DNA from: Mobula hypostoma
Taxonomy: Eukaryota
Direction of reading: 5' to 3'
Length of the DNA stretch: 64,000 nucleotides
Assembly: GCF_963921235.1 (NCBI RefSeq)
Contig: NC_086118.1
Coordinates: 22,196,001 to 22,260,000, forward strand
The notes under the pieces were generated by a model. That model did not search any database. It saw only the letters and a list, made by a program, of their open reading frames with translations, and had not been told where the DNA came from. Below, in pieces: positions 1 to 64,000 of the stretch (positions are counted from its first letter, which is position 1; the number at the start of each line of letters is the position of its first letter). Position numbers and translations under genes: made by a program.

Positions 1-277
1 GCAAACACAAAAAAAGAAATAATGTATGAGATCATGAAAAGGCAACGTAACTTCATTGGACATGTGATTGGGAAAGAGGAGTTAGAATGCATGGCAATTA
101 TGGGAAAGATTGAAGGGAAGAAAGGAAGAGGAAGACAAAGACAGATGATGATGGAAACAGCAGCCAGAGAACTGGACATGAATACCAATGAATTGATCCA
201 CTTGACCTGAAACAGGAGTGCGTGGGCCATGGCAGTCAAAGCTCAAACTGGGCACGGCACCTGATGATGATGATGAT
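1..277 (+). mobile_element. 3' end of an RTE-clade LINE (ORF C-terminus, short 3'UTR, (TGA)n tail)
   Basis: ORF 22-210 has the RTE C-terminal signature FIGHV...MGKIEGKKGRGRQR; ends in tgatgatgatgatga at ~262-277. Confidence 0.8.
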
Positions 278-944
278 AGATAATACTGTCTTCTAAACTA
301 CCTGTAAACTTCACATTTCCATCCACAGCATCTGGCTAGTATCCTGATACTCACAGCTTTTAGGAAATGCATTGTTGTAAAATCAGTCCACAGTGCTTTG
401 TCAAATGGAGGACTGGTGGCCAGAGTCATTTAAGTGTAAATGAATCATCTACCCAAAAACTCACTCTAACACAATAGATTGTGTTGGGTAAATTCCAATT
501 CCTGGGATGGCTAACAGATGGATATTGGAGAATTAGGGTCATGGAAGCATTACTCCTATTCCTAATTCTCAAGCATTTTTGGATGGGTACTTACTAGTCT
601 CCTTCTAGAGAACTTTCTCCCTTTAGCTAATGGATCTTCTGAACCAAAGGTATTTGTTTGGAAGAAATAAAACTGGAAGGGAGATAAAATCTGAGAAACA
701 ATCTTATTAAAATATGCAAATGAACATAAATGCTTGTGAGTGAGTTGGTTGCTCAACTTTTTGTCAATTCTACCCTTGTCAATACTGCAAATGGTTAAAT
801 TCAAGGAGTTTGGATTTGCAACTGTGATTTTTAAAAATCTTTCCACTAGGCCCAGAGATGCTGACTTTGATGGTTGAAATGTTTCATTTAATCCTTTTCT
901 TCAAGCTTCCAATCGTTTTCCTTTAACAATTAGAGCAAGTCCAT

Positions 945-1405
945 TCCACAAGGAAAAACCACCTCAATTTTATCTCACAAGTAACTTCAGATCAAAGAGT
1001 TAGTAACGGCGTCCCTTACGGCAGAAAAAGATGTGGCAGCGGGCTCCACTGCCAGCGCTGGTGACCCGCGGATGTACACAACGGCATTGTTCGGGGGACG
1101 ACAATGCAATATGTTAGTGGACACAGGGGCATCAGTATCGATAACAGACTTACCCTTACCAACAACTGGACAGGCCAGTTATATCAGGGGTGTAGGAGGG
1201 AAAACAGTAAAAGCAGAAAGAAGCGAGAAGCAAATACTAGAATTTGGGGGAGTGCAGCTTCCAGTGTATTTCTGGGTATGTCCAAATAATGAAGGCACGA
1301 TTCTTGGAATAGACATTCTATGGGAAGCAGGAGCTGTTATAGATTTGGGAAAGGGAGAAGTAATATGGGTGAGTCAGGGGCAGCGAACGCATACAACCAA
1401 CAGAA
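945..1405 (+). pseudogene. ERV aspartic protease remnant with end of gag
   Basis: LVDTGASVS active-site motif, GVGG flap and ILGIDIL motif; homologous to the protease at 44950-45263. Confidence 0.85.
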
Positions 1406-1730
1406 TACACACTTCACCTCGGTTTTCCCCCTCCCTTTTGGACACTGTCTCCAGCCATGTCCTGATAGGCCACAGCTGTAGCATATCAACTCCTTCACTT
1501 TCTTAAACCTGGTCCGGCAGTCCTTTGCTAGGTGCCCTGGCTGCCAGCAAGCAAAACGAACTCTCCGGGACATCACAGCAGCTGCATTCACTATACCCCC
1601 TTTACGATTTCTCTTGCCTTTTCTTTGGTCTCCCTCACTGGCCCACAAAACAATCGCAGAGTAGTCAGACCCCACTGTTATGCCTAAATTTAAAACTTCC
1701 TGGTGGGCTGAGTTACTTGTTGCTTCCAGC
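1406..1730 (-). pseudogene. ERV gag nucleocapsid remnant with two zinc knuckles, inverted relative to the adjacent protease
   Basis: ORF 1337-1675(-) has RFACWQPGHLAKDC (first Cys lost) and CYSCGLSGHGWRQC; homologous to 45305-45800. Confidence 0.85.
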
Positions 1731-2026
1731 TAAACTTGGAAAATGGAACAATAATTGACACATATTTATAACAACACATGACAAATATGTAAAGGCAGAT
1801 GAGAAGAGAAGTGTGTAACAATTTGGTTCATATTCCTCAAATAAAACCCAATAAGCTCCCTTACCAGTTACCATCCCATGTCTACACCATGATAATCTCC
1901 TACATCTATTTCTATGTTGGTTCTGATCTTAAAACTTGTGTTATTTCTATTGTTGTATCTTTGCTTGATACAGAAATAAAAAATAAATGCTCAATGTTAT
2001 AGATTCATTTAATACATGTCTAATTT

Positions 2027-2473
2027 GGTGAGGGTAGCAGACACCAACAGAATCAACAAACTCATTAGTAAGGCCAGTGATGTTGTGGGGATGGAACTGG
2101 ACTCTCTGACGGTGGTGTCTGAAAAGAGGATGCTGTCCAAGTTGCATGCCATCTTGGACAATGTCTCCCATCCACTACATAATGTACTGGTTGGGCACAG
2201 GAGTACGTTTAGCCAGAGACTCATTCCACCGAGATGCAACACAGAGCGTCATAGGAAGTCATTCCTGCCTGTGGCCATCAAACTTTACAACTGCTCCCTT
2301 GGAGGGTCAGACACCCTGAGCCAATAGGCTGGTCCTGGACTTATTTCCTGGCATAATGTACATATTACTATTTAACTATTTATGGTTTTATTACTATTTA
2401 ATTATTTATGGTGCAACTGTAACGAAAACCAATTTCCCCTGGGATCAATAAAGTATGACTATGACTATGACTA
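2027..2473 (+). mobile_element. Rex1/Babar LINE 3' end, young family
   Basis: ORF ...SHPLH...RCNTERHRKSFLPVAIKLYN, then 3'UTR, AATAAA and (ATGACT)n tail; near-identical to 60216-60665. Confidence 0.85.
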
Positions 2474-2567
2474 TTTACACCTGCCCTCAGGCTATTCATG
2501 GAGTTCTGATTGATTAATGTTTAGAGTGGAGCTTTGGGAATTTATGAAGCATGGATACCACCATAAT

Positions 2568-2735
2568 ACCAAGACATGCATTTAAGGTGAGAGGGAGCCA
2601 TTTTAAAGGAGATGTGAGGGGTGAGTTTTTGCACAGAGAGTAGTGGGTACCTGGAATGTGCTGTTTGGGGTAGTGGTAGAAGCAGATACATTATGGTTTT
2701 TTAAGAGATGCTTAGATAGGAACATGAATGTAGGA
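2568..2735 (+). mobile_element. CR1 LINE 3' fragment
   Basis: Typical CR1 ORF2 end (tttaaggtgagaggg...ttttt gcacagagagtagtgggtacctggaa...ttttaagagatgcttagatagg). Confidence 0.7.
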
Positions 2736-3294
2736 AAATATTCTATAAATTTAATGGTAAAATAGAAATAATCTTTTCCAATGATCTTCACTCAAAGTGA
2801 AAGGAGTTACTAATGTTTACAATGCAAGGGTGCTGTTCCAGAACTCCTTAACTTGGTACTGGTGCCTTTAATTCAGACATGATCTTTAGGCCCTAAAAGT
2901 AGGTCACACGTGTGTCACAAAATCATTCGAGACAAGGTTGTTTCAAAGGTTGAGTGATACCACAGTACAAACATAAACATGAAGATTGATGGATTGAATT
3001 TGTGTATGATTGGCACTTTGATCGAGTGTAGCTGTGTAAATTTCATGGCTCCATTTCATATTTATCAGTGTCTTCCATTTGAAATCTTTGAACTCATCTG
3101 TGACTCTGCACAGATGAGATGCTTTCATGCAAGTAGAATGCTCTTGGTTTTCTTCAAAGTAAATATTTCTAACACCTTCAAAGTGCTAGATGGCCAAAGA
3201 TTTGTGTATCCATTGAGAGTATTGAAAAGTGCATACATAGAAGCTTATTACTATTTGTATATAAATGGTGAATTATTTACATTCTCCTTACAAC

Positions 3295-3817
3295 CTGGTA
3301 CTCCAGCTACAGTGCTGTCGGCAAAAAAGCCTTGCAGAGGGTGGTTAGGGGAGCAGAGAAGGTTATTGGGGTCTCCCTACCTTCTGTCCAAGACCTCTTT
3401 CAGAGTCGATGCCTCCAGAAGACATGGTACATCATTAAAGACCCCTCACACCCTCTCCATGAACTGTTTATTCTTCTGCCATCAGGCAAACGTTACAGGA
3501 GCATCAAAACTAAAACCACAAGGCTACTAAACAGCTTCCTCCCACAGGTAGTCAGACTGCTAAATAGCTGCTCTACCTGACTCTGCTTTGGACACTTTTA
3601 ACTTGCACTGGACACTTATAACTTGATTTTAACTGACATGTGGCTGTTGTGTTTTACTATTTATTGTTATGTTTATTATTTAGTGTTGCGTTTGTTATGT
3701 TATGATTGCACTGCTCCCGAGAAACGCTGTCTCATTCTGCCCTGCAGAGCTGATGTACGGTTAGAATGACAATAAAGTTTTTTGAATCTTGAATCTTTTT
3801 TTTGAGTCTTGAATCTT
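3295..3817 (+). mobile_element. Rex1/Babar LINE 3' end
   Basis: ORF LQRVVRGAEKVIG...DPSHPLHELFILLPSGKRYRSIKTKTTRLLNSF; AATAAA and (TTGAATC)n tail. Confidence 0.85.
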
Positions 3818-6199
3818 ATTCTCACGAGTTAATTTAATGAAGCTTGTAGGTGTTCAAATACTTATTGATTCTCTGTATTACCATGTTTAATTAGGTCATT
3901 TGTAATTTTTCTTGTAAATACTGCTTATATGATGCCATGTGCCAATGATGCTACTGTAAGTAAACGCTTTTTTACAACTCTTTGTAAATGTACTTGGGAA
4001 TATGAGAATAACCTTGACTAAGACTTTGACTACACTATGGAGAATGCAGTGAATGAGAGCTGATTTATAAGAGTGATTGAAATTTAAGAATATCCGGATT
4101 AAAAGGAATTAAGTTCTCCTTTCAATAGTATAGTTCATTGGTCACAATACTGATGCATTATTTACTCTTGGGCTTGGCCATTAGGGGATGCTATGGTAAA
4201 GCAACTCGATCCTCTTTTAAATATAGTTTACTTTTGCATCGAATCAGTACTGAGTTCAAGTTTGTTGTCATTCAACCATACACATGTATACTGTCAAACA
4301 AGACAGGTGTCCTCTAGACCAAGGTGCACAACACATTACATATAACTCACACACTTAACATATAAAATTATATTACCACAAGTCAATTAACAAATAATAA
4401 GGTGCACATAAGACACAAGTTAAAAGGTAAACTGCATAATGCTGCATTGCTTCATATGCGATGTGGCAAGGAGCTCAGTAGTCTTACAGCCGAGGGGCCA
4501 GACATGTCAAAGGTATGAGATTCAAAAGATCTCTGTGATGATCTGTTCATTAAAAATTTTATGTCACGGGACCTTGATCAATGTCCAAACATAAAGTATG
4601 AACAGAAGGAGGATGAAAATTAAGCTTGCCAACATTTAACTGGGGCAGATCTTCCAGTCTTACCCTCTTCAATAGCAACTATCCCTATATCTCCTGGCAT
4701 AGTCCTCAGAAGAGAGACCAGCTCCTACCCTTTCCATGCTGTCCAGCTCAGTATAGTGCCTTCCCCAACATAAGCGGCCGGCCACATTGACAGAAGCGCA
4801 GCCACAGTCTTACTGGCTGCAAGGCTGTCACTGAAATTACACGTCAGTGGCAGTCCTTTGGCATAGTGTTCAAAATCATTAGAATGTTATTAAAAATAAA
4901 AATATCAAAGCAACAATTATATTATTTGGAAGAAACACAAAAGTACATACAATTTTAAAAGCAATTAAATATAATGAACAGTGTGTTTGCTATTCTCCTG
5001 GCATTCCTCCTTCCCAATCATTTCACTGTACAGCCTCAGTGAGCAGGTCTCTGAGCCTGAGAACTGGGATACTGTATCTGCGGTAATTCATGTTCCCCAC
5101 GGGCTGTCTACATTCACAATACAAGGGCAACTAGCAGCATGGACAGTGTAGCAGAAAATATCGGCTCATGCTTCATCTTGGAAGATGCCTGCCTCTGTCA
5201 CACAGAAGCTTTGGAAGTAAGATAAAGGTTTGTCCTATCACAGCTGCTCAGTGAAAAACTAACAGACCCAATTGCCACAATAGAATTGATGCAATTTGGT
5301 AAAATAAAACTAAACCCTAAATAAATTGCTGACTGGCTCACATTTACTGCTGCATAATGTGATGCAAATCCCTGCAATATATATTAGGAATTGCATATGT
5401 TATGTGACTGGAGCAGAGCTGATAAGATTAGTTCAGACCAGAAGGAAGCCCTGAAGAAAAATCACTTACTTTTTCTATCAAGCCTTTCTTTCCACAGCCT
5501 CCCTTCTGCCAGTGCTTTGATCACATATCCCTCATATCCAGAGGGACTGTTCTCTATGAATACTCTCTGATTCCTAGTAGCATAAATGCCAAAGTTATCA
5601 TTTATCTTCCAGCATCTCAGCCTCACATCTAACTTACATAAACTTTTCTCAGTAAAGATCATATTCTGCTCCTCTGTGATATGAATCCTGTTATGTCTAC
5701 CCTGATTATGTGTCTGTACTTTCTTTTTCAAGCCTTTTTATATTTGAAGATGAATCACTTTTATCAACATCACACAATCTCAGCTAAGATTTGGCCTTTC
5801 TGACTGTTGTTTGTTGTAAACTCAATATCATGCTGGTCTGTTTTCATTGTTGCACTTTCTAAGTGTGTTGCAAGTATGCAGTGTAAATTTTTAAATATTT
5901 TTCATAGCAACATGAAAGTTTATGCTGCAAGAGGAAACCATTTGGTCCATCACACCCATGCGAGTCCGAAATCAACCTGTTTCAATTATTGAAGAATAGA
6001 AAGCTGCAGATGCGAGCAACTTGAAAAAAAATCAGAACATACTAGATATGCTCAGCAAGTCATACAGTATATGTTGAGAGAGAAACAGAGCAGAGGTTTC
6101 ATGTGTTAATTCTGCCCAATGAGTATTTCCAGTATTTCTTGTTTTGTTTTAATGTTTGTGCAATTTAGCAGTTATTTTTTGCTTCTGACCAGTTCGGCT

Positions 6200-7030
6200 T
6201 TGTTTTCCTTAGACCGGAGGAGGCTGAGGGAGGAACTGAAAGAGGTGCACAGAACTATGATGGGTGAAGATAGGTTAGATGGCAGGAAACTTCTTCCCAT
6301 AGGGAATGATAGTATAGAAGGATGCCGTAGGTTACAACAGGACTTTGATAGGATGCAGTGCTGGATTGAGAAGTAGCAGATGGAGTTTAAGAGTATGAAG
6401 TGATACACTTGGAAGATCGAACTCGAAAGCAGAATGCAAGATTAATGGCAGAGTTCATGGCAGCGTGGAGAACCAGAGGAATCTTGAGGTCTATGTCCAT
6501 AGATGGCTGAAAGTTGCAGTGCAGGTTTATGGGGTGGTTAAGAAGGTGTGTGGTGTGTTTGCCTTCATAGTCTGGGAATCGACTTCAAGAGCCATGAGAT
6601 AATGCTGCAACTCCATCAAACTCTGGTTAGACCACACTTGGAGAATTGTCTTCAGTTTTGATCATCTCATTAGAGGAACAACATGGAAGCAGAGGAGATT
6701 GATCAGAATGCTGCCTGGATCATATCTTATTGGAATGAGCTAAGGCTTGTCTCTTTGGAATGAAAGAGGATTGGAGGTGTTTAAAGGCATCTAAGATGAT
6801 AAGAGTTATAGATAGATAGAGGTAGGTTTTCCACAGAGAGTGGTAAGTGCATGGTTTGCACTGCCAAGAATGGTGGTGGAAGCAGATACATTAGGGACAT
6901 TTAAGAGACTCCTAGGCAGGCACACGCATGTAAGAAAAATGGACGGCTAGATAAGGAAGAGTCAGACTGAAAGATTGACACAACATCGTGGACTGAAGGG
7001 CTGCTCTGTTCTATGTTTTATCCTATGTTC
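6200..7030 (+). mobile_element. Degraded CR1 LINE, RT C-terminus to 3'UTR
   Basis: LFSLDRRRLR and LQQDFDRMQCW..KxQMEF segments, ctggttagaccacacttggag, tail gctctgttctatgtt...ctatgttc. Confidence 0.75.
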
Positions 7031-8040
7031 AGAGCTAGCAGCATAAATCATACATTGAAGGTAAGGGGTAAGAAGTTGAGTGGGGATCTGAAAAAGAACT
7101 TTTTCACTCAGGGTAGTAATAATCTGAAACACTCAGCCTGAATTTGTGGTACATTTGCAACATTAAAGAAGTCTTTACATGAGTACCAAAAAGGTTACAG
7201 GCCAAGTGGCAGTTGATAGGCTAATGTAGATACGTAGGTAGCTGATGGTCAGCATAGATATGATGGGCCACAGGGCTGTTTCTGTGTTCAATGATACAAC
7301 TCAGTATTTCTAATTCTTCAGATACTTTCTGTCCCACAAAACTCCTCAGGCATCTTCCTTGAATACAGATTGCCTGCAATAGCTGTGTTTTGTTTATCAC
7401 AGGCCCAACAAGAACGTCTTTACTCTTTCTCTTCTGTCCCCCCTCTATTGGCAACTCTCCCTGTCAGATTCCATGTGATTAATAACCTGCTTCTCACCGA
7501 TCCAATTTGGCATCATCCGTCTTCTTTTTGTCTCCATCTCCATCTTTCCCCCTTTTCTGCAACTTAAAACGTAGTTACTTTCTCACTTTTCTGCTGTGAT
7601 GGAAGTTCATTGGCTTGAAGCATTAACTCTCCACAGACGATGTCTGTTCCAATGTGAATTATTCCCACTTTTCAGATGCAGGCAACTTTAAAGTTAGGTG
7701 AGGACTTCAGCCTCTCTTTTGGCCATGACTTTCAGACCCTCCCATTCTTTGTGTGAAACTCTTTTTTTCTCAGTTTGTGCTATTCCTACTACAATGTAAT
7801 ATAAATCTACATGCCTGAGTTATCAAAATGGAGGCAGTCCAAATTTTAGGCTAAATGAAATTGTGGGAGGTCTTGAGATGGACCTTGGAATATACTGGGA
7901 AAGCTGGCAAACTCAACTACAATAGTATTTATAGGACACCAAGAGCTTCAGAACAAGTGTACTTATTTGTTATGGACTAACAACTAGGCATACCATATGT
8001 AATGCTTACTCGTGGATCCATGATGGTGTAATATACAGAG

Positions 8041-8290
8041 GGACACAGCAGCGCATTTATGGGAGATGCTGCCTCACAGTTCCAGTGACTTAATTTCAGT
8101 TCTGACTTCTGGTGCTGGCTGTGTGAATTTTAAATGTTCACCCTGTGACTGCATGGGTTTCCACCTACGTCACAGAGTTGTGCTATTGGTAAGGTAATTG
8201 ACCACTGTAATTTTCCCCTAGTTTATAGGTCAGTGGAGAATTTAAGAAGAGTCGTAGGGAATTTAAGGAGAAGAAAACAGGATTGGTATA
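8041..8290 (+). mobile_element. tRNA-derived V-SINE (HE1-like), interrupted by a Penelope pLTR insertion
   Basis: Head gctgcctcacag..ccagtgac...ttc; V-domain-like ctgtgtgaatttt..atgttc.ccctgtgactgcatgggtttcc; sequence resumes after 8481. Confidence 0.65.
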
Positions 8291-8469
8291 GACATGAGGA
8301 ATTCTGCAGATGCTGGAATTTCAAGCAACACACAAAAAAGTTGCTGGTGAGCGCAGCAGGCCAGGCAGCATCTCTAGGAAGAGGTACAGTCGGTGTTTTG
8401 GGCCGAGACCCTTCGCCAGGACTGTACCTCTTCCTAGAGACGCTGCCCGGCCCCAGCAACTTTTTTTTG
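8291..8469. mobile_element. Short Penelope insertion made of two head-to-head pLTR pieces
   Basis: Minus-strand pLTR 8291-8423 fused to plus-strand pLTR 8420-8469; 12-bp TSD aggattggtRta at 8279-8290 and 8470-8481. Confidence 0.85.
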
Positions 8470-11400
8470 AGGATTGGTGTAAGGTTGGTGGAAATCCTGT
8501 CACCAATTTTAATGCCATTACATTCTACACTAAGATGACTTAGTACATATTTTACAAAAACATTCCACAGATGTTGCGTCCAGAATCAAAAGTTTAAAAC
8601 TTTGGATAGTACTGGATGCACATAGTAGAATTAGAATTCACCTTGCTTTAAATATAGTGATCCATTCATGCATTCTCATTCCTTCTTAATAGTTTTTCAA
8701 TGGATCTTGGCAGTCATTTTGGGGAGTTATAAACAGACTTGCTTCTAAAATGCACAGCTTTAAATGATCCATTTAAATGTGGAAATAGTAACAGTACACT
8801 TTGTGAATTAGCTTTACACATGCTTAATGCAATGAGAATTCGTAAATCTGATCTGCAGGCAAAAAGGCTGAAGGCTTAATAAGATATTGTAACCTTGCTC
8901 CCTGCTGTTTGCAAAAACTTGGAACATTCTTCACTGTAACACATTACCTGATAGTGAGAGAGCGTCAAATTATTCGGCAGGATGATGTTGACAAATTTTC
9001 TTCTACAAAAGCTATTTTAGTTTTGGTGGAATAAAGGACAGTTTCAATTAAACCATCTCTGGTTAAAGTTTGACAACTCACTTTCCTGTTAAATGCTGGA
9101 AAGGCTTCTCCTTGACACAGCTGAGGGAATGATGTTGAAATGGGGAGGTTTAGCCTGATTTCACCTGCCTCATAAATCTTCAGCGAAATAAATGCAACTC
9201 CATTTTCCTTGTCTCCTCTCTCTTTTGTGGTGATAATGCACATTAGTTGAAGCTTGGCTACGCACTTTCAAGAGACAATGAGGTGAGGCAGGAAGAAATA
9301 TTAGCAATGAGGCCCAGGAAACTTTTACTGTTGCGCAGTTGGGTGCTTCAGAGATGAACTGCTCGACACAGTGAGATGATTTAAAGAGTTCACAAGAAGA
9401 ACTGAAAACTGAACGCAGTGTCCAGATACTTGCTAGACAGACTTAATTATCACATAAAAAGTTTGAATGCATTGTCACATTTAAGCTTCTAAGTACATAT
9501 CCTGTTTCATAACATAGAAGTATAATGAATAAAATGTTGCTATTAATGGATCCATTAAGCCATTTTTGTTACATAAAGTATCAGTTGCTATTCCCCTTTT
9601 CTACCATAATATGCTTAAAACCATCAACAAACATCAGTTTAAACTTTTGCAATGAAAATATGTGGCTGTTTTAAAGCAGTTAACTGTTCTTTCTCTTACC
9701 AAAAAAGTTCAACAAACATTTACAAACACTTAATTCAAACTTTCATTTGGCTGCATAGATATAAGGAGTATTCACATTAGACTGCAAGATTTTCTCTTTA
9801 AATTGGTTGATATCAATGATACTTGTAGTGGTCCTTTAAAAGCCAACAATGAAGAACTTCATACAATAATAGAGGGACTGCAGATAGTATTAATTAGCAG
9901 AACAGGTGAATGTTTTCATTGTACCTATCACTCAGCTCCTGATTTTAACAAAAAGTTTGGGGTGAACAAAAGTTCACCTAAATTAATGGCATGAATTTTC
10001 CTCCTGAAAACAGCAGATGGAAGGACCTTAGGGATTTCAATTCTTTGTTGCCCGTCAGCAGCATGTGAGGTCTCATCCTTTTTGTAAGGTAAGTACCAAA
10101 GTATCCTTATAACAATACAAAGAAATTACCTCATCAGCATTGAAACCGCAGAGCAGAAAAACCAAATGCACTTCTCAAATATCTCATCCAGACTTTCTTG
10201 CAATTCATCACAGGGCTTAGTTGCTTAGCATTTGGTAGATGAACTTACCCAAGGACAAATTATAGCTTACTAAATGCTACAAAAGGATTATGAACAAAAG
10301 AAAAACCTACAAAACTAATGCAATTCATCTCCTAGGTGCAATTAAATATCAAATTCTAAAACAATTGGTTCATTGGGAAGAATAGAGGGCAGGACAATGC
10401 TGTGATGTGCTCAAAGCATGATGGTTAGGGTGAAGAGTTAGCTTAATGAATTACTGCCTTTCTTATTCCTTTTGAGTTCCTGAAAAATGTAGCTTTGATA
10501 TCTCATAGAAAATTGATGTTAGTCAGCACAGTAAGTGCCACTATTAACAATGTACTGTTTTTTTTGTTCTAACTGTCTTTTTGGCATAACTTTGTATAAT
10601 TTCTGTTAAGTTATAATTTTCCCGTGAACATGTGTGTCTAACGTTTGGTGCCTGTGATGCTGCCACAAGTATGTTTTCCTCTGTACCTCTGCATAAATGT
10701 GCTTATAGGCATGACAATAAACTCGACTTTGATCTTGACTCTGGGCAAACGACACTGGCTCGCAATGTCACATCTTGGAAGCAGCTCCTCAACTGCCAGC
10801 ATGACAGCAGAAGAAATGGGCTAAACAGACCAGAACTCCGAGGGATCACCCAGATGGGCGTCTTGGTCAGTGCGGACCCACTGGACCAAAGAGCCAGCTC
10901 CTGCGCTGTATTACTCTGTGACTCTATGAGGCAGAACTTTTATTGTGAAATGGGACTGGATGGGTCAATAGGGAGACTTAATGTGTTGTGTATTCAATTT
11001 TATAAAAACATTAGATGAAAGTCATATCAATTCCAAGCGACACTTTAACTTTGCGAACTCACAGCATGTAAGGTGTCTGTACAAGTTAAGCATGGTAGGT
11101 TTGTTAAATGTTTGCTAATAGTGGCTGGATTCTTCCTTGGCCTCAGGGCTCCAGTGGCATGAGAACAAAAGACCAAGTTGTTTGTCTGACTCTGTGTGTC
11201 TTGCTATGCTTGTGGATTGAATCCTTATTTACTGAGGCACCTTTCATGCGGTTCTTGGGTTGTCACCCAGACCGAGGAATCATGATCATCTGTGCCTTGG
11301 ACGGGGACCCAGGATGATTTCATGAGTCGGAATTCAGAGTTCCCCCGACAATAGTGACATTCAGGTCCCCCAGTGACAGTGGTAATCAAGTGGAGACTAC

Positions 11401-11649
11401 CAATAGTGAGATCTGAAATCTTTGCGGAAACTTACAACATAGTACTTAGTGTGGTTTACTTGTACTTTCTGTTTTATGATAATAAATTAGGCTTAAGTTA
11501 CTTTGTTGTGCTTGAACGCTTATTATCACACCTCCTGGAGGGACTAAATAGGGACATTTATGTGAGAGTGGGGCTTTGAAAGCTGAAGATAATTTTTAAA
11601 CAGCAAAATTTAAAATAATATTTTCTTTAAAATAGTATTAAAATACTAT

Positions 11650-11900
11650 TTTGGGCATTGAGGGAGAGAGGAAGAGGAGAGCCATCTGCAGTACCACCGA
11701 TGTGGCAGAGAGGGCCTCAAGATGGCTGTGGCTCAAAAGAGGGGAGCCATGGAGTCATAAGTAGCTAGCCATCTGGACACAAGCTGGGGTCTGATCAGCC
11801 GCGGCTGGGTCCCCTGGAGGAGGTTGTCTGATGTTGAAAGACCCGAAACACCCGATGATTCCAGGAATATCACTGAAGCTGTGTCCAGAAGTAGATGTAC
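11650..11900 (+). mobile_element. HERO/NeSL-type (RLE) non-LTR retrotransposon 3' end
   Basis: Translates LGIEGERKRRAICSTTDVAERASRWLWLKRGEPWSHK*, the characteristic HERO C-terminus, followed by the recognisable 3'UTR (ctggacacaagctggggtctgatc...gaaagacccgaaacacccgatga). Confidence 0.7.
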
Positions 11901-13804
11901 ACAGCTTCGGGAAGAATTCATTGTGTCTTTTACACCCAGTTCCACCTTTCATGTGCACACATCCATTTCTGGTTGATCATTAAGGTTATTTAGATTTTGA
12001 AACTGCCCTATCTCTACATACTTACCTGGGAATTTGACTTTTACATGTGGAACATTTTCACAAGTTACATTGCGTACATTTAAAATGGCTGCATTCTGAG
12101 GGAATAAGAGAGTAATTGTAGATACTTGCCCGAACAGTTAAAGATCTTGAATAGATCTGAGTCACATGGAATTAATGATGTAAGTCACTGAGCTGTGCAA
12201 AAAAAGTTTGACCATTTTCTCAATCTGTAACTAACTGATTCTCGAATCGCCCCTCATCATTGAGGGAAATTAATTCCTGTTCTGCTGAATCAAATTCCAG
12301 TGGGACGCACAGACCCACTCCTCAGGGAGGGAAGTGTGTGTCTGATGTTGCTGGCCAGGAAAAAGCATCAGTTTATGTACTTTCAGAATTTATGGCTTTA
12401 ATAGTTAAATGAATGTACTCTTGCTTAAGTTTTGGAGGATGCCTTTAAGGAGTTGCAATTCAATTACTATTGTCCTCTTTTACAGGCTCCAGCAGACCTT
12501 TGAGCTAAGGATTCTGGACTGTGTTTTGATTTTTGTTTACTTTGAGTCCTTGGCTGAAGCTGGCAACCCTTTAAAAAGTGAGCACGTTGTGCAGAGTACA
12601 ACAACCCCTCAGGGGTAATAATCTGCACCCATGCCTTCTCACCATCTCCCCAGACAAATGTTTGAAGTAAGCTGTCTTGCATATCCAGCAGCAAAGAACT
12701 TGACTCTCAGGCAGAGGGTCACAAGTTCATATCCCAGCTCCAACTGATGTTTGAACTTTCTTGACCTCATTAAGTGAGTTTTGGAAGATCCCACCTGGGT
12801 TATTAGTGTAACATTGCACAGAAGAGGAGAACAGTACCTTAAGGGGAGAGGAAATCCTGTCAGGGCAAGTCACTGTGCACTATAGCACATATACATCTAA
12901 TCATGGATCTGTGATGTGATAAGTGCAGGATGGTCTAATACAAAGACCTCCCTGCTCCCACAGTAGAAGAGGAAGCACAGTGCAAGGGAAGAGAGATTAT
13001 CTAAAATATTACAGAAAGTATACAGTATGATGTCAAACTTCTGTGATTTATTTTTATATAAAATGCAGTCTAGAAAAACTATATGAGGTGTTTCTAAATT
13101 TTAAATTTTCCACATGTTCTCATCTTCTCAGGAAAATAAAGGATGTGAATATTGATGGATTTTGGTCATTCCATTTCATGATTAAACACCATCCCAGGCA
13201 AAGTACAAAGAAATCAGCCTCTGCTGCACTTTCCCACCAAGAAAGCCAGCTGCTATCTGAGTCAGGACTGTTCCCTTGACCCTTTAGATACCACAGCAGT
13301 GTTTCTATGCCTGTGCTTAGTTAAACCCAGAATTATTCACGACTTATTATTCACAACTTCAGAAGAGACTTCTTGACGCAGCAAGTGCAAGCTTCATATG
13401 AGAAATCACAGCAGATTTTGGGTTGCAGACTGGGATCCTACCTTTTGCTTCCTGCTGATCAAGTTTTTGAGTACGTTGTTGCCACCCAATCCTTGCCTAC
13501 ACTTCCAACAGTTCTCTACCTCTGCATCACTTCACTCAAATTAATATCCTTGCCACAACATTAAAACGAGTTTACCTAAGTTTACAACCAGCATGGGCAT
13601 GGATAATACTATATGTTATCCTGGTAATATCTCTGCTCAAACACATTCTCCTACACCATCTCCAGTTCAGAGACTGTTTCCAATGTTGTTCTGCCTTTGC
13701 ATTTCCCAGTTGTGTTTAGCCAAAAAAATAAGAAAACAAAAAAGTCTGGTATTTATAAAACTTATTTTACAACTCAGGGTTTTCCAAGGTGTTTTACGGG
13801 AAAT

Positions 13805-14808
13805 GAATTGAATTGAATTGACTTCATTACTTACATCCTTCGTATATGAGGAGTAAAAATCTTTGTTATGTCTCGATCTAAATGTGCAATCTGCAATTTA
13901 TAGTAATTTATAATAAATGGTATGTACAACAGGACAGTTAATATAACATAGAACTACAATTTTGTCAGCATGAATTAATCTGTCTGATGGCCTGGTGGAA
14001 GAAGCTGTCCTGGAGCCTGTTGGTCCTGGCCTTTATGCTGTGGTACCATTTCCGGGATGGTAGAAACTGGTATTCCCAGATGGTATTCAGTTTGTCGTTG
14101 GGGTGACTTGGGTCCCCAATGATCCTTTGGGCCTTTTTTACACACCTGTCTTTGTAAATGTCCTGACTAATGGGAAGTTCACATCTACAGATGCGCTGGG
14201 CTGTCCACACCGCTCTGTGCAGAGTCCTGTGATTGAGGGAAGTACAGTTCCCATACCAGGCAGTGATGCAGCCAGTCAGGATGCTCTCAATTGCATCCCT
14301 GTGGGAAGTTCTAAGGATTTGGGGGCCCATACCAAACTTTTTCAACAGTCTGAGGTGAAAGACGCACTGTTGTGCCTTTTTCACTACGCATCCGGTATGT
14401 ACAGACCATGTGAGATCCTCAGTGATGTGTATGCCGAGGAACTTAAAGCTGTTCACCCTCTCTACCCCAGATCCATTGATGTCAATAGGGGTTAACCTGT
14501 CTCCATTCCTCCTGTAGTCAACAACCAGCTCCTTTGTTTTTGCAACATTAAGGGAGAAGTTGTTTTCTTGACACCACTGTGTCAGGATGATGACTTCTTC
14601 TCTGTAGCCTGCCTCATTATTATTTGAGATTAGGTTGATCAGTGTAGTATTGTCAGCAAATTTAATTAGCCGTTGGGAGCTGTGGGTGGCGACACAGTCA
14701 TAGTAAATGAGGTGTTTAGTACACAGCCTTGAGGGACACCTGTGTTGAGGGCTAGAGGGGCAGAGGTGAGGGAGCTCACTCTTACCACCTGCTGACCATC
14801 TGACAGGT
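13805..14808 (-). mobile_element. Rex1/Babar LINE, RT C-terminal half to tail
   Basis: ORF FKFLGIHITEDLTWS...IESILTGCITAWYG...DPSHP...SFFHQAIR; (CAATT)n tail at 13805-13820. Confidence 0.85.
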
Positions 14809-15862
14809 GAACTACTTTCAAACTAAAGTTACCACTGCCAATATAAGAAGCATGCAGTCAATATGCATAACGTGAGCTGCCATAAGCAAGAAATAGCTGC
14901 AGTACCAGATTTGTTTCGGTATTTATTGAGGTATAAATTTTAACCAGTGACCAATACAGGTGGTGCAGGTGAAGCCCAGCGACTACTTGCCTGGAGGAAA
15001 CAAAACAAAGGAAGCTACTAACTACGTTATTAATCATACTTTTTCTGGTAAATGATCACTGCCATCAATAGTCTGTAACTGCCCTTTCTGAGCTGTGATT
15101 TTGAACCGCATGTACGCCCTGGCATTTTTGCGGTGTGAATTGAAGTTTTGAAGGTGCAGGATGATTGCAGCTTGGCATCGTAGCGCCAAATCGAGGTGGC
15201 GGGGCCCAGGCCTGAAAGCAGCGAATGAGCCAATGTTTGGCCATTGCTGGAGCAGACTTGGAAGCGATTCGATGCCACTCTGGGCCCGAGAGCTTGGAAA
15301 GGCAATAGGTTTGATCAATTTAAGCACCGGGCCAAATTGAAAAGGTTAGGCACGGCCTGAGAGTGTATCGAAGTGGCAGGACACAGGTCAGAGAGCGAGG
15401 AACAACTGGTGGTTTGGACGAAAAAGCTCTGAGCCAGATTGAAAAGGTCGGGGTGTCAAGGCCAGAGGTGATGGGTAGGCTGGTGCTCAGCTCGTTGCTC
15501 TGTGTGGTTTATTCATCTCTGCGCTGAACTGAGGCTGTGGCCTACAATTAACAGGCTCCTGATTTGACTGCGGTGATGACTGGCTTCATGGCTGTGGACT
15601 CACTTTCCTGAACTTCAGTTGCTTATTTGCTTTTGCACAATTAGTTTGTTTTTTTCTCTCTCCACATTGGGTGTTCGATGGTTTTTTTTTAAGTGGGTTC
15701 TATTGGGTTTCTTTTTTTTGTTGCTGTCTGTAAGGAGATGAATCTCATCGTTGTATATAGTATAAAAACAACAGGAATTCTGCAGATGCTGGAAATTCAA
15801 GCAACACACATCAAAGTTGCTGGTGAACGCAGCAGGCCAGGCAGCATCTCTAGGAAGAGGTA

Positions 15863-15900
15863 CAGTCGACGTTTCAGGCTGAGACCCTTCATCAGGACTA
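15863..15900 (-). ncRNA. Minimal type-I hammerhead ribozyme in pLTR, core intact
   Basis: Minus strand reads AGUC-CUGAUGA-AGG gucucag CCU-GAAA-CGUC/GACU: stem I AGUC/GACU, stem II AGG/CCU, palindromic ACGU stem III. Confidence 0.8.
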
Positions 15901-16191
15901 ACTGAAGGAAGAGTGAGTAAGGGATTTGAAAGCTGGAGGGGGAGGGGGAGATGCAAAATGATAGGAGAAGACAGGAGGGGGAGGGATGGAGCCGAGAGCT
16001 GGACAGGTGATAGGCAAAAGGGATACGAGAGGATCTTGGGACAGGAGGTCCGGGAAGAAAGATGGGGGGGGGTGACCCAGAGGATGGGCAAGAGGTATAT
16101 TCAGAGGGACAGAGGGAGAAAAAGGAGAGTGAGAGAAAGAATGTGTGCATAAAAATAAGTAACAGATGGGGTACGAGGGGGAGGTGGGGCC

Positions 16192-17173
16192 TTAGCGGAA
16201 GTTAGAGAAGTCGATGTTCATGCCATCAGGTTGGAGGCTACCCAGATGGAATATAAGGTGTTGTTCCTCCAACCTGAGTGTGGCTTCATCTTTACAGTAG
16301 AGGAGGCCGTGGATAGACATGTCAGAATGGGAATGGGATGTGGAATTAAAATGTGTGGCCACTGGGAGATCCTGCTTTCTCTGGCGGACAGAGCGTAGAT
16401 GTTCAACAAAGCGGTCTCCCAGTCTGCGTCGGGTCTCACCAATATATAAAAGGCCACATCGGGAGCACCGGACGCAGTATATCACCCCAGTCGCCTCACA
16501 GGTGAAGTGTTGCCTCACCTGGAAGGACTGTTTGGGACCCTGAATGGTGGTAAGGGAGGAAGTGTAAGGGCATGTGTAGCACTTGTTCCGCTTACACTGA
16601 TAAGTGCCAGGAGGGAGATCAGTGGGGAGGGATGGGGGGGACGAATGGACAAGGGAGTTGTGTAGGGAGCAATCCCTGCGGAATCCAGGGGGGGTGGAGG
16701 GAAAGATGTGCTTAGTGGTGGGATCCCGTTGGAGGTGGCGGAAGTTACGGAGAATAATATGTTGGACCCTGAGGCTGGTGGGGTGGTAGGTGAGGACCAG
16801 GGGAACCCTATTCCTAGTGGGGTGGCGGGAGGATGGAGTGAGAGCAGATGTAGGTGAAATGGGGGAGATGCGTTTAAGAGCAGAGTTGATAGTGGAGGAA
16901 GGGAAGCCCCTTTCTTTAAAAAAGGAAGACATCTCCCTGGTCCTAGAATGAAAAGCCTCATCCTGAGAGCAGATGCGGCGGAGACCGAGGAATTGCAAGA
17001 AGGGGATGGCGTTTTTGCAAGAGACAGGGTGAGAAGAGGAATAGTCCAGATAGCTGTGAGAGTCAGTAGGCTTATAGTAGACATCAGTGGATAAGCTGTC
17101 TCCAGAGACAGAAACAGAAAGATTTAGAAAGGGGAGGGAGGTGTCGGAAATGGACCAGGTAAACTTGAGGGCA
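16192..17173 (-). pseudogene. Penelope RT C-terminus/thumb and GIY-YIG endonuclease (uninterrupted frame, 5' truncated)
   Basis: PALKFTW..SLPFL..TDVYYKPTDSHSYLDYSSSHP; CKRNKCYTC linker; GVIYCVRCSRCGLLYIGETRRRLGDRFVEH...RLEEQHLIFHLGSLQPDGMN. Confidence 0.9.
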
Positions 17174-17399
17174 GGGTCTCGGCCTGAAATGTCGACTGCA
17201 CCTCTTCCTACAGATGCTGCTTGGCCTGCTGCGTTCACCAGCAACTTTGATGTGTGTTGCTTGTATATAGTATATTTACTTTGATGATAAAGGTACTTTG
17301 ACTTTAGGTGTGGAATAATCACATCATAGATGGGCACAGTTCACCACCTCAAGTCCATTCTTGTTCTTTGTAGAACAATTTAGTCCGTCTTATTCTTTT

Positions 17400-17785
17400 T
17401 CACTGTCTATAGTCCTGCATGTTTATTTCCTTCAAGAACCTATTGAATTGCATTTTGAAATCAATCATCTTAGCTTCCACCACCCTAATAGGATGCGAGT
17501 TCCTGGTCATTGTAAATAAAAATTTTTCCTCACATCCCCTCTGCTCCTTAAATCTGTGCCCCACTTTAACCCACAACTCCTGCACTTTAAGTTATAGGAG
17601 CAGCTTTTCTTTTGTCTATCTTATCCAAACCTGCCATAATCTTGCACCCCTCTATCAAATCTTCAACCACTTCCTCTTCTCAAAGGACAGCAAACCCACC
17701 TTCACCAACCTGACCTCAAGAACTATTCAGGTAAATCTTTTCCACATCCTCTCAAGGATCCTTATATCCTTCCTAGACTGTGATG
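17400..17785 (-). mobile_element. Old CR1 3' fragment
   Basis: Antisense reads GHRFK...RG...EKFLFT, with degraded CR1 ORF2-end motifs. Confidence 0.55.
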
Positions 17786-18047
17786 TTCAGCAAGACCTCC
17801 CTACTTTTGTTTTCAGTACTTCTAATTATGAAGCTCTGATAACAACTGCTTCAATATGTTTTAATGCCTGTGCACATGAACTCAATGAACTATGCCACAA
17901 AGTCTATATTGTGTCTCCCCAAGCTGTGTTAAATTCTATCTGTCGGTTGTCTGCATATTCTGTTAATTTATCTTAGTATTTTTGCAACAATGATATCCAC
18001 TTTACTGGTCATCACACCTTCCTTTTTCAATGTGCAATATTCAATCG

Positions 18048-19400
18048 TCAAGTCAAGTCAAGTAAAACTTATTGTCATTTAACTATATACATGCATATAA
18101 GGTATATAATCATATCAAGTATATAGAAGCAAGAAGTTTCTTTGAACGAGGGTGTAAAGCACAAAACACACGATAACTTATGAAGGTAAGGATAAGATCT
18201 ACAGATGAATTACACATATTTAACACACTAATGTGTATTAATATTAAATATTGTAAAGCAAGCAACAGATTAACCAGTGACACTTTGAATACAACACGGC
18301 CAGGAGTTCAGAAGCCTAATGGCCTGGGGGAAGAAATTGTTTCCCATCCAGATCATTCTTGTTTTATGCATTGGAGTCTCCTGCCTGATGGTAGAAAGTC
18401 CAAGAGAATGCTAGATGTATGGGTGGGATCTTTAATAATACTAAGGGCCCTGTGTATGCAGCGCTCCTGATAAATGTCCCCGATGGATGGTAGAGAGACC
18501 CCTATGATCCTCTTAGCTGTTCTCACAGTCCTTTACAGGGACTTCAGGTCCGATGCTCGACTGCTCCCATCCCAGTTGGAGATGCAAATTCTCAGGATGC
18601 TCTCAATGGTAGTCCAGCAAATGCAGTCAAGATGGTGGGGATGGTGGAAGCCTTGTTTGCCTCAATCTTCTTAGGAGGTGGAGACGCTACTGTGCCTTCT
18701 TGTTCAGGGAGGTGATATTAAGGGACTAGGTTAGGTCATCTGTGATGTGAATTCCCAGGAACTTGGTACACTTAACTCTCTCTAAGGAGGAGACATGTAT
18801 TCGCAGAGTGGGATGGTTTGTCTGTGTCTTCCTGAAGTCCACAATGATTTCCCTTGTCTTCTCCATGTTCAGGCTTAAGTTATATTTCTTACACCAATCC
18901 ACCAGCCACTCCACTTCCTCTCTATACTCCGTCTCACCATCATTCTTGATAAAGCCAACCAGTGTTATGCCATCTGCAAACTTGATGGCACAGTTTGAGC
19001 TGGATCCCATGACACAGTCGTGCATCATCATTGTGAACAGCAGCGGGCTGAGTACACGGCCTTGGGGAGCAACAGCGCTCAGCGTAATGGGACGAGAGAC
19101 GCTGCTGCCCACACAGATGACTGTGGTCTACTGTTAAAGAAGTCCAGTATCCAACTGCATAGGGTGGTGTTGAGATCCAGAGAGGTCAGTTTTCCCACCA
19201 GTTTCTGGAGTATGATGGCATTGAATGCCAAACTGAAGTCTACAACCAGCAGTCTGGCATATGAGACCCCATTTTCCAGGTGGGACAGGACAGAGCAGAG
19301 AGCAGAGCTATTGCATCATCCGTGGATTGACTTTAGCGATAAGCGAACTGGAAAGGGTCCAGTGTAGCTGGATGAAAGGCTTTAATGTGCTCCATGAAAC
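18048..19400 (-). mobile_element. Rex1/Babar LINE fragment, RT core to tail
   Basis: ORF PQGRVLSPLLFT...IKFADG...YREEVEWLVDWCKKYNLSLN.EKTREIIVDFRK...KFLGIHITDDL; (GACTT)n tail at ~18048-18063. Confidence 0.85.
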
Positions 19401-20059
19401 ATTAAATTGTGGGGCTTGATGAGATTTAATTTTAATATCCCTGCCAGAGAATGCTGAGTGCATCTACAGTATGCAGACAATCCTCTTTCTGGGTGAGTTA
19501 GCTTCGTGCTCAATTTCTCCTAAAACAACATCTTCCCCCAACTGAAATGCTTCCTAATGACTGTTTTCCTTCCACAGGCCCCTGTTTATCTCTTAATCCA
19601 TTGGTGTTCTTTGTCCCTACATGGTCAGTGTCAACATTTCCAATTGTGCTGCGAAACACCTTTGGATTCCTCACTCTATACAAAGGGTGCAAGATGAATA
19701 TTTCTTTGGATTGACTAATGCTCCGAAAGTAGATGACAACTAAAGTCTAAATACACTTGAGCTGTTTACCATGGTCAAATAACATTTGAATTATTACTAA
19801 GTCACAAATGAAGAATATGGAGTTGAATGAATTTTTTGAGCCTGACAATATGTGTCAAATCATATCCCACCACCACAGGTAAATGGAAAAGAAGATTATG
19901 ATGAGAAGCAAAAGAAATATTTTCAAATCAAGGTGGTGATAAGGAGGACAAATTGGAAGGTTGTTTACTGTAATCTTTGTGTGGTCTACACTATTTTAAC
20001 TTTTAGTTGTGGTTCAGCTCGTGGCAAGCCTGCCTCCAAATTGCAATGTTGTGAGCTTT

Positions 20060-20390
20060 AAGTTCTCCTGCAGAGACTTGAATGTAAAAAATCTAGACTG
20101 GCACTTGGGTGAAATACTGGATGAGTGCTGTAATACCAGAGGTGTTATCTTTTGCCTGGGATGTTAAAGGCCTTAAATGGACATAAGAGCTTCTATGATA
20201 CTATTACACAGAAGAACAAGGTGTATATATCTGCCTCAGCATAAAGTCAATTAACTGTTCATCATTGAATTGAGTTTGATGTCTGCTGCAACATGCTGCA
20301 ATATTGCCTGCACTCAAAACTTCATTGACTGTAGAGAGTTTGTTCATTTTGAGATTATGAGGAAGACTATTCAAATACAAGTTTTATTTT
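20060..20390 (+). mobile_element. Ancient Deu-domain SINE (SacSINE1/AmnSINE1-like), highly degraded
   Basis: Recalled consensus-like segments gatgagtgctg..a..ccagaggtg.tatctttt...gatgttaaa and ttcattgactgtagagagttt...gagattatga...ctattcaaatacaag. Confidence 0.5.
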
Positions 20391-21001
20391 GTTAAGTTTA
20401 TCTGAAACACCGAGAAATGGCCAACACTATTTGTCTAAAATCTGACTTTACACAAAATGGATCCATTGTTCCCTTTAACAAACTGGAGAGCAAATTGTAT
20501 AAAATAAGAAGAAACACTCTAAGAATTAAGGTTGTGAAGAGAGATTAACGGATACTCAAGATCCTGTCAAGCTGTAGTCCGAATTCAGCTTAATACTTAA
20601 TTTGACAAAACTAATGAGACAATGTAAACTATCTGAGATTATTGCAGCACTGTGTGAGGACAGAATGTAAGCAGTTCATGCTGCAACTTGATCCATATCT
20701 TGAAGCATGGTTATTAAATGATGGATTTACAGATCTCCTTATATTTGCTGTCATTTTAATTGCATTCAGCTGTAGTTCTGTTAGGTTAGTTTTTTTGTTA
20801 TAGTTATCTGGTCTTGTTGTAATCACCACAGTATTCAATACATTCTCACAGCCTTCATCAATTTAAGATCAAGACTTCAGATCTGGTAGAAAACTCAGAC
20901 TCATAAAACTAGGCCAAAAAGTTTTTCAAAGAAAGGAGTTACTTTTTTTAAAACTCTGGGCACCTTGTTATTTTATCATTAAAAAAGTGAAAAGTAGATA
21001 G

Positions 21002-21432
21002 TGTTGCTGTCTGAATGAAGTCACTGGAGAAACGTACTAGTGGATATGAAGCAGCTTCTTTATTTGACAAAACAAGATAAAGCAGACATCATATTGAGGT
21101 CCTTTCCGTCAAAAGATCTGGCTGGCCCAACACGGGCTCAATATTTTGTGTGCTAAACATCAAAGGACAATTCCATATTTACAATGTATCCCCAATGCTT
21201 TCATTAAAACTACGCACAAACTTCACACATCCCTATTCGTACCTACACCACAGACATCCAAAAGAATTTTAATCAGCATTGACTGGTCTGTGATTCAAGG
21301 CTTTTAGGAACCCATTGTTCAAAGCTGTTTTTTAAAAATTAAATCTACAATTTATATTCAGAGTTGAAGATTGGTAGCTGAAGTCATTTGTTAAATGTAG
21401 ATGTGCAGACCCAAAGATTGCTCTAATCCACA
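21002..21432 (-). mobile_element. Solo LTR of the ERV family at 42244-47067
   Basis: TG...CA ends; aligns along its length with 42809-43388; flanked by gatag (20997-21001) and gataa (21433-21437), a 5-bp TSD with one mismatch. Confidence 0.8.
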
Positions 21433-21809
21433 GATAATTTCGGTGAATACAAAATTTATGTTTTTTGATATGTTAAGGGATACTGCAAAGTGATGAGGGC
21501 AGTGAAGTGCACACGGGCACAACTGATGGAGTGATGGGTCAATGAACTCTGAAGTAAAGTGTTGCAGAATTATTGAGCTGACAAGTAACAACTCTGGCAA
21601 GAAAAATGGTCTAGACATTCATCCCTGGTTGATGGCATTAAAAGTGCTAAGTAATATCAGCTATGTGTCACAATTTGCTTCCGAAGTGCAATTCTACTGA
21701 GCTGAAGTACAACAGGCTGCAACCAGAGATTAAAGTAAGTTGATGTGGACTGGCACTCTATAGGTTAAGCAAGGGGCTGAGGCATAGCATAAATATGTTA
21801 TACTATACT

Positions 21810-22003
21810 ATACTTCATTAGGAGTTTGAAGAGATTTGGTATGTGAACAAAAGCACTCAAAAACTTCTATAGATGTACCGTGGAGAGCATTCTGACAGTC
21901 TGCATCACTGTCTGGTGGGGGGATGGGGGGGGCTACTGCACAGGACCGAAAGAAGTTGCAGAGGGTTGTAAATCTAGTCAGCTCCATCTTGGGTACTAGC
22001 CTA
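21810..22003 (+). mobile_element. Rex1/Babar internal fragment
   Basis: ...FYRCTVESILTVCITVWWG...AQDRKKLQRVV. Confidence 0.75.
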
Positions 22004-22790
22004 CAAGTCACCCTGCATTCTCATAACATCCTCCTCACTTGTCACACTGCCACCCAGCTTTGTGTCATCTGCAAATTTGCTAATGTTACTTTTGATCTCT
22101 TCATCTAAATCATTAATGTATATTGTAAATAGCTGCGGTCCCAGCACCGAGCCTTGCGGTACCCCACTAGTCACTGCCTGCCATTCTGAAAAGGACACAT
22201 TCGTCCCTACTCTTTGTTTCCTGTCTGCCAACCAATTTTCTATCCATGTCAGTACCCTACCCCCAATACCATTTGCTTTAATTTTGCACACTAACCTCCT
22301 ATGTAGGACCTTATCAAAGGCCTTCTGAAAGTCCAGGTACACTACATCCACTGGCTTTCCTACGTCCATTTTCATAGTTACATTCTCAAAAAATTCCAGA
22401 AAATTAGTCAAGCATGATTTCCCCTTCGTAAATCCATTCTGACTCAGACCTATCCTGCCACTGCTATCCAAATATGCCGCTATTACATCTTTTATAATTG
22501 ATTCCAGCATCTTCCCCACCACTGATGTCAGACTAACTGGTCTGTAATTGCCTGTTTTCTCTCTCCCTCCTTTCTTAAAAAGTGGGATAACATTAGCTAC
22601 CCTCCAATCCGCAGGAACTGATCCTGATTGGAAAATGATTACCAATGCATCCACGATTTCTAGAGCCACCTCCTTAAATACCCTGGGATGCAGACCATTA
22701 GGCCCTGGGGATTTATCAACCTTCAGTCCCATCAGTTTACCCAACACCATTTTGTGCCTGATGCGAATTTCCTTCAGTTCCTCCGTTACC
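22004..22790 (-). mobile_element. CR1 LINE reverse-transcriptase fragment, open frame
   Basis: KSPGPNGLHPRV...WRVANVIPLFKKG...NYRPVSLTSVVGK...VYLDFQKAFDKV...GVPQGSVLGP.LF.IYINDL...KFADDTKLGG. Confidence 0.95.
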
Positions 22791-22816
22791 AGTAACCAGT
22801 AACCAGTCTAAATGGT

Positions 22817-23500
22817 GAGAAGATGGCAGTGCGACGCAGCTCGCAGCGGCCACTCTGGTGATGATTTCTGTATTTGTCAAGTAGTGTGCCATACACAATC
22901 CTGATTTGATAGAGACGGACGTGAGAGCACGGAGGAACATCTGGTGAAACTTCTGAAATGCCTGCTTTGCTGCTGCTGCTACTGTGTGGTCCAGGATCTC
23001 CGGAGGGGAAGGCCCCGAGTCCTCGGCTTTGCTTGTTGCTCGGCGGCTGGGGCAGGGTCGAAGCGCTCAGCAGAGGATGGTGCTCGGAGAGGCTGTGTCG
23101 AAGGGGCTGGTCAGAGGCTTGAAATTTTCGGATGGACTCAGAGTCCGCTGCGGTCGGGTGCTTCCAATGGTGCTGCATCGGCAAGTTGGCGGTGCTTGGA
23201 GGTTCATGGCAGGGAGGGAGAGTTTCTCCCTTCTGCTGCCTGTGTGAGATGATGAGTCTATCGGGACTTTGAGTCTTTTTTTTACCGTACCCATGGTCTG
23301 CTCTCTATCAAATTATAGTATTGCTTTGCACTGTTGTAACTGTATGTTATAATTATGTGGTTTTGTTAGTTTTAGTTTTTGTTTAACCTATGTTTTCTTG
23401 TGATATCATTCTGGAGGAACATTGTATCATTTTTTAATGCGTGCATTTCTAAATGACAATAAACGAGGATTGAGTGTCCTCATAATCTAATGTAATCTAA
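22817..23500 (+). mobile_element. Full-length ~680 bp non-coding, non-autonomous retroposon (AAGATGGC head, (TCTAA)n tail)
   Basis: 12-bp direct repeat tctaaatggtga at 22807-22818 and 23496-23507; homologous copies at 61400-62090(-) and 49173-49362(-). Confidence 0.8.
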
Positions 23501-24159
23501 ATGGTGATTGTATATAGATTGGAACTTGCATATTTAATGAAAAAGCCCACTCTTATTAAGATCCAATTTATAACCCGAAAAACTACTAAACTGAGCAAGT
23601 AGTAAAATTACTGCAGGGATGGATTTCTCTGGATTAGAGATATATAGTAACAGGTCATCTGCAAATAATGATACCTTATGCATCCCATTCCCACGAATAA
23701 TGCCAGATATATTGGGTGAATCACCAGTGATTATAAATCTGATTCTGATTATATCTGTAATGTTAGTGATATGATTGTACTGAAAGAAAAAATTTAATGT
23801 GCTTTCAAATGTGGCTGCAGCTATTCAAGTATTCACACAAGAGACTGATCCCTAGTGCACAAGAAGTGTGGAAGTTTTAATTGCCCTCAAAATGGCAGTT
23901 ACAGGGGTTTGTGTGCAGCACATTAAACAATGGTCATATCAAGTGAATTGGAAGTAAGAAATTAGGTTGGACAGAGTTTTAAAGGGGAAGAAATAATAGG
24001 ATATTGAAACATGCTCTTCACAGAGAAGACATGCACCAGTGGAGACTGATGCATGTCTTCTGACTGCGAAAGGAGCTGCTAAGTGGAATAGCTGCAGTGA
24101 GTAGCAGAGGGAAATTGGACAGATAAATGAGAAGTGATGAAAAAAAAAGTTTTATTGGC

Positions 24160-24600
24160 TGATACGGGTAAAGTTTACACCACACGCTGTTGGAGCAGTG
24201 CTGCCAGGATAATCAAGGACACGACCCACCCAGCCAACACACTTTTTGTCCCTCTTCCCTCTGGGAAAAGGCTCAGGAACTTGAAGACTCGTATGGCCAG
24301 ATTTGGGAACAGCTTCCTTCCAACTGTGATAAGACTGCTGAACAGATCCTGACCCGGATCTGGGCCGTACCCTCCAAATATCCGGACCTGCCTCTCGGTT
24401 TTTTTGCACTACCTTACTTTCCATTTTTCTATTTTCTATTTATGATCTATAATTTAAATTTTTAATATTTACTAATTTTTACTATTTTTAATTTTTAATA
24501 TTTGTAATCCAGGGAGTGGGAAGCACAGAATCAAATATCGCTGTGATGATTGTAATCAATTGTTTGGCAACAATAAAGTATAAAGTAAAGTAAAGTAAAG
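24160..24600 (+). mobile_element. Rex1/Babar LINE 3' end
   Basis: IIKDTTHPANTLFVPLPSGKRLRNLKTRMARFGNSFLPTVIRLLN; AATAAA and (AAAGT)n tail. Confidence 0.85.
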
Positions 24601-24959
24601 TTGAAGGAGGCCAGTGTGGTAGTCAAATATTGCCAAACAGTTTTGCTCTAACTAGTCGTTCTTTTTTTTGATGAGGAATGTATTCCATCTACAAAGGCAC
24701 AATACAATAGCTAAGTATTAAATAGTTGTCAAATAGGATTTGTACTGGTAGCATTTGGGAATCCAAAAGTTCATCACTTAGAAATATTTGGTTTCTCTTT
24801 GATAATTTGTTTCAGTGTTTGCTGATGTAGTGTTTACTCACAGTACTTGGCAAATGGGGTCTTCCAATACAATAATGGTGGCTATTAGCACGTGGTATAA
24901 AATAATCCCATATTCTACTCCTTTCAGAGTATTTAAATCTAGCATGCGTCTTTAAGAGA

Positions 24960-25205
24960 ATGAAAGCAGAGTGTTCTGGAAATACTCAGCTGGTCAGGCA
25001 GAATGTGTGAAAAGAGTTAACATAAACGCCAGGGATACTGCAGATGCTCGAAATCCAGAGTAACACACACACAGCTCTGGAGGAATTGAACAGGTCAGGT
25101 AGCATCTACGGAAATGAATAAACAGTCAGCGTTTCAGGCTGAGACCCTTCTTCAGAGAGTTAACATTTCAGTTTGATCATCTTTTGCTGTACACTCTTGT
25201 ATTTC
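24960..25205 (-). repeat. Older, nested Penelope pLTR-derived short repeats with a decayed hammerhead
   Basis: ctgcagatgct.gaaatcc...ggtcagg.agcatcta.gga...cgtttcaggctgagacccttcttcag, whose reverse complement is CUGAAGA...GAAACG. Confidence 0.6.
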
Positions 25206-25749
25206 AGAATGTAATGATAGTTGGAGTTTTAGTAGTCCTTCTCTACACATTGAGGTCATCAAAGCATCTCATTACCTTTCATTAAAGCTTCATATGCAGT
25301 TTATTGTCATTTTCTGCTGAATGATCTGTTTTTCAGTCATTTAGATCATAATACTTCCTGTATAGAGGGTGATAACTATTTCCAGTGAAGCAAAAGATTT
25401 GCAGTACAATAATGTATTACCTAAACATGTTTCCTTTCGCATTAGCTATTACATACTGGTTTGGAATGGTGAGAAACAAGATACATTCAGGCTAAGAAGG
25501 CAAAAAGGAAAAGCCCATGGGACTAACCCTAGTGCCAGGGGACTGTGTTACAAGGAAAGACTAGAAATACTGGGGTAATTCAATCTAAAGCAGAAAAGTT
25601 CACAAAGTGATTTATTAGTGCATTAGTTTACAAAAGATACAAAAAAAGCTAACCCAGTCTATATTTTAAAATGCAGGAATAGGACAAGGAAACATCTAAC
25701 TGAGTAATATGCTGATATTAAGAGTGATATTATCACTGGTTTACACATC

Positions 25750-26372
25750 ACAGTCAGTGCAGATTGGAAATAACAACTCCTACTCACTGACAATCAACAC
25801 TGGCGCACCTCAGGGATGCATGCTTAGCCCACAGCTCTTCTCTCACTACATCTATGATTGTGTAGTTAAGCACAGCCTATAAATGCCGTCTACAAGTTGC
25901 TTCTGTAAAGGCTGAACTTGTTGGTGGAATTTCAGACTCGTGCTCGTGACGTGTTGGGCAGTTTTGACAACCCATTGTAGAACCTTTCTGTCTGCTGCAG
26001 TGCAGTTTCGATACTACACAGTGATGCAGCTTGACAGGATACTCTCTACTGTGGAATGAGGCGAGTATGGATGTGCAAGGTCCAGCTGTTTCCTTCCTCC
26101 TTAGAAAGTACAGGCATTGGACAGCTTTCTTGAGTGAGTAAGATGTGTTCTGGGACCATGAGAGGTTGTGTGTGCCTTCCACTCCCAGGAGTTTGAAACC
26201 ATTTGTAGTTTCCATTGATGTATCGCTGATCTAAAGGTGGGAGTGAGTTGTGCAAATTCTCCTGAAGTTGATGACCATCCGTTTTGTCTTGTTGACATTA
26301 AAGAAAAGGTTATTCTGCTGGCACTAGGCCTTGAGCTCTTGCACCTCTTCTCTGTAGGCCATCTCATCGTCA
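25750..26372. mobile_element. Rex1/Babar RT fragment with an internal inversion
   Basis: 25750-25937(+) encodes TGAPQGCMLSP...VGGISD; the continuation DDEMAYREEV...FKLLG...QCLYFLRR lies on the minus strand, 26372 to 25940. Confidence 0.7.
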
Positions 26373-26419
26373 CAACGTATGCCAGTGATATTGAATTTGA
26401 CTCTGATTCTGCTCTGTAT

Positions 26420-26785
26420 CGAATTGAATTTAATTGACTTTATTACTTACATCCTTCACATATGTGAGAAGTGAAAAAATCTTTACGGTACCACTCCGTC
26501 TAAATGTGCAATGTGTAATTCATAGTAATTTATAATAAATAGTATGTACAACAGGACAGTCAATAGAACATAGAAATACAATTGTGTCAGTGTGAATTAA
26601 TCAGTCTGATGGCCTGGTGGAAGAAACTATCCAGGAGCCTGGTGGACCTGGCTTTTATGCTGCAGTACTGTTTCCCGGATGATAGCAGCTGGAACAGTTT
26701 GTGGTTGGGGTGACTCGGGTCCCTGAAAGTCCTTCGGGTCCTTTTTACACACCTGCCTTTTGTAAATGTCTTGAATAGTGGGAAG
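26420..26785 (-). mobile_element. Rex1/Babar 3' end, same family as 13805-14808
   Basis: Aligns directly with 13805-14175. Confidence 0.8.
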
Positions 26786-27089
26786 TACTTGGATAGTAAA
26801 TGGTTACAATAACAATACTATTTATTAATGATGCTATTTCTCAGTTACCTTTTTAAAAGATTAATATTAATGATTTTTGAACAGATTTTCTAAAATACAT
26901 AATTTATTTTAATCTATCTCTTATAACAATAGTAGCATAGTAAATACACATAACTAAACAACAGGACTCATTGGTTTTCCTTAATAAAGTACATAATTGT
27001 TGTTACTAATTCATTAATCTATGATAATCTCTGTTCTAAATTACTGTGGCACATAAGAGGTATTTTACATTATCATCATTTTCAATAGG

Positions 27090-27430
27090 TTTCAGTAAGT
27101 ACATTTAATGTCAGAGAAATGTATACAATATTCATCCTGAAATTCCTTTTTTCTTCACAAACATCCACAAAAACAGGAGTGCCCCAAAGAATGAATGACA
27201 GTTAAATGTTAGAACCCCAAAAGCACCCCGCAAAGCTCTCCCCCCCAAGCACAAGTAGCAGCAAGGCAACGCCCCCCCCCACCAAAAAAGCATTGGTGCC
27301 CTCCACCAAACACTCAAACGTGCAGCAAAGCATCAGTAAAGACACAGACTACTTGTTCACCCAGTAATTCAACATACCACAGGCTCCCTCTCTCCCTAAT
27401 AAGGGAAAAAATGGTGTCCCCATTTGTGCA
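27090..27430 (-). repeat. 3' part of a non-coding LINE-tailed retroposon
   Basis: Antisense ...aatttcaggatgaatattgtatacatttctctgacattaaatgtacttactgaaacctattgaa (ATTAAA plus repeat tail). Confidence 0.5.
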
Positions 27431-28714
27431 AACTCTCTCAGAAAGATTTGCCGTCCCTGCTAATGGGTGAAGAAATTTACGACAAATATATATCCTCATT
27501 AGTTATTTGATATAACTCTCCTAAAACTTTGCCTTCTGTTTCTAAATCAAATGAAAATGATAGAACGCTTTTCAGGCAGTTAATTTATGACTCTGTACTC
27601 CCCAGCCACTCATAGCGAGAATATTTAGCTCGTATGTCTGCAGATATGATTTTCAGAGTCATCCTACGTTCTCTGATTCCTCTTCAAAATACGCTTTGAT
27701 TGATTTTATTATTCCCACAAGACAAGGGAGACTCAACTCATGTTATTCACAGTCCATAACTGAATTAGTTACCATTGTCTTAAGTAGAGAAACCAACCAT
27801 GTGCATTGAGTACAACAACTGCACTTAAACTAGGCTTTCCCAGTGGTCTGTTTGCTATTTCAGGACTTGGTGATTAGTGACTGGAGAAAATAACAGGAGT
27901 GTTTAGACAACAACTTAAAACAGTACTGAAGTTTGCTTTAAATCAAGTAAATTTGGCACTGCCCACTATGACACCATACTGAGTTCTACTCTTTTAAATT
28001 TTGAAAGTGCTCAGGGGTTGACCTTTATTATAAAGATTTATATATGAAAATCACATTGCTATAACTTTTCAGAAATTGTTTAATTGAAAAGATACCACCA
28101 GACGCAGATACTGCCCTGGGCTTATTTGTTTAAATAAAGAGGCACTGGTATGAATGTCAAAGATTCTGACACAACTCTTTTAAATTGGTCAGTGTCAGAT
28201 TAGTTGAAAAATATTTGACAATTCCTTAAAATAGTTTCAGATAGGAGCCTGCATCAAGCAGATTTTATATTCTGATGTTTATAGCCAATTAGCATTGTGA
28301 AAGTTTTCGTCAGATAACCTTGCTAATAGTAAGTGACTGCTTAAAATGATAAATTAAACTTGAGCCAACAATGTGTCAAAAGTTACTGTATACAGCCAGA
28401 AGCTGATGGATTACAGGACTAACATATTTTACTATCTACTGTACCTATCAAATTAACTGCAGTAATTCAAGGGCAACAGAATAGATGTGTACCATGGTTG
28501 GCAGTATAATAATCAGAAATATCATTAGAGGAGAATTTGAAACATCCTTCTGCTAAGGAAAATTAATGTTACATTGGAATATTATACAGCACGTGCTCAA
28601 GTTAGTTTGAGATATCACTTTGAAAATTCAAAGATGGTTTCTTTAGGAAAGCTAATGCCAAAAACTCTCAATATCCTATAAAAGACTTGCATGCAGAATT
28701 ACTGCCATATAGGT

Positions 28715-29155
28715 ATACCTCATTCCAGACTTTGGTCTGTCTGCATAGAGTTTGCACATTCTTTCTGTAACTCTGTGGTCTCCTGGAGGTGCTTGGGTTT
28801 CCACCCACATTCCAAAAGATGTACGGGTTGTTGTGTAAATTGCAAACTGTAAGTTGCTGCTAATGTGAAGGTGTCTGGGAGAATCTGGGGAGGGATTCAT
28901 TGGTTGCCTTGTGGGGAGATTAAAATATTATTAGCATGAACATAGAACATAGAACTGTACGACACATTTATGACCCCTTCAGCCCATGATTTTCTGCCAA
29001 TCTATATAAACCTACTTTACAATCCATCTAATCATTTCTGTTTTGCACAGCCCTTAACCCTCCAGTTTTCTTACATCCATGTCCCTATCTAAGAGTCTTT
29101 CCAATGTCCCTACTGTACCAGTATCTACCACCAGCCCCAGAAGTGCATTCCAGTT
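28715..29155. mobile_element. V-SINE remnant (+, ~28715-28935) abutting a CR1 3' tail (-, ~28940-29155)
   Basis: ctgtctgcatagagtttgcacattct...gggtttccacccacattccaaaagatgtacggg; then gaacatagaacatagaa CR1 tail. Confidence 0.55.
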
Positions 29156-29868
29156 GTAATAAAGTATGCCTTTAAAATAGAAGTAGTGTGAGTGGATACT
29201 TAATTGCTAATGGAGAACTGGTAGGCCAAAGGGCCTTTGTCCAGGCAGTTAAACTTTACTAGACTTATGACATATTTCCAGCAAGCTATCTGGTAATGCC
29301 ACTACTGCAAACTCCTGCCATCCTCTGCCCCACCCTAGATCATGAGATATATAATCAGTTTTATATTAGTCAATACTACAGAGAAATTTGATTTCCCAAA
29401 TTTATTCAGATTGCATGGAAATATTACATTGGGCTTTTGCATAGATTATACTAGAATTAACATATTATGAGGTAATCAAGAAGGAACCAAGGTACGATAG
29501 GCTGGTAAAGCCTGACGTTGTACAGTTTGCAGGGGGGTTGGAATTTTTAGGGAAGTCTAACCAGTCCAGTCAGAAGTCAAATCCTGATATTAAAAAAACA
29601 CGAATAAGAATATCAGAGGTGGTATAGAACTTTGGAAAAGCAGATTTTGAAGCTTACCTCAGAAGCATGCAGGATACTATGGTTGATGATAAAGTTAGGT
29701 GTTAGGGTATTGTGATTAGTAATCAAAATCAAATGAGAATGTTCACTTCCCAGTGTCCAACTGGAGAAGCTTCTTTCTCCACAACAACTTGATCCCCGAC
29801 ACGACTATTTGATGTACTTAAACTGCACAAAAAAGCAAACATTTAAAAAGAAAGTCTGGAAGTCAATA

Positions 29869-30984
29869 ACAAAAACAACAGGAATACTTCAGATGCTGGA
29901 AATTCAAGCAGCACACATCAAAGTTACTGGTGAACGCAGCAGGCTCATCCTCCCGCCACCCCACTAGGAATAGCGTTTCCCTGGTCCTCACCTACCACCC
30001 CACCAGCCTCCGGGTCCAACATATTATTCTCCGTAACTTCTGCCACCTCCAACGGGATCCCACCACTAAGCACATCTTTCCCTCCCCCCCTTCTCTGCAT
30101 TCCGTAGGAATCGCTCCCTACGCAACTCCCTCGTCCATTCGTCCTCCCTATCCCTCCCCACTGATCTCCCTCCTAGCAGTTATCCGTGTAAGCGGAACAA
30201 GTGCTACACATGCCCTTACACTTCCTCCCTTACCACCATTCAGGGCCCCAAACAGTCCTTCCAGGTGAGGCATCACTTCACCTGTGAGTCGACTGGGGTG
30301 ATATACTGCGTTCGGTGCTCCCGATGTGGCCTTTTATATATTGGCGAGACCCGGCGCAGACTGGGAGACCGCTTTGCTGAACATCTACGCTCTGTCCGCC
30401 AGAGAAAGCAGGATCTCCCAGTGGCCACACATTTTAATTCCACACCCCATTCCCATTCTGACATGTCTATCCATGGCCTCCTCTACTGTAAAGATGAAGC
30501 CACACTCAGGTTGGAGGAACAACACCTTATATTCCTTCTGGGTAGCCTCCAACCTGATGGCATGAACATCGACTTCTCTAACTTCCGCTAAGGCCCAATC
30601 TCCCCCTCGTACCCCATCTGTTACTCATTTTTATGCACACATTCTTTCTCTCACTCTCCTTTTTCTCCCTCTGTCCCTCTGAATATACCTCTTGCCCATC
30701 CTCTGGGACCCCCCCTCCCTTGTCTTTCTTCCCGGACCTCCTGTCCCATGATCCTCTCGTATCCCCTTTTGCCTATCACCTGTCCAGCTCTTGGCTCCAT
30801 CCCTCCCCTTCCTGTCTTCTCCTATCATTTTGGATCTCCCCCTCCCCCTCCAACTTTCAAATCCCTTACTCACTCTTCCTTCAGTTAGTCCTGACGAAGG
30901 GTCTCGGCCTGAAACGTCGACTGCACCTCTTCCTACAGATGCTGCCTGGCCTGCTGCGTTCACCAGCAACTTTGATGTGTGTTG
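29869..30984 (+). mobile_element. 5'-truncated Penelope-like element (Neptune type) with an inverted short pLTR at its 5' end
   Basis: GIY-YIG ORF pieces 29944-30591 with one frameshift; near-identical to 15765-16840; 13-bp TSD ctggaagtcaata at 29856-29868 and 30985-30997; inverted pLTR 29869-29943. Confidence 0.95.
30886..30923 (+). ncRNA. Minimal type-I hammerhead ribozyme, core intact; predicted cut after C30918
   Basis: UAGUC-CUGACGA-AGG gucucgg CCU-GAAA-CGUC/GACUG. Confidence 0.8.
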
Positions 30985-31310
30985 CTGGAAGTCAATAGGT
31001 GATCCAGTAGGGTTGGTCGGTACCATCTGAGAGGAATAATGCTGATAGCGATTTTTGGCATGGTATAAATCATTAGAGTTAGAAAATCTGTGATAGCATT
31101 GCACCAGTGGTAGCTTTATGTGTGCATTTATAACACTACCCTAAAATAAGCATTTCTGATAAGTGGCCAATATAAAGTACAACATATATATTCAACCTAG
31201 TGGTATTTTGTCATCAGTGATCCCTCAGGATTGAAATTTGTCACAATGATAGCTGAGTTCAAGCACTTTTCATCAAATGTTATAAAATTCTACATTGAAA
31301 ACTATGTCAT

Positions 31311-33524
31311 TGGTGGCACTCGCAGACCAGTGCCCAATTTCGGTAGAGTGAATCATTTCATTTTTAGAAAAATATTTGTCTGTTGTTTATTTTGGAAAAG
31401 TCAATAAAAACCCTAGGACACATATAATCACATGGATTTGTGGAGAATTTACTCAGGAATTCAAATAAGTAATCACGTTTTGTATATATTCCATATTAGC
31501 ATCAGTACAGCAGAAAATGTTACCACCCCGCCCCCAAAAGGTAAAAACCTCATTTGGAGAAATTTCTGGAGTTTTATCAATGTCATGATATTTTCCATAT
31601 TGTTGTATCAAATCAAAACAATCTTAAGGTTTTGTCATAGCATATAGAATTACAGTACAATAATTCAAATGTGGAGTTCCACACGGTCATAACCTAGGCC
31701 CCATTTGTTTGTCAAATGAATATATTTAATCAAAGACTGCTTTCCATACTTTGTTTTCCATACTTTCATAACCTATTAATAATCATAATAATTTTCCAAG
31801 TCTTCCACGTGTTCCACATCTTCATCTGAACTTTCTACACTCTATGAGGTGGATGCCCGGTTCTCACAGTCTGCCAGTCTACACATGTCAGTACACCTGA
31901 GGCCATTTGCAATACACATACATCTTGGGAGTGAACATTTTTTTGGACAGTTACAGGCCAGTAGATCCAGGATGGCATTGGGTGCTGGCTGGCCTTCCAT
32001 CCAGTGCACCACCAACTGTTCAGCTTCCTCTTCTCTCTCCATCTTCCATCCTCTGCCAACAGGGCTTGGCACTTGTGGGTCCTTCTCCAAACACCTTCTC
32101 CATATACCAGCCTGGTAGTTGGCTAGCTGTCCCCATCACGGGAGGCGCGCAAAAGCCCAAGTACCACGTTCTCTACCGTGTCAATGTATGATATCCAGAA
32201 TGTGGATAGTTCTCCATTGTTGTGACAGAGGTGTTCCAGAAAGTCTGTCCACAGGGTTATCAACTCAGCTAAGAGTGGACTTTGCAGCAGATTGTTCAAC
32301 TTCTGTTGGTTCGAGTCACTGGCCATGTTGTTCACATGGTCTAAGAATTATTTGATCATCCCACTCCTCTCTGGAACGTTGTCCTTAACCCATGGTGTGA
32401 ACTCTGCCCATGTGAGTCTAATCAGTGCTTCATAGATGTAATTGTGGACCCTAACAGCACGATTGTAGTGTTTACCATCAAGGACTCTATGAAGGACCCC
32501 TCTGCGACAATTCCAGCCTCTATGCATACGTCCTTTAGACCAGCAACCTGAAATCGCTTTCCTCAGATGGCTAAGGCATTACATATGGTATGGAATGTGC
32601 CCATCCTGAGAAGAATGTTGGAGAAGTGCTCTTTGTGCTTCCAGGCAATCTCAGTGGCTTTTGCATAGAGTGCTTGATCCATGACTACCACAATTGTTTC
32701 TAGATGAAATTCCTTTCTGATTAGCTCTGATTGGTTCAAGATTTCAGGTACTGTGGTCAACTCTGTGGCTGGTGAATTAATGGTTGGCAGATACCCAACA
32801 ATATCTTGTGAGATTGGTTCTTGGTCCCTGGTGCTGATATTAAAACCAGTCCAGCTTGGGATTGTCTGATTCTCTGGATCTGTTTGCCTTGCAAGTGTCC
32901 ATACCAGGTTCTTCTTGCAGGCAAGAAGAGCAGCTTCCTTGGTTTCCTGCACACAGTGTTCCCTGGTTGAGCCCACTAGTGCACCTGCTACATATACTTC
33001 CAGTTCTTGATCCTCAATGGTGACTGATCTCTGCTTCGGTTTCTCAATGTGTGAAAACTCAGCTCTTGGCAGATGTGGTCCACAGACAATGGCTTGTATC
33101 ACTATGCCATTGACTCCATGTGACGTACCCATTCTAGTGAGAGTTTCCTCAAGTCTCTCGATATTGTCCCATGCAAGATTGGTGAAGACATGAGGCTTGA
33201 TGGAGGCTGGAAGTACAACTCTCTGGTTGGAGGCTGTTGCTAGCTTTTGGAGACACAGAGCAGTGCCGTTCTCTTCAAGTTGGGAGTAAGACACCCCATG
33301 CCCAAGCCTGTTCAGTGTTTGGATGAACTCAGTGTTACTCATCAGTGTTTTTACTGCATTAGGAAGTAGAAGGTGCTTTGGTGGTATACGTTGACCACGT
33401 GTCACAGCTACTACCGCTGTAATGCTATCACATATTTTTTAGCACTAGGGGTGTATACCTTGCCAAAAATCACTATGAGAATTATTCCCCTCAGATGGTA
33501 CCAGTGGCCCTGGCTTACGGACTA
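31311..33524 (-). mobile_element. Internally deleted Academ-like (AcademX) DNA transposon
   Basis: Transposase motifs LNRLGHGVSY, AWDNI, IPSWTGFN, VGYLP.I..PATE, VVVMDQALYAKA, LRMGTFH, GKHYNRAVR; joined at ~32127 to a C-terminal Cys8/CXC finger (CNCPKKCSLPRCMCIANGLRCTDMCRLADC). Ends are tentative; the right end is CTA at 33522-33524. Confidence 0.75.
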
Positions 33525-33680
33525 ATAAGGATATTTGTTAGTTCTATAGTAATTAAAGTGGCTTTACATTCTTTCCCTACATTTAATGGAAGCTTCAAAG
33601 GGCAGCACTTCGAATGCATATTCAGGTGGCTTGGTATGATGATTACTAATTATTTTATATAAAGGTACACTCTATGCCAC

Positions 33681-33909
33681 GGATGTCAAGATAGTTGTTG
33701 TGACGCATCTACTATGGTAGTGTAGTGGGTGACACTTGTTGCTCTCACTTACAGCTTCCAAGACTGGCTAACAGTCTCATGAGAAGGAGAGCCGAGTGTA
33801 TAAGTCTCCTTGTGCCAATACACAGCCTCTCCAACAGCAAGCCTCATGTAGTGCCTCCTCGCTGGCGACACACGGAAACACCTTTCGGAATCAGGCTGAA
33901 CTACAGAGG
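33681..33909 (+). ncRNA. HDV-like (nested double pseudoknot) self-cleaving ribozyme, probably decayed in this copy
   Basis: P2 CCUC(A)UGUAGU 33842-52 / ACUACAGAGG 33900-09; P3 GCC/GGC; L3 UCCUCGCU; P1-3' GACACAC; P1.1 GG; J4/2 CUGA; P1-5' candidate GGAUGUC at the element's first base. Confidence 0.75.
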
Positions 33910-34279
33910 ACTGGGAAGGGGTCTGGCCCCCGCACATGCAGCATGCAGCTTGGTGCTTGTGAACCAGATTCCTAGTTATGGGTAAATAGCCCTAGTGGGC
34001 AGCCTCAGGAGAGACGAAGGCTATGGGAGTAAACCAAGGCAGCAAATCTGGAGTGGAACCCCTAAGACGGCTGGATGACATTGAACATCCTTCTGGCAGC
34101 TCCTGCAGCCAAGTTGGTGCCAAACTTATTTCCTCATAAGCTTTCCTTTGGACTACACTGCTGAGGTAGAGAGGGGGATCTAGACGACTGGGGATCTCAG
34201 GATCTCCATACCTTCTGTTCAGGCTTGTGATGATCATCATTATTACCCGTTGTCCTTTGAGACAGATGGATGTCAACCA
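33681..34279 (+). mobile_element. ~600 bp non-coding, non-autonomous retroposon with an RTE-like 5'UTR segment and a CAA-type tail
   Basis: 12-bp TSD actctatgccRc at 33669-33680 and 34280-34291; segment gaaggctatgggagtaaacc...aaatctggagtggaacccctaagacgg resembles RTE 5'UTRs as I recall them; no credible ORF. Confidence 0.75.
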
Positions 34280-37200
34280 ACTCTATGCCGCAAACTGTAA
34301 TACACTTTGGCTTGAAACCTACTCCATTCAGTTTTGCACCTCATTTGTTCTTAGACCATTAAGCCATTATTGAAACCAACTACATTGGATGATCAAGGAT
34401 GACCATCTCAGACTTGAAATGTTAACTCCATTTTTCTTCCAAATTTGTGATCTGACTTGCTGAGTATTTCCAGTATTTTCTATTTTGGTTCAGATATTAT
34501 CCCTAAGCTCCAAAGTCTTCAAGCTCAGTGAACCAACTATTAAACTTCAGTTCTACCCAAACAGAGAGAAAGGAAAACTGGATATAATCTATAGTAGGAA
34601 ACTGATCATCAAAATCCCAGTAAGCAATTCATAAGCGTATCTTCTCAGTGTAGGTGAAGTTAGAGGCAGTAGATAATAAAGGAGAAGGAAAACTGGTTAA
34701 CGTTCATTCAAAGCAATTTCATTTAAAAAAGGGTTAATATGCAGTGTTGTTCATTTGGGTTACATTCATATATTCATTTTATGGCTTCATAAATTTGTAC
34801 TTGAGCTGTTTAAAGTTTAGCATTTCAGGTACTCACATATAGGCTCAGTTTTGTCTATTTTTTACTCACTTTGAATTGTCAGGAAATAATCATTATTCAG
34901 ATGGGTTTTTAATATCCTTCCTGTCGGAGTTGCTTCAACTTTGCTTGCTCACTTGTGATGTGAATAGCTGACATGAGATGAAACTGTCCTTCCTGCACTA
35001 ATAAACCTCAATTGTAAAATAATGTATAGGTCAATCCCATATATAATTTATTTCCCCATAAGTATTTTACAGTTTGAGATGGAGAACAGATTAAAAGCCT
35101 TGTGGGTTTTTTTTTTGGTGAACATTCAGGTCAGCTAATAGTCACACAACCTTTCCTGATGGAGTTTGTGTGTGAAGCTGACTTGACAGACCAGCAGTAT
35201 ATTCCAAGAGAATGAAGGAGATAAATATTTTACATTGCACAAAATGTGGTTTTGGCATCTTCCAAAGCAAATTTCTCTCAGTTTGTTTCTGGATTTTAAG
35301 TTTTGCTTCTGTTTTTTTTAAAATTAAGATTTCTACAGGTTCGTGGTTGATCAATGACAGCTGCATATTATCACGTTTATGATTATTGATTGAGGGCCAG
35401 CTGGTGCCATTAGTTGACTGTGTTATACAAAGCAAACATTCATTCGGTCAACTGGCATGACTATTAGCCCTCAGCAGGCTCTGATGTGAGAGGCTGATCA
35501 CCTTTACATGAAGACATATCTGAAATCTATGGGGAGTGCATTTCATTAGCTTCAGTAGTTCAACTTGAAACAAAGCACGTGGCCCATTTAGAAATTTTTC
35601 ATGATAAGTTTTTAAAGAGGGGAACATGTTTAAATTCACTTGATGTTGTAGCTTAAAGTTTTTCCATTGAATGATCAACATGGACCATTGAAGACTTAAT
35701 TATGTCTCCTGTTCCTTGGGTTCATTCATGTTTGCTGTCATTTATTTTTAATATTTAAGAACTGAAGCCAGCTTCCGGGTTTGTTGAGAACTGACTCTTT
35801 TATTTGTTCACCTGAAATTTATATTACCTCCGCATAAACCCCAGAACTAATTAGGAGAGCTTCTCTTCCTGCACCATCGACATAACCTTACTAAACCAGA
35901 GTGGTGTTATTTCTTTGTTGGTCAGAATAAAACTTATTTTGAATGTGTTTCCAGCTTTTCTAAAGCCCAGAACATGATGAAAACGAAAACCAATTTATTG
36001 CTCTCCTTATAATGTACTATGATAATGTGAATGTGTCTAAGAAGAGTATGCTAATATGTTTGTACCAGATGCAGTTACTTCAGTGATTCTTCCCTTTATG
36101 TTACTGTCAAATACATCATAATGTTCTTTCTAAAATGATCTGTTTCTCTCTGCTTTTTTTTTAGTTGACACTTTACTAGATATTAATTGTTAGGGGAACA
36201 TCAGTAAATTACCCAGTCAAACTGATGCAAATATACTGCTTTCCATGACTGGTGGATGCCGGATTGGATTGATTGCTTCCTCCAAGCTGATTTGATGAGT
36301 GGAAGTTAAGTTGTCATTTATTTCTTCAAAGATATTTGTCTGGACAAATTATCAATTCTCATTAGTTGTGCCCTCTCTTGATTGGTGGGGTGTTTAAAGA
36401 TGCTTGCAATGACATTAGATTTCAACCAATTCATTAATTATTTATCTGCATGGAATATTGTCATAAAGGCACTCTATCATTAATAATAATAATCATGAGA
36501 TGATTAAGGCATCAGATTCACAGGTTAAAACTGAATGAATGGAAATTTGATTACAAACTGGAACTAGGTGATCAGGTAATTTGCAAGTTGTGAACAAAAG
36601 CTTCTCTGTGTGTGTGGAAGGGGTTAGTTAGTCTTTACCACTCAGAGTTGCATGAAAAGATGACTTTGATACAAGAGGTAATTTATAATAAACATCTATC
36701 CAGAAATGACCATGTGCCAAGTGTCTATATATGTGTTTAAAATGATCAAATCTTCATTCTTGTGGAGAAAGAAATCCAGACATTTTCAATGTGACCTTCA
36801 GTTTGCTTTTGATTTGTTTTCCTTGGTAGATAACAAATTGTTCTTTTAATAGCCAAAAATGACATCATTTCATTTGTTTGCTTTCAGATGTGCTGGAGTT
36901 TATTATGTTCGCTCTATACGTTCTCCAGCCAAACCAGCTAGCAAATCAAATATTTTCCATCATAAAATAATAGGTGTATGTTTGGTGCAGTGTGAAAAGA
37001 TTATTGATTTACTAGTAATTATTGGGCAATGGACTGAACACATAAAGAATTTATTGCATTTTGAACAAATAACTGCACATAGCCTTTGTGCCAAAGTGCA
37101 TGCCAATCAATGGTTTTCTTTAACCAGAAGGCATTGCTAAGTATTGCGAAATAATTACACTTTTGTGGGATTTGACTCTGCTTTCAAGGTCTTGAAAATC

Positions 37201-38044
37201 TAACAAGGGTCAGATTTAAGTCCGTGAATAAGGAAGATTAGAAACAAAACCTCACCAGATTAATAATAAACACATCCTACCCTTGTACAAATCCAGATGT
37301 ATTTCTTAATGGCGACAAAAGCATTGATAGGATTGAGTAACACATCAATTTATCATTTGATTTTTCAATCTGTAATAGAATTTTAATATCTTCAAACTTC
37401 ATTTTTTCAAGATTTATTTATCTACTATTTGCTTAATTTAACTGATCACTGATGTCAAATTGTTCATAGTTAGTGAAAAAAAAATAAGGTCTTTCTGGGC
37501 CAAATCACATTGTTCTTTCTCATAGCTCTTTAATGTTTTAAGTCTTGCTCAAGTTGACCATTAGAGATGAGCGAAGATATTGGATGATCAGCCAACAGCC
37601 TGTCCAGAAAAAATAAAGTGTCTACGATGAAAGAGAACATTAAATTGAGAATCTAATTGTATGACTGAAGAGAAAAATACTGATTCTCTGCATATCCGCA
37701 CAGATGATAATATATAGGCACAATGTGGCTTTTTTATTCCAAGCACGTAGAACATTGTTTTCCAAAGAGACAGATTTATTTGATATGTAGTCAATTTTAG
37801 AAATTTTCAGATATCTCAGACCAAGTTTGGTTCTCATGCTTTTCTTATTACTAAGTCTGATGAATTGGTACAATGTAGCAGAATGTGCATAATATAATGA
37901 TTTTTAATGGAATTTTCCTTTTTACTCAACTTGATAAGGTCTCTCATATCAATTTATATGAATATTTCAATTTACGCAGTTCTTTTACCTACACAGCAAC
38001 TCTCCTGCAGGCATGCAGACAACACTCATAGCCCATCTCTGATT

Positions 38045-38260
38045 TTGCCAATCAACTTCGCAGCTCTTAGCAACATCCCTCCCCCTCCTGTCCTCTCCTA
38101 TCATTTCAAATCTTCCCCTCCCCCTCCCACTTTCAAATCTCTTACTATCGCTTCTTTCAGTTAGTACTGACGAAGGGTCTCGGCCCGAAACGTCGACTGT
38201 ACCTCTTCCTATAGATGCTGCCTGGCCTGCTGCGTTCCCCAGCAATTTTTATGTGTGTTG
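38045..38260 (+). mobile_element. Penelope 3' end (UTR and pLTR with hammerhead at 38163-38198)
   Basis: CUGACGA...GAAACGUC/GACU with one stem I mismatch; 12-bp TSD ccatctctgatt at 38033-38044 and 38261-38272. Confidence 0.9.
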
Positions 38261-39414
38261 CCATCTCTGATTATAACTCTTTGCACCTAACTTGTTGATT
38301 TCCCTGGCACACTCCTCAGCTGGCTGACCCTCAACGTCTTGAATACCCCAGCTAATGACCTGGTCCTCTGTCACCCTTGTGAATAGTTTTCCTTTGTGCT
38401 TCGTACCCTCTCCAAGGCCAGAGCCCACAAAGGCAAGGCTTTTGGCAAGACCTAGTCTACTGCACTTGGGATTGTTGCTGCAGAATTTTGCAGTGTTAAA
38501 ATCTCAATAAAGCATTTGTAGATCTGTTGCACACCAGTGGTTTAGCAAATGTTAAAAAGCAATTTCTATGTCTATTTGCATAAATAAAAGAGTACTTTAA
38601 AAAATGGCAATTCAGTCAAGCAGTGAGTGTTGAGGGGATGGTGTAGAAGAATATCCACATAGCAAAATTTAGAGCATAAACTCATAAATATACAGTATAC
38701 ATATCAGTTCCATAGAGCAACATTATTTTCACTCTGTAACAGTGAAGGATATTTCCTCCAGTCTTTTGACTGAAACAAATGATCATGTGATGTGGCAATC
38801 TATAAGAACAACTCCAGGATGCACAGAAGGACAGAATATAATTGATCTGTAGGAAAATGGAGATGGCATGAGGGGAGAGTATCATAGTTGAAATGTATTT
38901 TGTTGATTGCTGAGAGGGTGATATGGGGCTAGAAACTCCTTCATACGTTGCATTTCATTGGAGTTGTATGATTGAATGTGTGTTAAAATTGAGTAAAGTC
39001 CATTGCTTACTCAGAGCGAAAAAACTGGATACATCATTGTTGTCATCATTTTGATGTTTTGTACAAAATTAACGTAATTTCTCACTGTCAGTGTACTACT
39101 CTCACCTGACATGGGTAAAACCTGCTGCATTGAAAATTAGTCTCATCAGTGATTGATTACTCTCAAGGTGAGCAGCCACTAACGTTTACAGACTTACAGG
39201 TATTTACCAAGCGACCTGCTCAAGAATACTTGCAGTCAGTTACACTAATTCAAATCAGAACAATACAAAATACCAAAGCTATTCAATGGAGTTAGGGGGT
39301 CTTACTACCTTTCTCTTAACTCACTGAAGCTGCATTGCAAATAATCACTGTTGCATTATCCTAAATTACACTGAGTAGGCTGAACATCTCATTAGAAACT
39401 GCTGCTTCAAAAAG

Positions 39415-40050
39415 CTATCTATTGCCCCGGTGCCCGAGAAGAGCATAATGGTCTGCATCAATGACTACTGCCTGGTAGCACTTACATCAATCACAATGAA
39501 GTGCTTTGAGAGGCTGGTTATGGAGTGAAACAACTCCAGTTTGCCTACTGCTACAACAGGTCAACAGCCAAAGTGATTTCTCTGGCTTTTCACTCTGTTC
39601 TGGACTGGCTGGAGAACAGGAATTCATATGTCAGGCTGCTGTTTATCGACTACAGATCAGCGTTCAACACCATCAGGCACTTAATACTCATCATTGGGCT
39701 TCAAGTCCTCGGTCTCTGTACCTCTCTCTGCAATTGATACTAGGACTTCCCCATCAGCAAACCTGAAAGAGTGAGAATTGGTAACAACATTTCTTCCTTG
39801 CTGATCATCAACACGGGCACATCTGAAGGCTGTGTGTTTAACCTTCTGCTCTATTCTCTATATACATGGCTAACTATGGCTCCAGTGCTATCTTCAAATT
39901 TGCTATACACTACTGTTGTTGGATTAATCACAGATATCGATGAGTTAACTTACTGGGACAAAAGAGGGTTGAGTACTACCATAACAACAATGTCTCACTC
40001 AGTGTCAGCAAAACTAAAGAGCTGATTGTTGACTTCAGGAAGAGGATTAC
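39415..40050 (+). mobile_element. Degraded Rex1/Babar RT fragment
   Basis: [19 protein letters not shown]; QFAY..NRST; YVRLLFIDY.SAFNTI; KTKELIVDFRK. Confidence 0.8.
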
Positions 40051-40174
40051 ACTAATGTGTAGTAAATTATAATGAGTTTGTATACTTAGAGTGCATTCCA
40101 GTATGATCATGCTAAAATGACAATTGCCTCTTGACTCATCATCACATAGATAATGTGTACAATGAAACATAGAA

Positions 40175-40312
40175 AACCAAGGGACACACACAAAATGCTG
40201 GAGGAACTCAGCTGGTCAGGCAGCATCTATGGAAAGGAATAAAGAGACAACAATTCAGGCGGAGACCCTTCATCAGGACAGATTTCCAGCATCTGCAGAA
40301 TCTATTGTGTTT
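40175..40312. repeat. Older head-to-head Penelope pLTR pair with a decayed hammerhead
   Basis: Minus-strand pLTR ending ...cccttcatcaggac (40279), followed directly by plus-strand pLTR tail atttccagcatctgcagaatc...gtgttt. Confidence 0.65.
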
Positions 40313-41009
40313 ATAGCGTACATTTCCAACTGTTTAACAATGCCATCCATCTCCTGTATTGTCTCAGTAACTGCCATTACAATAAAATCCGATGCATGTT
40401 AGTCCCTTGGCTGCCTTCCTGTTACTCAAGTCCACCTGCCTCTGCTAATTTTGTCCGTTCTCAGCTGTTACATGAAAGAGCTCAAGGGGGGAACCTGATG
40501 GTCGTCTTCCCTCACTGTAATCATTCTCCTCTGTCAGTAAGCACAAAGCAATATTGGTAGCAATTATGTCGAAACTTGCACACTAGTACCATGCAACCTT
40601 CTGGCTGAAGTCCTTCTTCAGGGAAATAAAGGGAAAGTACCAGGGAAACTAAATTAAGGAAATAAAAATAGAGTTCCATATCCATTTCTTTATGTGGATA
40701 AATGGACTTTAACCTTCCCAGACACACACCAGACCTTCACTGTTTATATGATAATGTGTTTCATTGCACACCCAACTCTCATTACCACTCTACCTCTATT
40801 CTAAGACCTTAAGGCTCCCACCTTTTTATAATTTATACATTATCATTTGACATTCTCTGCAATTCACACCACATATAAATTGCTTGGTTCCTGAGGACTG
40901 GTTTATAATGAGAGCAGAGTGTAATAAGCAGAGTGCAAGAGAAATTATAAATATCACTGCTGGGTCAAGTGACATTCATATGATTAGATACAAGGCAGCG
41001 GACAAATAA

Positions 41010-41232
41010 GCTTTCATTTATATAATCCTTTCACAATCACAGGATGTCCCAAATCACTTCTTAGCCAATAAAAATATTTTGAAAATCTAGTCACTGTCAT
41101 AATATTGGGAAGCACATCACTCTGTTTTGTTCACAGCAAAGTCCAGCTATATGTTAATGATCTATTTTTGATACACTATCCAGACAATCTGATTCAGTGG
41201 TGTTAATTGGGAGAATAATGTTGGTCAGGACA
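41010..41232 (-). mobile_element. Ancient Deu-domain SINE 3' part
   Basis: cattta tataatcctttcac..tcacaggatgtcccaaa.cacttc..agccaat.....ttttgaa....tagtcactgt matches the recalled Deu/SacSINE1 tail. Confidence 0.6.
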
Positions 41233-41419
41233 CTGTAGCGGAATTCTGACCGATCTGCTATACTGCTGACTTATTGGATATTGCATGCACAAGTCTTTTA
41301 AAGCAATCTTAGCTTTAATAAGAACACACATTGTTACTTAATAATATAACTTTTTTCTGAACAGTTAATTTTAAGTGAACTAAAGCCTTTAAGGAGAGAA
41401 TCCTAATTAAGCAAAGAAA

Positions 41420-41700
41420 GTTCAAAGTTCAAGGTAAATTTATTATCAAAGAACATATATGTCATCATATATAACCTTGAGATTTGTTTTCTTGCGGGCA
41501 TACTCAGTAAATCCAAGAACCATAATAGAATCTATGAAAGACCTCACCTAACAGAGCAGTCAAACAATTAATGTGCAAAAGACAATAAACTGTGCAAGTA
41601 TAAAAGAGAAAAATAAATAAATAAATAAATAAACAATAAATATGGAGAACATGAGATGCAGAGTATTTGAAAGTTAGTCCATAGGTTGTGGGAACTGCTC
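41420..41700 (-). repeat. 3' part of an abundant non-coding LINE-tailed repeat (also ~50940-51180, 53210-53420, 59320-59520)
   Basis: Shared aagttcaaagt.aaatttattatcaaag...aaccctgagatt.attttcttg.gggcat block; includes (AAAT)n at 41611-41640. Confidence 0.6.
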
Positions 41701-41774
41701 AACTTCACTTGAAAGACAAAGTGAATCTGACAGTATAGATGAAGTCACAATAATTTATGAAATTCTCCTTAAAG

Positions 41775-41853
41775 TGGGGGTTCCCAATTTTTTTACGCTA
41801 TGGACACTTACCAGTAACTAAGGGACCTGTGGACTCCAGGTTGGGAACCCTTG
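41775..41853. mobile_element. Tiny hAT/Charlie-type MITE
   Basis: Inverted ends ggggttcccaa / ttgggaaccc resembling CAGGGGTTCCCAA hAT termini; no 8-bp TSD found. Confidence 0.55.
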
Positions 41854-42574
41854 CAAGAGTTCTAAATTTTTCAGAATTTTCATGTTAATGGGTACAGTGG
41901 TGAAGTGGTACTTAAATTCTTGGATGAATAACCCAGACACATGGACTAAAATCAGAGATCTGAATTCAGATCGCTTCAGGAGCAGATGATATGTGAAAGT
42001 ATTTAATTGAGGAGGACAAACTATCATGCTATTAGGCAAGACCTTGGGAGCATAGACTGGGAATGGATGAACTCAGGAAAATGCAGAATGGAAATGTAGA
42101 GGTTGTTTAGGAAGCATTTGCATGTGAGTTCTGGATAAGTTTGTCCAATTAAGGCAGAGAAAGGATGGTAAAGGAACGTGGTTGACAGGAGATGTGGAAC
42201 ATCTACGCAAGAGAAGATGTAAGCACACTTACAGATTAGGAAGTGTTGTAGTGTGAACAAAGTCACCAGAGAAATGCAGCTGGTAGATATGAAGTAGTGG
42301 CTTGGGTCAACAGGATTCTCCACCAAACATTGCCTGACCTTAATACCTGCCATCCTGATAGATATACTGTATCTGGGGATAACCTCTCCCTTAAATATTT
42401 CCACACTAATTCCCACACTATGCAAAATATAAATGTGGATAAAAATTAAACAGTACAAACTAAAAGCCACAGAGTACGTACCCTGCAAACTGCCATTTAT
42501 GTGCATCTGAACCCATAATGTCTGTTGTATTCCTTTGCATCTTACTGTTACACTAAGGTTACAGACTTATGGAT

Positions 42575-42577
<3 letters not shown>

Positions 42578-42617
<40 letters not shown>

Positions 42618-42629
42618 ACACACACACAC
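42578..42629. repeat. (CA)n microsatellite in the ERV leader
   Basis: Read directly; a shorter CA run sits at the homologous position ~46553-46568. Confidence 0.95.
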
Positions 42630-42787
42630 CACTCTATATCTACCAGTTCATCTCTCTGCTATGTTCATGATACCTTGCGATTCCGTAAGCTACGGCCCAA
42701 AATGGGTCCAAGTGTGAGTGTTAATTTTAAAAACACTCACCCACTGAGACTGCTGAGATCACTGGTCACTCAATGGGTCACAAAGGC

Positions 42788-42806
42788 ACCCCGGATGAAG
42801 TTCCCA
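42788..42806 (-). promoter_or_regulatory. Degenerate primer-binding site, most similar to tRNA-Pro
   Basis: TGGGAACTTCATCCGGGGT 2 nt after the LTR end versus canonical Pro PBS TGGGGGCTCGTCCGGGAT (4 mismatches, 1 insertion). Confidence 0.5.
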
Positions 42807-42808
42807 AA

Positions 42809-43388
42809 TACTAAAGTGTGAACAAAGTCACTGGAGAGATGCAGTTGGTAGATGCAAAGAAGTCTTTTATTCGACAGCATGAGGCGCTGCTGGCATCATA
42901 TTGAGACACTTTTGGGGAAGAGGCCGGTTTGACCCAATACTACATGACATTTTAAATGTTAAAGATCAAAGGACAATTTTATATTTACAATGTATCTACA
43001 ATGCATCCTTTGAATTGCATATAACTTTCACACCTCCTTCTTTGCAGCCACACTACAGGCAACCAAAATGAATGTTAGACCAGTCCTGACGAAGGGTCTC
43101 GGCCTGAAACATCGACTGCACCTCTTCCTATAGATGCTGCTTGGCCTGCTGCGTTCACCAGCAACTTTGATGTATGTTGCTTGAATTTCCAGCATCTGCA
43201 GAATTCCTGTTGTTTGCGTTAGACCAGCCTTGTCTAGTTTTCCAACTAACTGCGGTTCGTGAGTCTTTAGAACCCATTATCCAGAGCTGCATTTTAAATT
43301 TAACCTACAATCCACCTTCAGTTCTAAAGATTGGTTGCTGAAGTTAATATTTTCCTATATAATCTAACTTCAGAATACTTCTTAAACA
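42809..43388 (-). repeat. Middle ERV LTR, containing a 134-bp Penelope insertion
   Basis: Starts TGTTTAAG at 43388 right after a purine tract GAGAAGGGAT (43398-43389); AATAAA on the minus strand near 42867-42872; followed by a PBS-like sequence. Confidence 0.85.
43084..43217 (+). mobile_element. 134-bp solo Penelope pLTR/hammerhead module
   Basis: Perfect 10-bp TSD gttagaccag at 43074-43083 and 43218-43227; starts at hammerhead stem I and ends gaattcctgttgtttgc. Confidence 0.9.
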
Positions 43389-44349
43389 ATCCCTTCTCAT
43401 GGCACTCCTGGACAAAATTAAATTTGTCCAGGAAAAGCAAAATCTTAAGGAGTATGTAATCAAAGAGGGCAGCAAAAAGGCACTGTCTCAAAACCTGTCC
43501 CCCAATTACTCTATGTAGATCAACATATGCTATCATGCTTAATGGCTACCTATAAGACTCCAAGCAGAGATTGTTCCAGAAATTTGACCAACAGTCTTTA
43601 AAATTCAGCTTCATCATTTGTCTGCCTGCTGCCTCCTTCCCTGCTGGCTGGTTGCAGTTTAATCACATTCTTAATCTTCACTCTCCATTCTCTGATAGCT
43701 AAAACTGGTGTAACTATCAGTGATTCCTCTCTGTTCTGGGGTTCCAACTATGTAAATGTATCAGGGTCACAGGCCCTCTCATCACTGTATAGCAGGGGTC
43801 GGAGTGGTGGAGAGGCCCCTATTTGAATGACAGCAAGGAACCTCTCCCTGGTGGCACAGCCCTTCAGCCAGTCCATTCGATTGCTAGCCCAACCACTGAA
43901 ATGGACAAGCTCATTTATATTCACCCCCACCCCCATTCAGGCTGGGGGGTGACTACCTTCAAATACAGTGTACAATTTCTTCTCTTTCTCAGTCTGTCAC
44001 ACCATCAAAGTTGTGGAACCTGATGTCTCTGCTATATCTTAGATCCCTTCCTATCTAATCTTCCCTCTATTTTTTTTCTATTCTATGCTGTACAAGTCAT
44101 CATCTGCCTTCTGCAACCAGCTCTCATTACAGAGTACCGTTACCATTATACTTTAGCATGTTATTCACGGCTTGCTGTTGCCCTCTCTTGGTGTCCTCTG
44201 TCTTCACGATTGCTGTGGGTCTGCTGCCATCGTCTGTGGTCAGGTCTGATGCAGGCGGCTGGTGTCCATCATTTAGGTTCTCTGCAATGACACTGTTACC
44301 GGGTACATTTGATCTCCTGCTCAGTCTGTGGGGGCGACAAGAAGGTGAG

Positions 44350-44830
44350 TCATACACTTTAACCTGAGTCCAGTGTCTGCACTGGCTATCTCGCTAAGTC
44401 AGCACACAGACTCAGGTGTCATTCTTCAAAAGTACCATCTGTAGTCCTATCCATCCGGGAGCAAACCCTGCCTTTTCAGGCAGCACCCTCACCAGGATTT
44501 GGTCACCCAGCTATGAGACGGCCAACTCCTTTCCCTCCGGCTCTCTGATCAGCAAAGTGCTGGCATTATTTTGCTTGGTCCTTCAACACTTTAAGTTGGT
44601 TATAAAGGTCCTTCACATCTCCATGTAATCTTACTAAATTGGCAGTTGTAGTTTCTTCTTGTTCTGATGTCTGCCCTCCTCACACTGATATCTGCCCACT
44701 CGTTCCCTTTCTGCTCCTTACTATCCCCTTTCTGGTGAGCCTTTACTTTAATCACTGCTCCCTCCTCAGGCAGCTGCACTACTTCAAACAGCTCCTCACT
44801 GTGCTTGGCCCCTACGCTTGGACCCTCCTG
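44350..44830 (-). pseudogene. ERV RNase H C-terminal half fused to integrase C-terminal (GPY/F-like) domain
   Basis: AVIKVKAHQKGDSKEQKGNEWAD; then LGDQILVRVLPEKAGFAPGWIGLQMVLL...HWTQVK with stop codons. No RT or IN catalytic core is present. Confidence 0.75.
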
Positions 44831-44949
44831 ACACGATTCCCGCACATTGCCCTGTCTCTCCTCCCCATCTGGGGCTCCTGTCTCTCTCTGTTGGCCATGT
44901 TAGTTGCTTTGCAGGTCACACATGTTCCCTGCCTTGTCCCCGTAATTCC

Positions 44950-45263
44950 TTCTTTTGCCGAGTCTATGATTGTACCTGCCTTACTCAGTGTGTCTATCCC
45001 CAGGATAGTACCTTCATTGTTTGTGCACACCCAAAAATCTACTCCCCGGCTGCACTCCCTCAATCTCAAGTACATCTCTCCACCCTTATTGTTTTACCTC
45101 CTGCATTAGTAATGTATATTGCCTCTCTGGTCATGGGCAAGGGTAGATCAGTTATCAGTATTGATGATCCCATGTCTATTAACACTTCATATTGTTTTCC
45201 CTCTAATAAAAGTCTCGTGTGGATCCAAGGATAACCACCACTGGCGTTAGAGGCAGCCGTCAA
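44950..45263 (-). pseudogene. ERV aspartic protease, frameshifted, with DTG mutated to DMG
   Basis: VLIDMGSSILITDLPLP...AGGKT; FWVCTNNEGTILGIDTL. Confidence 0.8.
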
Positions 45264-46330
45264 CTATTTGTCTAATCTCACCAGCTCTATAATCTGGACA
45301 ATAGTCAAATCAGAAAGAGAGGGCACTGCTGTGGATTCTGCCTGCTTTGGTGAGTGATTTTTACACTTCCCTTGTTTTTTTCAGAGCATTGCCTCCCACC
45401 ATGGTCTGAGAAGCCACAGCTGTGACAAATCATCTCCTTTACCTGCCCACATCTACTCCAGCAGTTCCTTGCTACGTGCCCCAGCTGCTGGCACTCAAAG
45501 CAAGTTCTCTGTGATGTCACAGCAGCTATATTCACTACAGCCACTTTACAACTTCTTATCCCCCTCCTCTGGTATATCTCACGGACCCACGACACTATCA
45601 CGTAATAGGTCGATCCCACCACTATCCCCAAATCTAAAACTTCCAAGTGGGCTGAGTTCAGGCCTTCCTTCCGCATTTTTAGGAAGACAGGGACATCCCT
45701 CCCTGGATTATCTAAACCTGAATACTCCTCATATGCTCGATATTTACGTTTTGCATAACCCACGGTTGGATCATCAGCTCTCTGAACCACTGAAATCATT
45801 CCACAGTTACTCTCACCTTCCCCCCAGTCACTGCCTCACTTTCCCTTTAAAGAAGCAGTATCATTCTTCATTGCTGGCGTTCCCGGTAGATGCCCGGTAG
45901 TACCATCCCGTACTCCCTGGGCCATACTGTCCCAGATACTCCTTGGACACTTCACTTTTAGCAGCACATGTGTATTTTTGGGGTGCATCTGGTTGCCCAC
46001 CTCCTTGAGCATATGCCAGAATTCTGAATTCCCACATGCGACATTAAGTGAGGGCAACTCTGACAAAATGCTTTGCTACTCCCCGGGGGTGAATGGTTTA
46101 TGAATGGTTATAATCAGGGTCAAGGGCTCACTTGGGTCATCAGGGTTCTCAGTCTGAAGTTGCCTGACCTCAATAGATGCCAGCCTGACAGATATATCTG
46201 GGGACAACATCTCCCTCAAATATCTCCACACTAATTCCCTGATTATGCAAAATATGAATGATGGATAAAAATTAAACAGTACATACTTTAAAACACAGAG
46301 TACGTATGCTGCAATATGCCATTTATGTGT
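45264..46330 (-). pseudogene. ERV gag remnant with two CCHC knuckles
   Basis: VVQRADDPTVGYAKRKY (MHR-like), CFECQQLGHVARNC, CHSCGFSDHGGRQC. The N-terminal boundary is approximate. Confidence 0.75.
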
Positions 46331-47755
46331 GTCTGAACTCATAATTCCTGTTCTATTCCTTTGCATTTAAAACGGGTACACCAAAGTTACAGACATACTG
46401 TATTGTCAAAACACAGAAAAACTTGCAAACGCATCTGCCAAAATAAAGTTCCTGGAATGAGTATACACACCCAACTGGAATCCCGAACCCTCAATAACCA
46501 CCCTTCTCACCAAATTAACATACAAAGTTTAGTATCTTACATAAACAGACATGCACACACACACACACCACATTACTTTTATATCTTACCAGTTCATTTC
46601 TCCACCATGTTCATAGTATCTAGTGACTCCATAGCCACCAACCCGAAACAAGTCCAAATGTGAGTGGTAATTCGAAAAATACTCACTGCTTAGCCTGCTG
46701 AGATCACTTGTCACAGAGAGCGAGGCAGCTGGTAGATATGAAGAAATCTTTTATTCGACAAAATGAGACATAGCAGGCCTCATGTTGAGACCCTTTTGGA
46801 AGAAGAGATCTGCTGTACCTAATATTACAGGACAATTTATATGCTAAAGATCAAAGAATAATTCTGTATTTACAATGTATCTACAATGTTTCTTTTGAAT
46901 TACATACAACTTTCACACCTCCTTCTTCTCATCCACACTCCAGACACCCAAAATTAATTTCAATCAGCATTGTCTGGTTCTCCAATTAATTGCTGTTCAT
47001 GGCTCTTGAGACATATTGTCCACAGCTGCATTTTAAATTGACCTACAGTCCATGTACAGGTCTAAAGCAAATACCCAGACCAGTCCAGAGGGCCAGAGGG
47101 CCAGTGAAGAAGTAAGTGATTCCTATATTCTGTAGCAGAGAGCAGACATACTCTCTATAAAACAGTATTGAAAATATATCAACAGGATGACCTGCAGTGT
47201 TCCTGACTGCTGAGTAGTGCTGACCTTGACTTTGTCTGTAAGAGTCTACAGGGCCATGTGAGAGTTTACCTTTGAGGTTATATCAAAGATATTAGTCAAG
47301 TCTACCTTGTTAAAGTGCTGTCAGCACTTATGTTTCTTTTCTGAAAAGTCTAAGTAAGAGCTTGGCTTCCTGTAATCACTGAATGCTTTTAACGATGAGA
47401 GTTTCTAGATCTCTAGTAAGTAGACCTCACGGGTGCCTTGAGTACCTGAGATGGCTCTCTTTCATGCACATGTCATTCATCAAGATCTGCAGACCTGGGC
47501 AAATCCCATTTTCCTAAGTCCGTTTCACTTTGTAGTAAAGTGAAAGGGGCAGCGGTCTCACTGCAAAAATTTTACAAGGTGAACTATCAGCCCACAGGGT
47601 GTGGTCCAACAGTCTGGCTGCAAATGCTAGTGGAATACTTTTGTCCATTTAATTAGCTTTGCATACTGTATGTCCAAGCTGCATCAGTAGTGCTGGCTTA
47701 ACAGAGAGAGGGAAGAGGTGAGAGGTGAGAGGTGAGGGGGAGAGGGGCGGGGGGG

Positions 47756-47758
<3 letters not shown>

Positions 47759-47808
<50 letters not shown>
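47759..47808. repeat. (AG)n microsatellite
   Basis: Read directly. Confidence 0.95.
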
Positions 47809-47809
<1 letters not shown>

Positions 47810-47811
<2 letters not shown>

Positions 47812-48250
47812 ACAGATAGTTCTGGAAGAAAAGGGTTAATATATGAGGAGCAGTGAGCTTGCATTCTCTGGAGTTTGGAAGAATGAATGGAAGATCTCAA
47901 TGAATCCTATGGGATATTGAAAGGCCAAGAGAGAGTGGACATGATGTTTCCTATAGTGGGGGGTCAAGGACCAGAAGGCACAGCTTCAGAATAAAAGGAC
48001 ATTCCCTTAGAACAAAGATGAAAGGAGTTTCTTTAGCCAGAGGGTGATGAAACTGTGGAGTTTATTGCCACAGGTTGGTTTGGAGGCCAGGTCATTGGGT
48101 ATATTATGATTAATAAGGGTGTCAAAGGTTACGGGGAGAAGGCGGGAGAATGGTGTTGAGAAAAATAATAAATCAGCTATGATGGAATGGCGGAGCAGAC
48201 TTGATGGGCCAAATGTCCTAATTCTGCTCCCGCCTTATGGTCTTACAATG
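47810..48250 (+). mobile_element. CR1 LINE 3' end
   Basis: LxYEE..SLHSLEFGRM; RTRRHSFRIKG..F; gggccaaatgtcctaattctgctcc..ttatggtctta tail. Confidence 0.8.
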
Positions 48251-48260
48251 ATATTTGTTG

Positions 48261-48261
<1 letters not shown>

Positions 48262-48307
<46 letters not shown>

Positions 48308-48310
48308 TAT
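48262..48310. repeat. (TG)n microsatellite
   Basis: Read directly. Confidence 0.95.
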
Positions 48311-48785
48311 GGCTTTCAAAGCTGCCTCATGATATCAGCTGTGTTCTGGCGTTGGTAACCACTCATCAGTACTCTGATTCTATGACCCACAAACTCACTT
48401 CTAAAGACTCTACAAACCATGTACTGGAGGAATCATGTTCTCAGTGTTATTTTTATTTCCACAGCTTGTCTTCTTTTGTACATTGGTTAATGTCAAACTT
48501 TGTCTTTTTATGTATAGTTATCATAAAAGTCTATTGCATTTGCTTTTTTTCTGCAAATGCCTGCAAGAAAATTGATCTCAAGGCAATACACAGAGATCTA
48601 CAGAGATGTTTTTACCAAGAAACTTGAAACTGCTCACTCTTTCCACCGTTGGTCCCTTGATGAGGACTGAAGTGTGTTTCCTCGACTTCCCCTTCCTGAA
48701 GTCCATAATCAAGTCATTGGTCTTACTGACTTTGTGTGCAAGGTTGTTGTGACAACACTCGACCAGCTGATCTATCTTACTCCTA

Positions 48786-48946
48786 CAGCTGAAGTCAGAA
48801 GTTTACATACACCTGAAAAACTGACAAAGCCTGTGAGAGCAAGGAGGCCGACAAACCTGACTCAGTTACACCAGTTCTGTCTGGAGGAATGAAACAAAAT
48901 TCCAGCAACTTACTGTGAGAAGCTTGTGGAAGGCTACCCAAAACGT
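48786..48946 (+). mobile_element. Sleeping Beauty/Tdr1-like Tc1 remnant (left TIR tip fused to transposase C-terminus)
   Basis: TA followed by cagctgaagtcagaagtttacatacac (SB end: cagttgaagtcggaagtttacatacac); then VRARRPTNLTQLHQFCLEE*NKIPATYCEKLVEGYPKR. Confidence 0.85.
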
Positions 48947-49172
48947 CCAGAAATAGGGGTCACAGTTTGAGGATAAAGGGGAAGCCTTTTAGGACCGAGA
49001 TTAGGAAAAACTTCTTCACACAGAGAGTGGTGAATCTGTGGAATTCTCTGCCACAGGAAACAGTTGAGGCCAGTTCATTGGCTATATTTAAGAGGGAGTT
49101 AGATATGGCCCTTGTGGCTAAAGGGATCAAGGGGTATGGGGGGAAGGCTGGTGCAGGGTTCTGAGTTGTATG
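48947..49172 (+). mobile_element. CR1 3' end fragment
   Basis: RGHSLRIKGKPFRTEIRKNFFTQRVVNLWNSLPQETVEASSLAIFKRELD. Confidence 0.9.
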
Positions 49173-49362
49173 ATCCGGAGATTCTCGATTGCGCAGTAGC
49201 AGCGGCAGCGAAGCAGGCATTTCAGAAGTTTCTCCAGATGTTCCTCTGTGCTTCTCACGTCTGTCTCCATCAAATCAGGATTGTGCACGGCCCCTACTTA
49301 ACAAATACAATATCATTTCAGAGCGACCGTGCAGGCTGTGTCGCGCCGCCATCTTCTCCTCC
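49173..49362 (-). repeat. 5' part of the AAGATGGC-headed non-coding retroposon
   Basis: Aligns with 22817-23005 and 61895-62090. Confidence 0.8.
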
Positions 49363-49466
49363 CCTCTTGGCCATAGGCCAATTGCAGTGGATCCAGGTAC
49401 TTGCTGAGGCAGGAGTTGATTCTAGCAATGACCACCCTCTCAAAGCACTTCATCACGGTAGGTGTA

Positions 49467-50795
49467 CAGTGCCTATAAGAAGTATTCACACCCCCCCCCG
49501 GAAGATTTCATGTTTTATTGTTTTACTACATGGGATCACAGTGGATTTAATTTGGCTTTTTTTTACACTGATCAACAGAAAGACTCCTTTGTGCCAAAGT
49601 GAAAACAGATCTCTACAAAGTGATCTAAATTCATTACAAATATAAGACACAAAATAATTGATTGCATAAGTATTCACCCCCTTTAATATTACACACCAAA
49701 TCATCACTGGTGCAGCCAATTGGATTAGAAGTAAAATACACCTGTATCTGCAAGATCCAACTGCTGGTGAATCAGCACCCTGGCAAAAACTACACCATGA
49801 AGACAAAGGAACACTCCAAGCAACTCTGAGAAAAAGTTATTGAAAAGCACAAGTCAGGAGATGGATACAAGAAAGTTTCCAAGTCACTGAATATCCCTTG
49901 GATATAGTTAAGTCAATCATTAAGAAATTTAAAAATATGGCACAGCTGTAAGTCTGCCTAGAGCAAGAAAGTGTGAGGGAGGTCACCAAGGGACCTATGA
50001 CAGCTTTGGAGGAACTAGGAGTTTCAGTGGCTGAGATGGGAGAGAATGCACATAGAACAACTGTTGCCCGGGTGCTTTACCAGGCACAACTTTATGGGAG
50101 TGTGGCAAGGTGAAAGCCACTCTTGAAAAAAACTCACATGGAATCACGGCTGAGGTTTACCAGAAGGCACGTGGGAGACTCTGACATCAGCTGGAAGAAG
50201 GTTCTATGGTCTGATGAAACCAAAATTGAGCTTTTTGGCCATCAGACTAAACACTTTGCGACTTGGGAGGCAATTTGTTCCTAGCAAGACAATGATCCCA
50301 AGCATAAAGCCAAAGCTACACAGGAATGGCCTAAAAACAACAAAGGTAATGTCCTGGAGTGGCCAAGTCAGAGTTCAGACCTCAATCCAATTGAGAATTT
50401 GTAGCTGGATTTGAAAAGGGCTGTTCACGCATGATCCCCATGCAACCTGACAGAGCTTGAGTAGTTTTGTAAAGAAGAATGAGGAAAATTGCACTGTCCA
50501 GATGTGCAAAGCTGATAGAGATCTGTTCACACAGACTCAAAGCTGTAATTGCTGCCGAAGGTGCATCTACAAAGTACTAACTTGAAGAGGGTGAGTCATT
50601 ATGCAATTAATTATTTTGTGTTTAGTAATTGTAATAAATTTAGACCAATTTGTAGAAATTTGTTTTCACTTTGACATGAAAGGGTCTTTTCTGTTGATCA
50701 GTGTAAAAAAAACAAACTGAATCCACTGTGATTCAATGTTGTAAAACAATAAAATATGAAAACTTAGGAGGCGTGAATACTTTTTATAGGCACTG
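49467..50795 (+). mobile_element. Tc1-family transposon with long (~220 bp) TIRs and a decayed, internally deleted transposase (49797-50580)
   Basis: TIRs cagtgcctataaRaagtattcac / gtgaatactttttataggcactg; TA on the left; MKTKEHSKQL..., [44 protein letters not shown]. It interrupts a minus-strand Rex1 fragment that resumes at ~50797. Confidence 0.92.
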
Positions 50796-51201
50796 AAAGT
50801 GCAACTGGGTGATAGTCACTGAGGCAGCTCACCCTGCTTTTCTTGAGTACTGGTATGATTATTGCACTTTTGAAGCAGGTGGGGATCTCTGATTGCAGCA
50901 GTGAGAAACGGAAGTTGCCCTTGAACACTCCCTCCTGTTCGTTAATAAGATTCAAAATACTCTTACTATCGAAGTATGTATGCAGTATACAACCCTGAGA
51001 ATCATCCTCCCACAGAGGGCCACGAAACAAAGAAAACCATGGAACCTGTTCAAAGAAAAACATCAACTCCCCCACCCCACATGCAAAAGAAAACAAATCG
51101 TGCAAATGGCAGCAAAAAAAAAATGGGCCAAAAACACAATATATAATACAGAGCCCGGGCATATTCTGTTCGTCACCTGATTCAAAAATCACCCAAGTTA
51201 G

Positions 51202-51451
51202 GAAAAGGAAAGGTACGTCACATCTGGAGTTTCTCCGGTTAGCGGACGATCTCCCTCCACGCCTCTCTGACGTAGTGGGGAACCGCGTACGAGGCAAGTT
51301 ACAGCAATGGTCTACTATTGCCTTCTGCCAGGTGAGTTTCCAAAGAGATCACCAGCTCGTAACCCAGCATGCAGGGGAGCCGGCTGGATTTGAACTCGGG
51401 ACCTTTCATCCCGAAGTCCGGCACTGATGCCATTACGCCACCAGCTGGGTC
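51202..51451 (-). mobile_element. tRNA-headed SINE with RTE-type body and tail
   Basis: Minus strand has A box TGGCGTAATGG, B box GAGTTCAAATCC, RTE-like GAAGGCAATAGTAGACCATTGC and tail ACCTTTCCTTTTCC; TSD cacccaagWtag at 51190-51201 and 51452-51463. Confidence 0.8.
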
Positions 51452-54400
51452 CACCCAAGATAGCAACAAAAAAACCCAGTTAATAACCATTCCTGAATCT
51501 GGTGGTGTGGGTCCTGGGGCTCCAGCACCTCCTTCCTGATGGCAGCAAAAGAAGAGAGCATGGCTTTGATGGTGGGGGTCCTTAGTTATGGCGCTTATTC
51601 CTGCAACAGTGCTTATTGTAGATGTGCTCAATGATGGGGAGGGCTTTACCCATGATGGATTGGGGCATATCCACTACCTTTTGTTGGCTACTACGTATTT
51701 CTACTTTTTTACTTCACTAGCCTTTTAGTGAGCACAGCTGCTGTGTAAGGTGTCAGCCATTTAAGACATTCTGCGGAGGAATTTCTACTGTCAGAGGGTA
51801 GTGAATTTTTAGAATTCTCTACCCCAATTACTGAGTAATTGGGTTGCAGATAGGCAGGTGTTTGGACTATAGGAGAGCAAGGAGTAATGAGGAAAAGACA
51901 GGTCCGCGGGGTCTATTCATTCTCCTATTTAATGTTCTTGTACAAAATGTGGAATTTCTTGACAGGAAATCTTCAGAACTTCCTTTCCATTTCAGCATTT
52001 GTGCATTTGTTATATTTTGTAATTTGTTCAGGTATGGTGTCTGATCATCAAATAGTCTTTTGTCCTTTACTGGAAAAATTACTGGAATAATAATTAGCAT
52101 TCTGGAAAGCAGCTGCACCTCAGATATGAAGAGGAAACTAGAAATAAGAAACACTGACAATGATGATTTTTGAAGCACTAGAGGGAAGCAGCCATAATCA
52201 TATTGTTTGAGAATGCTGAAGGAATTTCATCTCTGTCTTCTCCTCCTTCCTGATATCTTTAATTTTTTTCGAATATTCAACAGTACATTGCAGTTTTGAT
52301 TAGGATGTGAAAACCTTTCTTCTCACTTCTCCCTTAGTGACTTAGGTTACATTCAAACCAAGGAATATCATTTTTTTTTTACTCTAGACCTTTTCAAAAC
52401 TTCTCACAAGCAGATCCTTCCTTGGAAATATTATGATTTTCTTTAGCCTTTAGTAAGTAAAGCTTTGTATCCTCAGTATCATTGTAATTAATCTTTCTTA
52501 AATTTCTCCAGGGCTTCAATTTTTCTAAAGTTAAATGGCCACACTTGGACCGAGTTTTCTTCTGCGCCTTCAGTAAACCAATCCACTTCCACACAATGGG
52601 CCACCCATTGGAAAGCCAAGCTTTTTGTACGATTTCACAAACTTGTTCTTATTTTCCGTTGGAACTCTCCTAGGTTTCTTAGGATTTTTATATCTCTTAG
52701 GTGTTTTTTCTCTATATTTAGATTCTAATTTTATCTTTAACCTTCCTACTAACATTTATCATTGTATGTTTCTCCATATAGTTGATTAACCATTTTCAGT
52801 AACAGTGACAATATTATGGCTAGATTTTTGTTAAAAAGTTATCTAGTTTCCCACAAGTCCTTCAAAACTTTGATCTACACGTGGCTTCAGTGTCACAGGT
52901 GTGACTGACTGGTAACTGCCACTTTAGCTTAGGAACAATTAGGAATGGATATGTCCAATATTATATGAATATCGGGTATCTACCTATAGACTTGGATATG
53001 TCCTCATGAAATCGTTTACCATATTGTATTTATTATTATCATATTCAAACTTTTATCAGCTGTTCCTTACTTCCAAAATCAAGTTCTTTCCATAAACTCG
53101 AAACAATGATTCAAACATTCATAAATATCCAATTTTTTTGCTTTTTCTAGTGATATGTGTGACTGATTATTAAATGAATGTTTCTGAGAATCTGATAAGA
53201 ACACTGATTTAGTTAAGTTAAAAGTAAATTTAGTACATATATGTTACCGAATATTATCCTGAGATTCATTTTCTTGAGGCCATTTGCAGGAAATAGAAAG
53301 AAACATAATAGAATCAATAAAACAGCGCACATTACAGAGATGGACAAGCAACCAATATGTAAAAGACAACAAACAGTGAAAATACCAAAAGAAAAGGAAA
53401 AAAGTAGTAATATTAAATACCTTTTATAGGCACTATCATCTACTATGATGAAGTGCTTTGAGAGGTTGGTCTTGGCTAGAATCAACTCCTGCCTAAGCAA
53501 GGGCCAGGACCCGCAGCAGTTTGCCTGCGGCCACAATAGGTGAACAGCAGATGCAATCTCACTGGCTCCCCACTCTGCCTTGGACAAATAATAACAATAT
53601 TGTAGAGTCCTTAAAAATGAGTCCATAGATTCTGGAATCAGTTCAGTGTTGGGATGTGAATTAAAGTAGATCATGAAGTGCAGAAATATTCCGTAAATTC
53701 TCATATGTATATTTGAATATGTACAGCTTTTCAGGTACTAGAGATTGATCCTCGGTGTTTCAGCTTCAGGATTCAACATTGTTGATGTTAATGATATTGT
53801 TGCCACCTTTTCAGAAACTGGAGTAGGCACAGAGTGAGGTTGAAGTTCATGTGAAGTCGCAGAATTGTCATGTTTTAAATAGCATTTGTATCTTGAACAT
53901 AGTGGGATCCCAAGTTGCTTACCATTAATGAAATGCAAAAAAAAAGAGAGAATACCTGTAGATGGAAAAGAATAAAACAAAATCAATATAGTACAGATAA
54001 TGGTAATTTTTTAAAAATCAGAAATTGTTGAAAACATTTAGTATTGTCAAGGAATATTTATAGAAAAAGAAACTGTAGCTATTTCAGATTGATCTCTCAT
54101 CATCAGAATTCAAATGGTTTGGGGATCAAACAGAAATCCATGTTTCTGTTTCATATTCTGGAATGTGATGCTAATTCTAGAATAAATAATTTTATGTAAT
54201 AATACGTAGTACATTATCCAATTGAGGAAATCAAAATGTTTTGCAAAAAATAAGAAACATTTTCTCAGACTTCTAGTTAATGAAGAAGGAATGATGCTCA
54301 ACAGTAATCTTGTGAAGTATGAAAAAAACTCTTAAAAATGTTTAACTTAATAACGTTTTGGATTTTGATCATGGAATGGAGAATGTCACTTCACACAGAT

Positions 54401-56464
54401 GCAATCTGTCTTTTTGATCTGAGGGATTGTTCAATGGTAATTATATCTTGGCTCACCATGAAAAGCTAGTTATGTCTCACCACCTTGGTATTTTTAAAAC
54501 AAGAATACTAAGTAAAATGTGAATTTCTCATTAAATGGTGGATTGCTAGAAGGCTGGACCTTCACTGAGTGTAACAACCTCCCTGTTAGAAGAGCAGGGG
54601 ATTTCTGACAACAGTTTTTGATATTCTTCATTGAGCAGTGCATGTGCAGGAGGCGGGTGTTGTCGGTTTTACAGAGTAAAAGGAGCAAAACACTGAGAGT
54701 ATTGTTGTCATGGCAGCAAAACTATTCTAGCATATTTATTTATTTATATGAATATAAAATGCACAGAGTGTTCAAATATTATTAGGCCTTGCTTAATTGA
54801 AAACCTTGTCAACAAAATTTCACATATGCCACAAATTTATATTTTTATTATAAGGAAACTCCAAACATAATTTATATGGAATGTTGACTCTCAGAAAGCA
54901 TGTATGATATTTTACGACATTCCTGTCAATTCAGTTTGACATTATTTGATGTGTTTTGATTATTTGTGATTTTGATATCATCATTCACTTTACCACAAAC
55001 CTCCAGAGGTCAATACCATGTCACTGCTGATGAAATGACGTGTCCAATCACAGCCTTTTGAAGAGCTCAGCTCTAAGGTCAGAGGTAAACATAAACTAGT
55101 CTCCTGAGATCATTAGCAGAACTGCAGCAAGACATTATTCCACACCTGCTGCTCGCTCTCCTGAAGCACTCTGGGATTGCCAACACTCTCTCCCTTTCAG
55201 TGTCAAGATCAAGCTCCGTGACATTTAGCCTGCACTGAATTTACAGCATATCTTCAATTACTGATTGCCAAGCTAAAGTTTCCTTCTAATTAAACCAATT
55301 GGAAATGTATCACATTCTTTTTTAGCTTTACAAAGACTCAAAGTGCACTTTCTCAATGTCTGTCCTGAAGGAAAAATTCTTCATTTAATGAAAACGACAG
55401 GCGTGTGGATATAAGGTGTTAACTGCTGATAATCTCATTTGCTGCTAGTCGATTTTGTTTCAATTACTTCGCTTATTAGCAGAACCATAAAAAGACACAC
55501 TGTGTAAACTTTACAAAAACATGAAGAAAATAAATTAATTCAGAATCAAAATATAGAATGGCATTGAATATTCATTAGCTTTCTGTCACTTTAGGACTCC
55601 ACAAATTTTCAATATGCTTCGTTCTTTCACATCAGCGAAAAGTAAGATGTTAATATTATCTTTTTCCTTTATGCCTGCAGGTCAGTTCAAGCACCTTTAA
55701 AATTAGCAACAGGGTTTCTGTAAAGTAAATAAAAGCACTATTGCTCACAGAGTAAAGAACCCTGCTGCTGGAACATTTTACCCATTGAACTTTAGTTGAG
55801 AATAGATCACGCCAAATCTTATTGATATGCCATTGAAGAGAAATGTGCTGTATACAGCTACTTTAAATCAATTTTCTGCAATAATAAAAGCTGTGCTATT
55901 ACAGGCTTGTTGCAAGATGTAATGATGCTTCTCATGAAATGTTACTCTAATGTAGGAAGCCTTACTTTGACAAATCTTGCTGTGCTTATGACAGACAGGT
56001 TACGAGATTATTGGAGAAAATCTGATACATTGACGCTTCTGGGTAAACAACAACTATGCTCTTAGACCAAAAACTCAGTGGCCTCGATATTTAATTGAAT
56101 AACACCATATATTTTGCTGAACATGACCTTTTCCCTGACCGATTTGTGATGTTGACCATTTCCCGGGGATTATCATTCACTCTGAAAATTCAACCGGGTT
56201 CTTTCTGAAGTTGCATCTTTCCCTTTAGCCAGTAGTACTGGGAAATTAGACCACCTCATTCTAACTGTTGTTCACTCCTGGATTAGTTGTAGTTTTATTG
56301 TGTTCCAGTGGTCCACTACACCAACTCATTAATTGTTACTGTAATGTAGGAAGCTTTACTTTGGCAAAACTTGCTATCCTTATGACAGAGAGGTTGTGAA
56401 ATTATTGGAGAAAATCTCACACGCTGACACTTCCGGCTAAGAAACAAGTTACTCACAACTATGT

Positions 56465-57265
56465 GGAGCTGTGGATAGTATAGAAGGTTGCTGTAGGTTA
56501 CAATGGGATATTGACAGGATGCAGAGCTGGGCTAAGAAGAGGCAGATGGAGTTCAACCCGGAGAAGTGAGGTGATTCACTTTAAAGGCAGAATAGAGGGT
56601 TAATGGCATGATTCTTAACAATATGGAGGAAAAGAGGGATCTTGGGTTCCAAATTCATATATCCCTCAAAGTTGCAGCATAAATTGATAGGTTTGTTAAG
56701 AAAACGTATGCTATGTTGGCCTTTATTAGTCAGGGGACTGAGTTCAAGAGCTGTAAGGTAGTGTTGCAGCTCTATTAAACTCTGGTTAGACCCACACTTG
56801 GAATATTTGTGCTCAGTTCTGGTCACCTCAGTACAGCAAGGATGTAGAAGCTTTAGAGAGGATGCTGAGGAGATTTACCAGGATGCTGCCTGTTTTAGAG
56901 TGCATATTTTATAAGGATAGGTTGAGTGAGCTAGGGATTTTCTCTTTGGAGTGAAGGAGGATGAGAGGTGACTTGATAGTGGTGTACAAGATGACAAGAG
57001 ACAGATCGGATGACTAGCCAGATACTTTATCCCCGGGTAGAAATGGCTTATACAAGGAGGTATCATTTTAGGGTGATTGGAGAAAGTAAGGGGGGGAATG
57101 TCAGAGGCAAGTGTTTTATACAGAGAGTGATGGATGTGTGGAACATCCTGCAGGGTGTTGGTAGAAGAAGATACTCTAAATAGCCGTGAAGGGTTAGATT
57201 GATCTTACAGCAGTTTAAAAGGTCAGTATGACATTGTGGGCCAAAGGGCCTTTACTATGCTGTCG
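56465..57265 (+). mobile_element. Degraded CR1 LINE 3' third
   Basis: LQWDIDRMQSWAKKRQMEFN.EK; LVRPHLEY; GIFSLE.RRMRGDLI.VYK; gggccaaagggcct tail. Confidence 0.85.
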
Positions 57266-59995
57266 GGTTCTGTTTTCCACCTCTCAGAAAAAAACAAGTG
57301 CATCTACAAGATTTTGGATGATGACATTGCCATGTTTGAATCAGGTATATAAGGCGGGAAATGTGGACATGTTCAATGCAAACTGGCCCAGTTCCTTCAA
57401 TTTGTTTTAATTATAAGCCTCCCAACTTCTTGTCAGCTTTCATGAAAGGCTTCTGTATTTTAATACAATGGAAATGTGTAATTCAAGCACATCACAACTG
57501 ATTAAAAGTTAATTTAATTTCCCTTTTAATGACAGTTGCAATATTTTTGGACACATCATTATAGAAAAAAATATTTCCCTAAATATTTTTCATCCTGAAA
57601 ATAAAATTGAATTGCCAGGCCATAGTCAGTATAGCCATAATACATTGGTTGTTCTAGCATATAGATGTTTGAGTTTTTTTTAAAGGATATACAATGGAAC
57701 ATTGTAAATGGAGTGGTAGTGGTAGCAAGTGTGGATGTGGAATGAGACGGTTACAGGATTCCACGTATATGGCAGTCTTTTGGGGATTTATAGAATTAAA
57801 CCATATTTGTACTAGCCTGTTTCCCTCTAACTCTGAGATCAACCCAAGGGTATTACAACCTCACAAGAAGATTTTTTAAAATAATATTTTGCATGTCTCA
57901 TATATCTTATGCACTGAGACCACTGGTATGACACAGGTCTGTAGTACAGCAAAATTTAGAAAATTAAACCTGTAGATTCATTGCCCTGAAAATGGACCTT
58001 AGGTGCTGACTGCTGAGTATAGCATTATGGTTAAACAATCACAAAAATAATTGCAAAATTTCAACTTCCTTACTTTAATGGATTGTTGTCTGCTTCCATT
58101 TTTATGGCTGATTTATTGGAAATAAAAAGATGCAGATTGATCAAATTTTTAGGCATGTGTTTTGAACTCCATTTTCATCACTGTCCCTGGAAATGCTTTT
58201 GAATGTCCTTGTCATTTGGAACAGTTAATCATTTCGTAGATACTTGTTTAAGAAAACACCGTTCCTGAGCAAGATGATTTTCAACTGTGTAAACCAACCT
58301 GGTATCCCAAGCATAAGAATATTGGGAAGTGGTGATCTTTGCTACTGGTGAATAAAGCGTCACATAGCTTTGCATCCCTGGGGAAGTACTTGGATGGTTC
58401 AATGACCTGACTTTAATTAGAGTTCCATTGCGTTAATACCATCAGATTACATTATGCAAATAGCCATAAGGCTTGGTGAATCAAATTAATTTAATAATTG
58501 CTGTCCCTGATATTTTTCATTTTGTGAACCTTTGGTTTCAGTCAGGCTGTCAAGCAGCAACAACATAAGGGCAAGCTAATATTTTTTTCCTTTTTCCATA
58601 AGTCCTCTAGTCTATTAAAGGATCAGTAATAACAGTCAGTGGAGAGGGGTGTTCCTCCTGGCAGATGTGAGACATCGGGGAGCAGTTAGTGTCTCCAGCC
58701 ACAGTTCTTTTCAGATTGCATTGACCACAGATCAAGCAGAATCTGCAGAAAGACATGGAAAATTGATGGTCTGGGTTGAGACCCTTCACCTGGACTCCTG
58801 CATCCTCCTGCAGTTTGCCAGCATGTGCAGTCTTCATGTCTCTGACTGTTAACCTTATTTGAGAGGGGAATAGCCACGGGAGACTCCTGCACTATCTATC
58901 CTGACAGTCACCTGATTGAAACTTCGGTGTGACCACCTCCCTGAAATCCACAACACTCTCTGCCTTTTGTATACTCCTCAGTGATTTCAACTGGCATCTC
59001 AACTGATCCATGCGATGTGAGAGAAGCACTACTTCCTGCAAACCTAGTTTATAATGTCAGGACAAGACTAACACAGTAAGTAGTAGAAGCCGAAGGTTTT
59101 ATAAGGATGGGCTGCGAACGGGGCCTTCTCCATTGAAGCACAGAGGTCTGAAGGGTAAACGTGTAGAAATTCATAAAATGATCAGGGTGAATGGCCACAG
59201 AATTTTATTCCCAGAGCAGGGGAATTGAAAACTAGAAGGCATTGGTTTTCAGTGAGAACTGAAAGAATTAAAAGGGACGAGGGGCAATGTTTTCACACAG
59301 AGAGTGGTGGGTATATAGAGTTCAAATTTCAAAGTAAATGCAATATCAGAGTACGTACGTCATTACAAACTACCCTGAGATTCATTTTCTTGTGGGCATT
59401 CAAAGCAGCGCAAAGAAATACAACAGAATGAATGAAAAACTACTGACAAAGTCTGACAATCAATGTGCAAAAGAGAACTGCAAATACAAAAAAAAATCAG
59501 ATAATAATAACTCAATTAGATAACCACAATGTGCTTATAGAAGAGCAAAAAGGATGTAAAGAACATCTGGTAATAGATTCTGTAATTCTAAATCAAGCCG
59601 GGAGGAAAAGCAGAAATCTTTCATGCTAACTACCAAAAAGCATTTCATTCTGTCCCACACTCGTGATTAATAGAAGTTCTTAATATATATGAAATGCACC
59701 CAATACTTTGTGAAATTCCAACATCTGATTAAGTATTGGCATGCAATAATCAACCTATCTATTAACAATCAGAAAAGAACAACCACCACTATCAAAATAA
59801 ACTGAAGTATTTTTCCAGGTGATTCTCCAAGCCTACAATGCTCTCTAATTTATTGAATTGGACAAAAATAAAGCATTAAATCAGTAACAACCAAATGAAT
59901 TATACCTTGACATGCCTTTTATAGATAGATGATATGAAATTATATGCTTCTTCATCAGTAAAGCTGAAGCAATTAATTCAAAAAGGCCATAAGAA

Positions 59996-60665
59996 GTGTG
60001 GACATGGTGGAGGATTACAAATACCTGGAGATACGAATTGACAATAAACTGGACTGGTCAAAGAACACTAAGGCTGTCTACAAGAAGGGTCAGAGCCGTC
60101 TCTATTTCCTGAGGAGACTGAGGTCCTTTAACATCTGTCGGACGATGCTGAGGATGTTCTACGAGTCTGTGGTGGCCAGTGCTATCATATTTGCTGTTGT
60201 GTGTTGGGGCCGCAGGCTGAGGATAGCAGACACCAACAGAATCAACAAACTCATTTGTAAGGCCAGTGATGTTGTGGGGATGGAACTGGACTCTCTGACG
60301 GTGGTGTCTGAAAAGAGGATGCTGTCCAAGTTGCATGCCATCTTCGACAATGTCTCCCATCCACTACATAATGTACTGGGTGGGCACAGGAGTACATTCA
60401 GCTAAAGACTCATTCCACCAAGATGCAACACTGAGTGTCATAGGATGTCATTCCTACCTGTGGCCATCAAACTTTACAACTCCTCTCTTGGAGGGTCAGA
60501 CACCCTGAGCCAATAGGCTGGTCCTGGACTTATTTCCTGGCATAGTTTACATATTACTATTTAATTATTTATGGTTTTATTACTATTTAATTATTTATGG
60601 TGCAACTGTAATGAAAACCAATTTCCCTCAGGATCAATAAGGTATGACTAATGACTATGACTACT
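59996..60665 (+). mobile_element. Young Rex1/Babar LINE 3' end
   Basis: YKYL.IRIDNKLDWSKNTKAVYKKGQSRLYFLRRLRSF...FYESVVASAI.FAVVCWG; (ATGACT)n tail. Confidence 0.9.
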
Positions 60666-60814
60666 ACGACACCTTACTTTATAACAGTGTAGAAATCACT
60701 ACCATGCATTCTTTTTAAAATATCTATAGAAGAATTTGGGTACTATTAGATATTAAAATAGTAATGTGGCCCTTATAATTGATGCAAATCTGTATTCATG
60801 TTGCAAAATTTGGA

Positions 60815-63800
60815 CCATAAGACCATAAGATATAGGAGAAGAATTAGGCCATTAGCCCTTTGAGTCTGCTCTGCCATTTCATCGTTTTCCTCTCAGCCAC
60901 AGTCTCCTGCCTTCTCTCCAAATCTCTTCATGCCCTGACCAATCAAGAATTTATCAGCCTCTGCCTTAAATATAAATAAAGACTTGACCTCCACAGTTGC
61001 CTGTGGCAAAATATTCCACAGATTCACCACTCTCTGGGTAAAGAAATTCCTCCTCATCTCCATTCTAAAAGGACACCCCTCTATTCTGGGGCTGGGTCCT
61101 CTGGTCTTAACTCTCCCACCATAGGAAATATCCTCTCTGCTTCCACTCTATCAAAGCCTTTCATCATTCGATAGGTTTCAATAAGGTCACACCTCTTCAT
61201 TCGAAATAATAGACAGGCCCAGAGCCATCAAATGCTCTTCATATGACAAGACATTCAATACTGGAATCATTTTCATGAACCTCCTTTGAACCCTCTCCAG
61301 TTTCAGCACATCCTTTTGAAGATAAGGGGCTCACAATACTCCAAGTGAGGCCTCACCAGCGCTTTATAAAGTCTCAACATTACATCCTTGCTTTCATATT
61401 TTTTTAGATTATGAGAACACTCAGTCCTCTTTTACTGTCATTTAGAAATGCATACATGTATTAAGAAATGATACAATGTTTCTCCGGAGTGACATCACAG
61501 AAAACAGGACAAACCAAAGACTAATACTGACAGAACCACATAATTATAACATATAGTTACAGTAGTGCAAAGCAATACCATAATTTGATGAAGAACAAAC
61601 CATGGGCACGGTAAAAAAAAGTCTCAAAGTCCCCAAGTCGATCGTCTCCCGAGTCCCCGATAGCGGGCGGCAAAAGGGAGAAACTCCCTGTCATAAACCT
61701 CCAGGCACCGTCAACTTGCCAATGCCTTGGAAGCAGCTGACCACAGCAGACATTGAGTCTGTCTGTCCGAAATCTTCGAGCCTCCAACCAGCCCCTTCGA
61801 TACAGCCTCCTGAGCGCCATCCTCTGCCGAGCACCTTCGACCTAGCCCTGACTGCTGAAACAAACAAAGCCGAGGATTTGGGGCCTTCTGCTCCGGAGAT
61901 TCCGGTTACCACACAGTAGCAGCGACAGCGAAGCGGGCATTTCAGAAGTTTTCCAGATGTTCCTCTGTACTCTCACGTTCGTCTCCATCAAATCAGAATT
62001 GTGCACGGTTCCCTACTTGACAGATTACAGATATCATTCACCGGAGAGGCTGCGCGTGCTGCTGTCGCGTCGCCATCTTCTCCTCCTCCTTGACTTCTTG
62101 AAATGAATGCTAACATTGGATTTGCTTTCCTCACCACAGACTCAACCTTCAAGTTAACCTTTAGGGAACACTGCACAAGAACTCTCAAGTCCCTTTGCAC
62201 CTCAGTTTTTTTGTATATTCTCACCATATAGAAAATAGTCAACCATTTCATTTCTTCTAACAAAGTGCATGGCCATACACTTCCCAACACTGTATTCCAT
62301 TTGCCATTTCTTTGCCCACTCTCCTAATTGGTCTAAGTTCTTCTGTGGCCTCTCTACTTCCTCAAAACTACCTGCCCCTCCACCTATCTTCATATCGTCT
62401 GCAAACTTTGCAACAAAGCCATCAATTCCATCATTCAAACCATTGACATATAATGTAAAACGCATCGGTCACAATACAGATTCCTGTGGAACACTACCAG
62501 TTATTGGCAGTGAAACAGAAAAGGCTCCTTTTATACCCACTCTTTGCCTCCTGTCAATCACCCGCTGCTTCATTACGTCTTTCCTGTAATACTATAGGCT
62601 CTTGGCTTTTTAAGCAACTTCATGCGTGTCACCTTGTCAAAGGCCTTCTGAAAATCCAAGTACACAACATCACCTAATTCTCCTTTGTCTACCCTACTTA
62701 TTATTTCTTTAAAGAATTCCAACAGGCAAGATTTTCCCTTGAGTAAACCATGTTGACTATGTCTTATTTTATCATGTGCCTCCAAGTACCCGGAGACCAC
62801 ATTCTGAATAATTGACTCCAACAGCTGAGGGCAGACTAACTAGCCTACAGTTTACTTTTTTCTGCCTCTCCTCCTTCTTGAAGAGAAGAGTGACATTTGC
62901 AATTTTCCGGTCTTCTGAAACTATTCGAGAACATAGTGATTCTTGAAAGATCATTACTAATGCCTCCATGATCTCCTCAGCCACCTGTTTCAGAATCCTG
63001 GGGTGTATACACCACCTCGTCCAGCTGATTTATCTACCTTCAGACCCTTCAGTTTCCCAAAACCTTCTCTCTAGTAATGGTAACTTCACACACTTCATGG
63101 CCCCTGACACCCGGAACTTTCATCATACTGCTAGTGCCTTACACAGTGAAAAGTGATGCAAAATGCTTATTTAGTTTGTCTGCCAGGTCGCTGTCCCCCA
63201 TTGCTATCTCTCCAGCATTGTTTTCCAGTGGTCCAATATCCACTCTCACCTCTGATTTACTCTTTATATATCTAAAGAAACTTCAGATGTCTTCTTCAAT
63301 ATTATTGGCTAGCTTACTTTCATATTCCAACTTTACCTTCTTAATGACTTTTTTTGTTACCTTCTGTTGGTTTTTAAAAGCTTCCCAATCCTCTAACTTC
63401 CCACTCATCTTTGCTCTGTTATATGCTCTCTCTTTGGCTTTTATGTCAGCTTTGACTTCCCTGGATGAACATAGTGTGTCATCGTTCCTTTAGAATAATT
63501 CTTCCTCTTTGGGAAATGTATATCTGAGCCTTCCAAACTGCATCCAGAAATTTCAGCCATTGTTGCTCTGCCATCATCCCTGCCAGTGTTCTTTTCCAAT
63601 CAATTCTGGCAAACTCCTCTGTCACGCTTCTGTAATTCCCCTTACTCCACTGTATACTGATACATCTGACTTTAGCTTCTCCTTCTAAAATTTCAAGGTG
63701 AATTCAATCATATTATGATCACTTTTCCCTCAGGGTTCTTACCTTAAATTCTTTAATTAATTCTGGTTCATTGCGCAACACCCAATCAAGAATAACTGAT

Positions 63801-64000
63801 CCTCTAGTGGGCTCAGACATGAGTTGCTATAAAAAGCCATCTCATAGGCTCTCTTGAAGTTCCCCCTCCTGGAATCCAGCACCAACCTGATTTTCCCAAT
63901 CTACCTGCAAATTGATGCCCCCTATGAATATTGTCCTCTTGGCCTTTCTATTTTCCATTGTAATTTGTAGACCACATCCTTCTTACCATTTGGAGGTATG
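60815..64000 (-). mobile_element. Long degraded CR1 LINE ORF2 running off the window end, interrupted at 61400-62090
   Basis: (CTTATGGT)n tail at ~60815-60830; RT motifs QHG..KGKSCL, DVVYLDFQKAFDKV, AKFADD.KIGG, LGEWAKKWQMEY. Confidence 0.9.
61400..62090 (-). mobile_element. Full-length copy of the AAGATGGC-headed non-coding retroposon nested in CR1
   Basis: Aligns end to end with 22817-23500; head GGAGAAGATGGCGACGCGAC, tail ...ctcataatctaaaaaaa. Confidence 0.85.

What the first reader, a model, noticed from the sequence alone, without database searches (positions are those of the whole stretch)
33681..33909. HDV-like ribozyme heading a ~600 bp non-coding mobile element, with the cleavage G at the insertion start
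Seen: 33853-33867 reads GCCTCCTCGCTGGCG, identical over 15 nt to P3-L3-P3' of the HDV genomic ribozyme. It is framed by a 10-bp P2 (33842-52/33900-09, one bulge), P1-3' GACACAC, the P1.1 GG, an AAACA junction, a P4 remnant CCU..AGG and J4/2 CUGA with the catalytic C at 33896. The best P1-5' candidate is GGATGTC (5 of 7 pairs) at 33681, the first base after a 12-bp TSD. The ~155-nt J1/2 holds hairpins (AGACTG/CAGTCT 33761-77; AAGGAGA/TCTCCTT 33784-811). Known: RTE, R2 and L1Tc retrotransposons use HDV-like ribozymes to define their 5' ends. Inference: this is a promoter-less, ORF-less SINE-like parasite that cuts itself out of host transcripts and is mobilised by an RTE partner. P4 appears to have lost ~5 nt from a CCUGAUUC-UUCG-GAAUCAGG hairpin, so this copy may be inactive.
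Basis: partly seen in the sequence, partly recalled or inferred. Interest (0 to 1): 0.88.

Follow-up and report, generated by a model that had tools for sequence, protein, structure and literature searches.

The report
Decayed ribozyme-headed retroposon copy
This is an old, dead copy of a very abundant, non-coding jumping element of a ray or shark genome whose front end is a hepatitis-delta-type self-cutting RNA module, an arrangement already known from other retrotransposons and seen many times elsewhere in this genome.

Summary
Window 33853-33867 is identical over 15 nt to the HDV genomic ribozyme as printed in a paper. It is framed by a 10-bp all-Watson-Crick P2 (shuffle p about 0.001), with P1', the P1.1 GG and a J4/2 C in HDV order. 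The module sits in a 599-bp ORF-less insertion (33681-34279) flanked by a 12-bp target-site duplication with one mismatch.

Public contigs from four related organisms show a high-copy family. Its full-length 5' ends stop at 33681-33684.

P1 is the weak point. This copy pairs at 5 of 7 positions, and five other 7-mers in J1/2 do the same. The family 5' end, (T)GGTGTC, gives five contiguous pairs but mismatches at the two cleavage-proximal positions. An internal GUGUGUA pairs better. Rfam gives no hit.

The RTE partner was not testable here. Ribozyme-headed non-LTR elements and their non-autonomous derivatives are already described: Agam-2/RTE ribozymes, R2 SIDEs, NARTc and bipartite non-autonomous LINEs. 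This scan has noted HDV-type ribozymes 65 times in its index, and all ten such notes I saw are on other DNA of this genome.

Verdict: real, a new member of a known kind, and this copy is inactive.

The parts
33669..33680 (+). Left target-site duplication, ACTCTATGCCAC
   Evidence: Read directly. It matches 34280-34291 at 11 of 12 positions. Repeat depth rises from single-copy level here.
33681..34279 (+). 599-bp non-coding retroposon copy: ribozyme head plus 3' body and tail
   Evidence: Depth of related contigs rises at 33681-84 and falls at 34279-81 in four organisms. No + strand ORF exceeds 86 aa. There is no other copy in the window.
33681..33687 (+). Candidate P1 5' strand, GGATGTC; the family reads (T)GGTGTC
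   Evidence: It pairs with GACACAC at 5 of 7 positions, tied with five other 7-mers. The family 5' terminus comes from loose ends at 33684. Duplex energy is -2.7 kcal/mol here and -6.2 for the family form.
33688..33841 (+). 154-nt structured J1/2 domain, closed by GUUGUUG (33694-700) with CAACAGC (33832-38)
   Evidence: MFE is -50.5 kcal/mol, z = -2.54. The closing helix appears in the window fold and in the majority-letter fold. The closing helix alone is not significant: 76 of 500 shuffles have 7 or more closing pairs.
33796..33802 (+). Rival internal P1 strand: GTGTATA here, GUGUGUA in copies with G33796 and G33800
   Evidence: It gives 6 contiguous pairs with P1' in the majority-letter version, -7.3 kcal/mol.
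33842..33852 (+). P2 5' strand, CCTCATGTAGT
   Evidence: It forms 10 Watson-Crick pairs with 33900-09, with A33846 bulged. Shuffle p is about 0.0009.
33853..33866 (+). P3 (GCC / GGC) with L3 TCCTCGCT
   Evidence: Identical to the HDV genomic ribozyme. Within the family, the only variants at 15% or more are at CpG positions.
33867..33875 (+). P1 3' strand GACACAC followed by the P1.1 GG
   Evidence: Aligned to HDV GCCGGCU-GG by the custom model. Within the family it varies only at CpG 33866/67 and 33873/74.
33876..33895 (+). J1.1/4 and P4 remnant; 5 nt lost in this copy
   Evidence: After 33879 the family reads TGAACTCCTTTCGGACTCAGG in 120-130 contigs per organism in three organisms and 72 in the fourth (X5), and 33890 is C in 97%. 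Fold energy is -6.0 kcal/mol for the family and -0.2 for this copy.
33896..33899 (+). J4/2 CTGA; C33896 is the position of the catalytic C
   Evidence: Aligned with the C of HDV GGCGAA by the custom model. No variant reaches 15% in the family.
33900..33909 (+). P2 3' strand, ACTACAGAGG
33926..34279 (+). 3' body and tail, the most abundant part of the family. It ends GGATGTCAACCA with no poly(A).
   Evidence: Summed contig depth reaches about 50000 against about 14 in the flanks. 3' loose ends fall at 34279 and 34281. No structure signal: z = +0.69.
34280..34291 (+). Right target-site duplication, ACTCTATGCCGC
   Evidence: Read directly.

Best explanation
Window 33681-34279 is an old, fixed and decayed copy of a high-copy, ORF-less non-LTR retroposon family of a cartilaginous fish. 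The element has two parts: a 5' module that is a large HDV-type ribozyme, and a 3' body and tail without poly(A).

The ribozyme module runs, in order: P1 strand at the very 5' end; about 154 nt of structured J1/2; a 10-bp P2; a P3/L3 identical to HDV; P1'; P1.1; P4; and a J4/2 C.

Inferred mechanism. Source copies have no promoter of their own and are transcribed as part of longer host transcripts. The ribozyme cuts at or next to the element's first base and so defines the 5' end. A LINE reverse transcriptase that recognises the 3' tail copies the RNA into new sites by target-primed reverse transcription. This produces the 12-bp duplication and many 5'-truncated copies.

What is shown: the insertion anatomy, the family, the clustered 5' ends and the ribozyme core.
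What is inferred: cleavage itself, its exact site, and the identity of the LINE partner (RTE according to unchecked notes).

This particular copy is dead. P4 has lost 5 nt, P1 has two mismatches, and the copy sits at 80-95% likeness to most related contigs.
For: - Core identity to HDV.
- P2 shuffle p about 0.001.
- The HDV-only covariance model has its single hit here.
- Target-site duplication read directly.
- 4090 and 2750 related contigs in two organisms, and 1100-1231 on the ribozyme part in two more. Similarity is bounded by the duplication. The 3' part is far deeper than the 5' part.
- 20-35 contigs per organism break into unlike AT-rich flank just before 33684.
- P4 is intact in the family.
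- No ORF, no tRNA, no B box.
- J1/2 folds better than shuffles, with its ends paired 6 nt after P1 and 3 nt before P2. A structured J1/2 plus a long P2 is the architecture that activates the Agam-2 ribozymes (PMC4908430). Those ribozymes are RTE-associated from my own knowledge of Ruminski et al. 2011, a paper that is not held.
- In R2, P1 and P1' lie 23 to over 700 nt apart (PMC3774820).
- Non-autonomous 5'+3' derivatives of ribozyme-bearing LINEs are known (PMC5786205; PMC3414825).
Against: - Rfam HDV-family models do not match, even at E up to 10.
- P1 is imperfect. This copy pairs at 5 of 7 positions, tied with five other 7-mers. The family 5' end (T)GGTGTC pairs only GUGUC/GACAC and leaves the two cleavage-proximal positions mismatched.
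- P1 mismatches are uncommon in HDV-like ribozymes and have been linked to loss of in vitro cleavage (PMC3774820).
- The closing helix of J1/2 is not significant on its own.
- No covariation could be tested, because only contig summaries were available, not individual copies.
- No LINE partner is in the window.
- RNA 5' ends could not be mapped, because all runs were held as contigs.
Confidence: 0.7

Rival explanations
1. The ribozyme module is a non-cleaving relic carried along when the element arose by internal deletion of its LINE. The family's 5' ends would then be set by something else, such as a transcription start or reverse-transcriptase run-off, and the HDV-type core no longer cuts in this family.
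For: - The family P1 has two mismatches at the cleavage-proximal end.
- Such mismatches have been associated with no in vitro activity.
- Rfam gives no hit.
- CpG positions in the core are decayed in 34-54% of copies in organism A (run X1), so the family is old.
Against: - Outside CpG sites, the core, P2, P4 and the J4/2 C show no variant at 15% or more across four organisms.
- 5' ends cluster exactly where the ribozyme architecture predicts P1.
- R2 ribozymes with a 4-bp P1, or with mismatches, can still cleave.
Confidence: 0.2
2. The true P1 is internal, at 33796-33802 (GUGUGUA in many copies), giving a compact ribozyme with a 39-nt J1/2. The first 115 nt would be a later 5' extension or a separate head, possibly a degenerate tRNA-like pol III head.
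For: - It gives 6 contiguous pairs starting at the cleavage-side G, -7.3 kcal/mol, better than the 5'-terminal strand.
- TAGTGTAGTGG at 33718-28 fits a loose A-box pattern.
- Depth of related contigs rises steeply near 33795-33825, most clearly in organism E.
- 5' extension of ribozyme-headed elements has been modelled for R2.
Against: - No cluster of unlike-flank loose ends is reported at 33796. Contigs clipped at 33813 continue upstream with family sequence: agreement 0.74-0.89 over the 30 letters of consensus shown, median clipped length 38-70 nt.
- The depth step is explained by this copy's 8 differences in 33783-33812.
- The strand lies in the loop of a conserved hairpin.
- ARAGORN finds no tRNA, there is no B box, and the A-box pattern is near chance level: 22 matches against 15 expected.
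- The A-box-like site is 38 nt from the 5' end, too far for a pol III start at base 1.
Confidence: 0.12
3. It is an endogenous fragment of a delta-like circular RNA virus, or the resemblance to HDV is chance.
For: 15-nt identity to the HDV genomic ribozyme.
Against: - Thousands of dispersed copies with target-site duplications and 5' truncation.
- No ORF.
- The 3' half has no unusual structure: z = +0.69.
- Active-site identity between retrotransposon ribozymes and HDV is documented and attributed to convergence.
- Chance is excluded by the P2 test, the 15-mer expectation and family conservation.
Confidence: 0.02

Closest known systems
drz-Agam-2 family: large HDV-like ribozymes of Anopheles gambiae (Webb et al. 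2016, PMC4908430). Their RTE association comes from Ruminski et al. 2011, cited from my own knowledge and via PMC5786205 and PMC3774820; that paper is not held.
   Same: Position at the 5' end of a non-LTR element. A long structured J1/2 (P1.2) domain joined by short linkers, 6 and 3 nt here. An extended P2, 10 bp here against 12 bp there.
   Different: The host is a cartilaginous fish. The core (P3/L3) is identical to HDV. P1 is imperfect in the family majority. The element here is non-coding. No sequence comparison with Agam-2 could be made, and Rfam models do not match.
R2 SIDEs: short internally deleted elements of Drosophila R2 (Eickbush & Eickbush 2012, PMC3414825)
   Same: A non-autonomous element made of a 5' HDV-like ribozyme joined to a LINE 3' end, propagated by the LINE's target-primed reverse transcription.
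   Different: SIDEs are rare and specific to the rDNA target site. This family is dispersed, with roughly a thousand or more copies and variable target sites.
Bipartite non-autonomous LINEs of the RTE, Ingi and R2 clades (Kojima 2018, PMC5786205) and NARTc/L1TcRz of Trypanosoma cruzi (PMC3185411, PMC3383444)
   Same: The 5' end plus the 3' end of a parent LINE without its ORF. The 5' end is retained, plausibly because it carries a self-cleaving ribozyme.
   Different: The parent LINE was not identified here. In NARTc the same 77 nt also act as a promoter, and no promoter evidence exists here.
HDV genomic ribozyme
   Same: 15 consecutive nt (P3-L3-P3' and the first P1' base). The same order of P2, P3, P1', P1.1 GG, P4, J4/2 C and P2'.
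   Different: J1/2 is 154 nt against 3 nt. P1, P2 and P4 have different sequences. The context is a retroposon, not a circular RNA virus. Such identity is documented for some R2 ribozymes and attributed to convergence.

Membership tests
HDV-like self-cleaving ribozyme (nested double pseudoknot) | 3-bp P3 closing a 7-8 nt L3 with the conserved active-site residues | tested here: met
   GCC-TCCTCGCT-GGC at 33853-66 is identical to published HDV sequences. Within the family, variation is limited to CpG decay.
HDV-like self-cleaving ribozyme (nested double pseudoknot) | P2 helix of at least 5-7 bp enclosing P3, P1', P4 and J4/2 | tested here: met
   10 Watson-Crick pairs, 33842-52 / 33900-09. 18 of 20000 shuffles do as well. 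The custom model also pairs it.
HDV-like self-cleaving ribozyme (nested double pseudoknot) | P1.1: two residues after P1' complementary to CC of L3 | tested here: met
   GG at 33874-75 directly follows P1', and CC is at 33857-58. This is complementarity by sequence only.
HDV-like self-cleaving ribozyme (nested double pseudoknot) | Catalytic C in J4/2 just before the P2 3' strand | tested here: met
   C33896 in CTGA is aligned to the C of HDV GGCGAA. No family variant reaches 15%.
HDV-like self-cleaving ribozyme (nested double pseudoknot) | P1 of 6-7 bp whose first nucleotide follows the cleavage site | tested here: inconclusive
   This copy pairs at 5 of 7 positions, non-contiguous, tied with five other 7-mers. 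The family 5' end gives 5 contiguous pairs with the two cleavage-side positions mismatched. An internal rival gives 6 contiguous pairs.
HDV-like self-cleaving ribozyme (nested double pseudoknot) | Match to curated Rfam models of the family | tested here: not met
   No match at gathering score or at E up to 10. This is expected to be hard with a 154-nt J1/2. A model built from HDV alone scores 14.8 bits, E about 0.11.
HDV-like self-cleaving ribozyme (nested double pseudoknot) | Mg2+-dependent self-cleavage | not testable with these tools
   This needs an in vitro transcription and cleavage assay.
Non-LTR retroposon inserted by target-primed reverse transcription | Target-site duplication, a defined 3' end, many dispersed copies, and 5' truncation | tested here: met
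   12-bp duplication with one mismatch. 3' ends at 34279 and 34281. Thousands of contigs. The 3' part is far deeper than the 5' part.
RTE-mobilised non-autonomous element (bipartite non-autonomous LINE) | 5' and 3' ends shared with an autonomous RTE LINE of the same genome | not tested
   No LINE sharing sequence with the element is in the window. The only RT-bearing elements seen here are Penelope-type. The RTE link rests on unchecked scan notes.
Classical SINE (pol III head) | tRNA-, 7SL- or 5S-derived head with A and B boxes | tested here: not met
   ARAGORN finds nothing. There is no + strand B box in the element. One A-box-like 11-mer is present at chance level.

The most novel reading that the evidence does not exclude
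A vertebrate (cartilaginous fish) genome carries a dispersed 'ribozyme-SINE' of roughly a thousand or more copies. It would be a promoter-less, ORF-less retroposon whose only head is a large HDV-type ribozyme with an HDV-identical active site. It would still cleave despite a non-canonical P1 base (G.A / U.C next to the scissile bond). Its 5' and 3' ends share a GGNTGTCAA motif that might act in strand transfer or end regeneration.
Probability: 0.3. Interest if true: 0.55.

Novelty: new member of a known kind. Interest (0 to 1): 0.35.

Why it matters
If the family's source copies cleave, this is a high-copy vertebrate example of a retroposon that replaces a promoter with a self-cleaving ribozyme. 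That strategy is documented so far mainly for insect R2 and RTE elements and for trypanosome L1Tc/NARTc. It would add a chondrichthyan family with an HDV-identical active site to the debate on whether the HDV ribozyme and retrotransposon ribozymes share ancestry or converged. It would also provide a natural test of how much P1 imperfection a large, J1/2-stabilised HDV-like ribozyme tolerates. For annotation, it explains a large repeat class in this genome. This single copy has no function of its own.

Tried and rejected
- Rfam at gathering score on the whole window, and at E up to 10 on 33500-34400: no HDV-family hit.
- blastn of the element against the window: no second copy and no LINE partner.
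- Exact-pattern scans for family copies: metagenome contigs twice, 0 hits; viral contigs once, 0 hits. The bare 14-mer in viral contigs gave 119+ scattered hits in phage contigs. I treat these as chance matches and did not follow them up.
- tRNA or pol III head: ARAGORN negative, no B box, A-box-like motif at chance level.
- Coding potential of the 3' half: stops in all + strand frames. A 94-aa open frame on the minus strand was taken as chance and not searched.
- Structure in the 3' 180 nt: z = +0.69, none.
- Tandem repeats near the element: none.
- The closing helix of J1/2 as independent evidence for the 5'-terminal P1: not significant, 76 of 500 shuffles.
- RNA 5'-end mapping: not possible. 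All runs offered were stored as contigs, and the table of places where molecules begin or end was empty.
- Literature search for HDV-like ribozymes in cartilaginous fish: nothing found.
- Ruminski et al. 2011 is not held in the library.
- For folding only, I applied the majority letters reported by read laying to the 245-nt ribozyme domain. No full-length consensus was built.

Full report
**What is there**

GCCTCCTCGCTGGCG at 33853-33867 occurs once in the window; 0.01 matches are expected even with two mismatches allowed. It is identical to the corresponding 15 nt of the HDV genomic ribozyme as printed in two papers (PMC5718131; PMC10711553).

The order of parts follows HDV:

| Part | Coordinates | Sequence |
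|---|---|---|
| P2 5' strand | 33842-52 | CCTCATGTAGT |
| P3 / L3 / P3' | 33853-66 | GCC-TCCTCGCT-GGC |
| P1' | 33867-73 | GACACAC |
| P1.1 | 33874-75 | GG |
| J1.1/4 | 33876-80 | AAACA |
| P4 remnant | 33881-95 | CCTTTCGGAATCAGG |
| J4/2 | 33896-99 | CTGA |
| P2 3' strand | 33900-09 | ACTACAGAGG |

- P2 is ten Watson-Crick pairs with one bulged A. Only 18 of 20000 shuffles of the downstream 70 nt do as well.
- A covariance model built only from the two published HDV sequences (P2, P3 and the outer P4 pairs) has a single hit in the window on both strands: 33837-33906, 14.8 bits, rough E 0.11. It places C33896 on the catalytic C.
- Rfam's own HDV-family models give nothing, at gathering score or at E up to 10. 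That is a real negative for formal membership, though those models do not allow a 154-nt J1/2.

**It is a mobile element**

ACTCTATGCCAC (33669-80) and ACTCTATGCCGC (34280-91) flank a 599-bp insert. The insert has no + strand ORF above 86 aa, stops in all + frames of its 3' half, no tRNA and no B box.

Laying public contigs at 80% likeness gave 4090 and 2750 pieces in DNA runs of two organisms. The ribozyme part alone gave 1100-1231 pieces in two further organisms.

- Summed depth sits at single-copy level (about 12-16 in X1) up to 33674 and again from 34304, and is far higher between those points.
- Depth reaches about 22000-29000 over the ribozyme core and about 50000 at 34101-29. It is only about 600-2000 over 33685-33734 and about 260-600 over 33735-33804.
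- The tool warns that depth is not a copy number. As a rough guide only, this means a thousand or more copies, most lacking or diverged in the 5' part.
- Part of the step near 33813 is an artefact. This copy differs from the family at 8 of 30 positions in 33783-33812, and alignments are clipped there.
- A contig of organism B bridges the left flank and the element (33550-33842, 7 differences), so the insertion predates the split of organisms A and B. Shorter flank overlaps suggest the same for two more organisms.
- CpG positions in the core are decayed in 34-54% of copies in organism A (run X1), and most related contigs are 80-95% like this copy. The family and this copy are therefore old.
- A follow-up note of this scan identifies the genome as a ray or shark. 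I did not check that myself.

- *5' ends.* In each of four organisms, 20-35 contigs with a median overhang of 255 nt run into unlike, AT-rich sequence (agreement 0.44-0.47) immediately before 33684. The last loose letters are TGG.
- *J4/2 C.* No variant reaches 15% at 33896.
- *P4.* After 33879 the family reads TGAACTCCTTTCGGACTCAGG (120-130 contigs per organism in three organisms, 72 in the fourth, X5), and 33890 is C in 97%. This folds as CUGA-AC-UCC UUUC GGA-C-UCAG at -6.0 kcal/mol, against -0.2 for this copy.
- *P1.* This is the weak point.
  - In this copy GGATGTC pairs with GACACAC at 5 of 7 positions, and five other 7-mers in J1/2 do equally well.
  - In the family, GUGUC pairs with GACAC (five contiguous pairs, -6.2 kcal/mol). 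The two positions next to the predicted scissile bond are mismatched (G opposite A, U opposite C).
  - The ideal partner would be GUGUGUC.
  - P1 mismatches are uncommon in HDV-like ribozymes and have been linked to absent in vitro cleavage. However, a 4-bp P1 is active in one R2 ribozyme, and a quarter of R2 ribozymes have one or two mismatches at the top of P1 (PMC3774820).
  - A rival strand exists. Copies with G at 33796 and 33800 read GUGUGUA at 33796-802, which gives six contiguous pairs from the cleavage side (-7.3 kcal/mol).
  - I rank the rival lower for two reasons. Contigs clipped at 33813 continue upstream with family sequence rather than with flank (agreement 0.74-0.89 over the 30 letters of consensus shown; median clipped length 38-70 nt). 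The strand also lies in the loop of a conserved hairpin. It cannot be excluded.

**Architecture**

J1/2 (33688-33841) folds to a rod at -50.5 kcal/mol, z = -2.54. GUUGUUG (33694-700) pairs with CAACAGC (33832-38), six nt after the terminal P1 strand and three nt before P2. This helix appears in the window fold and in a fold with the family's majority letters, and the latter fold also forms GUGUC/GACAC.

[quoted passage not shown] The RTE association of those ribozymes is from my own knowledge of Ruminski et al. 2011, a paper that is not held. In R2 ribozymes P1 and P1' lie 23 to over 700 nt apart.

The fit is suggestive, but the closing helix is not significant by itself: 76 of 500 shuffles have seven or more closing pairs. 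I had no individual copies on which to count covariation.

**Mechanism**

The best reading is a non-autonomous derivative of a ribozyme-bearing LINE.
- Read-through transcription supplies the RNA.
- The ribozyme trims the 5' end.
- The 3' tail, which has no poly(A) and ends ...GGATGTCAACCA, recruits a LINE reverse transcriptase.
- Target-primed reverse transcription gives the duplication and the 5'-truncated copies.

The insertion anatomy, the family, the clustered ends and the core are shown. Cleavage, its exact site and the partner LINE are inferred. The RTE assignment rests only on unchecked notes of this scan that describe RTE LINEs with such ribozymes elsewhere in the genome. The only RT-bearing elements I saw in this window are Penelope-type, with RVT_1 and weak GIY-YIG hits.

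This copy is inactive in all likelihood: P4 is gone, P1 has two mismatches and the copy is heavily diverged.

**Comparison with what is known**

- Non-autonomous derivatives that keep the ribozyme head and the LINE tail are described: R2 SIDEs (PMC3414825), NARTc (PMC3185411, PMC3383444) and the 'bipartite non-autonomous LINEs' of the RTE, Ingi and R2 clades.
- Identity of the active site to HDV has been seen in some R2 ribozymes and attributed to convergence.
- I found no paper on such elements in cartilaginous fish.
- The scan's index holds 65 notes with the words 'ribozyme' and 'HDV'. All ten that I was shown lie on other DNA of this genome.

The finding is therefore a new member of a known kind, and this locus is one decayed copy among very many.

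**Unexplained**

In this copy the nine bases GGATGTCAA stand both at the 5' end (33681-89) and just before the 3' end (34268-76). The family 5' end, TGGTGTCAA, already matches the 3' motif at 7 of 9 positions, and this copy's two private differences make the match perfect. I have no tested explanation. A template jump or a gene-conversion-like event during insertion is possible.

**Limits**

- Both read-laying runs returned summaries of short contigs, not sequences of individual copies.
- No raw RNA reads were available.
- No second copy is in the window.
- The majority-letter version used for folding covered only the 245-nt ribozyme domain.

Noticed in passing
window 33681-33689 and 34268-34276: The same 9-mer, GGATGTCAA, stands at the element's first bases and just before its 3' end (followed by CCA). 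The family 5' end (TGGTGTCAA) matches the 3' motif at 7 of 9 positions, and this copy's two private changes complete the match. The origin is unexplained.
   Followed up: partly
window 33550-33842 (left junction): A contig of a second organism (run X5) bridges the unique flank and the element with 7 differences and a 10-nt insertion at 33632, so the insertion is orthologous in at least two species. Runs of two further organisms cover the last 21-26 flank bases at single-copy depth.
   Followed up: partly
window 33718-33728: TAGTGTAGTGG fits a loose pol III A-box pattern and resembles a tRNA D-arm. It sits 38 nt from the element's 5' end, there is no B box, and ARAGORN finds no tRNA. The pattern occurs 22 times in the window against 15 expected.
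   Followed up: yes
window 34279-34281: Family 3' ends fall at two places 2 nt apart (48 and 33 contigs in X1). The loose letters begin CCAAC / CAAC, which suggests a short CAAC-type terminal repeat of variable length rather than poly(A).
   Followed up: no
window 16192-17337 (-) and 22001-22750 (-): These ORFs have a weak GIY-YIG hit (E 9e-4, below the Pfam cut-off) and a clear RVT_1 hit (E 1e-25).
   Followed up: partly
window 45305-45799 (-): A 164-aa ORF has a zf-CCHC zinc knuckle (E 9e-5), probably a gag remnant of another retroelement in a C-rich, strongly skewed stretch (44-46 kb).
   Followed up: no
window 33699 (RNA-labelled runs X20 and X19): One contig in each of two organisms' RNA-labelled runs carries the element's sequence from 33699 onward. 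Upstream it has a different, mutually identical 30 nt (...GGAGATGTATGGCTG) and extends at least 255 nt further. This may be a transcribed relative, perhaps the LINE or an exonised copy.
   Followed up: no
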